Positions 1 through 64,000 of a DNA stretch of 64,000 bases are shown here, piece after piece. The translations under genes were made by a program, and so were the position numbers. The DNA comes from Eledone cirrhosa. Lineage: Eukaryota. A model generated the notes under the pieces. That model ran no database searches and was not told the origin of the DNA. It saw only the letters and a program-made list of their open reading frames with translations. Position 1 is the stretch's first letter. Every line of letters starts with the position of its first letter. The stretch spans positions 125,612,001-125,676,000 of the forward strand of contig OZ024745.1 in assembly GCA_964016885.1 (NCBI GenBank), read 5' to 3'.

Positions 1-498
1 AATGTAAATTGTTTGATGTGTTTATGTTAAATTATGTTGATCACCTTATGTTATATTATGTTGATCACCTTGACCAACCAGTCTGTCGGGCACCATTCGG
101 TGCCGCTGGTCACAGCACGTGCTGTTTTAGCCATACGATGATGCCATCCCACTGGCTGGGCGGGCAGGCCGTAAGTCTAAAGTCTGTCTTAAGCCAGAAG
201 GCCTCATTTGGCCGGTGCTTATCCCGGTTTCATGGCATGAAGCAACTGAGAGTATAAGACTCCCCCCTTGGACAGGATGTCAGTCCATCGCAGGGTTAAA
301 CCTCCAGCTATTGCTGGTACTCATTTTCGGATGAGTAAAGTGGTGCAACGTGAAATAAAGTGTCTTGCTCAAGAAAACAACACATCACCAAGCCCGAGAA
401 TTGAACTCACAACCTTTCGATTGCAAGCCTGCTGCTCTAATCACTAAAGCATGCACCTTCACTCTATATATATGTTTCGTCACTATATATATATATAC

Positions 499-531
<33 letters not shown>

Positions 532-1019
532 GTGACGAAACATAATAATAAATTTTTACTCTATATGGAGTAATAGTTGAAAATGTTTATATTTCACATT
601 TCATTCTTTTCACAGTGAAGACCTCTACTTTATAAAAGGAACTGTAGCTATATCTAAATAGTTTTACATTTGTTTACTATGCTGCCATGGACAGGATTTT
701 ATAATCCCACCCCTTTCTTATTCAGCATTAATGCAGTAAAAAAATGTTTTATGTCTCAATCATATGCTCCTTTTCAAGAAGGATTTCTCAGAATAGGTGC
801 CCTTCCTAACACAGAATCTATTAGGTACATTGTCTCATGACATCATTACTAGAGAATCTGTCATATCCTACATTAAATTAATGAGGCCACCCTATCCTAT
901 GTTGCTTCTGTTTTTTCACCCACCACTTTAAAGACTGTGCTGGGTGCATTATCTTATGTACAACACTAGAGAGTTTGACTTGTACTCAGCAAATCTAAAG
1001 AGTCATCAATTTCCTATAT

Positions 1020-1345
1020 TGCCTGTGTTCTTTAATAAATATATTAATGACATAGATGCCAACTTAAAGAATGCCATATGCAGATGACATCAAGTTGTAC
1101 CTTGAGATAAAAATGACAGATCCAGTATGCTTATAGATCTTTCATGCAATCAGACCTGGACACAATACAGCAATGAATTATGGACTGGCAACTCAAGCTG
1201 GCTGTGGATAAGTGTACCACCATGCATTTTGGGAGGAAAACCCAGTGTTCACATATTCCTTCCACAACACCAATCTCAAGAAGTCTTCTTGTGAATGGGA
1301 CCTAGGCATTATTGTCAACAGTAATTTGTGTTGGACAAAGCCATT
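1020..1345 (+). mobile_element. Decayed CR1-like LINE reverse-transcriptase fragment
   Basis: Frameshifted YINDID...YADDIKL...QSDLDTIQQ*IMDWQLKLAVDKCTTMHFG. Confidence 0.75.
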
Positions 1346-2047
1346 TGAATGTTATTCTATGTACTATACATACACCTTTGATGAGTTGTAGTGCACCAGA
1401 GCACTGTATACAATAATTTTCATTATTATTATTAAATTGTTGAACTAATTTCCCTATATTCATAATTTTGTTATGTTTCTAACTGTGGAAATAATATCTT
1501 TACTTGCATACCTACATATCAAAACTTTCTAGAATTTGACTATTAAGCGCATATTTTATTTTTATTATCCAACTAAACAAATCTGCTCTACAATTACATA
1601 GTCATTTGATCAAAGCATTTTATGTAAGAACATTTGTTAACAGTTAGTAGTAGCATTCAAAATAACAATGTGTGCACGAAGAACACATATTTACTAAGTA
1701 TTCTTTCACTCTTGAAAAAAAAATGTTAGAATAATGTTATGAATTATATGACATTTAATGAAATATCTAGTAAAGATGTTAGGTATTTAAACAAGAAACA
1801 CCAGTAAGATTATAATGTTTCATACTCTTAGCCCTATCTTTAGTAGTTAAGATATTTCAGTATTTGCATCTACAAAATGTTTTGATTAGGTTTATTTCTA
1901 ATCATCCTCAGATGCTTTATTCTACATAGTACAAGACTGGACTAGAACTTGGAAATTAATTGTTAAAATAAACAATTGTGGCCTAATTGATATTAAGCCT
2001 TTTATGATTGTGTTTCTATTTAAATACTCTGTCTAGTAATGAATTAA

Positions 2048-2280
2048 CCCTTTAGCATTTAAACCAGCCATATCTGGCCAGAATTCTCTCACCTCTTACT
2101 GTTCAAACCGACTGTAACCAGCCACTGATATTGAAGTTATGGTATTGGTCTCAAAATAAATAATATCAAAATCTCATAGATTATTTGAGATAAGTATGTA
2201 AGGTAAAGCCTTTTATCGTGAAAATATAATAGCAAATATGATAGTACATATATGTCAACAGGAATGTAAATGCGAAAGGG
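2048..2280. mobile_element. piggyBac-like MITE (related copies near 57044-57310 and 58500-58715; related family 6700-6929)
   Basis: TTAA/CCCTTTAGCATTTA ... TAAATGCGAAAGGG/TTAA. Confidence 0.75.
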
Positions 2281-2826
2281 TTAAAGTAGAATTTGGAGGG
2301 ATTTACTAAAATTATGAATTATTTCATTAATAAAAGGATATTTGTAATATAACTTAACAGATAGTTCTTATATAGCATTATTTTGTAAAGTTTTAATTTA
2401 AATAGGAACACTTTAATAAGATTGTTTTTAATAACCAGAACCATTTTAGGCAAGCTGGCATAAAAAGGGCTAAAGTGTTAACCATTTAGTTAAAGATGAA
2501 AGTTCTTAGTTCAAATCTCATTCGATATTATGTACATATTAAAAAATCAGACATCTGATAATAACTGGAGATCAGAGTTATCTAGAATATAGTCTAGATG
2601 CAAATACTTTTAAATGTTTCATGTCTAAAGGATGAGAATCTGAAATATTATAATCTTAATAATAATTTATCATGTCAGTCACTTAGATATTTATGTAAGA
2701 CACTGTGAAGTCAGATCTACCAGTTGGTAGACATATTTGCACAGAGTGTCTCAGATTTGTAAAAAATGAGTATAATCAATTGATTTGACTTCATGTTCAC
2801 CTGGTACTTATTTTATCTATCAGGCC

Positions 2827-3111
2827 TAGGGCCGGATTTAATGAGGAGCAAAGGAGTCAGTTACCCCCGGGCCCATTGCAGTGGGAGTCTCACAAGTGAC
2901 AGCCAAGGCAATTTATTTGTGCCCTCAGCTGGGCTTTTTAGTTTTAGGATTGTTAGAAGTTTTGAATTTAATAGCTGTATGTATAACTTTTTAATTCCAA
3001 TGATTTGTGCCAAACTAACTTGGATATGCAAAACTGAGTGTTGTTTGTGTGTATAAGAAGTGCTCCAAACCTGAAGTGCCGTGGGCCCCTTAAGGTCTAC
3101 ATCCAACCCTG
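2827..3111. mobile_element. Degenerate hAT-type MITE
   Basis: TIRs tagggccggattta / tacatccaaccctg; TSD-like atcaggcc / atcagagc. Confidence 0.55.
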
Positions 3112-4325
3112 ATCAGAGCACACAAGCATCAGTGTAAAGGTATGTGGCTTAATGATAAAGTGTTCTTCTCATGATTGTATGGCATAGTATGTCCTTATTT
3201 CACATTGCTCCAGTCCAGTCAGCTGGTAAAAATGAATTGTATTTATAATTCAAGGGACAAGCTTTATCATACATTGTGTCATGGTGAATTTCCTTGAAAA
3301 CCACATGAGGACTACATGGGTCAGTAGAATGTTCAGCTATTTACATGTTAATAATATTTGCTTCTTCTTTACTCTCCCTCAACTATGTCCCCCTAAGGAT
3401 GCTTTTAGACAAGGAGCCATGATGGGATACCTGACCATACAGATGAGCTTCTGAGGCCAGGCTGAGCGATATCATCAATGTTTGCTATTTTTCTGGCCAA
3501 ATTACTTTTGTTACTTTTGATTGAACCCTCAGGCTGCTACATGTAGAGAGATGACTAACTGAATATGGGAATGAGCTGTTGCACATTGCTTTAGATAAAA
3601 AGTGGTCATGTAGTTAAAAAAGTGTGTTTCTTTACAATCACATGGTTCTAGGACAGTGATTTCTACTATAACCATGGAGCAGTGAAAATAATTTGAATTA
3701 AATTTTGTAAACAGAGACTATGCAAAAGCCCATTGTATAGGTGTAGGTATCATCAACATTTTCTCTTTTGCATAGGTTGCCATAGATTGCCACGATTCAA
3801 GACTAGATGAGAGAGAAATTGACCTTATATGTTCCATTTTTAGCAAGGTTTCTATAGCTATAGCTCTGTCCTAACTCCAACCAATTCACAGAGCGTATTG
3901 GGTGCATTATATCATGGCATAAAGACAAATAATTTCCCAATTGTATTGGATTACACCATGCATGTGTGTGTGTTTATTGGCATGGGTTGAACAAAATCAG
4001 TATGAAACAAATATATGTTGCAGTATTTCACTTAAGTCTGTATGCCTTTTTATGCAGCAATCGACTAAGACCATTTGTCACATATGAGATCAATAAAATA
4101 AGTACCAGACAAAATAACGATGCCAAGCAAATGAACTAAACTCCTTCTAGATGATTCCCCCCAGCAAGACTAGAACCCAGTGACCAAAAACATTAAGAAA
4201 AAGAAAATGGCAAAACACAGCAAAAACCCCTAAATATTTAAGTAACCATTCATTTCCTGTTTGATATTTTCCACAAATCTTCTTTAAAAGTCTAAAGTTA
4301 GTATGCAACCATACTTGCCATGTAC

Positions 4326-4418
4326 CTTGTTCCTGCCACAGATAGTGCCTTCTGCAGCAGGCTCACGTTTTGTTGTACATGTCTTGTTGACGTAACACCA
4401 CAGGTAAGAACAAATATT
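4326..4418 (-). CDS. ADAMTS7/12-like: ADAMTS disintegrin-like exon (NICSYLWCYVNKTCTTKREPAAEGTICGRNK)
   Basis: Acceptor tttgtAG, donor GTACAT. 93 nt, phase 0 to 0. C..LWC and PAAEGT.CG motifs. Confidence 0.93.
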
Positions 4419-4642
4419 CTACAAATATATCAACAACAAAATATCAGCAAAAATATAAAAACATATTACAATATAAGAATGCATACATGTGTGTCTGCAT
4501 ATGTGTATGGAAGTCAACATATATGTGTGGTGTAAGAATGTCAGTTTGTGTGTATGTATATGAAGACATGTTTGTACATATGCATGTGTTTATATACACA
4601 CACATATATATATATACATACATACATACATACATACATACA

Positions 4643-4678
<36 letters not shown>

Positions 4679-5310
4679 TACACACACACACACATATATA
4701 TATATACATATGTACGTATGGGTTATATCAAATAATAATAATAATATTCTATTCGTTTGCAAGCAAACGGCCCGGCTAAGCTAAGCTGTGCCTTGATAAC
4801 CAATCATCATGCGTTTGTTCAAAAGTAGCATCGAGGAACAATCAACATGTTACTGGGTCATTACCCTTCATCAGGAGTGTTTACCTCTCTGCCATTCTAT
4901 TGAACAATTGAAAATATCATACATGGTATTTTCTGAAGTACACATCAGCTAATTAGCCTCATTTGCATACCGTGCGATTTACAGCTGGCCTTGCCAAAAA
5001 AAAAAGTGTATGTGTGTGTGTGTGTGTTTGTGCATATAACAATAAAAAAAACAGAAGTCAGGTGGAGGTAGAAAAGTTATTTAATTGTTTTACGATCGTT
5101 TCAAAGGGTTAATGGGTCAATGGAGATTAATGAACCAACTAGCATGACAGTGTTTAAGTTACTACCTGTTTCTAGTCTCAAAATCCCAGGTCAATTGGCC
5201 GTCTTCCTCATATGTACATATATTGTGCCGTCAAATATGAAATTTGTAGAAATGTATTTTTTTTCTAGAAATTTCTAGAAATTTCGTACTTGACGACCCA
5301 ATATATGTAC

Positions 5311-5356
<46 letters not shown>

Positions 5357-6476
5357 ATACACACACATATACAGAAACTCATATAAACGCATGTATAAAT
5401 ACACACATGCAGACACAAAACAATCACTATATTTAAGTAATTCGTTTTTGTCTATACATGATTATGTTTTAAAGACTTTCTAAGAGAAGGAAACTCTGAA
5501 AAAAACCTGCAGCTTCAGAAGCATCTGATGTTGTTGACCAGTTCTCCTTTTCGGGTAGTGTTTTCGATGCTCAGAGAGTGGGATTGGTCGAGTGCAAGGC
5601 CTTTCCCCACTTAAAAGCCTTCAAAGCACAGGCATTGCATGTTCAGGATATGTTACAGGTCCGTGTGGCCTAAAAGTGTACCATTTTCTATAATCTGACA
5701 AGCAATTGCAATACGCTTAGCAGTGTTTGCAGCCACCATACATACCTATATATATATATATAAAAAGATCCCCTTCGGTCATGTGTCTCCATGGGATTTG
5801 CACCAAGAAAGTTCTCCGGGCAAGACCAGCAATCAACCATGCATACCAGTCTCTCCTCTCCATGTCACCGTTGATGTCCAAGGGAAAGGAAATGGCCAAT
5901 ACAGCTTGGCACCAGTGAGATATCACAACTCGTTTCTACAGGTGAGTGAACTGGAATTACGTGATATAAACACATAGCCCAGCTGGGAAATTGAAATCAC
6001 AATCTCACAATTGTAAGCTCAACGCTCTAACTACCAAGACATGCACCTTCACATATATATATACAGTATGACCTGAAGATCTGAAGGTGGTCACCAATAT
6101 CACCAGCCCGAAAAGGTCACCTATAATGAAGGGCACTTTCTCTCCTAATTTGACTACTTATTATTTTTTTTAATTCAAATACCACAGTAAAAATCAGATT
6201 ATAAATGACCTAATAGTTTCTGGTTGATTTTCAAATTAGACACTTGAATCAATCAAAGTAATCACAATTTTCTAATTGAACTATAATTTAGGTTCTAATT
6301 AACTATAATTTATCATAGAGAACTATAATTTTTCTCCACTTTTGTCTAATGGTATTGATTATATAATTGATATCAATATTAAAATGGTTACCAATAACCT
6401 AGACACATAAGATAATCATTACTCATTCATCCTTCCATTCTTCTCTCTTGCAGAAAAGAAAAATAATTTTTCTTAC

Positions 6477-6621
6477 AGTAACAGAATCACAGACTTTAGC
6501 TTCGGGACCATACTGAAGTCGGCACTGATGATCAGCATTGTACATGGTGCCAGGAGGCAAGAATGGGAAAACATAATCGAAGACAGTGGACTCATCATTC
6601 AAACAGTAACCTCTGTCTCGG
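6477..6621 (-). CDS. ADAMTS7/12-like: ADAMTS exon, end of catalytic and start of disintegrin-like domain (RDRGYCLNDESTVFDYVFPFLPPGTMYNADHQCRLQYGPEAKVCDSVT)
   Basis: Acceptor ttaacAG, donor GTAAGA. 145 nt, phase 2 to 0. PG..Y.AD.QCR.QYG motif. Confidence 0.96.
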
Positions 6622-7439
6622 CTGTTAAATGCAATGGAATACAATAAGTTAATATTGACAAAATATTTTTGTTTAAAAATAAAAGAAAAGATTATTTAAC
6701 CCTTTCATTACATATGTGTTCCAATTAATTCTGAAAATAAACAGAATTTTGAAGGACTGGAATAAAATAAGTACATTTTTCATAGTAAGCTAATATTTAG
6801 AACACTAATTTAACAAAAATTTCAAAAAGAAAATCATGATTGAAGGTTTAAATATAGGGATAAATATTTTTAAAATGAGCAGTTTTGTATAATAAATTCA
6901 AAGACAGTTTCGGATGGTATCAAAAGGGTTTAAGTAACTATGAATGACAATGACAACACAAACAACAATAAACATAAGAAAACTTGCAACAATAATGGTA
7001 AGTGATATAATAATGGTGTTTCAACACTAACTTTAGCAGTCGCATATTTTGAAAATGGAGCACAGGGATGTATGGTTTTAAAATTTCATGGTAACTATAT
7101 ATATATATATAAATACCAATGCCATGTGTTACACCCTCCAGTATTCCGATGATTTGATCAGAGACACACACTGTATTTAAGGTCGAGTGACACAACTTCG
7201 AGTGATTAGTGGCCTTTAGACTTACCTGATCAATGAAGCAATTGTTAATACTGTAAATAAAAGCCGACCATGTTATTCTTCACTCTTTCACTATATGTAT
7301 ATGATGTGTCGATTCCTGATTTGTGTTGGGGGTTAACCACAGTTAAAAAAGGTATTAAATACATTAGTAGAGTATAAGCATTTTTATATTTTATATAGAA
7401 ATGTTTCATTCAAATGAAACAGTTCTAGTAATGTAGAAG

Positions 7440-7495
<56 letters not shown>

Positions 7496-8559
7496 AGAGA
7501 GGTGGGAGAGTGAGAGAGAGAGAGATTAGAAGTGTAAAATAAGAACAGGTGATAATTACCATGCCCATTGCATTTGGGAGTGTGAGATGGTTAGTATATC
7601 TTTGAGTCAAATTATTTTGAGATTTTAGTGATGAAATGATTTATTATATTTGGGCGAAATGTTGACAAGGAAAGAGCCAAGAAAGGAGGGGTTAATAATA
7701 TGTCTATAGAGAGTGACTGACAATATTTCATTGTCTTATTGATTTACTAACTTTTTCTGGGCACCATCTTCTCCCCCATCACTAAAAAATTATATCACGG
7801 AACTGTTAAATATAAACCATTGGCTGGCTTTGTGCAGAAGGAGGAAAACATTTAGCTTCTCAATGCCCTACCTCTTAATTTGATTCTGCTACCTCTTTGT
7901 TTAGTTTCTTGTTCACCTTGGTAATACAAAGATATGATCAAAGGTATACCAACCATCTTTAATAGTGTAACGGGTAATTTGATGAAGTTTTGGCATATAG
8001 AAACATTTTTGTTTTTGAAAAACAAAGACATTTCACTTTCCTTCTTATCCTTTCAATTAATTGATATACATTTTCTATGCTTTATATTTTGTCTGGAGTT
8101 GACTCATGTCTATGTTCGGTTTTTGGTCCACAATATGAGCAAAAGATGAGTTAGTATTTTTTAGTATTAGTAGTTGTGTTCTTGTTATTATTATTTAAAT
8201 TTACATTTGTTTGCCATAGGTTTATTTTGTGCTTCTTAAATTGTAGCTGTTCTTGCTTAGAACTATAAGTTTGTTTGATAATCACTTTTTGGTGAAAAAT
8301 GTGTAAGAGTATTTAAACAAAATGTCTAAAACAGACCTTTTCTCTACCCCGGGTAATAGGATAGACGTCCAATTTTTCCAAAATCCTTTTGTGATAAAAT
8401 AATGAAAGCAAAACCCTCATCTTTTTTGTAAGGTAATCCAGAAGAAAGTATCTTCTACATGGAGCTCTGTAAAGTGTGACTGTTCACAGCAAACAACAAC
8501 AACAACAACAGCAATAATGATAATAATAATAACAACAACAATATTCAGGATGTATTGAA

Positions 8560-8668
8560 TCAAGAACCCTCCGATAAGTCCTGAATATCCGAGGCTGCAG
8601 GTAGTGGCTTGATGTTCATTTGAACAAACTTTCCAGTTAAATAACATCAGTGACTGAGACTCCAAGAA

Positions 8669-8717
<49 letters not shown>

Positions 8718-9120
8718 GTTTTGGACAAAGAAAAAAGATCGTGCCTGATTGTGGATGTGGCCTGCCCATTCGACACGAGAGTGCAAGAGAAGGAGAGGGA
8801 GAAAATTAACCGATACCAGGACTTAAAGTGGGAGGTAAAAAGGATTTGGAACTGCCATGAAGTCAAAGTGGTCCCAATTGTCATAGGCGCACTACGTACT
8901 ATCTCAAAAAGTTTCCAGGGATGGTTAAAGAAAATTGGCTCCACCACGCTTTTTGGAACGCTTCAAAAGGCATGCTTGCTGGGAACAGCAAGAACCCTCC
9001 GATACGTCCTGAATATCTGAGGCTGCAGGTAGTGGCTTGATATTCATTTCAACAAACTTTCCAGTTAACTAACATCAATGACTGAGACTCAAAGAACAAT
9101 AACAATAATAATAATAATAA
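8560..9120 (+). mobile_element. Two tandem 5'-truncated R4/Dong-type non-LTR retrotransposon copies in (TAA)n
   Basis: ORF 8715-9020 encodes a restriction-like endonuclease C-terminus (IVDVACPFD...KINRYQDL...VVPIVIGAL...LQKACLLGTAR). The 3' end is duplicated at 8560-8668 and flanked by (TAA)n. Confidence 0.85.
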
Positions 9121-9295
9121 TCTCTCATAAAATCTCAATATCTTCACGCAGAAAAGCCAGCCTGCAAGATTGTATATAAATGCTTGCTCCTCAAGAAATC
9201 TTAATGATGAACAATCATCCAACAATCTTAATGATATATGCACATCAGATATTGCAACACAAGCTACAGTGTATCTGAATAAAAGATGGGATAAT

Positions 9296-10819
9296 CATGG
9301 CTAGAACACTTCTCATCTTTTAAATATTATCTAATAACTGCACAGAACCATGTTGGTGTTAACAGATGGTCATAGCTAGAAGACTTCTCATCTTTTAAAT
9401 ATTATCTAATAACTGCACAGAACCATGTTGGTGTTAACAGATGGTCATGGCTAGAACACTTCTCATCTTTTAAATATTATCTAATAACTGCACAGAACCA
9501 TGTTGGTGTTAACAGATGGTCATGGCTAGAACACTTCTCATCTTTTAAATATTATCTAATAACTGCACAGAACCATGTTGGTGTTAACAGATGGTCATGG
9601 CTAGAACACTTCTCATCTTTTAAATATTATCTAATAACTGCACAGAACCATGTTGGTGTTAACAGATGGTCATAGCTAGAAGACTTCTCATCTTTTAAAT
9701 ATTATCTAATAACTGCACAGAACCATGTTGGTGTTAACAGATGGTCATGGCTAGAACACTTCTCATCTTTTAAATATTATCTAATAACTGCACAGAACCA
9801 TGTTGGTGTTAACAGATGGTCATAGCTAGAAGACTTCTCATCTTTTAAATATTATCTAATAACTGCACAGAACCATGTTGGTGTTAACAGATGGTCATGG
9901 CTAGAACACTTCTCATCTTTTAAATATTATCTAATAACTGCACAGAACCATGTTGGTGTTAACAGATGGTCATGGCTAGAACACTTCTCATCTTTTAAAT
10001 ATTATCTAATAACTGCACAGAACCATGTTGGTGTTAACAGATGGTCATAGCTAGAAGACTTCTCATCTTTTAAATATTATCTAATAACTGCACAGAACCA
10101 TGTTGGTGTTAACAGATGGTCATAGCTAGAAGACTTCTCATCTTTTAAATATTATCTAATAACTGCACAGAACCATGTTGGTGTTAACAGATGGTCATGG
10201 CTAGAAGACTTCTCATCTTTTAAATATTATCTAATAACTGCACAGAACCATGTTGGTGTTAACAGATGGTCATAGCTAGAAGACTTCTCATCTTTTAAAT
10301 ATTATCTAATAACTGCACAGAACCATGTTGGTGTTAACAGATGGTCATGGCTAGAACACTTCTCATCTTTTAAATATTATCTAATAACTGCACAGAACCA
10401 TGTTGGTGTTAACAGATGGTCATAGCTAGAACACTTCTCATCTTTTAAATATTATCTAATAACTGCACAGAACCATGTTGGTGTTAACAGATGGTCATAG
10501 CTAGAAGACTTCTCATCTTTTAAATATTATCTAATAACTGCACAGAACCATGTTGGTGTTAACAGATGGTCATGGCTAGAACACTTCTCATCTTTTAAAT
10601 ATTATCTAATAACTGCACAGAACCATGTTGGTGTTAACAGATGGTCATAGCTAGAACACTTCTCATCTTTTAAATATTATCTAATAACTGCACAGAACCA
10701 TGTTGGTGTTAACAGATGGTCATAGCTAGAAGACTTCTCATCTTTTAAATATTATCTAATAACTGCACAGAACCATGTTGGTGTTAACAGATGGTCATGG
10801 CTAGAAGACTTCTCATCTT
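9296..10819. repeat. 75-bp minisatellite, about 20 near-identical copies
   Basis: Unit catRgctagaaSacttctcatcttttaaatattatctaataactgcacagaaccatgttggtgttaacagatggt; period 75. Confidence 0.97.
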
Positions 10820-10879
10820 AAATCTACTCAGATTAAGCTACAGCTTTTTTTACTTGGACAACTGTGAAAGGCAACTCAC

Positions 10880-11023
10880 TCGAAAAACTTGGTCACTGCT
10901 TTCTTGCTGCAAGGAGACCAAATTTTAAGCCGACTGCTGCCATACAACCGTGGTGCCATCACATAGGAATTCTCCCCAGCTGAAACACATTTGCTTCGAG
11001 CACCATCATGCTTCATTCCAAGA
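10880..11023 (-). CDS. ADAMTS7/12-like: ADAMTS catalytic exon (NLGMKHDGARSKCVSAGENSYVMAPRLYGSSRLKIWSPCSKKAVTKFFD)
   Basis: Acceptor ggtttcAG, donor GTGAGT. 144 nt, phase 2 to 2. Completes HELGHNLGMKHD; includes the Met-turn VMAP and WS.CS. Confidence 0.96.
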
Positions 11024-12338
11024 CTGAAACCAAACAGAAATATATTTTAATTATTATTTATTTCATTATTTTTGAAAATCTAATACAGTCTGAAAGTTGT
11101 TAACAAAAGAAAGGAAAGGAACCGATCATCCTATCAGATCAAGGAAACTATATTTCCATTGGACTTCCTCTTGCTGATGATATTATCTACCAGAGTTGCC
11201 TCTTGGCAGAAGGTGACAAGATTTGAACTTAGAGTGCAAAGAATCAGATTAAATACCTCAGAGCCTCCACTGCCAATTCACTGCTCCAGGGCTGCTACTT
11301 TATTTATCAACTCCGAAGGATGATGCTCAAAGTTAATTTTGATAAGATGTAATCTCGGAACATAGAGTTCGAAAACAAATATGGATACTTTAGCAACTCT
11401 ACTGATTCATCAGGTGTTAAACAATTGAGCAATACTTGTAATATGGATAAAATGTGTTTACTTATTAAGTGTTTACTTATTAAGACTGAATAGCCCTGAG
11501 CAATATCTTAACACTTATTGGTTAAATATTGGCAAACTCTTTATCTTTCTCTATGCTACAAATATTACAGCTAAAAGTACACGGTCATGGGGTTAGTTAT
11601 CTTTGCCATACCCAATATAGCACCAAAGATATGATATCATTCTGAAAATCTATAAATGTAACATTCAATCAGCTTGACTCTCCTTGACACTATTTTAACA
11701 ACCACACTTAACCAACTTTCTGCATCATCAATACAGATCATCATATCTTAATAAGATATAATTACATACCTTTCATATAGAAAATGTTGTGCAACTGAAA
11801 AAGCTATCTTATCTGATGCCGCAGTATTGGTAGTGTGTCAGACACCATGCTTTGCAGCACAGAGTTATGGTCCTCATGTTCTGAGTTCAAATCGGTCCGA
11901 GGTTAACTTTGCCTTTCATCATCAATAAAATAAAGCACCAGTAATGAACTGGGTTAATTGCTGGCTTTGTGCCAAAAGTAGAAACAGTTATTCAACAAAA
12001 ACTGTAAAACACAACAAATCTCAGCAAAGTTTGTTGGCACATGTGAATGTCTTATTCTTTTATCAGGAGAGAAAGTGCTAAAGGCCAAGCTAGTCTTCTT
12101 TTATAATAGAATAGTTCATTCAATCCATTGCTAAGATAAATTCATTTTTAGAATAATTATGAAATCCTTCATGGTAGTGACAAGGAAATAACTGGTTTGA
12201 TCTATGTAGCTCTTAGTAAATGATTTTCACAACAGACATCCATTTCTTTCTGTTTGTGTGAGGAAAAAGATTTCATTAGAAACTCTTATTGCTATCTCCT
12301 CACCCAAACTACATCATCTGAAGTTTGTTACTACTTAC

Positions 12339-12488
12339 TTGTGTCCAAGCTCATGTGCAATGGTGTATGCAAGGGCTAATCCAGAATCCTCATTGATATT
12401 ACATGACATTTGAGGCTGACACATACCTGAAAGATGTGCCAACCCTAGAGTGTTACAAGGACGGTCAATTCGAGTGCAGATGTCATGT
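12339..12488 (-). CDS. ADAMTS7/12-like: ADAMTS catalytic exon ([49 protein letters not shown])
   Basis: Acceptor cttttcAG, donor GTAAGT. 150 nt, phase 2 to 2. First half of the HExxHxxGxxHD zinc-binding motif. Confidence 0.97.
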
Positions 12489-13321
12489 CTGAAAAGAATG
12501 AATAGAAAGCAACATTTAAAACAAATTACAAACAATTACAAACATTTAAAACAAATGACAAATAATATAATTTGATATTACATCTAGAAACTAACGCTGC
12601 TGCCGTTTCCTCCCATGAGCAATGATTGTCAGTGGACCTGTTAAAATGATGGCAACATTTTCAATAAATTACACCTTCCTATCTTACATTAAACAAAATG
12701 AACCTGAAAACACAATGAATTTGTGGTTGGATGCCTTTGATTATGTATGACCAGAGTTAACATGGGACAAAGCAACAGCAGCACTAATATATACGTTTAT
12801 TGGGTTCAGTCGTTGTGTTGCAGCTAAGCTGTGGAATTGTCTACAAAAGTTTTAGTTGATCATAATGTCTTGTCTTCTGTAATATTTAACTGTTTTTGCA
12901 GTCTGGCATTGATTTTATTTATCTTTATTGATCGAGTCACTAAGGTGAGGAACACAATATAAACACACTTACATGTTAGGCTAATGTAAACATAAACAGT
13001 GACACAAATGGACAGGTCAACATTTCGTGTAGCGTTTGTCTATCCAAGTTTAGGGACATGGCTTTGGTGAATCTAAAGGGATCCCAAATAAAACTAGGCA
13101 ATTGTGTTCGGTGTATACAGTGGGATCGAATCCAGAAAAGCCAGGTTGTGAAGTGAACATCTAAACTTTACAGCTATGCATGTGCATGTATATATGGCTG
13201 TGTGGGTAGAAAATTGGATTCGCAAACGTGAGGTTGTGATTTCGATTACCAGACGGAGCGATGCGTTATATCCTTGAGCAAGACACTTTATTTCACGTTG
13301 CTCCTTCTACCGTGGGTGTGT

Positions 13322-13355
<34 letters not shown>

Positions 13356-13573
13356 ACATAAGAAAAAAAAAAGAATTAGAACAAAAATTGAAAAATTTAT
13401 ATTCCAGTCAGCATTGAGAAAATCGTCTTCAAAATCATTGTCTAAAATACGACAGGACTTTGTATCCAACCTATTATATATATATATATATATATATACA
13501 AATAAAATACAGAGTTACTAACACATATTGATACCTGCAATTAACAAGCTCAAATATAGATACTGAGCATCAT

Positions 13574-13885
13574 ATAATAATATATGTAGGAATAAACACA
13601 ATAAATTGTGTCTAAAATTACGAGGGTAGATGTACCATAGGTTTGATAAATTTAACCTGAAGCAAACGGAAAAGCCTACGGATTATCTGTTACAAACACA
13701 ATTTTCAGGGCCAACAGATTAATTCTCTAATCTGTCCGAGAGATGAAATAGTTATTGAGACGATCTGTATATATATTCTATATCTTCCGTTTGCTTCAGG
13801 TTAAATTTATCAAACCAATGTGGTACTTCGACCCTCATAATTTTAGACACACAATTTACTGTGTTTATACCTACATATATTATCA
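13574..13885. repeat. Diverged ~95-bp inverted repeat with ~115-bp spacer
   Basis: Arms at about 13574-13670 and 13785-13885 (ggtttgataaatttaacctgaagcaaacggaa and its reverse complement). Confidence 0.8.
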
Positions 13886-14063
13886 TGGTGAATTGACAGT
13901 ATCGGTAGAGGGTCGGACGCCATGCTTTCCAGCATAGTTACGTCCCTTTACGGTCTGAGTTCAAATCCCGTCGAGGTTAACTTTGCCTTTCATCCTTACG
14001 GGGTGGATAAAATAAAGTACCAGTAATGCTAATTGCTGGCCTTGTGCCTAAAGTACAAACAAT

Positions 14064-14108
<45 letters not shown>

Positions 14109-14303
14109 CACGCATGCACACTCAAACACACAACACACACACACATATATATATATCCACCGCCACGCACCACCACACCTGTGCCCTCCCCGATCGATAC
14201 ATCCCTCTCATTTTTTATAAACGTTTTTTAACCTTTATTTTCCACTTCATGTTTTATTTTTATCCCCTTTTCTCGCTAAATCCTCCCCCTCTCCCACACT
14301 CTC

Positions 14304-14331
14304 CTGATGAAGCGCTTATGCTCGAAACGTC
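14304..14331 (+). ncRNA. Degenerate hammerhead core, homolog of 35534-35562
   Basis: CTGATGAagcgcttatgctcGAAACGTC. Confidence 0.5.
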
Positions 14332-14424
14332 CCCCCCCCCCTACTCTCACTAAGCGTGAAACTAATAATATTTGTAACATTTACTTTTGCGTTTGTCTGC
14401 TTTTTTTTGTTTGCTGATATTCCG

Positions 14425-14465
<41 letters not shown>

Positions 14466-14491
14466 TGTAATAAACAACATAAGATAATTAT

Positions 14492-14562
14492 TTCATTTAC
14501 CAAAGGTTTCACGAAGACAGACGAGCCTGACGCAGATGTCTGACCTTGGTCGTCAGAATGAA
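14492..14562 (-). ncRNA. Hammerhead, inverted copy of 14588-14658
   Basis: Minus strand reads ttcatt-CTGACGA-ccaaggtcagac...gtctgtcttcgt-GAAAC-ctttg-GTA-aatgaa. Confidence 0.7.
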
Positions 14563-14587
14563 ATTTTATTTAAACTTTAAATAAATG

Positions 14588-14658
14588 TTCATTCTGACGA
14601 CCGAGGCTAGAAGTCTGTGTCAGGCTCGTCTGTCTTCATGAAACCTTTGGTAAATGAA
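14588..14658 (+). ncRNA. Type I hammerhead ribozyme with long, imperfect helix II
   Basis: ttcatt-CTGACGA-...-GAAAC-ctttg-GTA/aatgaa. Helix I is 6 bp; helix III is ACC:GGT. Confidence 0.7.
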
Positions 14659-14748
14659 ATAATTATCTTACGTTGTTTATTACATAACTAAAAAGCTCTG
14701 TAGCCTACATAGAGCACTCACTTTTCCTTTACCTTTCCTATGAAAACA

Positions 14749-14884
<136 letters not shown>

Positions 14885-14985
14885 GTTCGGAAAAGATTGT
14901 TTTGGTAAAAACAGGAGTAAGCAGGAGAAAGCTCTCAACAATCGTTGTTTTTAGTTACGATGGGCGCACAGGCATATATCAATTT

Positions 14986-15072
14986 TCATCTGAGGAAACC
15001 GTTCTCAATCAACAGCAAATGCATGAAGGACATCTCGATTGCATGGAGAACCGTGGGAAATAAGTATTATGA
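14986..15072 (+). ncRNA. Candidate hammerhead with long helix II
   Basis: tcat-CTGAGGA-...gttctc...gagaac...-GAAA-taagtATT/atga, just before a TA tract. Confidence 0.5.
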
Positions 15073-15107
15073 TTAAACGATATATGTAACCTCAGCATCT
15101 TATTTTG

Positions 15108-15162
<55 letters not shown>

Positions 15163-15226
15163 CAGGCACATTCACTCACACACACATATGTAAATGTATG
15201 CGAGCTAATAAAGAATATAGAGTGAC

Positions 15227-15351
15227 CTAGTCAAAAGGACTGCCACATCGTGGTGATTGGGGTGGCTGTCTTCCTTGAAATTCATTTTCCGCTGCCAACG
15301 ACAAAAGCTGAGAAGACTTCGGTCAGCATGATGAGTTATCTTCAGACCTTC
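15227..15351 (-). CDS. ADAMTS7/12-like: ADAMTS catalytic-domain exon ([42 protein letters not shown])
   Basis: Acceptor ttaacAG, donor GTCACT. 125 nt, phase 0 to 2. SFC.WQ and [10 protein letters not shown] motifs. Confidence 0.95.
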
Positions 15352-15906
15352 CTGTTAATAAAAATCAAAGCATATCATCAAACACCAATGGATAGATTAT
15401 TAGTCTTGTTTCTACCAACGCTGTTTGTGTGTGTGTGTGTGTGTGTTTGTTTGTGTATGCGTGTGTTTGTGTATGTATGTGTGTGTGTGTGTGTGTGGGA
15501 GTGTGCGTGTTTGTATGCGTGTGAGTGTTTGTGTGAGTCTGTGTGTGTTTGTGTCTGTGTGTGAGTGTTTGTATGTGTGTGTGCGTGTTTATGTTTGTTT
15601 GTGTGTGTGTTTATGTTTGTGTGTGTGAGCGCGTGTGTGTGTGTGGTTGTGAGAGAGTGTGTGTGTGTGTGTGTGTCGGTTGCGACGATGGGTGTACCAG
15701 TTGTTTAATCAAAAGAACAGTCTGCTCGTAAAAGTAACGTGTAAGTGTCTGAGCATTCTACAAATACGTTTACCTTTAATGTAGTTCTCAGGGAGATTCA
15801 GTATTATGCAATAGGTGACAATGCTTAACCTTTGATGTACAGGTAACTGTCAATTGGTCCAGCTGAGTGGACTAGAGCAGCATGGAATAAAGTATCGTGG
15901 TCAAGG

Positions 15907-16064
15907 CAGAGCCGTCTTAACGCATGGCATGCTGGGCAGTGGCCCGGGAGCCCCACGAGGATAGGGGGCCCGCTTGTATTTTTATTCCTGTGAGTGGTTG
16001 TGTAGGTAGGGGCCCCAGTGCTCTGCTTTGCCCGGGGGCCTATAATGCTGTTAAGACAGCCCTG
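15907..16064. mobile_element. hAT-type MITE nested in a SINE
   Basis: TIRs CAGAGCCGTCTTAAC / GTTAAGACAGCCCTG; 8-bp TSD ggtcaagg / ggtcaaga. Confidence 0.8.
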
Positions 16065-16285
16065 GGTCAAGACCACAATAAGCCATGAGTGTTGTTAAAG
16101 ATAAAGACATGCGCTTTCACTCTTTTGCAGCCATATTTCTCATGAATGATGCTGCCTGTTATTTTCAAGTACTCTCGGGTCCCAAATAATACAGGAATAA
16201 GCAGGGGGTTGAATATTTGCTTAAATTCTTATAAGTAGGGGGTTGGAATAAACGGGGATGTTTGGAAATCGATAATTGTATAGGG

Positions 16286-16595
16286 CAGGCATGTTAAACT
16301 GAGGGTCCCGCCGAGGGCCACATGGGTCACATATGTGTTGTCTGAGGGTCACATGGGTCACATATGTGTTGTCTGAGGGCCACATGGGTCACATATGTGT
16401 TGTCTGAGGGCCACATGGGTTACATATGTGTTGTCTGAGGGCCACACATGACAACTAATTGCGCACATTACAACTAATATATATATTTTTAATTTTATAT
16501 TACGCTTGCGCTGTAAAAATCTTTGTGCGGACCGCAGGTGTGCTTGTAAAGGGCCGCAGTTGTGCTTGTAAAGGGCCGCATGTTTGACATGCCTG
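16286..16595. mobile_element. hAT-type MITE with an internal 31-bp tandem repeat (about 4 copies)
   Basis: TIRs CAGGCATGTTAAAC / GTTTGACATGCCTG; TSD gtataggg / gtatagta. Confidence 0.75.
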
Positions 16596-17514
16596 GTATA
16601 GTATACGTTCGTAAATATGGGATTTCTTGTAATGTTCTTTTTTGTCATATATAATGTTTTTTAATGTAAAATAAAATTATTATCAGATACTCCAGTTGTT
16701 GTATAAACAAGAATCACTTTCAATAAAATGTTGCCGGAGATCGATTAGCAAAATTCAATAAGTGGGTTGGAGAAGAGGTTGGAAAAAATTTTAAAAATTA
16801 ATAAGCGGGATGTTGTGGGGTGGACGATTATTCAAAATGTGTGAATAATTTTGAAAATACTCAAGACGGTGAAGGGGGTAATTTGATAACATAAATTTCT
16901 CATTTTAAGCTAGTGTTTAAAAACAACTTAATAAACAAACTTACATAAAATTGTGGTGGAAGCTGTTTACATATATATAAGCACTTGAAACGAAACAGTT
17001 TAGTATCGATGAAAAAACAGAAGTGGTTTCGTATCAAAGGGTTAAATGTTTTTCTTGACAAAAATATAGATTAAAATTCGTAAAATAACACACTGAAATA
17101 CATCTTACATATACAGTGTACCCCGACATTCACGGTCCCGGTTTTTCGCGGATTGTTAGATCGCCCACCATTTCCTAAAAATTCGTTCATCGCCCACCCG
17201 ATAGTTGAAATCGCCCACCGGTGGGTGATATCGCCCAGGTTGGGAAACCCTGGTTTAGACGTTACGTTTTAGTTAGAGTAATATCTCCCTTCCTCTACGT
17301 GACGGACGGTCTGACAGACACGGCTCTTATTGTAATATAGATTAATCTTTACTGTCTATCTATTTTATATTCCGTTTACTGATATAGTTATTTACTTAAT
17401 TCTTTTTGCTCGTGCCAAGGTTTGATGAAGGTTCAAGTTTAGGTATTACTGTTATTAACCAACTCATGCCTGAGAAAATTCACATTTTCTGTATCAATTC
17501 CAGACAGCAACTAA

Positions 17515-18018
17515 TCTAATGGCAATTTCTGTCTGTTTGTTTATTTGTTTGTGATCCTAAATCTCAAAAGCTACCAAACCGATCTTGATGAACCTTGACA
17601 CGTGTGTGGGGCTCATGCCCATAGGATTTCTTACGTATATTTTATTTTAATCAAAGCGTTCCCCGGGGCCTCAAGTCCCCGCTGAAAATGTTTTCCCTTC
17701 GATTTATATGAAATTTAAACCATAGGTAAATGACAAGATATGATGCCTATTCACAAAATTTCAGCAAATTTCAATAATACTAAGACACCCTAATGGGGGT
17801 TCTATTATTTTCCTTATAACAACACTCAACTTCTCCGACAAACATTTTTTCACCCGACCAATGCAATCAACAATATTTGTTTGTATTATTGTTTCGTAAA
17901 TGAATTTGTCTTCGCTTTTCATTATCTGTCCTATATTTTGATTTCATTTTTGGTCTGAGAGGCATTGGGCATTTTAATGGGAACTGGGATTACCCCCGCT
18001 CCCGGGTACCTCAGCTAG
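17515..18018 (+). mobile_element. Non-autonomous Helitron-like element
   Basis: Starts with (ctgt/ttgt)n and ends with a GC-rich hairpin-like cccgctcccggg followed by CTAG/t. Confidence 0.55.
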
Positions 18019-18646
18019 TATAATCTAAATCTATTTCATACGTTAGATAGCAGAGTAGCTATGTAAAACTCATGTACCGTTATTACATGAATAACATGTT
18101 GCTTTGCAATCACATGTAACGAAAAGAACAAACATAGTAAAGGACTCTATAATTTTATCAGAAACCCTGGACATAATATCTATCAGGAACAAAATGAATA
18201 AAGCTTTCAAACACTGCAACATAATCTTACCTGAACTAAACTTCATTCGAGGAAATGGGATTTACGTATATGTGGTATGCTAAGGTTCGTGTGGCTAAGA
18301 TTAGAGAAGAGAGAGAAAGCTAGCGATTTTTTACTGGAGACATCTGGTTATCAGGAGATGAATTTGGGAGGTATCTAAACCTGGAAAAATAATATATATA
18401 TTTGTGTGTATGTGTATGTATAAATACATGCATGACCACGCAAACTTACGTTTATGAGAGAGATTGTGTTTGTGAGGATACATAAGTGAGAGTATGCGCG
18501 TGTGTGTGCCATTAATCCTTGCAGCAATCATATAAATATTTATACATCCCCCCCAAGAAATACAAATATTATCAACAAAAATATTATCTCATGTAAAATA
18601 GCAAAGAAATAAGTAGATCTTAGAATTGGAATTTCTGAGAACTCAC

Positions 18647-18730
18647 CTGCTCATCTTCCAGTAGCAACAACCGAACCATCTTAATGTTGATTGCATTCCC
18701 TATACTGGCATCGTGGAATAACGAAGATAC
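18647..18730 (-). CDS. ADAMTS7/12-like: ADAMTS catalytic-domain exon (VSSLFHDASIGNAINIKMVRLLLLEDEQ)
   Basis: Acceptor atttttAG, donor GTGAGT. 84 nt, phase 0 to 0. Conserved LF.D.SIGN.I.I..VRL motif. Confidence 0.95.
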
Positions 18731-19370
18731 CTAAAAATACAATTGACAGATTTAATTAATTTAAGGTCTTCAGCGACGTTTGCATGGTACATTATTCTAA
18801 AGTAATTTTTTAAAAAGTATTTTACCGGTTTCAGTTATTTGACCGAGGTAAGCAGTGTGGGAAATCACTTCGACGAATGGATTACGGTACTTATCTATTG
18901 CAAGTCTAGTACTTGTGGATTTGTGTTCTTGTCGAAACGCTAAGTTACGAGGGCGGCGAATTGGCAGAGTGGTTAGAACGTCGGATAGAATAGTTTATGG
19001 CATTTATCCGGCTCTCCGTTTACTCTGAGTACAAATCTCGCCGAAGTCCACTTTATCTTCCGATAAAAAAAGTACCAGTCTAGTACTGGGATCGAATCTT
19101 CCTCTCTGCCTCTTTCTAACTTCCTCTCTCTCACTTTCTATCCTTCTCTTGAAGAAATCTCCTGTATTCAGGTCTGGAAAGGGATGGGGTCTGCCAGGCT
19201 TAATATGCCCAAGAAACGCTGTATTTCAATACGGTGCCCCTAGGACTCCACCGGGAGTTACAGGACCATACCATAAGTTACAAGGCATAAAGACAAACAC
19301 AAATGTAAAGACTGAGACGGCCACACACACACACATACACACACACACACATATATATGTATGTGTGTGT

Positions 19371-19640
19371 GAAGGCGCATGGCTTAGTGGTTAAAGCATT
19401 GGGCTTGCAATCGAAAGGTTGTGAGTTCAATTCTCAGACCAGGTGATGTGTTCTTTCCTTGAGCAAGACACTTTATTTCACGTTACTCCAGTTTATTCAG
19501 CTGTAGAAATGAGTACAGGCCTGCCCGCCCAGCCAGTGGGATGGTGTTATCTTATGGCTAAAACAGCACGACGTGCTGTGACCAGCGGCGCCGATTGGCG
19601 CCCGACAGTCTGGTCGGTCAAGGTGATCGGTCAAGGTGAT
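19371..19640 (+). mobile_element. tRNA-derived SINE family B (CORE-like ccttgagcaagacact); other copies near 60-460 (-), 3135 (+), 5775-6052 (-), 13195 (+), 15700-16085 (-) and 38610-38865 (-)
   Basis: ggcgcatggcttagtggtta...gagttcaattc head followed by ccttgagcaagacactttatttcacgtt. Confidence 0.75.
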
Positions 19641-20789
19641 ATATATATATGTATATATATATATAAACATATACAAATGATGAGTCTCTACAGTTTCCGT
19701 CTAATAAATTTCACCCAGAAAAATGTTGGCCAAACCGAAGCTATAGGAAATGACACTTGCCCACGTTGCTCTGAAGTGGTACCGAACCTGAAACTACAGG
19801 GTTCCAATGTGCTTTTCTTAACCAAAGAGTCGGTCATGCTCTTCGAATGTACAGAAAAAAGAGAATAAAAACAAAACAAAACAAAAAGATATCACCCTTA
19901 AATAGAGTTGTTTCTATTGGTGTTGTTGTTGCGATACTTATAACATCCAATTGAAGGAAATATTTTAATTTCTAAATGGTACAAAATGGTACAAGTTGGT
20001 AGAGTTGCAGAATTGGTAGATCGTCGCATAAAATACCATCGCCGTATTTGTTCTGGCTTTTTACATTCTGGGCTCATATCCCGTCGAGGGCAACTTACTC
20101 TTTTATCATTCCGGATCGATAAAATAAGGTATTCGTCAAATATTGGGGTTGATTTAATCAACTTTGCCCTTCCCCATGAATTTGGGAGATAGCTGCTTTG
20201 GATTAATCATAGAGGTTTAGATAAATCCCAGACTGCCCGCATTACCTAAGATAAATCGCATCTCTGAAATGTTCGTCTACGGCAAAGTGGTCTGCACATA
20301 TTGAGCAGATCTATTCAACCAGTCCACGGCGAATGATTCAGTTGTGAACAGAAGAAAATGCTTTGTTGTTATTTAATTACATTCTGAGTTCAGTATCCGT
20401 TGAAATCAAAATTGCCTTTCCTCATACTGGAATCGATAAAACAAAGTATTTGTGAAATACTGGGTCGATATTATTGGTTCTTCTTTTTCTCGAAACTGTG
20501 CCCATAGTCTGCATAGTTAGAGCATTCAACAACATTGCAGTATATATTCTGACTTTTTATCTCCTGAGTTCAAAGCCTGGTGTGACCATTAAAGTAAGAT
20601 TGTGCTGAGGCACCATCGTGTTGAATTTTAGTTGAATGCATCAACATCCATCATTTATTTTATAGACTTCCAGAAAATGAGAGGTAAAGTGGATCTGGTC
20701 GGGATTTGAACTATGTTTGTTAAAGAACATAACCAAATACTCAATGTGTCCTAACTATAATCTTAATTCTGCCATCCAACTACCAAATA

Positions 20790-20990
20790 TGGCTCGTCGT
20801 CATGTTTCGCACGGGTTGCAGTTGAGACTTCGGGCGCTCCTCCGCAAGATCGGAACGTCAGCAGCTCTTCTGAGGAAGGGGCCCCGTGAGGCGGTGTGGC
20901 TGTTGCAGCGGATGTCACTGGTCAATGTCCGCGGAAATGTCTTTGGGGACTTCTCCGCGGAGCGCAGCCCTAACACCGCCACGCCATAGG
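20790..20990 (+). mobile_element. GC-rich C-terminal fragment of a CRE/NeSL-like RLE retrotransposon
   Basis: WLLQRMSLVNVRGNV resembles the L.QR.S.A..RGNA terminus of this group; local GC is far above the flanks. Confidence 0.55.
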
Positions 20991-21133
20991 CCTAAAGCCA
21001 TTCCCCCTCCAATTCTCAATTCTTTTGTGACCTTAGAGCCCTTCCTTTTCCCTTCCTTTTTCGTTTTTAAATATCTGTAGTGTTGTTCTTATTTGAAATA
21101 GATTTGTTTATGGTTTGTTTCATTTCACAGTAA

Positions 21134-21206
<73 letters not shown>

Positions 21207-21228
21207 ACTGAGTGTGTGTGTGTGTGTC

Positions 21229-21291
<63 letters not shown>

Positions 21292-21624
21292 CACTGCGTG
21301 TGTGTGTGTGTGTGTCACTGCGTGTGTGTGTGTGTGAGTGCGGACGCGCACGTATCCTCACTATGATAAGCAGAGAGTTGTGGTTTGTTGAAGTTTTGAG
21401 ACATAGGTTACGGCATATATTGCAATATATTTAATTTGCAACATGAGCTGCGTTTTAGAAATAAACAAGTTGTTTTTGTATACAATGTTTATGTTGTGTT
21501 GTAAGCAGCTTTTCAATGTTTTTAACAAAAAAACACTTGTCCTCTTTCTAACGGCATAATGCAGCAATCTTTGTCACTGACTAAACTACTTGTAATTTTA
21601 TTCCAACAAGCAGAACTTAGAGCG

Positions 21625-21667
<43 letters not shown>

Positions 21668-21672
21668 ATAAT

Positions 21673-21723
<51 letters not shown>

Positions 21724-21877
21724 ATATATATATATATATTTTTTTAGTATATGTTGGTTGTATACCAACACCTCAGTATGCAGGCTGGAGCACTTGACGA
21801 AGTGCGCAGGTTGGTTTGGTTACTCCGGAGTAATGTAAAATAAAAAGTCAAATGTTTAAAATTTAGCTTCGTTTATT

Positions 21878-21932
21878 ACTGCTATATATATTTCGGTGAC
21901 AGCCATCTTTGGCTGTGACCTCTTCAGGCAGT
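21878..21932 (-). ncRNA. Type I hammerhead ribozyme, left arm of the same palindrome (sense to ADAMTS)
   Basis: Reverse-complement copy of 22169-22223 with an intact core. Confidence 0.8.
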
Positions 21933-22168
21933 CTGATTTAGTGTGGTATAGACAAGTACATATATTGTTGAGGTGTATAATTTTGTTAATACTCTGATAT
22001 GCCCAGTTCCTGGTTGGGTTGTTATTTCACTGAGGAACTGGAATCATATGGATATGATTCCAGTTCCTCAGTGAAATAACAACCCAACCAGGAACTGGGC
22101 ATATCAGAGTATTAACAAAATTATACACCTCAACAATATATGTACTTGTCTATACCACACTAAATCGG

Positions 22169-22223
22169 ACTGCCTGAAGAGGTCACAGCCAAAGATGGCT
22201 GTCACCGAAATATATATAGCAGT
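22169..22223 (+). ncRNA. Type I hammerhead ribozyme, right arm of a 432-bp palindrome
   Basis: actgc-CTGAAGA-ggtcacagcc aaagat ggctgtcacc-GAAA-tatatata/gcagt, followed directly by AATAAA. Confidence 0.8.
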
Positions 22224-22556
22224 AATAAACGAGGCTAAATTTTAAACATTTGACTTTTTATTTTACTTTATTTTATATATATATATATATATTTTTATAT
22301 ATATAATAATAATAATATATATATATATTGGAATAAATGCTTTGAAATAGCGATATATATGTGAAGATAGACATAGAATATTCGAAAATATTCTGTATGT
22401 TTATAATAAACATTTTGAAGACCTAATCGCTATAGAATAGAATACGTCACGTATTACAATTAGATTCTCGATAAAAGCAAGGGAAGTAACCGGCAACCGC
22501 TCTTTCAAACCAGTTCCTGTACACAGCTAAGTATTCTATAAGTCTCTAGCTGTGTC

Positions 22557-22645
22557 ATTCTCGATAAAAGCACTGGATATGTAATCCTGAAGATTTCTAA
22601 TAAGAATGAAACGCGTAGGTTACTTCCCTTGCTTTTATCGAGAAT
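22557..22645 (+). ncRNA. Type I hammerhead ribozyme with extended helix I (intact core)
   Basis: gtaatc-CTGAAGA-tttct aata agaat-GAAAC-gc-GTA/ggttac. Helix I gtaatc:ggttac continues, after an internal loop, as attctcgataaaagca:tgcttttatcgagaat. Helix III is palindromic (ACGCGT). Predicted cut after 22617. Confidence 0.85.
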
Positions 22646-22890
22646 CTAATTGTAATACGTGACGTATTCTATTCTATAGCGATTAGGTCTTCAAAATGTT
22701 TATTATAAACATACAGAATATTTTCGAATATTCTATGTCTATCTTCACATATATATCGCTATTTCAGAGCATTTATTCCAATTTCTAATTTCTGCCGGAC
22801 CGGCAACCGCTCTTTCAAACCAGTTCCTGTACACAGCTAAGTATTCTATAAGTCTCTAGCTGTGTCATTCTCGATAAAAGCACTGGATAT

Positions 22891-22933
22891 GTAATCCTAA
22901 AGATTTCTAATAAGAATGAAACGCGTAGGTTAC
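22891..22933 (+). ncRNA. Hammerhead copy 2, core changed to CTAAAGA (likely inactive)
   Basis: Same as 22581-22623, offset by 310 bp, except for a G-to-A change in CUGANGA. Confidence 0.75.
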
Positions 22934-23200
22934 TTCCCTTGCTTTTATCGAGAATCTAATTGTAATACGTGACGTATTCTATTCTATAGCGATTAGGTCT
23001 TCAAAATGTTTATTATAAACATACAGAATATTTTCGAATATTCTATGTCTATCTTCACATATATATCGCTATTTCAGAGCATTTATTCCAATTTCTAATT
23101 TCTGCCGGACCGGCAACCGCTCTTTCAAACCAGTTCCTGTACACAGCTAAGTATTCTATAAGTCTCTAGCTGTGTCATTCTCGATAAAAGCACTGGATAT

Positions 23201-23243
23201 GTAATCCTAAAGATTTCTAATAAGAATGAAACGCGTAGGTTAC
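23201..23243 (+). ncRNA. Hammerhead copy 3, core changed to CTAAAGA (likely inactive)
   Basis: Third 310-bp unit; same core substitution as copy 2. Confidence 0.75.
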
Positions 23244-23363
23244 TTCCCTTGCTTTTATCGAGAATCTAATTGTAATACGTGACGTATTCTATTCTATAGC
23301 GATTAGGTCTTCAAAATGTTTATTATAAACATACAGAATATTTTCGAATATTCTATGTCTATC

Positions 23364-23395
<32 letters not shown>

Positions 23396-23397
<2 letters not shown>

Positions 23398-23625
23398 GTT
23401 ATGTAATAAACAACATAAGATAATTATTTCATTTACCAGTGGTTTCTTGAAAGCAGATATTGTATCTGTTTTTAGACGACTGAAAACAGATACAATATCT
23501 GCTTTCAAGAAACCACTGGTAAATGAAATAATTATCTTATGTTGTTTATTACATAACTAATAAGCTCTGTAGCCTACATAGAGCACTCTTTTTTCCTGTA
23601 CCTCTCCGACGGAATTACTTCAATT
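23396..23625. mobile_element. Second fold-back element of the 14460 family; HHR truncated within its core
   Basis: Palindrome 23396-23560. The right arm keeps GACGA, helix II, GAAAC-cactg-GTA-aatgaa and the tail agctctgtagcctacatagagcactc. Confidence 0.8.
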
Positions 23626-23658
23626 ATATATATATATACTATATTATATATATATATA

Positions 23659-23709
<51 letters not shown>

Positions 23710-24772
23710 CTTTTTGTCTTGCAGTTGAACGTAAATAACCATGTCTCACTCACGATACTGACAGTTTAATAAACCGTACATACATATACGCGTGCGCAGA
23801 CACATTCACCCTCCACTCATCCCGACACAAACACTCAATTACAAGTTGTGATTGCACAAGAGTTTGGAATCTGATATAACTAATAGTTTTATAATACGTA
23901 TATAACTGCACGTGTGGATGTTTGAGTGCATACATACATATATAGTGGCTGCAGACTCTGCTAAGAATTTTGCAATCGCTTGTCAGATTACAGAAAATGG
24001 TGCAACTTTAGGCTTCGGCCAGCCACGTGAACCTGTAACATATCCTGAACATGCAATGTCTAATTTGAAGGGATTTTTCAAGTGGGGAAAGGCCTTGCAT
24101 CGAAAACACTACCCGAAAAGGAGAACTGGTCAACATCATCGGATGTTTACGAAACCGCAGGTTTTTTGTTTTTTCAAAGTTTCCCTCCCTTAGAAAGGTG
24201 TTGTGACAACAACTGGGGGCCTTTCATTGCCAGGTAAAAAATAAAGAAGAAAAGTACTATTTGGATGGCCGTTGACTCTGCCGAGTTCCTTCGCGCTTTG
24301 CCAGGTCTTGTATTTCATACCACCCTCTCACCAAGCAAGCTTGGTGGTGTTGCCTGTTTAGTCGCCGACGACCCAATCATGAGACAGGTTGTACTGGGTT
24401 ACATGTTACCAGTAGCACTCGAGACTTACCTGATATACATACATACATGCATATATACATGATGATGCCCCCCCCCCCCCCCTCGTTATCGAATATGGCC
24501 ATTGCATGATTTAATTAATTATCAATTAATGCTATCGTGCAATGCCTGTGCGTGAAGATTATTTTTTAAAGTGAGGAAAGACTGTGCACTGAGCCAATCC
24601 CACTCTCTGAGCGATAGTAGCTATAACCCGCAAAGAAGAAAAGATCAACGTCATCGGAAACTACTAAGCCGCAGGTTTTATGTTGGAGTTATCCCAGTTT
24701 CCTGTATCGCCTTCTCCTAGAAGAATGCCCTGAAAAATGCTAAAGGGTCCTTCACTTCCAGTTGTTTAATCA

Positions 24773-24830
<58 letters not shown>

Positions 24831-24914
24831 AAAGGTAAACAGAAATAACAACACAATCGGTACAGTATATGGAAGGGATTTATTAGGTTAACGCTTGATA
24901 TAGCAGGAAGAGGG

Positions 24915-24950
24915 TCTTAACATTTCGGACGCTATTCCTTCATCAGAAGA
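24915..24950 (-). ncRNA. Minimal hammerhead between TA tracts
   Basis: Minus strand reads tctt-CTGATGA-agga atagcg tcc-GAAA-tgtt/aaga, with AATAAA downstream. Confidence 0.6.
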
Positions 24951-24985
24951 AACAATGAGAAATAAGATAGATTAAGGGGACGGGC

Positions 24986-25033
<48 letters not shown>

Positions 25034-25252
25034 GGTTAGCCTGTCCCAAGTCATCAGGGCCGGTGCTTATATCCGATTTCATTTTTCAATGGCATTAAGC
25101 AGCTGAGAGTAGAAGCCTCTTCCAAAACAAATCTATAATCAAAGACATTTCAGCCTTGACTATCTTGTGTATGTGTGTGTGTGTTTATGTGTGTATGTGT
25201 GTGTGTGTTTATGTGCGTGCGTGTGTTTATGTGTATTTGTGTGTTGTTGTGA

Positions 25253-25419
<167 letters not shown>

Positions 25420-26469
25420 GCTACGATGCCCAATACGTTCGTCCTTTCGATTTTCGTGATATGTTGCTCCCCTTTGTATTAGCTCGAGTGACCACAGACA
25501 ATTTCTCTCGTTTATTAGGTGGTCAGCGTATTTAAGGATACGCTTTCTATGTGGATGAAGACGACGATGATGATGATGACGATAGCGTTTGTAAGTGTGA
25601 TGTGAATGTAAGATTACAGATGGTTGTTGATGATGACACGCCTATCATTCCAAAACATCTGACTGCATGGAGGTGGCCATTCAAACAAAGAGAGAAAGAA
25701 AGAGGGAGAGAGAGAGTGGGGAATATCATTATATTATCTCTGTTGATGGTAAAGAATTCATAACATCCTTGGCCTCGATCCTGCCCACTTCTCTTAACCC
25801 CAGTACGACTCTCCTCAGATATTCACACATACTAAGCCAATGTATCATTTTACATTAATGACCTTGTTGTATCTACATTATCCTGTCGTCCCCGGCATTC
25901 AAACCCACATATGTCTCATGGGAATGTAAAAGAAATAGAGAGACAGAGTCTGACTATGTGGTGCTACAGGATGTTGGGGCGGGGTTGACAGTAATTAAAA
26001 AGAAAGCTGGACTAAAATTGTTCTCATCTTTAAATCTGCCTGTCCTTCCTCAGCGTGAAACCTCTGTCAACGCATTTGGTCCCCTACCACTACACAAAAT
26101 AACTATAAAGCTCAATATTACCCCCTACCATCCTAGCATATCCAAACCGTCGTCAGCTGTGGCTGTAAGTTTCTGATAATAATTTTTTTAAAAAAACTTT
26201 AAATTTTGTATATTTTTTACTTCAACTTTACATATATGTGTGTAAGTGGTGAGGGGTGGAGAAGGAAAGAGAGAGAGAGGGGGAGAGAAAATAAGAGAGA
26301 GATCGTGTGTGTGTGTGTGCTTGCGTGTGTGCCTGTATGTGTGTGTGTGCCTTTATGTGTGTCTGTACGTGGGTAAATTTTAGAAACTTTAGTAAAATCT
26401 TGTAAATATATAAAATGCTGTATTTATGGATGGATAAATTAGTTGTTACAAAATTCTGGATATTTTAAT

Positions 26470-27480
26470 AATTGTTTCTACTTTAGGCACAAGGCCAGGA
26501 ATTACCCAGTACATTACTGGTACTTTATTTTATCGACCCCGTAAGGATGAAAGGCAAAGTTAACCTCGGCGGGATTTGAACTCAGACTGTAAAGGGACGT
26601 AACTATGCTAGAAAGCATGGCGTCCAACCCTCTACAGATACTGCCAATTCAGTGTGTGCAATTGTATGTCGAAATGTACCAAATATACTGCATTCATAAA
26701 TATGGATTAAAATACCTATTAACAAAGCTTCAGACATTAGGCCTAAAATTTCATATGCATGCCACGTTGGTCAGTGAACAAGAGGAAATGTGTAAACACG
26801 CATACACTAATAATAGTTTCTACTTTGGGCACAAGGCCAACAATTATCCCAGTGTATTACTGGTACTTTATTTTAACGGTCCGTATGGATGAAAGGCAAA
26901 GTTAACCTCGGCGTTATTTGAACTCAAGATGTAAATGGCCATGACTCGATGCTTCTGATACTGCCAATCCACCGCATCCACTAATGATAATAATTCATGT
27001 TAGCGTGAATCTTATAAATGAGGAATCTAGGAATCGGTGGATTGGCAGTATCGGTAGAGGGTCGGACGCCATGCTTTGACGTATAGAGTTATGGCCCTTG
27101 CCATTCTGAGTTCAAATGCCGCCGGGGTTAACTTTGCCTTTCATCCTTATGGGGTCGATAAAATAAAGTACCAGTAATGTACTGGGTAACTTGCTGGCCT
27201 TGTGCCAAAAGTAGAAACAATTATAATTATATTGAAACCTTTGAGACAATTTATTTATTGGAAGAGGCTATTTTGCCGGTAAGATTGTCAGACGTCATGC
27301 TTTGCAGCATAGTGTTGTGGCCCTTTCCGGTCTGAGTTCAAACCCAGCCGAGATTAGCTTTGCCTTTCACTCTTACGGGGTCGATAAAATAAAGTACTAG
27401 TAATGCACTGGGGTTGATTTACTCGACTTTCCCCTCCTCCAAAATTGCTGGCCTTATTCCTAAATCAGAAACAATTATTA
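26470..27480. mobile_element. Cluster of four tRNA-derived SINEs (family A: two minus, two plus)
   Basis: A-box/B-box head (tggcagtatcggtagag...gagttcaaatccc), then gcctttcatccttacggggtcgataaaataaagtaccag, ending agaaacaattatt. About 20 or more copies in the window, for example 11820, 13887, 39670, 48546, 48716, 55425-56800, 59958 and 61430. Confidence 0.85.
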
Positions 27481-30400
27481 TAAGGCAGGTCATGTTAAAA
27501 ATAACATCCCACAGATTTAACACAGTAGTTTATTTATCTTCTGCACCAGTTATTAAAACAATTTAAACTCTAACTCAACACTAACACTATTTATATTTAC
27601 CAGTAAAATAAGCTTAAAAAGTATGTTTGTCTAGTTTACCGAGACAACCCTCTAAGCCAAGGATCTGCAAACGGATTTAACCATCTACCCTTCACGGATA
27701 TTCATCAATACCAATCATGTCCAAAAATGAATAAGTAAATAAATAAATCAGTAGGTAAACAGAATACAGTATAAATGTATGGTGTGGTCCCGCAACTCCT
27801 GATAGAGTCGTAGCGCATCGTATTGACATACGGCGTTTCTTTGGTATCTTAAGCGTGGTACATTACAGACCTGAGTACAGCAGATTTCTTCCAGAGAAAG
27901 ATAGAAAGTGAGAGAAAGGAAATAAGAAAGAGAGATAGAGGATGAATACTAAACTAGACTTTTTTTATCGACCACAAAAGGAAGAAAGGTAAAGTTGACT
28001 TCGGCGGGATTTGAAGTCAGAGAGCAGATTACATGAACGAATACCATAAAGCAATCTATCCGAAGTTCTAACGACTCTGCCAAATCAGAAACCGGTATAA
28101 ACAAATTGTATTTTATTGAATTATTTTATGTTTTCCTTGCTTATACGCACGTTCAATCGATTCACCATGTAATGCTATCGACCATATTAGAAAGCCATGG
28201 GACATTATGATGCATGAATGGAGGCCGGTGTATTGGCGGAATCATTTGTGCACCGAGCAAAATGCTTTGCAGCATTTAATTACAGTTATTTACATTTTGA
28301 TTTCAAATGCCACCCAGTACCAATCACGTACTAGGGTCGAGGAAACCGAATTTCCCCTCTCCATAAATTGCCGACCATGTGCCTAAATTAGATACCATTT
28401 TGATGCATTAATAGGTTAATCGACTATTCCCTATCCTGAAACACGTGTAGCTTTGTATGCTTGTTAGAAATCGTATTTTAAATAACTTAAAAAAACATAA
28501 CAAACGTAGACCTCAATATGTGAAGAATGCCTGATTGTGTTTGTGTCGTTCGATTTTAAGATTTGTAAAACTTCAGTGTATTACATCACATCGTTTCTAT
28601 GTTTGTCACTTCGTATTTTAAATATTCATTGTCCAAACATTGGAACAATGAATAAGGATGTACACCGACCGCTGGCGAGATTTAACTTCATAGGGAAATG
28701 TAGAAAGAGAGGGTAGAAAGAATGAGAAAGGTGAGGAAAGAAGACTTGTATGTTTTAAGAATCAAATACCAGAATCGTTATTTGCTAAACATATGTTAGT
28801 CCTGCTCCCCACCCACCATCATCCAACAACAAACACACACAAAAAAAACAAAATAACTGGCAGATGTGTACCCTGCCTAGTGCCATCCTTGCTTGTCTGC
28901 TACATTCTGATGTAATTGTATAAACAGTGAGACATGAACTCAGGTCACAGACGAAAAAACATGGTGACTGCTTTGGCAGTACAAAACCGCACAAACGCAC
29001 ACACATGTCTGTATACACACGCATGCCTGTATATATACATGCTTGTATTCATATACATACACATCTAAATACACAATAATTCATAGAAAGATATGTATAG
29101 ATGAAACATGTATATGTGAATGATGTATGTTGATATTAATGTTTGCAAATAATATATATAAGCCTACCGCAAAATATGCATACAAATGTACATGAAATTT
29201 TATAATATAAGATACGTTCCTGATATGACCATCCGTATTGTTTTAGCTAAGATCATACTATCTAATGCTCCCTTTTCTTTTAAGATAGAAGAAATATAGT
29301 TGCTATTTCCAGCATGTTGAATGATCAGGTACAGGCCTTTTCGTTAACTCCTCAAGTAAAGAGTTATGCAACTATGGGTCTTTAAAAAAAGTAATTGTAA
29401 TATAATGTCAACTGACGAACATTTTAGAAGTTGATATTTTATATTATTCCAGTAGTTCTCATTTAGTCTCAGGTCTGCTCTATTCGAGTAACGCTATGAT
29501 CAAAAGCGTTCCATCCATGACCATTTAATATTTTTGCAGATTGATAGCATCGGCAGAGCGTCGGACAACACGCTTTAAGGCATTGGATTACGCCCCTTTA
29601 TGATCTGAATAGAAATTCTGGCGAGGTTAGCTTCGCCTTTCATCCTTAAAGATTGATAAAATAAAGGACTAGTAATGCAGTGGGGATCGATTTACACGCA
29701 CACACACAATTATTGGTCTTGTGTCTAAATCAGAAACCAATATTTTTTTGTATATTCAGAACAAATCCAATATTTCTTTTTAATGATATTAGCATCTGAT
29801 TTGAGGGAGATTTGCTGCTATAGCCACCTGGTCAAGCGACTACATAGAAACTAGCTAATAGACTTATATGCTTCCCATTCTTACACATTATTTTGAAGGT
29901 TCGTAGCTAACGTTTACGGCTCCTTTCGAAATATAGATGATTGCATACTCTTTCTCTTCTGCAATATGATAGAAAACGATGTAGAATTTGGATCCCTTCA
30001 CAGTGATGCTATTTCTAGCATGTCGACTGAATACTGATTTAGTGACAACGAGTAAATTATTTCATTTCTTTTCATATACGCAAAACAAACACAAGCCAAT
30101 ACAAGAACTTTTGCGTGGTTGGGCGACCTGCTAGAAATAGTAGCAAAATACTCCTCTAATTTCATATTGATTTCTTAAAATATATATTTGACAGTTTAAT
30201 TTGGAAACGACAAATGATGGCACCATCATGGCTGGAATGGTTTGATTATATTCCTTTTCTTTCAGAGACATGTTTAGGTTGAACACCACCACCACCAACA
30301 ACAACAACAACACCACCAGAACAACAACACCACCACCACCATGGTAAAATAGAGACGGGGTGATCTGAAGTGAAATATCCATTTATCAAAATTCTCTGCC

Positions 30401-30685
30401 CAGACTGAATTATCATCACCAACATCATCATTATCACGGTCAAAATCACCATAATGATCTTCAGAAAATTTATTATCATCGCATATATAATCATCATCAT
30501 CATCCACTCCCTTACACATGCACACGCGCATACTAAAAGAAGGCACACAGAGAGACAGAGGGGGAGAGGGAAAGAGAAAGAGAGAGAGAGCGAGAGAGAG
30601 AGAGTGAGCGAGAGAGAGAGGGAGAGAAACAGTGGTGTGAAAAAAAAAATCAATACAGCAGGATTTATGAATGAAATATACTAAC

Positions 30686-30927
30686 CATGTTCATGACGGT
30701 CAACACGTATGTTTCCACATCCTCATTTTTGTAATAGTCCATCATAACTGGATCAACAACAACAAGTGTCTCTACGTGCTTTTCTGACGAGATTGATCTT
30801 CTCATCCGCCTGCCAGAATTGACCCTCTTGTACGGAATATTTCGAGAGGTTTCTGAGTCATAGTTATCATTATGATACTTGTCAGCTTCCTCATCATGGT
30901 TCTCTTCCTCCTCAAAGTACCCATCCT
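30686..30927 (-). CDS. ADAMTS7/12-like: ADAMTS exon with acidic linker, furin site and start of catalytic domain (...[43 protein letters not shown])
   Basis: Acceptor tttttatAG, donor GTTAGT. 242 nt, phase 1 to 0. Matches the ADAMTS RRS..E..VETLVV.D..M pattern. Not in the ORF track; translated by hand. Confidence 0.95.
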
Positions 30928-31342
30928 CTATAAAAAGAAAATGTCAAAGTAATATGTAGAATCAATATCTATATGTATGTAAGAAGGAAGCTCCGTAGTA
31001 ACATAGGCGTCTTTTGGACTCTTTAAACCTGGCAGGGCCCATTCTCTCTACAGTTAATTTCTTCCAGAGAGAGAGAGAGGGGCGGGGAGAAAGAGATATA
31101 GTAGACAAATTGACACTAGTACCAGATTGGTGTATTTTTATCGAGCTCAAGGATATTTGCTCTGCATGTATATGTATAAACACTCTTCCATGCTAATATC
31201 TATTCTTCAAACTTTAATATATTATATAAACGCATTGAGCTATACCTTTCTCTTAAATCCTGGCATTTACATTCTATAAGTTTAATTCTCTACTCACATT
31301 TGAGAATTACTAATATAGTTCTAGCTTTGATAAATATATATA

Positions 31343-32056
31343 CTTGGCGTGGCAATAAAGACTTTAGAATAGTAGGCTGTATGCCGTATATAGCAGTAAA
31401 TGTAGTTAATATTAGTTGGAATTTGAACTTAGTTGTACATGTGTGATATTGTATATGAATGCTGTATTTTGTCACAATTATTTTGTTGTTAGTCTTAATA
31501 CATCTAATGGATTTAAGTCAAGAAAATGTTAGAGCATATGTTTTCATTGAATGGAAACAATGCAAATTAGCAACAAATATTATTTATTGCACAATTGAAG
31601 GAGAGTGGAATTAACAACGTTCCAGCAAATTCAACCATTTATCATTAGTCGAAACAATTCAAAGATGGCAGTAGATCATCACTTATTGTTACTCCTCGTT
31701 CTGGTTGTTCTTGCACAACCACTATTCATGCCAACGTTCAAATCCTTCGAAGTATCATTGATACAGAACCACAACAATCATTGTGTTACATTGTACATGT
31801 TACTGCAATAAACTAAGAAACGGAATAAACAAAGAAAATTTGTTTTCACTTCACTAGAAGAGGTGATGGATGAATCGTTGCACTGATTTCGACAATTGCC
31901 GAACGAACGGTTCCAGAAAGAGTTAAATGTTTTACTGTAAAGATGCTATTGTGTTCAATGGACATTATGTTTTTCAGAATAAATAAATTTTAGTTTCAAT
32001 TTTTTGTGCACATTTTTATTTAAAGGGTTATTCTAAGGACTTTATTGCCACGCCAA

Positions 32057-32057
<1 letters not shown>
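31343..32057. mobile_element. Tc1/mariner-type non-autonomous element
   Basis: ~29-bp TIRs CTTGGCGTGGCAATAAAG...TTAGAATA with TA on both sides. Confidence 0.75.
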
Positions 32058-32110
<53 letters not shown>

Positions 32111-32114
<4 letters not shown>

Positions 32115-32300
32115 ATAATGATAAATTTGAAAACTAAAATCCAAAGAGGGCTCGATAAGGATAAATATATATCAAATATATAAGAACCCTAGAGCAAATA
32201 TTTATTAAAATAACAGATTAAAGTTTAAGCAAAGTCTCCGTTAAGGATGAAAGCAGCGATTCTTTGCTTAAACTTTAATGTGTTATTTTAATAAATATAT
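32111..32300. mobile_element. Fold-back element family in TA tracts (also 33794-33952 and 50031-50080)
   Basis: All three copies share ttatcgagccctctttggattttagt; two have an internal inverted arm. Confidence 0.75.
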
Positions 32301-33644
32301 ACATACATATTATATACGGCAGATTTTGGCAGTTTCCGTCTACCACATTCCACTCACAAGAATCTGGTCATACTAAGGCTTGGTACTGAACCTAACACCA
32401 CATAGTTGCATAGCAGACTTTTGAACTGTGAGTTAAATAGTTTGAAAAATGTTTGTTTAAAGTTTAAGATTTGCTATCACCGTGCATGCATTTGATCTGA
32501 TAACGCTAATCCTGAGTAAAATCTATGAGATAGAGAGTCCCCACTCATATGCATAGCCACACACATATACACATTTATATTTATCTTACATTTATATTTT
32601 TTTCTTATACTTGTACTATTTTAAATGGCAACCTGCAATTCAGCTGGAATAATCAATTTATTTGATTACATTGCATGGCACTAATTGCAGTATCAGCTTC
32701 ATAGGCTTATAGATGTCATGTGTACCGCCATGTGGTACCTAGTTACAGCCAAATAGACTGGAAGGAAATAGAAAGGGTCCTAACTCTCTGGTAAAGTTTT
32801 AGGGGCGCTGTCGACACACAGCGTGTCTTGTGTGTTTTCAACATAGCGTAGCTCATCTCGTTTGAACAGACTTGATTTCAGAGAGAGAGAGAGAGAGAGG
32901 GCGGGTAAAGATACTTAGAGAGAGAAAGAAAGACACGGGCTTTTTTTTTTTTGCATTTTAAACATGCTGGAGCTTATCCGTCTCCAGGTGTGAAAACAGC
33001 CGATTTCTTCGAGAAAGAGAGAGAAAGTAGGGGGTTGACCCCAGGATTGGACATACACTTTATTCATCGAGCTCAAAAGGATGAAAGGAAATTGTGTCTT
33101 TGGTTCTATTTGAACTCAGAAAAGAGTGAGCCGGAACAATCTGACGTCATAACGTGGTCGTCAGCTAAATTGAATCATTGAAAATAAGTGTTTCTACTTT
33201 TGGCACAAGGTCAGGAATTACCCAGTACATTACTGGTACTTTATTTTATCGACCCCGTTTGTCGGCTTGCTAGAGAAACAAAACAAACCAAAACAAAATT
33301 GTTGACGAGTCATAAACTTCAGACCTTTAAATTAGAATGCATTTTAACTTCATTCATCAGCAGTTTGCTGTGACATTATTTATTCATTTATTCTAAACAA
33401 TAATGTGCTGGCATTTGGAGTTACATTCTCCTTTAATCTACTTTTTATGAGGTTGTTCTGTCACCTCTGGGCATGATGTTAAATTGATCCCTTTAATTAA
33501 ATATTTAAAGGGTACCTTTAAAACTAAACAATTTTAAGCGAATTAGCGAACATTTAAATAGTAAATGGTAGTATATAATTGTTTCTACTATTAGCGCAAG
33601 GCCAACAGTTATCTCAGTGTATTACTGGTACTTTATTTTATACA

Positions 33645-34413
<769 letters not shown>

Positions 34414-34776
34414 AGGGCGATATATATCTAGGGCGGGTAAAATTCCCGAGATCCTGTCCCTCGTTATCGCTGTCATGTCCTGCGTCTCCAATAGACCAGT
34501 GTCTCTCCTTAGGGCATCAACATAATAAGATAAAACAAAGACGAGTGGTTACTCCTTCATTACGTTTATTTGTTTGTGACGCGCGTTTCGCAACCGATCA
34601 GCTCAAGATTCGATTTGTATCGATCTAGCCCGACTCTGTAATGAACGGCTCGTCGGACCCTTTTTGGTGGTTATGATAGAATGAACATAGATGGCGTACG
34701 AGAAGGCCTAATGTTCATATGCTGGTTACTGAAAGTTGTTTTGATTGGGGGGTTAATTCTAAGTAGTGTAGGTGGT

Positions 34777-34832
<56 letters not shown>

Positions 34833-35018
34833 ATGTGTGTGTGTATGTGGGTGTGTGTGTGTGTGCGTGTCCCTCGGTGTCTGAGTTTATGCTTATGCCC
34901 TGTGAATTAGCGGTTTGACCATAAGGGTACCATAAAGTAAATACCAGGCTTGAATAAATAAATGATATGGTGGCCTAAATCAACAGTGCCCCAGTATGGC
35001 AGTAGCATATATATATAA

Positions 35019-35052
<34 letters not shown>

Positions 35053-35352
35053 CAGTTTGTCTATGTCTGTAATGTGTGTGTATTAACGTTTAATTAATGT
35101 ATGTGTATATACGGTAACCCATTTTCACAAGTATGTTCTCCGAAATTTGTGAAATATCATGACATTTATGCTAAAACAAAAGGCCGGGATTTATTGTTAA
35201 GCTAATAATAGAAGAAAGAATCTCTGCAGACTGAAATATTTCTGTTGTTGTTACTGAAGGAAGAAAGAAAGAGTTTCCTTACCAGTTATTTTGATCGCAA
35301 TCACCCTAGAACCTATATTAATAGTATGTTATATTACTAACCCACACACACG

Positions 35353-35384
<32 letters not shown>

Positions 35385-35420
35385 TTTTTGCTACAATGTT
35401 TTCTATACCTTTCATTTATT

Positions 35421-35457
<37 letters not shown>

Positions 35458-35533
35458 TGGCAAAGAACAAAACAAGGAATGCAGTACGAACAGTGTTGAT
35501 ATTAGATTCACGCTTCAGAGTGGGCGTGGGGGA

Positions 35534-35562
35534 TGACGTTTCGGGCATAAGCCCTTCATCAG
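35534..35562 (-). ncRNA. Hammerhead core CTGATGAAGGGCTTATGCCCGAAACGTC; helix I not evident
   Basis: Intact core and helix II (GGGC:GCCC). A homolog at 14304-14331 (+) shares the downstream aagcgtgaa.ctaata sequence. Confidence 0.55.
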
Positions 35563-35944
35563 GAGACAGATGGGAAGGAAAAGAGTTCCGAGAGGGTGTG
35601 AGGGGGGGGGGAGTGGTGGAAAGACATATATATTAGGTAGTAACATGTGTTTACGCCGTATTTGACTAAATAGAATTAGCCTGTTAGTTGGGATTAAAAA
35701 AAACATCCTTTGAATGAATGGTAAAAAAATAAGGATGAATATTGGCGTACATGGGACACAAACCCACACCTTTGATTTGCCGGACCAATGTGTTGCCATT
35801 ACACCAACACGCCACCCACGCTTCCTTCTTTTCAATTAGAAGCTATATAACCGTAGCAGGTATATATATATATATAAATATGGAGACACCAAAGATGGGG
35901 GCCAAGTACCATGTACGTCAATACTCATCCCTTTTTCCATTTCG

Positions 35945-37339
35945 ACCATATAAAGTAGGATGGACCTGGGGGTACACAATTGTTTGCGCAAATGTATCGA
36001 ACTGGCAAAGTTTGAAGAAACCCGTCAGAGTGGTCTCTTTCGGATCAGCGGCCAACTTGGCGGCGGTTTCGTCCGTAAAGTAAACCCTTTTCCCATTTTC
36101 CAAATGTACCGCAAGCTGTACGATGGCGGGGTGACGTTGGTGTCGGGTAAACCAAATAGGCGCCAAAATGCTTCATTGCTACTGATTTACCGCCCCGCCA
36201 GGTATTCTGTGACCTCGTCCCTGCTATTTTCAGCTTGAAATGCGAACATTGCGGCATCAGAGCCCTTATTTACATATTTGCAAATGTATTTTATCGACTT
36301 GACGGAGTTGCAAAACTCAACGTTGATGTGGGCGTTGAACATCTTCAAGAGAAGCGGGCAGTAAGGGACCACTCATCTATTGTCGACTTGACTTCCCTTT
36401 ACTGCTGTGGTGAAGCAACCATTCTCGGGCCGTCTCCGCCTGTACAGGGGGTACCCGTCGCCACCAGTCTGAGTCTGGTCAACAAATCTTTTTGGGTATC
36501 CCTTACTGCACGACCCCCCTTTCAGACACGTGTGATGCTCATTAGGACCCGACGCACACGGACCATGTTAACTTTGACGATGTCATGTAATTCCTGGTCA
36601 GTTACTGGGTTAATGAAGCTGTCTATGGCGTTTGAATTGATTTTATCAGCTAACCAAATCAAAATGTGAGCATGTCGTAGCGCTCGTTTTTGCCATTCGA
36701 CGGTGAACATGTCACATTTTACAGCCCCAAATACCTGACCTTTTTGATTAAAGCCATGAGTTTAGCCAGTTTCAGTCTGAACACTCTGGCAATGAGGTCA
36801 TGTCTGTTCGAATAATTTTGCCCAGGAAAAGTTCACGGGTTACATTCCGATTCATATGTTTATAGCATTAATCTGTTATATGAAGTGTTATTTTGCGGGT
36901 TGTTATTTGCAATAAGCCGATTGGAAATGCCCAGATAAGCCGTATGTCAATACGGAACGCTCAATACGGAACGCCCCAGTGCAGTGTTGTCATATAGGGA
37001 GTGAAGAGCGACAGAGAGAGTAAAGCAGTTAAATTATAGAGAGGGGGAATATACGGAACGCTCCATTTGATCATACACACTGTTTCTGTCTCTGCAGTGT
37101 TGTCATATAGGGAGTGAAGAGCGACAGAGAGAGTAAAGCAGTTAAATTATAGAGAGGGGGAATGATCACGATTCATTTTTGCCCTTATTTTTGATTGATT
37201 TGAAATTTGTTTGCTTCCCGACCTTCTCCTGACCAAAGGCAATAATTGTCCTGACTTTGAATAGAATCCGTTGAAAAATGTGGACGTGAATCCGTTACAA
37301 ACCTTGACACACACATCCTCAGCTTTATATATATATAGA
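35945..37339 (-). mobile_element. Helitron remnant: frameshifted Rep domain and 5' terminus
   Basis: Fragments VEWQKRALRHAHILIWL (HUH motif), HINVEFCNSVKSIKYICKYVNKG (Y2 motif) and LAVHLENGKRVYF. 5' end a/TCTATATATATATAAAG at 37339. A ~70-bp direct repeat lies at 36980 and 37093. Confidence 0.9.
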
Positions 37340-38918
37340 TACATTTATATATACATATATGCATATATATATGTATATATATATATATATATATAGATAT
37401 ATATATATGAAAATTGGGAGAAAAAGACGATTATTAGGAAGAAAAATATATGTGTGTGCGTGTGTATACAATGGGGATATTCATTGGAGTAAACAAAACG
37501 GCCTTGTGGCATTTGAACCCTATTGGTTGCCTTCCTTTACGCCAGGTTGACTTTTGTCCTATATTGTTGCTAATAAAACTAGCAGCAGTTAAAATAAATA
37601 TAGCTCGATAAAATTGACTAAAACCTTTCATGGCCTATCTTAGCATGACGACAGTCCAATAGCTGAAACTAATAATTGGATATGTGTATATTAGTTTGTG
37701 TGTGTTTGTGTGTGTTTGTGGTGGTTTTTATACATGTGCGTTTGTATGTGTGTATATATATATATATAATATAAACAGAAAGTTTTCAATGGTTGATATC
37801 CTTGTATAGCTGTTAAACAAGAGACATAATTAGTACAAAACATTCTAACTGAATATAAGAACAACTAGCTCTAAAGCGAAACATTAAATAGTTTATGAGC
37901 AGATGAAATGAATGGGCGCATTAAGTGGAATCTTCCAGCCATTTAGTTCTCTTTATAAGGAAACAGATATTCAAACTGACCTTTATAAAGCAAACAGACA
38001 AACGGAAGATATATATACCACTTGCCTATTTTAATATGATAAGCCTTCTATCTTCGATCTTGTACCTTTAGAATATGTCTGGTTCGTTTGAAAATGATGT
38101 AGAAAAATGTTACAAAAATAATAATTGCAGGCATAGTTTCTGGAGGTGAGCCAGCAAAAATATCACAGTGCCATTGTTCTTATTTTTATTTCTGGAATTC
38201 CATTGAAGATTGGCTGCTACAGACAAGAACCCATATAGTTTCTTAACAGTTAAACCATATAATGGCTTGTTTTCTATTGTTGTTTTTGTGTCGATGTTAT
38301 TGTTATTGCTGCTACTGTTGATGTTGTTTTTACTGTGTCAAATTGGTAATTGAAAAGTATTATATTCTGACTACCATCGTACTTCTATTTGATATTTTAT
38401 GTTATATAATTGTATTGTTGAAGCTTTAATGTTATCACAACTAACTAAATTTTGCTTATTACAATCTATCAAGAATTACACTATACGATAAGCAATAGCA
38501 GGGAAACTTGCAATAGATTTATATGACTTTTTCTCAGAGAAAGGACTGACCTTGAAACCTGTGGAAAAAATGTATTATATTTTGGCACTTTTACATTAAT
38601 TCGTCTTATCTTAAAGTGGTCCAGTTGTTTCAATCAACGAAACTGCATGCGTAGTTGAGCAGTCTATAGACACGTGCACCCTTGACATAGTTCTTTGTTG
38701 GTTCAGCGTGGCACAGGGTCTGACAAGGCTGGTACAACTCATTTTTGACAGCTGTAGAGACTGAAGCAACGTGGAATAAAGTGTCTTGCTCAAGGACGCA
38801 ACATACCAACTGGTCGGAGAATCAAGTTCACGACCTAACGATTGTGAGTTGAATACTCTAACCAGTAATATATAAGCCTTCACTGCATGAATATATATTA
38901 TGCTCATACATACCTGCG

Positions 38919-39008
<90 letters not shown>

Positions 39009-39917
39009 TGCGCGTGTGCACGTGCGGGTTGATTTTTGGTTTATAGTTAGGATTTCAGTGAACTAACGAATGTTACATACCAGCTTTGCTAGCAGGAAAC
39101 CCAGGGATTGGTATGACGTAGTGTATCAAGCATTAAGTTATCTAAAATATATTTCCATTTTTAAAACGATATCGTGCAATGTGGAGGATATCTGATAACG
39201 ACTTCTAGTTGCGATTTCTAGCAAATCAGGTGATCAGGTTTGGCCCCATCGTTCTTACGGAGAAGGAATTTGATATGACTTCTTATCAGAACGTCAGAAA
39301 TTTTCAAGGAAGCATTGAGATTTATTGGCTTGAATATTCTATTTTAACGTGACCATCCCTGACTGATAAAAGGAATTTAAACTCAGCAGGCCTGCCAACC
39401 TCTAAAAAAAACCCAAACGGGAGAGAATCATGGGAAAAAATGCTTCTATATGGGAAGGAATGAGGCAAAACGGCGAGATTTTATATATTGAAAGCTATAC
39501 CTTTTTTCATAAGAGAAGAGATCTCTCACTCACCCCAAAGTGGGTGGGTGATCTCCCTGTCGGACGGGGAGAGTTGACAGACCGGACGGAAATATTTGAC
39601 AGGAGGTCGGACTCTGAATAGACAGACTCCAGCACCAAACACTTGTAAATCATTCAGCCCAATTAAAGCAGATGGCAAAGTGGCAGAATGGTTAGAACGT
39701 TCAATAAAATATGTTGTGGTATTTGTCTCGGCTCTCTACATTCTGAGTTCAAATCCCACCGAGGTCGACCTTGCCTTTCATCCTTTCGAGGTTGATAAAT
39801 AAAATACCAGTTTAATAAATTAAAGAGCCACTCTGTTGGTAAGATGCATATAAGACGATAACAAAACAAAGCATTAACAGACAGTTTTACGGACGTCTTT
39901 CGACCAAAACAAATATA

Positions 39918-40031
39918 CAGGGTGTCCCAATAATGTATGTACACTTCAACCACATTCTAATAAACATTGCCTTTACAGGTAATCAAAGTGTCTATACATT
40001 TTTTTGGGGGGTGGGGGTGGGGGACACCTTG
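39918..40031. mobile_element. Tc1/mariner MITE
   Basis: TA/CAGGGTGTCCC ... GGGACACCTTG/TA. Confidence 0.65.
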
Positions 40032-40182
40032 TATATATACATAAAAATATAAAAGTTACAACTAGAATTAAATAGACAACCGACTTAATACGTAAAATGT
40101 GAGTAACATGCCAACGCCGGATGAGAAGAGAGACAGAAAGAAAAACATAAGATTGTGGAAAAAGAAAACTATTATTTACTAC

Positions 40183-40372
40183 CTCCAACAGAACAAGGGA
40201 AAGACTCGTATCCTGGTTCTTTCTCAGTTGGAGCACCATTAGAAATATCCTTATGTTGAGGTAGCACAGAACGTTTATATACAATGTGTGGATGTTTCCC
40301 GTTGGCATCAACTGAGTGTCCTTTTATTGGTTCTATGAAATAATCACCGTCTTGGGATTTCAAGTGGCCAGT
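40183..40372 (-). CDS. ADAMTS7/12-like: ADAMTS7/12-like metalloprotease, prodomain exon (TGHLKSQDGDYFIEPIKGHSVDANGKHPHIVYKRS...PCSVG)
   Basis: Acceptor catttcAG, donor GTAGTA (alternative in-frame donor 3 nt further on). The DYFIEP and HPHIVY motifs are typical of ADAMTS prodomains. 190 nt, phase 0 to 1. Confidence 0.9.
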
Positions 40373-40492
40373 CTGAAATGATTCGATATAAAATAAAATA
40401 TAATTATCAATTTCAACATTGATTTGTTTAATAATATATAAATATATATACTAAATTTACAACAAGAATAACATTTCAGTTTAAAATACACG

Positions 40493-40494
<2 letters not shown>

Positions 40495-40576
<82 letters not shown>

Positions 40577-40987
40577 TATATATAATAAATATATATATAA
40601 ATATATATATAATAAATATATATATATTTATATATAAATATATATATAAATATATATATAATAAATATATATATAAATATATATATAATAAATATATATA
40701 TAAATATATATATAATAAATATATATATATTTATATATATAAATATATATATAATAAATATATATATAAATATATATATAATAAATATATATATATTTAT
40801 ATATATAAATATATATATAATAAATATATATATAATATATATATAATAAATATATATATATATATATACAATATTAAATAAATGGAAAACTATATTTATA
40901 AAACCATATTTATTTCATTATATATATTTCGGGGATATCATATTAACAATATGCTATGCCTTCATCAGACAAAATACAATATAAACA

Positions 40988-41034
<47 letters not shown>

Positions 41035-41074
41035 AATATATATATATTTATATATATAAATATATATATATATT

Positions 41075-41147
<73 letters not shown>

Positions 41148-41445
41148 ATATATTTATATATATAAATATATATATATATATTTATATATATAAATATATA
41201 TATATATATTTATATATATAAATATATATTTATATATATAAATATATATATAAATATATATATATATATAAATATATATATATATTTATATATATAAATA
41301 TATATTTATATATATAAATATATATATAAATATATATATATATATAAATATATATATATATTTATATATATAAATATATATATATATATAAATGTATATA
41401 TAAATATATATATATATTTATATATATAAATATATATATAAATTT

Positions 41446-41476
<31 letters not shown>

Positions 41477-41570
41477 AATGTATATATATTTATATATATA
41501 TATATATATAAATGTATATATATATATAAATATATATATATTTATATATATATATATATATATTTATATA
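40495..41570. repeat. Compound (CT)n/(TA)n microsatellite, about 1.1 kb
   Basis: Read directly; interrupted at about 40870-40990 by an HHR-bearing insert. Confidence 0.95.
40911..40976 (-). ncRNA. Type I hammerhead ribozyme inside a ~1-kb TA tract
   Basis: Minus strand reads tattttgt-CTGATGA-aggcatagcatatt gtt aatatgatatcccc-GAAA-tatatata/atgaaata. Helix I is 8 bp including two G-U pairs. Confidence 0.72.
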
Positions 41571-41890
41571 CTAGCATTAAAGCCCGGCGTTTCTTGGGGT
41601 CAGTAAGTTACCAAAGTTAGGTTGCACCAGCCATTTTATGGCAGCGCTTTTTTGTCTGCCAGGCACTGGGTGAATGAATTGCAGACCAGGACTCCCGAAG
41701 CAGGAGCTGCACCAGCAGTGACAATTGTAATTTCGTCTATGGATATTATCTCTGTGCAAAGAAGTGTTGAAATTTATTGTTTCACAGTACTTGCGCAAAC
41801 GCGCGTAGACGATGCCAGCCGAACAACAGAGCTGCGATGGAGTTGTTCTGCATGGTTGTCTAATGTGTGTTTTCTAAATTTATGACAGTA
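41571..41890 (-). mobile_element. Helitron-like 3' end
   Basis: Minus strand ends ...cccaagaaacgccgggctttaatgCTAG/t. The upstream limit is approximate. Confidence 0.45.
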
Positions 41891-42036
41891 TTTCACTCAA
41901 GTACAGAAATGAGTTGCGATGTCATTGATGCCAAGCTGTATCGGCCTTTGCCTTTCCCACGGATGACATTAGTAGCATAGAAAGGTGAGCCTGGCATGCA
42001 TGGGTGACTGCTGGTCTTCCAAAAAACACCTTTACA

Positions 42037-42092
<56 letters not shown>

Positions 42093-42652
42093 TGCAACTG
42101 TGTCCTTGCGTGTAAATGTTTAAATTGGTGGAGAGAATTTTGGTGGGAATTCTATTTTTGAATTTAACCCACCAAACGTGTTTTTTCAGAATCGGTCTTC
42201 CTCTAGAAATGGCTAGGTTAGCCTTGTGTATGGATATGTTCACTTGACAATTACTCTGTTGTGATGGGCTCCTCCTTTTGATGAAGTAAACAATGACCCG
42301 ATTGCGTAATATATAATGATATTACACAATTATTTTGTTAACAACTGTTATAAGCAGAATGTTCCGCAGAAACGTTACTGCCCGGAAATTTGATATATAA
42401 GTATCATCACCCACACACCGCCATCTTACTTACTGATTAACTAAAACTGTACAATCTGGCAATTCGTTTGTCTTTTCTCACTTGCATACCTATTAGCTCA
42501 TCGAATGAGCAAGTGATGGCCGAAGCTCGCCGAAGTAAACTAATGTTTATATGGACATGTATGTATGTATGCATGCATGTATATATATATGTATGTACGT
42601 ACGTATTTGTATATATATATATACTAGCTTTGACAGTTGGCAGGTGAACAAT

Positions 42653-42699
42653 GAGCTGTACTGATGAAGGGTGATACGCAGAAACAGTGTCTGCAGTTC
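42653..42699 (+). ncRNA. Type I hammerhead ribozyme (GUC site)
   Basis: gagctgta-CTGATGA-agggtgatacgca-GAAAC-agt-GTC/tgcagttc. Helix I is 8 bp; helix II is eroded. Part of an element spanning about 42623-42820. Confidence 0.7.
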
Positions 42700-42817
42700 T
42701 GTTTACATGTCAACACAAGAGAAAGAATGAAGGGTTCAATCTACTGACATGGCTGTAAAAACGAGGCTTTTTTGCATACGAATCGAATGTTATTATTAAT
42801 ATTCGAAAAACTCAGAT

Positions 42818-42900
<83 letters not shown>

Positions 42901-42929
42901 ATATATATTTATATATATGTATCTATATA

Positions 42930-42988
<59 letters not shown>

Positions 42989-44564
42989 ATCCATCCAGAA
43001 GAGATTGTCACAAACTTACATAAGCATCTGTGGCTTGCTTGCGGAGATAAGAATATTAACGTTTCTACCCAAATTCTTCGTTGAAGAAGAGAGAAATATT
43101 TGTTTTTATATCTATGGTTATACTGAGAATAAATTGAAACAAATATATTTATATATACTTATCTATTTTAGCCATCTACACAAGTGTTAAATGTTATCAT
43201 GTGATAACATAATACATTGTTTACTTACAGTACATTGTTTACTTCCAAGTTAAATACAAACTTGTTTTCCCTTTTCTCCTTTCCTTATCACTCCTACATG
43301 CCAACACTCTCCTCTCTTAATCATCTATACTTTTCACACACCCCACAACATTCCGTCTCGCTGTAGTGACCACTGACCTCTATTTTCCGTCCTTACGTAT
43401 AATTTAACCCAACTTCCATACTGTTATCATTAACGCAATTCGGCTGTTTTAACAGCTATTCCTCGCGTTTGAGTTTGCAATTTTTTTATGAACTTCACAA
43501 ACTAAATATTTTTGCAATTACATCATGGAAGAGACGATTTTGTCATTTAAGAGAATATATAAATTATTATGCTCTTGTTGTTTTATTCTTGTAATGGTTT
43601 TAGTCATTAGACTGCGGCAATACTTGGGTGTCGCCTTGATTTTGTCGATCGTATCGACGCGAGTACTTATTTTTCGAGTCTTGTAATTATTCCATCGATT
43701 TCATTTTTCTCGAACCGCAATTATGAGAGACACAGGCGTAAACATAGATACATTTACATTAACACACACACTCACATACACACTAACACAAACACATACA
43801 CACACGTACACACACACAACCACTCACGCAAACACGCACACAAGCACACGCACACAGGCACGCGCATATTTATAATGAAGATTGATTTTCTGATGAGAGT
43901 CGGGAAGAAACCAGTTGAATATGATACTCAATACATTTGTAGAGAAAATACATATTATTTAATATAGAAATGGCTTTTATAAGAGCAGCCTTAGAGCTTG
44001 CTTCCAGGATATGACATTCTACACGCACATACCCTCATGTATGTATATATGTATATATATATATATCAGTGTAACCAATACCTGATCATTGCCGTATAAC
44101 TCACTGACTGTGTTCGCTCTGTAATGCAAAGACCAACTTCTAACTGCATACTTGTCAGCTATGGCCGAGCATACTTGTGAGCATGTGAGCTATGGCCGAG
44201 GGGTCACTATAATAAATTCTGTGACTTCCATAATCTCTCTCTCTCGGTTACTTACATTTGCCATTGTCCTGTGTTCCCCCTTCTATCGGTATGTTTTTTC
44301 TTTCTTTCCCTCTCTCCGCTATCGCCTCTTTTTCATCTTTTCTTTCCCTCATAACTTGTTGATAAGCATGGGCGCGCTACGGATAGATGTATTGTCTATA
44401 ATGCGCTGAAACATCGATGACCCGTAGAAGACAACTGATGGAGGGAAAATGTCTATCTCTTGTTTGTGTTCCCTTTTCTAAAACTATATATATATAACGG
44501 AGGAAATGTGGTAAGGAACCATAACGCACCAAAGTACTCAATACTTAGGGTAGTAGAGTGGGTA

Positions 44565-44676
44565 ATAGGAACAAGTAGGACCCCGACGGCTGAGCTCAAG
44601 CCGTTTCGACGGCTAATTCTTGTCCAGAATTAGCCGTCGAAATGGCTTGAGCTCAGCCGTCGGGGTCCTACTCGTT

Positions 44677-44681
<5 letters not shown>
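44565..44681. repeat. 56-bp inverted repeat carrying the 3' half of a hammerhead, abutting a TA tract
   Basis: ataggaac...gtttcgacggctaattct, spacer tgtcc, agaattagccgtcgaaa...gttcctat. Confidence 0.8.
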
Positions 44682-44730
<49 letters not shown>

Positions 44731-47019
44731 TGTTGAAGTTTCCGTGGAAAAAGTAAAAGGAATGAAGAGTGTTCTATGTAAGTTACAGAGCTAAATATTT
44801 AATGTATAATAAACAACACAGTATAATTACCTCATTACCCGAAAAACAAAAAACTAACAAACAAGAGGATGCACTAACATAAAGTTATATTAGTTTTACG
44901 CTTAAAAGTCAACGTATCGGGCATTTACCCTTCATCGGGAAAAACAGCGTTCAGAGTGTAGAAAAACATTGTGGGTGGCTACGGTTAGTATAACTTGGAT
45001 GGTAGGTTTAATTTTAGTAATATGACTGATTGGTATAAAGTCACTCGCCAACTCAGTCGAACCTCTGACCCACATGCTTATAACCCACTCTTCCTTTTCT
45101 GTCATTAACATGGTGATCTCAGCTCAACGGAGTTGGATAGTTTCGTGCCACCTCCACTTAAAGCCTTCATGATTATTGTGTTCTATCTATACCCCGTGCT
45201 AACCATTACATCCTGGCATTTCGATTCAATTATTCACAGAACACTTTGATTATATATTCTCATATCATTGCCACTATGGTCATTTCATAAATGAAATTTG
45301 AAAAAAAAAGAACTTTCACATATGGTTGAAAGACAGTGTGCTATGTGTTGGTGAGGGTAAGTTTGAGCACTGGACAAGTTGTTGTTCTTTGTAAATGTCT
45401 CCACCACATTTTTGAAAATTAGTTCAAGCAATTCATTGTATTACTAACGAAGAAAAACATTTGCTTGATGTTTTCTCAATTTATGGACTATTGCCATAGT
45501 CATTTCTAGAATATTCATTACGACAAAAATCACCACCACCGCCACCACTACAGTCACGAATGGCACCAATGCCATCACAATTACTACCATAACCACCATT
45601 ACCGCCACCACAGTCACCACCACTACCACACATATCTCAATCACCAATGCCACCCTCAACAGTAATTCTACCGACGACACCACCATCACCTTTACCAGCA
45701 CTATCATAAATACTAACACCACCACCACCACTACCATAAATACACATCCACCGCTGCCACCATCATGTCGTTACAGGGATAAAGAAGAATAGCATCAAAA
45801 TAGGACAACTTTCTGAGCAGTTTAAATATCAATGGATTTCTAAAGATATTTCTGATTTGTAAATACTCGGAATAGAAGGCTTTCTGTAAAATAATGCTAT
45901 TTACAACTGCCATTCGTTTTACAGAATATTAGTAATTCATCCGGATATCTTAGTTAAAGTTTAAAAGTTGAGTACAGAAGTCCATCACTTGATTTCCCCA
46001 CAAATGTAACGAACCATTTATTGTTTCATTGAGTTTCTCTCATGTTTGTTTACCCTTTATGTATATTTTAAATCTGTTTTTCTTTTCTTTCTAATTAACA
46101 TTTATGTAAACGAAAGACAGTGATTTGAGAGATTCGTTAGATAGATTGATTCGTGTTATTCATTCTTGATTTGCGATCTGAGTTCAAACCCCACACAGAT
46201 CAACTTTTCCTTTCAACAATTCGAGGTCGACGCATAAAATACCAGTTCAATACCGGGGACCGATTCTTCCTCTCTATTTTTTTTCTTACTTTTCCCTCTT
46301 TTATTTCTATGGAAGAAATAGGCTGCGTTCCAGCTTGTAAACGTTGGGCTTCACTAGGCTTTAAATGTCTAAGACATGCCATATGTAACGGTGTCCTTCT
46401 ACATGAAGAGTTAAGTGTCCATGGCAAAAGAAGGGAGTGGAGTTATCAATATTCCAATAGACTGCCGTGAACGGTTGCAAATAAATTAGTTTCCACAGCT
46501 ATGACGTTACAGGCTGCTTTACTTGTTACTTCAACTTGATAATGTTGATAAAAACCTGCATCGATTTATCCACGATGTCAATTGTTTTCAACATATCCGG
46601 TCCAATGTTATAATGTATCTAGAAGCGACGCGTACTTGCGCTGCTTGGCTTTCCTTAAGCTCTCGTTGCACAATTCGATGGTCGAATCAATTCCCCAAAC
46701 GTTGCTATCAGCGACAGTGGCATCTTAGAAGTATACAGAAAAATAATCCAACCTTTCTTCTTGAATCAAACAGCGCTGATATATCCACATGCACTATGAA
46801 TTATATGATTATATTGCTAATTTCCGCGTGTCGATGTCATTACAGATCTAAGATCATAAGCATTTTCGTCCTTATCATTCTGAAATGTTTGTATATTAGG
46901 GGGTTATATCGTTCAATGTATCTATATATCAAGCACTAGGATGATTTTGCTGCTACTTCTTTCTAGTAAGAAACAACTGAACATAGTGAGACACATAGAG
47001 GGGATGAATATACAATATG

Positions 47020-47500
47020 TGCCACGAGTGGGTGTGAGAATTCTGAGCTGGGAATGCTTGAATGATCTGGCATGAAAAAAGTCAGCTCCAGGAAACTAAG
47101 GTCATTGTAATATCGTTAGAAATCAGATGGAAGAGAAAATATGGTTTGAGCCAGAGTTTAGAGTGATTTCATGCTAATTAGTCAGGTTATCTTCTGTGTA
47201 TGCAGTCTAAGGTGTCTGCAGGTGTGGAAGCAGCACTTATTCTAGATATGGAAGCACTAACACACCCTGTATCTCACCTGAGCTTTGTAGACTCTTAGCA
47301 GTTCTTGGGGGCTGGAGTATTATTTGATCTTGAAGGAGAATGTCAGCCTCTGTGAGGTAGCATTTGCTCTGTATGGCGAAACTTAAACATATATCACAAC
47401 CTTGATGGTTGTTTCTAGTGGTGTGCTATTCATATTTAGAGAGTGATATCGTCTTCTTGGTATGTCTTGTTATTGTGTATTTATGCTGATGAAGCAGACA
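47020..47500 (-). mobile_element. Highly decayed CR1/L2-like LINE fragment
   Basis: Minus strand gives ELLRVYKAQVR...PYLE, resembling LINE RT thumb regions. Boundaries approximate. Confidence 0.4.
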
Positions 47501-48333
47501 AGATTGACATAAAAGGATATTTTCTAAGCATCACTTCATGGAATAAGTGCATGTTTAACATGAGTTTTCTAGGGAGCAACATCATTGGGACTTGAACACA
47601 AAACTCAATTTCTGCAAGAGGTTTTTTTCTTGGTTCGTATCACAATGATACTAAAATATTAATTAAAAAAAAAAAAATAAAAAAAAATGACAAATGTCTG
47701 ATCTGTAAGTTTCAATCTATTTAGACAGAAGAAGGCGTGTCAGCCTTGGTTTTTTTCCCAGATCTAAAAAAATACATATGAGAGAATGTTGATTTTGACT
47801 GCAACAACCGTCAAGGTCATTCTAAACGCTTAGGGTTCATTATCACTGAATAGCCTCAAACGCCGATGAAATAAGTACCAGTTCACTTAGCACCAACCAA
47901 GTTACTCCCATGAATAATACAGCCCTGTAACTGGGCACATTTATGTTAAAAAGCAATGTTTGACCTTAACCAGAAAAGTACAATGTTCATTTAAACACAC
48001 ATAGGCAAGTGGTTTATAACATGAACGCTGACTGCCAGTAAGAGAATAAACACTGGCATCGTATGATGAACAAGCTGTTTGAGTATTTAATTCTTTTTCC
48101 AGCTACATATACCGAGTGGCAAGGAAATTTAAGTAGCTCCCTTAAGGATAAAGTAATGTGAGTAACAGAAACAAAAGAAGGGGAAAAGTTAAAGGGAGAA
48201 ATAGGACGGTAAATAGAATGTGTGTGAGTATATATATATATATATATATGGTTGCATGATGCAACCAAATAAACGGGCTGCCAATATCTTCCAGGCCTTG
48301 AACAATGATATATAAATATATGTATATATTTAT

Positions 48334-48385
<52 letters not shown>

Positions 48386-48545
48386 CTCGCGAATTTTACT
48401 CGCCCTGCATTGCATATATATAATTTTTATAGGTGTTAATCTATATATATATATATGACATATAGGTGTTAACCTATATATATATATGACATATAAACCC
48501 AACGGTCAATTTTAAACATTTTCGATGGTAAAATTGAAATCAAAT

Positions 48546-48903
48546 AATTGTTTCTACTTTTGATACAAGGCCAGCAATTACCCAGTACATTACTGGTACT
48601 TTATTTTATCGTCCCCGTAAGGATGAAAGGCAAAGTTAACCTCGGCGGGATTTGAACTCAGGCCGTAAAGGGACGTAACTATGCTGGAAAGCATGGCTTC
48701 CGACTCTCTAATCAAATAATTGTTTCTACTTTTGGCACAAGGCCAGGAATTACCCAGTGTATTACTAGTACTTTATTTTATCGACCCCGTAAGGATGAAA
48801 GGCAAAGTTAATCTCTGCGGGATTTGAACTCAGAATGGCAAGGGCCGTAACTCTATACGCCAAAGCATGGCGTCCGCCCTCTACCGATACTGCCAATCCA
48901 CCG
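48546..48903 (-). mobile_element. Tandem pair of family-A SINEs
   Basis: Two head-to-tail copies, each starting aataattgtttctactttt on the plus strand. Confidence 0.85.
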
Positions 48904-49370
48904 CAAGACATGAGACACCATACAAGATGATCTAAAAAATAACGAGATATACTCTGCACACTTATGCACAGAAGCATATGTGTTCATGCTCACATTTAAA
49001 CACATGAATATACATTTATCTAGTCTTGTTGGCTGACGGGCAGGCTGGCAACAATGTAAACGGTGATGATGATGATGATGATGATGATGACGGTAATGTA
49101 ACTTGGTATTCATTCTTAGTTGCATCAAATTTTTCACTGACATTGGTGAGCTTCATTAATCAGAGCAGCGATCGATGTACAGATTTATTATATAACATAA
49201 TAAATATACGTCTAGACATAGCGAGGCGTCTGAGGTGGGGAGATGGTTGATGTAACATGTAATGATTTGCTTAAGAATATTAAACAGAGGGCTACAGGAA
49301 AGAGAAGGATATATAACAAGATTAAATTACATGCAAGGACTAAGAAGCCGATACATTATATATATATATA

Positions 49371-49920
49371 AAGAAAATTTCACTCCACATGGCTGAATAC
49401 AATAAATGTAATCTGAGTTTTTCGAATATTAATAATAACATTCGATTCGTTTGCAATTATGCAAACAAGCCTCAATTTTATAGCCATGTCAGTAGAATAA
49501 ACACTTCATTCCTGCTCTTGTGTTGGCATGCGAACAGAACTGCTGACACTAATGTTTCCGGGTAACATCCTTCACCAGTACAGCTCACTGTTCACCTGCC
49601 AAACTGTCGGAGCTAGTGAAAATATATGCTATTTTAAAAAATATACAGTGACTGATCGGCCTGATTTGCATATTAGCAGACTGGCATATCAGATCTGCAT
49701 ATTAGCAGATCCCCTGATCAGCCAGATTTGCATATCAGCAGACTGGCCAGTCAGCTTCCTGTATACGAGCGATAAATGGCCGTCTTTGGTAAATTAAAAT
49801 AAAAAAGAAAATTTCGCTCTACATGGCTGAATATTGCAAATGAATCGAATGTTATTATTAATATTCGAAAAACTCAGTTTACATTTATTGTATTCAGCCA
49901 TGTAGAGCGACATTTTCTTT
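49371..49920 (-). mobile_element. Element of the 42623 family with a mutated HHR (CTGGTGA, 49537-49586) and an inverted terminal duplication (49803-49920)
   Basis: 49371-49627 is the reverse-complement homolog of 42623-42820, and 49834-49920 is an inverted copy of 49371-49457. Confidence 0.75.
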
Positions 49921-50076
49921 TTTGTGTGTGACAGAGACGCTGCTCCAGCCGAGGTGACAAGATACTACCCATGGTCAGTCTTGACCTAAGGAGGCCTTAA
50001 CTACCTTAACTTTATATATATATATATTAATTATCGAGCCCTCTTTGGATTTTAGTCTTCAAATTTATTATTATTA

Positions 50077-50118
<42 letters not shown>

Positions 50119-50808
50119 AAGATACAAAGCAGGCTTTGTTTATGAACAGCGAAGATTTGAAAGATAGCTAGTAATATGTGCTTACGCCGTATTTCACTAA
50201 ATAAATTACTCTATTAGTTGGTATTTAAAACAAAAACCTCTGAATTGAAAAAAGGATTACCATTGAGGTACATACGGCAAGAACACACATCTTTCGTTTG
50301 CCATTGGTCCGGCAAACCAAAGATGTGGGTTCAATTCCCATGTACGTCAATTCCCTTTCTTTTTTTTCTATTTAGAGGTTTTTATTTTAAATACTAACTA
50401 ATATAATATTTTATTCAGTCTTATAAGGTGTTAGCCCATGTTAACAGCTATATATATATACAATTTTTTTTCCATATATCTAGTTGACAAACAACTAGTA
50501 TTTTGTACGTACATATACGACCGTTTCATGAAAAATTCCAGAACATGATGCTTATAACCGATCTTAATGTCTAGGCTCAATCACCAATTATCGATCCTAG
50601 TAAAAAGCATCTTTAACACTAAGAAAAACATTTTTGATTATCGTTTAAATTTGTAAAAAAAATTTGCCCTGAGCTTAATGTTCATTGAGCATTCTTTGTT
50701 GAGTAACTTAATCTATATACAATCTATATGTATAGATTTAACCTAATTATAGTATACAATTATATATATATATCTGTTGTAAGGTTGCTTAGATGCGTCC
50801 ATAGACGG

Positions 50809-50848
<40 letters not shown>

Positions 50849-50918
50849 CAAACATATATATACATACACATATATACATATACTTACATATATATATACA
50901 TACATATATATACTTACA

Positions 50919-50956
<38 letters not shown>

Positions 50957-50982
50957 CTTACATATATATATACATATATACG

Positions 50983-51577
50983 TACAGGTTGTACTGGTAA
51001 CATGTATCCCAGTACAACCAGTCTCATGGTCGGGTCGTTGGCAACTAAACTGGCAAGCCCACCAAGGTTTCTTGGTGAGGAGAGTGACTTTGGACATCCT
51101 GCAGGACTAAAACCAAAACCTGTCAAAGGGCAAAGGAGCTCTTAAGAGTCAATGGCCATCCAAAATCACCGGGAGAGATGACCCCTAAGCCTTTGTCAAG
51201 GCAGAATTCTAGGAGAACGAAAACTCTGATATAACACCTGCAACCCTGATGGTATCCAATGATGTTGACTTGTTCTTCTTTTTGGTAAATATTATCTCGG
51301 TTAAGAGAGTGAGACTGGCTTTGTGCAGTGCCTTTGTTCACTATAAAAGCTTCATGGCACAGGCATTGCTTTATATCTGGAGATCTCTCTTCCCTTGTCG
51401 TCACATGGTACCATGGGCCCAGCACTATGTGTCAATAATTGTCACAAGTGTAGTGTTTGTACCAGAGTTTTCAAGTCACTGGCTCGACTAAAAAGTCACA
51501 CTCGTTCTGCGCATCGGTAGGGGTTCTCCTACATGGATATAAAGTAGTGGCCGTACTCGAAAACGAGTTGGCAGCCA

Positions 51578-51580
<3 letters not shown>
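50983..51580 (+). mobile_element. Unclassified ~600-bp dispersed repeat (also 62130-62658 +, 23945-24425 -, 24490-24760 - partial, 5478-5735 + partial)
   Basis: Copies share blocks ggtcgggtcgt, gagtcaacggccatccaa, aaaagcttca..gcacaggcatt and gagttgcagccaccat, and run into TA/CA tracts. Confidence 0.7.
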
Positions 51581-51638
<58 letters not shown>

Positions 51639-51737
51639 GCGATGTATATCAATGATGGTTGGCAAATCACTGACGAAGGATTATTTTTATCATATGTAAC
51701 CCATGTGAAACCACGCAGTATACTTCTTTCTTCTCAT

Positions 51738-51779
<42 letters not shown>

Positions 51780-52950
51780 AAATGTTTAACCCCGACGGCA
51801 GAGCTCATATATATACTCAGTCAACTGTTTCATCAGAGATATTAAAACTCAAATTGAAGATGACAGTTTTATTTTCTTTCTAAAAAAATTGAATTGCAGC
51901 TCGAAACTATTTGATATTAAAAGACATCTCCAGTAAGAAGACAACAACAATAAATTCAACATCAACAACAGCAGCAGCAGCCGGAGCACAGACAGCTACA
52001 ACAGTTAAAGAGAAAAGCTGGCAGAGACATCAGTTACAAGCATACAATACCAATATTCTAAACATTTTCCTTTACTAAAAGAAAGAGAGAGAGAGGGGAG
52101 AAAGAGAGATAGAGATAGAGTGGGGAGAGGGAGAGAATATGTGTGTGTGTATGTATGTGTGCGTGTGTTTGTGTGTATTTAACACGCATGAAACCGAGTG
52201 TCTGAGGTTATTCTGGACTACTGACCTAATTGTATGAGGTGTCTTTCCACAGCCAGCAGTCATCCAGCCCGCCAGTTACTCGCTCTCTCTCCCCCCGTCA
52301 CGCACACACACAACCTTTCTTTCCCTTTCTCTCCACCGCATAAATACATACATTCATACATACGCCTGTGAGTGAGTAGGTACAAACAGTATGGTAAAGT
52401 CTAAATAAATTCTAGATCTAACAACCGAACTTACCTAAAATCATGCACCACTGCCTTGCCAAGGAATAATATATATGCAAATCCTAGTTGAATTATGCCT
52501 TATAAAATGACGGAATAGTGAATACTTTTGATTACAGAGCTGTAGAGCTGACCTGGAGCTAAATGACAACAGCAATATGTAATTAGATGTCACATGCTTC
52601 TGAGTTCTGATTTCGTCAGGATTTCATCTTATATTCGTTTAGAGTCACTAAAATAAGTAGCGGTATTATATATATTATAGTTTAGATAATACTAAAAGTC
52701 TGTGATTGCTTGCTTGCTTGTCTGTAATGTAATACAGCCAAAAGGGTGCATAATGGGAAAATACTTTGAAAGGAAGTTGACCCTGAAATGGGAATACAAA
52801 TGGAATAAAACAAGTTACGGGTAAATCGGACCACGGGTTCCCGAGATATGGGGTTTTTCCGGGTACGTTCATAAACACAGAGAGAGAGAGAGGAGACAGA
52901 GAAGGAGAATAGAAAAGAGAGAGAGAGAGAGCTTGTGGTGGTGTCATGTG

Positions 52951-52986
<36 letters not shown>

Positions 52987-53019
52987 AGTGTGTGTGTATA
53001 TATGTGTGTGTCTATGACC

Positions 53020-53228
53020 AGAGTATATGTGGAAGTCGGACCTCTTCGTTGCGGTAGTGGAGTCCCCTGCATGGACACACTGGAAGAGGAAGACCGAAGT
53101 TAACATATGTTGATGCCCTAAGGACAGACACTGGTCTGTTGGAGACGCAGGACATGGCAGCGATAATGAGGGACAGAGACCGCAGGAGAGAACTCGTCCA
53201 AGGATCTCGGGAATTTTACCCACCCTAG
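53020..53228 (+). mobile_element. RTE-clade LINE 3' end joined to (TA)n; deleted second copy at 34427-34523 (-)
   Basis: 53058-53228 translates as WSPLHGHTGRGRPKLTYVDALRTDTGLLETQDMAAIMRDRDRRRELV...*, similar to RTE C-termini. Confidence 0.75.
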
Positions 53229-53273
53229 ATATATATATACACACACATATATATATGTGTATACAAACAAACA

Positions 53274-53325
<52 letters not shown>

Positions 53326-53648
53326 CACACGGGCCTTCCAGTTTCATTTCACGTTATACAGATGTCTGTGTATATTTTAATTATCTAAAAATTATTTTTA
53401 AGTGAACAGGATTTTTCAAAAATATTTTGAAGTGAACGTGACCCGCGGATTACAGAGTCGGGTCAGATCGATACAGATCGAACCGCGCGTCGCCAACCAA
53501 TAAACGTAATGAAGGAGTAACCAATCGTCCTTGTTATTTTATTTCACTATAATACACTCTGTCTAGCTCCACACCTCGACACCGAGGTGAACCTAAACAT
53601 CGAGTGCTTACCTGGGTGAACCTACAGTAACTCCAAGTTACACTCCCT

Positions 53649-53730
<82 letters not shown>

Positions 53731-55424
53731 CACGTTACCAATTATATACACAAGGCTTTCCTTTGTATTCAACTCAATGTTTGTCTACGCTTCACAACTT
53801 GTCCCACTGACTCTATTTGAATGTCTCCATTCTCAGTCACGCCATAATGACTCACTATCTTCTTTAGAGAAAAGCATTCCCTATAAATAGATAAGACCTA
53901 TACCGTAGTTTGATGAGCTGCAAGATGAAACTAGCAGTCACTAGAATTTATTTAGCATTCCAATACCTGAATTACATTTTAATCTATATATATACAGTCT
54001 TGCAAGCAGTTCACACACATCTACACAGAAAGCGATCGCAAGTATGAAAATGCACTCTTAACAGGTGCAATGTGTCCGAAGACGGGGGAGCCGAAGCCCC
54101 ACCATAATCGCCTCAATCTCTCTCGCCCTCCCCATCTCTCTGTATACTGAGCAAATGGGGTCCCACGTGTCGGGCGCCTCACATCCCCGGCGGACGGAGT
54201 ATCTAGAAGAAATTAGATTCTCCCGCTTTCCAAGTAATGTTCAGAAAGGAGTGGTTTGTAGTGAAATTTAGCACTTTAGCTTTAATTATTTCGTTGTTTC
54301 CCAGAATGGTAATGGACGAAGTCGACATCGGTGTTTTAAGAATTCAGTATACAAAAAAATTTAGCTAATTACCGCAAAATATTTTGTTGGTCATTTTACT
54401 GGTATTTAGTCATAATGCCAACATTTTAAATGACAGGAAAGGCAATTAATTCGACCCCAGCATTTAGCTGATACTTTATTTTTATCGATCTCAGAGGGAT
54501 AAAAGTTGATCTTGGCAGCATTTGATCTCAGGAGAACCAGAACAAATATAATCTTGACAGACGCCTTACCGATATTGCAAATTCAACGTCCGCAAAACTG
54601 TAAATAAAATGATAACAGAATTCCAGAAACATTCGGGAGGTAGAAATAGTCGATAAATGGACCTCAGTGTATCACTAGTACATTTGTTTTTTATCGACAC
54701 CGGAAGGATAAAACGTGCCACGGCAAGATATGAACACAGCACGTAAATAGAGGAAACTAAAAACCTAAAAAGTTTAAGAAATTTTCTTCAACACAGCAAC
54801 GATTCTGTCAAATCTCTCACACAATAAAAGTAATTTATTCGACGGCTGAAAAACCTTAGCCTTTAGGAATTTTTTTTGCTTTTGCATTATCCCATTTAAC
54901 CTTGAAACACACACACACACACACACACATATATACACACATATATATATAACCTAAATACATACATTTTGCTATCAGGCAAATGCAAATGTTTGACTAA
55001 ATTTCTTAGAACTAGTTCACTGAGACCCAATCTTGAACTTTGCCCTTTGTGTTAAAGGATTTCAGAAATGCGAACGATAGGGAGGGTAAACGGTAGATTA
55101 TTTCAAGAGATATCACTGGCTTGTCTATTTCTGTCGAGTATATTTTGTTTATTTTTTTGTTCTTTCTCTGTCTTGTGTATAATTATATCAGCAAGTATAG
55201 TACCGCTTATGTCAGCAAGTATAGCCCCACTGATATTGTTATCTAGTTAGCTTCCTAACAGCTTCGTAAAGATTTGAATAGCGAGAAACAAACAAATGAT
55301 GGTAACAAAAAAAGGCAACTTCAAAATGTAAGGATGCTAATGCTATTTATTCTCCAAGTCGACTCAATCTCATTTTATTTTCCAGATTAATGTTCCCCAG
55401 ACTATGACCTAATGTGTATCGTTT

Positions 55425-56800
55425 TAGATTGGTAGTTTCAGTAGAGAATCAGACACCATCCTTTTCAGCATAGAGTTATGACCCTTTACGTTCTGAGTTC
55501 AAATCCCGCCGAAGTTAACTTTGCCTTTCATACTTACGTGGTCAATTCCTTACGTGATCGATAAAATAGAGCACCAGTAATGCACTGGGGGTAATTGCTG
55601 GACTTGTGCCTATGTATGAAACCACTATTATTAATCGATGCAGTGGATTGGCAGTATCGGTAGAGCATCGGACACCATGCTTTGCAGCATAGAGTTATGA
55701 CCCTTTACGTTCCGAGTTCAAATCCCACCGAAATTAACTTTGCCTTTCATCCTTGCGGGGTCGATAAAACAAAGTACCAGTAATGCACTGAGGTAATTGC
55801 TGGCCTTGTGCCCATAGTAGAAACAATTATTTTAAGACTGAAGGACGTGACATGACATTGATTTCGGAGTTCTTTCTTGTTGGCTAATCGATTACATAGC
55901 AGTTTCTTCTCTCTTAAGGACTCATCCAATTCTAAGATAACATTAAAAGGTTGAATTAATGATTATCAGAATCGTTAGAGCGTCGGGCAATATGATTTGC
56001 GGCATTTGCTCCGGCTCTTTGCATTCTAAGTACATATCCCACCGATGTCAACTTCTGTACTGGGGTCAATTTAACCGACTTTCCTCTCCCACCAAAATTT
56101 CTGGCCTTGTGCCTAATTTAGAAACCAGGCTGAATAAATCTTTAGATATCTTAAAAAGTTTATCCCATGACAAAAAACAAACAAACAAACAGAAAATCAA
56201 TAAGTTGAATAATTGTTTCTACTTAATGATTGTTTCTACTTTAGGCACAAGGCCAGCAATTTTGGAAGAGGGAGAAGTCGATTAAATCGACCCCAGTGCA
56301 TTACTGGTGCTTTATGTTATCGACTCTATAAGGATGAAAGGCAAAGCTAACCTCGATTGGATTTGAACTCAGAACGTAAAGGGCTGTAACTCTATGTCGT
56401 AAAGCATGTTGTCCGACCCTCTACTCATACTGCCAAATACAACTTCGAATTTATATTTGTTTGGCAATTATGGATATCAGATTATGTTGGAATTGAATGT
56501 ATTGAATCGTGGCAGTGTCATAATACTATTTAAATTTATTCATACTCTATTATATTCACTTTTGGTTTACGGTGGATTGGCAGTATCGGTAGAACATCGG
56601 ATAATATGCCTTGCAGCACAGAGTTTATGGCCCTTTACGTTCTGTGTTCATATCCCGCCGAGATTAGCTTAGCCTTTATTTTATCGACCCGTAAGGATTT
56701 ACGGGGTCGATAAAATAAAGTACCAGTAAATCACTGCGGTCAATTTCATTCACTTACCCCTCCCCCAAAATTGCTGGCCTTGTGCCTAAATCAGGAACCA
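55425..56800. mobile_element. Cluster of family-A SINEs in mixed orientation
   Basis: Copies at about 55425 (+), 55643 (+), 55965 (+), 56229-56435 (-) and 56570 (+). Confidence 0.85.
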
Positions 56801-57503
56801 TTATATATACTATTAAGTGTCAAAGAACTACGTGGTACATTTACCGAATGGTCACTAAAACCATTTTACCAGTCCACTATTCATCTATTCATCCCTGCAA
56901 TAGAACGATACCTGTGATAAGGTCGTTGATGTATGAGGTATTATCTTAAGAGCTTATATTTAAAAAATTTGAAAGTTCTATTTCAAATTTTCCTAATGAT
57001 TCTTCATTCAACCTATCTAGCTACAGGTTTAAAATCTTTTTAACCCTTTAGCATTTAAACCAGGCTGGTTTAAATGCTAAAGGGTTAAAAAGATTTCTGT
57101 TCAAACAGGCTGTAACTGGCCACTCATTCTGATGTTAAGGGATTGTTCTCGAATTTAATGATATCAAAATCTCATAGATTCGATATTATGTGAAGTAAAG
57201 CTTTTATCGTGAAAATATAATAGTATATTCTTTTACCCTTTTACCTGTTCCAGCCATCCAGCTGAGGCCATGCTGAGGCACCATCCTTTCATATATAGTA
57301 ATGTAAATGGTTACAACGACTACTGTAGTAGCCATTGGCTCTTTAATCATTTGATTAACACACTCGTCCGGAATATATAAGATGCCGTCTTCGATTCCTC
57401 GCAGTTACCTCTGTCCACGTTCCGTCTTCTGGGGTATATTACAAGACTTTGTCTATTATTATTATTATTATAATTATTTGCGTTGGTACGACTGCATTTC
57501 AAA

Positions 57504-57534
<31 letters not shown>

Positions 57535-58963
57535 GCGTATGTGTAACTCGCCAATAAACTTGTAGAACACTATGGTCACGTCTATAGCTGTAAGATTCAT
57601 ATTCATATTTTCTGTATTTTAATTTGCTGCCGAAAAATAAAACCATAAATCATAAGTATACACTATAGAGGTTGATATAGCTTGTCACAGCAAAATTGAT
57701 TTATTGACCAACGGAGTATAGGAATAAAATTATTTCAACTGTTATCACTTATTGTTATTACTTTCGCTTAAGTAACACGCAAGTTTCCAATGTCTGAAGT
57801 TTACGATATATTTCGACAATCTTCATATTAACCCAGTCTTTCATATTTTTTCTTCTACGGCGAACAACTGAAATCCTCAAAATCACTGCAAATGTTAAGA
57901 TGATGATCTATCTTGATCATCATACTTTCATAATATGATAGAATTGTTTCTCAATGACTGATCTTCCACTTCAGAAAACAGAAAATATTTTAGTCACGAA
58001 CAGTTGCTAAATTTCTACAAATCACAGGATAGAGCAAACATGAAACATTGCAGCCGTGTTCGGGAATGGTACCCATGTTATACTCATGAATATCTTATAT
58101 TGATCAGCAAGTAGTCACTCTCCAATAAACTTCAATATTTGGTTGACAAACCAGTGAGGGAGTCTCTATGTTGTCTCTCGATCTACTACAAACAGTACCC
58201 ACATCTCCCTCATATCTTATTTCATCCTCTTAGAAAAGGAAGAGTTGGATACTGTAACCCACGATTCGTTGCACATATGACAAAGGCGGACGTGTCAAGG
58301 TTGAATTGCCTTTGATAACAGGTCTGCTAGGTCGCTGTCGACTAGGGGGTCAAACAATGGCACCAAAAGCCCTTGGTCAACAGACGTGCAGTCACCAAAC
58401 TCTGCCTTTTTCTCCCGCTACTACAACAGTCCCTACTCTCCAGAGCTATCTAGTTACGTACTACTTCCATCCTAAAATGCACAACACAATTCTCTCATTA
58501 ACCTTTTAGCATTTAAACTGGCCATATCTGGTCAGGATTCTCTCACCTGTTTCTGTTCAAACTGACTGTTAGCAGCCGCTCATACTGATGTTAAGGTATG
58601 GTTCTCAAAATAAAGAATATCAAAGTGCCATAGATGCGATATTATGTGAGGTAATTATGTGAGGTAAAGCCTTTACCATGAAAATATAATACTAAATATA
58701 GAGTAATGTAAATGCTATATTTTTCTTTTACCTCGGGCTCTGCACTAACCACTATGACTGCTGCATCAGAACTTCAGCCCGCTGGAATTCTTTTCCGTTC
58801 CACCTTTTACTTTAACTTACACCGGTCCCAGATTTTCTGCGATGGACAAGGTCACAGTCACCTCTACCTGACTGAAATAATATAACTATAAGAATGATAC
58901 AGTCTGGCAAAGAACGCCTTTGATCATTGATGGAATTCAACAACAACTACGCTCTCTCTCTCT

Positions 58964-58995
<32 letters not shown>

Positions 58996-60608
58996 CGCTG
59001 ATCACGTAATATGTTTTGCAGTGGTCCTAGAGGAAGGCATGCAATAGAGTTTGCAGTAGTTATTTACCAGATGTTTTTCTCTGATTTCAGCTAATAGAAT
59101 TAACAGTGAATATATTAATCTGTCTGGTATGTAGAGGTCACTGTTCGCAGTGAGACTGATTGACAAACAACTTGATAGATTATAGCTAATCAGATCTATC
59201 CTCTGTAACATTCCCTTATAAAGAATTATATCCTATATGCATGGAAATAACACTGTTGATGTTAAAAGACATAGGAGTGACGTTTGTATAATTTTCTACG
59301 TGAAATTTGTTTAGTCATACAGTGTCTTGTTGACGTTGTGTTTACATCCAAGATTATCAATCGCCTCAAACCAAATAGGACCCTCCTATTTCAGTTGAGT
59401 ATTCATAACTGTGTTTGTATGACTTTTACTTGTATATTTATAGAGAACGACACGATTTGTTGATTTAAGATAAACTTAACACCCCTTTACGCTCCGTGGT
59501 TTTTGACGACTATACCAAAAAGAATTCTTTCCTTATTATATACGTCTTACGGCCGATGGATTGGGGTTTTCTATGCGGTTGCTCAACAAAAAGCAATAGT
59601 TGGATAATAAAGTCCTAGATACCCACTAGAAATGGATGTTCACCGCCGAAATGTTTTTTGATCCACGGTCTAACCAACAACAACCTTATAACTTTCTATA
59701 ACAGTCTTCTACATATTTTATGTAGTTTATAATTAACGTTTGTAGTTTGCGAACTGACTCAATAAAAAATAGAACTCATTGGTTAATGAAGTCCTAGATA
59801 CCCTTAAAAACGGATGTTCACCGCCGAAATATCTTTGATCATGGGTCTGGTTAATCAGTCCTGCTTTGCACTGAACCTAGTAACTTTCTTACGGCAGTCT
59901 TTTTATATTTCTCACATAGTTTGTTATTAATTTGAAGTTTGTAGTATGTGAATTCATTTGCCTTTCATCCTTATGGGGTTGATAAAATAAAGTACCAGTA
60001 ATACACTGGGTAATTGCTGGCCTTGTGCCAAAAGTAGAAACAATTATTTATAATATACAAGGATGCGCAAGGAGGACGCGCAAATTCGTGAAGCGTTCCA
60101 TATATTTATTTTAAGGGCTGTAGATTGGCAGTATCGGTAGAGCCTCAGACATCATCGTTCGCCACATAGAGTTATGGCCCATTACGTTCTGAAATCACCA
60201 GCTGCTTGACCAGGTTTCTTGGCAAAATTATACGTATAGAATTCATCCAGCACTGTAACATACCCCACAATGCAACTTGGTCACTTGCTTATATTCGTAT
60301 GTATAGTGATGATCAGAGCCCTACCGAAATTAGATTTAGTGACAACCCGCTCTGGGAGGTTTCACATGCGGTGGTGGTTATTGTGGATAGATCTGCCCAA
60401 GATTGCACAGGTCGATTCGTCTCCCACTACAAATGAGAAGCGCTAACATCTTGTCGAGCACCTTTGCCAGAGTATATAATCCTTTATTTGGTTCCATCAT
60501 CGGCAACGTCACTACTCCTCGGATAACACAACTGAGACCGTTCTCAGTGTGATAGTTGAGATAGAAAACTGCCAAGTGAATAGCTAACAAGTCAGACATA
60601 TAAGACTA

Positions 60609-61060
60609 AGTTTTGGCGTTATGCCCATCGCAGTACAAGGTAGACCATCAAGTTTTGGCGTTAAGCCCATCGCAGTACTAGATAGACCATCAAGTTTTGG
60701 CGTTATGCTCATCGCAGTACTAGGTAGACCATCAAGTTTTGGCGTTAAGCCCATCGCAGTACAAGGTAGACCATCAAGTTTTGGCGTTAAGCCCATCGCA
60801 GTACTAGATAGACCATCAAGTTTTGGCGTTATGCCCATCGCAGTACTAGATAGACCATCAAGTTTTGGCGTTAAGCCCATCGCAGTACTAGATAGACCAT
60901 CAAGTTTTGGCGTTATGCCCATCGCAGTACTAGATAGACCATCAAGTTTTGGCGTTATGCCCATCGCAGTACTAGATAGACCATCAAGTTTGGGCGTTAA
61001 GCCCATCGCAGTACTAGGTAGACCATCAAGTTTTGGCGTTAAGCCCATCGTAGTACCATC
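60609..61060. repeat. 42-bp minisatellite, about 10.7 copies, with an open frame on each strand
   Basis: Unit agttttggcgttaWgcccatcgcagtacWagRtagaccatca; period 42. Confidence 0.97.
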
Positions 61061-61886
61061 CAGCCTTTTCGCTATTTCATCGGAGAAATGTGCGTTTTCG
61101 GTAAAAAGAAATTGTATGACTCCACCGTCACTAGTCCTTAGCACCTCGTGACCACAAACATGCGTTTGGAATCGGGTAGTTTGCATCCATTGTCTTCCAC
61201 CAAACATCGAACTGTGGTTATGTTTCCACGCTACACATCACCTATACACAAACGTAGTTTGCTCTTTCACTTTTCTGAACACACACCGGAGCATTAATGA
61301 AGCACCTTTCGGACTTTCCACTGAGGAAGTGGATGAGGAGCGTTCTGGCTACATGCCCATCGTTCACGTTTTCTCTCCTCCTTCTTATCAATCGTTAAGT
61401 TTCTCTAACTTGGTATTCTTTATTATTACCCAGGTTAACTTTGCCTTTCATCCTTACAGGGTCGATAAAATAAAGTACCAGTAATGAACTGGTAATTGCT
61501 GGCCTTGTTCCAAAAGTAGAAACAATTATTACATGTTATTAAAACGGACAAATTCTATCCTTGGCAGTGAGGCACAGCATCTGCTATTTGTAATAGATAG
61601 TTTATTTCCACCTTTACTAATTCGTTAATACAATCCCTGAAATCTTTCCTAGTCGGTAACAACATCAGTGGTATTGAGAAGAGAGAGATGTATGCATGGA
61701 TGACATCTAATATTCCATACAGTACTTCGCCCAGGCTTGCTCCAAGGAAAGCAACTTGCCAGGTGTAAATTCGTGGTCTGTCATGACCAAAATGGAATTT
61801 TAAATGTTTAAGATAATAATAATTCCTGCATTTTATCATTGAAAATTATGATTCTTCCTCAGTACAGTACAACATGTGTGCGTTTG

Positions 61887-61918
<32 letters not shown>

Positions 61919-61991
61919 AGTGTGAATGTGTGTGTGTGCGTGTGTGTGTGTGTTTGTATGTATGTCAGGTCGCTATTCAGCGCTACTGGTA

Positions 61992-62088
<97 letters not shown>

Positions 62089-62985
62089 TGCGTGTGTGTA
62101 TGAATGTATTTATGTCAGGTCGCTCTTCAGCGCTAGTGGTAACATGTAAACCTGTACAACTTGTGCATGGTCGGGTCGTCTGTGACTAAACCGGCAACCC
62201 CACGAAGGTTAGTGAGGAGGGGGGTTTTGGGACACGCTGCGGGACGAAAAACAAAATCCGTCAAAGGGTAAAAGGGTAGCGTAACTCAGGAGAGTCAACG
62301 GCCATCCAATAAAGCTTTTCTTCTTTTTTTTGTCGAGTGAGAGACCCCTAGTCTTCATCAACACATTTCTCTAGGAGAAGGTCACTCTAATATAAAACCT
62401 ACGACTTCATTTGCATTCAATGACGTAGATCAATTCTTCTTTTGGGGTAATTGCATTCGATGTTCAGTGGCCCCGTGCAAAGCATTTCCTCACTTAAAAA
62501 AGCTTCAAACACAGTCATTACTTGATACGTGACATGTTCGGCGATGCATGGTAATGCTGGCCATAGGCAAATCCATAGCAGGACTAAAAAGCCACGTCCG
62601 TGGCGCTCATGCTTAAGTATTAAGCGATGGCATTACTCGAAATCGAGTTGCAGCCATCATGTATGTGTGTGTGCATGCGTGTTTGTGTAGATTATGTGCA
62701 CGTTTGTGCGTATGTGTGAATGTGTATAAAGCCTTTGTGCGTATAATTTCAAGATTTTGTGTGTCATTGTTTCTGAAATACTAAAATCTACAATAATATT
62801 GAAGCTGGCTACAACTTTTACCATTCAATGTATAAAATGTTGAGATACTCTAATGTAAATGTTTCACGTTTGGTTTTTCTTATTTCATTTCTGCACACAT
62901 TTTCACGTGCATTGAAACACACACACAAACACAGATGCAGATATTTACACACATACGCATATGCACTCTTCCTCTCACACAGATA

Positions 62986-63025
<40 letters not shown>

Positions 63026-63558
63026 TACACATTCCCTTTCTTTCTTTCATAAACACACACACACTCCCTCTCACACACATACTCACATATACACATACAC
63101 ACACACACATACACACTCCCTTTCTTTCTTTCTTTCATAGACACACACACACACACACACTCTCTCTCTCATACACACACAACAAAGCGCTGTTTATCTT
63201 GGTGTCTCTCCAATTGCCCTCAGGAATTTCAATTGCGCTTTCAGCATTCACCTACCCCTCGTTGTTTTCTGAGTCATTGCTTGTCTCCACCTTGAAACCA
63301 TCTGACTCACTTATGACAGCCAACACGAGGTTGCCCTTTAACAGTAATGAACGATGTATCCAGAGAAAGAAATCTACTCAACCCGCCCACCAATATTTCG
63401 ACATATGAACAACCCAATTCAATGTTGTGATATATGACCAAAACAATGCATTCGTGTAGTATAATTTAGTGTAGACATTCACAATTGATATTACATGCCC
63501 AGATACACCATTTGATATGCAAAGACTTAGATACATATACTAGCAATGACAAGAAGTA

Positions 63559-63835
63559 CAGTTGTCACCCGGTATTCGCGGCGGTTACGTTCCTAGAGCA
63601 CATGCGAAGAGTGAAAAATCGCGAATATTGGACGTGGTCCAATACGGTATATTGTTATTAATAATTTAGCGTTTAAAAAAATATATTGCCAGGAAAAGAA
63701 AAACATTAAAAAATCATGGAAGGTATTTACGATTCCGCGAATATGCGGTGGTTTCCACGAACAATTATTAGTTAGGTTCTAAAAAAAAAAAAAAAAATGC
63801 GAATAACTGGGACCGCGAATGCCGGGGGTATACTG
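63559..63835. mobile_element. pogo/Tigger-like MITE
   Basis: TA/CAGTTGTCACCCGGTATTCGCGG ... CCGCGAATGCCGGGGGTATACTG/TA. Confidence 0.7.
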
Positions 63836-64000
63836 TATATACAAAAATATGTTACCAAAAATTAACAAATAATACGAACAAAAAATATATGAGTTCACTA
63901 CGTGTGCATTCACTAAAACAATAGCACTGTCAAGTCCAATAAATAGACAAACATAGGCACGTGGATACATGCATACACATTAATATATCAATCTATATAT

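Follow-up and report, generated by a model that had tools for sequence, protein, structure and literature searches.

The locus analysed here raises the question of whether the end of a cDNA can record ribozyme cleavage of the RNA from which it was copied. Within the 64,000-nt stretch of DNA under study (hereafter the window), part of a tandem array is present a second time in inverted orientation, and this inverted copy ends at the base where a hammerhead ribozyme is predicted to cleave. The original prediction was that one cDNA had run off the ribozyme-generated 5′ end of the RNA and was joined to a second, multimeric cDNA, leaving a genomic footprint of cleavage in vivo.

The layout as first described was confirmed. 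The segment 22327–22491 matches the reverse complement of 22618–22782 over 165 nt with one mismatch (at 22767), the left arm thus differing from its partner arm by a single base. The GTA triplet occupies 22615–22617, and the arm match breaks off sharply at the next base, 22618. We numbered the repeat unit from the first base 3′ of GTA. The trinucleotide ACC at 22489–22491, reported previously as a junction microhomology, is indeed common to both arms; because of this overlap the position of the break could lie anywhere in unit bases 1 to 4. The array comprises 2.9 copies of a 310-nt unit and is bounded by (TA)n runs; at its short end a target T stands in place of unit C131 (23368). The inversion is genuine, and arms like it are usual in the 310-nt repeat family. 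A non-coding 310-nt hammerhead repeat, a non-LTR retrozyme, has inserted here as a fold-back with its arms back to back, one of more than 1,000 such insertions (Table 1).

Table 1. Components of the fold-back insertion, in window coordinates
Feature	Position	Strand	Description
(TA)n-rich target remnant, left	22274..22326	.	repeat analysis
Long-end arm, unit bases 1–165 inverted	22327..22491	-	reaches outward to unit base 165, the long 3′ end of the family with its tail; sequence match, 142 sampled arms ending at 165
ACC/GGT overlap, head-to-head junction	22489..22491	.	joins unit base 1 (one arm) to unit base 182 (other arm)
Short-end arm, 2.9 tandem units	22489..23376	+	unit base 182 round to 130–139, merging into (TA)n
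Type I hammerhead, copy 1	22581..22623	+	core CTGAAGA...GAAA intact; helix III palindromic; cleavage predicted at 22617/22618
Hammerhead, copy 2	22891..22933	+	core G5 to A (22899), predicted inactive core
Hammerhead, copy 3	23201..23243	+	same core G5 to A change (23209)
(TA)n target remnant, right	23368..23394	.	repeat analysis

The type I hammerhead motif present in every unit consists of helix I (GTAATC/GGTTAC), the core CTGAAGA, helix II, GAAA and helix III, which is palindromic; the motif has a predicted dimer fold. An Rfam scan of the 64-kb window returned no hammerhead at the gathering threshold, the only matches being two tRNA-like ones, and the ribozyme assignment is therefore grounded in motif, fold and variation within the family. 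The core was kept in 816 of 831 family units. Seven of the 12 common variable sites are non-core ribozyme positions, and most of the changes preserve or improve pairing; variants in helices I and II likewise leave pairing mostly preserved. The core G5 to A change, which we take to be inactivating, is found in copies 2 and 3 of the window, without copy 1, and elsewhere in only two of 865 other units. Duplication, conversion or a template switch may each have brought it into both copies.

Subfamilies of the repeat were found to differ preferentially within the ribozyme: the same seven of 12 common differences fall in its 43 bases, outside the core (p = 0.0004), at unit bases 274–295 and 2 (window 22581–22602 and 22619). 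These non-core differences suggest that the cleavage rate is tuned between subfamilies.

An exact pattern spanning the junction of unit base 165 with (TA)n had 1052 matches in the 3.0-Gb genome, which thus holds more than 1,000 insertions of the 310-nt type I hammerhead repeat. The short-end pattern of the window's own subfamily had 100. For a detailed census we took 96 of the first 100 listed long-end places (of the 1052) and 88 of the 100 short-end places; seven further short-end places were already in the sample (one being the window), and five copies of one duplicated cluster were excluded. Parsed loci (L003–L212) amount to about a tenth of the family; the window loci (L001, L002 and L121) and L122, which had been found by its break, were set aside. 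After removal of segments more than 7% diverged and merging of duplicates, 333 arms were obtained; the inner end could be seen in 320 of them, and 13 were truncated at the sequence edge. A single arm can hold up to 23 units. The median mismatch to the window unit was 1.4% (228 arms); the family is dispersed and recently mobile. No stop-to-stop frame of at least 120 aa overlaps the window element, which is without a reverse transcriptase (RT) or GIY-YIG open reading frame. A search for RNA carrying the 310-nt unit listed none. Contigs were seen for four of six listed runs of unrecorded type (in three a single 340-letter contig going back 310, in one 521 pieces); they carry no weight as RNA evidence because the run types are unrecorded and tandem DNA would look identical.

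Inner arm ends were then compared with the predicted cleavage site. None of the 320 ends in other loci lay at unit base 1 (1.05 expected), and three fell at bases 1–4 (4.2 expected). A first predicted cleavage site was reached by 258 arms, one of which stopped there; crossings totalled 792. The ends were spread along the whole unit without significant unevenness (31 bins, chi-square p = 0.12). Genome-wide, end counts in 15-base windows were 76 at unit bases 307–11, over the site, versus 142 at 11–25 and 148 at 211–225; these counts are raw, with some small deletions recognized by eye and at least eight rows of the 211–225 set coming from one duplicated cluster. In a model with evenly spread breaks and microhomology, the three windows would be expected to give almost the same counts. 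Inner ends are thus depleted at the predicted cleavage site, about two-fold, and not enriched after GTA. Starts exactly at base 1 gave seven matches in the genome; five of them were head-to-head junctions, including that of the window, and two of these five had a 165-nt arm. Control base 69 gave ten matches (seven distinct head-to-head junctions) and control base 215 gave three (one head-to-head). Any excess at the cleavage site is bounded at about 1% of ends. The supposed footprint of cleavage in vivo is thus not borne out. The two-fold dip over unit bases 307–11 (window 22614–22628) is an observation in its own right, for which microhomology bias provides no explanation.

That the window arm ends where the ribozyme is predicted to cut is probably coincidental. 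The prior for an arm end at the base after GTA is 2/310 per two-armed locus (8/310 allowing for overlap), and with more than 1,000 loci in the family such an end is not above chance; moreover, breaks are rarer at this site than elsewhere in the genome. A rare run-off event, confined to the window locus, may nevertheless have occurred.

Most inner ends (289 of 320) were head to head with the other arm; 25 met flanking sequence and six were same-strand jumps. Among 112 flush junctions, 45 overlapped by at least three bases, compared to 6.8% by chance, and a further 35 junctions contained inserted bases. The ACC overlap at the window junction is therefore ordinary for the family. In L226 the same partner break as in the window, at base 182, is joined to the GGT at base 69, the only other GGT of the unit. 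The part of the original prediction that invoked joining to a second cDNA was supported, in the form of two separately primed cDNAs meeting head to head via short microhomology, and proved general to the family; run-off as the source of the first cDNA's end was not supported.

In contrast to the inner ends, the outer ends are fixed and paired. Long ends lie mostly at unit base 165 and short ends mostly at 139 (range about 130–139). Of 127 complete fold-backs, 118 had one long and one short end, none had two long ends, one had two short ends and eight contained nested pieces. This pairing was seen irrespective of the end used for searching (53 of 57 and 55 of 60 complete loci). At least nine A/T in the ten bases beyond the end were found at all 142 ends at 165 and at 118 of 134 ends at 139, a preference to which the search patterns themselves contributed in part. 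At the short end the unit's own ACATATATAT runs into the target, with C131 changed to T in 111 cases and kept in 19, whereas the long end has only 2–3 bases in common with the target. Which of the two arms is longer varies between loci (60 versus 58), so neither is a copy of the other. The signature of Penelope-like insertion (an inverted 5′-truncated copy, a one-ended tail and a microsatellite target) is present.

Of 100 informative loci, 98 carried a single haplotype across both arms, against a mean of 12.6 after shuffling (19 haplotypes). Among locus-private variants, 81 were confined to a single unit and nine (eight loci) occurred in all units of both arms, in up to 13 units; seven more (five loci) were present in both arms but in some units only. 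Variants in several, not all, units were seen in nine loci. In L025, L171, L182 and L199 variants recur in alternate or spaced units, as expected from a multimeric circle or from later duplication. Arm lengths within a locus were correlated overall (rho 0.55), with values of 0.07, 0.54 and 0.18 within subfamilies. The rate at which arms stop is nearly constant, at about one stop in 850 nt.

Coding elements that could supply the enzyme were sought in the genome. GIY-YIG matches are numerous (150 scored of 10,596 candidates), and intact frames with RT and GIY-YIG domains are present, with a linker cysteine motif that resembles the one described for Neptune and Nematis in PMC8557442. Long RT frames with GIY-YIG matches were found in L261 (938 aa), L263 (1096 aa) and L264 (636 aa). 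A coding Penelope-like insertion, L265:260-3525, is itself a fold-back (99.7% palindrome); it carries a similar hammerhead, and just one of its arms is extended, by about 55 nt. DNA similarity of coding elements L261–L265 to the unit was not above shuffles (five of the 150 scored GIY-YIG places compared). Likewise, none of five candidate 3′ regions (from four coding elements and one window neighbour) showed kinship to the unit above shuffles, and no specific partner element emerged from these comparisons.

The window contains further palindromic elements. At 21831–22270 the retrozyme is adjoined by a fold-back of another family, with 219-nt arms 2 nt apart and a hammerhead-like motif at 22168–22225; its left arm extends a further 80–110 nt or so as a one-ended tail, and the genome has 1178 candidate places for this family. 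Nine frames beside members of this neighbouring family had no relevant Pfam match. A third fold-back with 81-nt arms (23395–23560) directly follows the (TA)n that ends the retrozyme, and the three palindromic insertions are chained via TA runs. Other inverted repeats lie at 26502–27189, 32133–33933 and 49387–49903, and matches to a hammerhead-like motif on both strands at 14304, 14556–14594, 24946, 35562, 40968, 42661 and 51670. The tRNA-like Rfam matches (19380–19437 and 35743–35813) are possibly heads of short interspersed repeats. Minisatellites occupy 9295–10819 (75 nt, 20 copies) and 60608–61056 (42 nt, 11 copies), and an open frame at 8658–9020 presumably resembles the end of a non-LTR element protein.

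We consider it probable that a Penelope-like enzyme primes on both strands of a (TA)n run and copies one likely circular RNA from two fixed starts, the cDNAs being joined by microhomology at an arbitrary point. Transcripts would self-cleave, by the ribozyme whose core is conserved, and would then be ligated into circles. A borrowed Penelope-like enzyme (the genome has intact RT plus GIY-YIG genes, one of them in the same two-arm layout) would cut both strands of the (TA)n target and prime at each end, starting at base 165 on one side and in the AU-rich patch 130–139 on the other, to give the two-arm layout with its paired ends. Each cDNA would travel round the template, halting at a roughly constant rate; copying of a single molecule by both would give the shared haplotype. 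In a repair step the cDNA ends would be joined via a few shared bases, consistent with the microhomology excess and the scattered breaks; at the window the arbitrary break point would happen to fall at the predicted cleavage site. A conserved ribozyme that never marks cDNA ends is what a ligated circle leads one to expect. Variants shared by some units only, and the core change in copies 2 and 3 of the window without copy 1, require a multimeric template or later conversion, which argues against a plain monomer circle. Shared haplotypes would equally fit one active donor per cell. Further points against this reading are that arm lengths correlate only patchily, that the five 3′ regions compared yielded no partner element, that the two-fold dip of ends is unaccounted for and that linear uncleaved RNA was the main substrate in vitro (PMC11167929). 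A more specific version is a two-headed rolling circle, in which a Penelope-like RT-endonuclease dimer sits on one ribozyme-made circle, primes on each strand of the cut (TA)n run from two fixed start points some 30 nt from each other, and yields two concatemers joined head to head; it is put forward tentatively, as something that could well be true.

The main rival to a circular template keeps the two-ended Penelope-like priming but has the enzyme copy long linear multimers, transcribed from donor arrays and left uncleaved, with both arms taken from one molecule or donor and the ribozyme kept for another step. Such transcripts would account for variants that are in both arms yet in some units only, haplotype sharing is compatible with one donor, and the ribozyme is dispensable for insertion in vitro (PMC11167929). 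Yet arms of up to 23 units occur and their ends do not accumulate at any base, the ribozyme core is conserved, and arrays would be expected to shrink with each generation; moreover, the donors are themselves fold-backs, while most of the 147 distinct junctions occur at a single place. We regard linear multimers as unlikely, though they deserve more weight than any of the remaining explanations.

L1 twin priming produces inversions when cDNAs primed by both target strands are joined through microhomology. Twin priming of this type on one linear RNA, or self-copying of a single cDNA by fold-back, would explain a haplotype common to both arms, and in 12 of the 147 junctions both ends lay within 10 bases of the same phase; about nine such junctions are expected by chance, by a hand estimate. 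Arm lengths, with either arm the longer, and inner-end positions largely refute these schemes: the inner end was within 20 bases of the other arm's start in 15 and 6 of 127 loci, where 16.8 are expected by chance. They are thus very improbable. Equally poor prospects attach to run-off at a ribozyme-cut 5′ end, with inverted arms preferring the cleavage site. The exact coincidence in the window and the five head-to-head junctions at this base genome-wide, two of them with a 165-nt arm, speak for it; the end census, with as many as seven junctions at a control base and half the control number of ends over the site, refutes it as a family rule. A bump of sampled ends at bases 11–20 (22 versus 10.7 expected), possibly trimmed run-offs, was not reproduced genome-wide, where the 11–25 and 211–225 counts are alike. 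The least credible explanation is that fold-backs are chimeras of assembly or amplification and that arrays grew by unequal crossing-over. Palindromes are frequent in the window and none of the listed contig pieces covers the junction from end to end, but the outer ends at 165 and 139 are fixed and paired one to one, (TA)n lies on both sides, arms differ by single bases, and the 81 single-unit variants remain unhomogenised.

The comparison with known systems is drawn from the accessible portions of the papers cited. Non-LTR retrozymes have been defined, and circular RNA-templated synthesis of tandem cDNA by LINE or Penelope-like enzymes has been proposed (PMC7229834); retrozymes have also been tied to Penelope pseudo-LTRs (bioRxiv 10.64898/2026.07.22.740005). 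On sequence features, the present family qualifies as such a retrozyme: as in metazoan non-LTR retrozymes, it consists of dispersed, non-coding tandem units in the range of 150–450 nt with a type I hammerhead motif in each and a GC content below 50% (34% here), and Penelope-like elements co-occur (both papers). Unlike the direct tandem arrays described in those papers, in whose consulted passages neither two-arm head-to-head insertions nor breakpoint maps appear, it is organized as two head-to-head arms with paired long and short ends; cleavage and circles were demonstrated there and are predicted here.

An inverted truncated copy with a tail at one end has been described for Penelope-like elements, whose tandem and inverted structures were called unexplained (PMC8557442). 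An in vitro study found two internal RT starts with both strands extended and a predicted dimer, and ribozyme cleavage was not required there (PMC11167929). Endonuclease-containing Penelope-like elements share with our family the inverted truncated copy, the one-ended tail (26–35 nt here, 30–40 bp there) and the microsatellite target (PMC8557442, PMC11167929), and a hammerhead with a palindromic helix III, a type described as dimer-dependent (PMC4209133), is likewise common to both. In contrast, the family has no open reading frame and both arms are multimers of the 310-nt unit. Its short end overlaps the target (TA)n by about nine bases and its long and short ends are strictly paired, while the anole element starts without homology and no difference in start site between strands was seen in that study (PMC8557442, PMC11167929). 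As in L1 twin priming, two strand-primed cDNAs are joined by microhomology to form an inversion; unlike it, the second start is independent of the end of the first cDNA, two starts are fixed and the arms are multimeric. Our literature search, made largely among the main texts of open-access papers, found no breakpoint mapping of this kind for a retrozyme. Thus, the kind of element and its insertion signature were already known, and the quantitative breakpoint rules were not found in the literature searched.

These results bear on the open question of how retrozymes and Penelope-like elements produce tandem and inverted copies. The rules that this young family provides can be counted: each insertion has a long end, a short end and a single haplotype, and its cDNAs do not stop at the cleavage site. 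They are testable in the in vitro system of PMC11167929. If the two-headed rolling circle is true, it would account in one step for the arrays of retrozymes, the Penelope tail at one end only and the inverted copy, and this genome would contain over 1,000 young records of the process.
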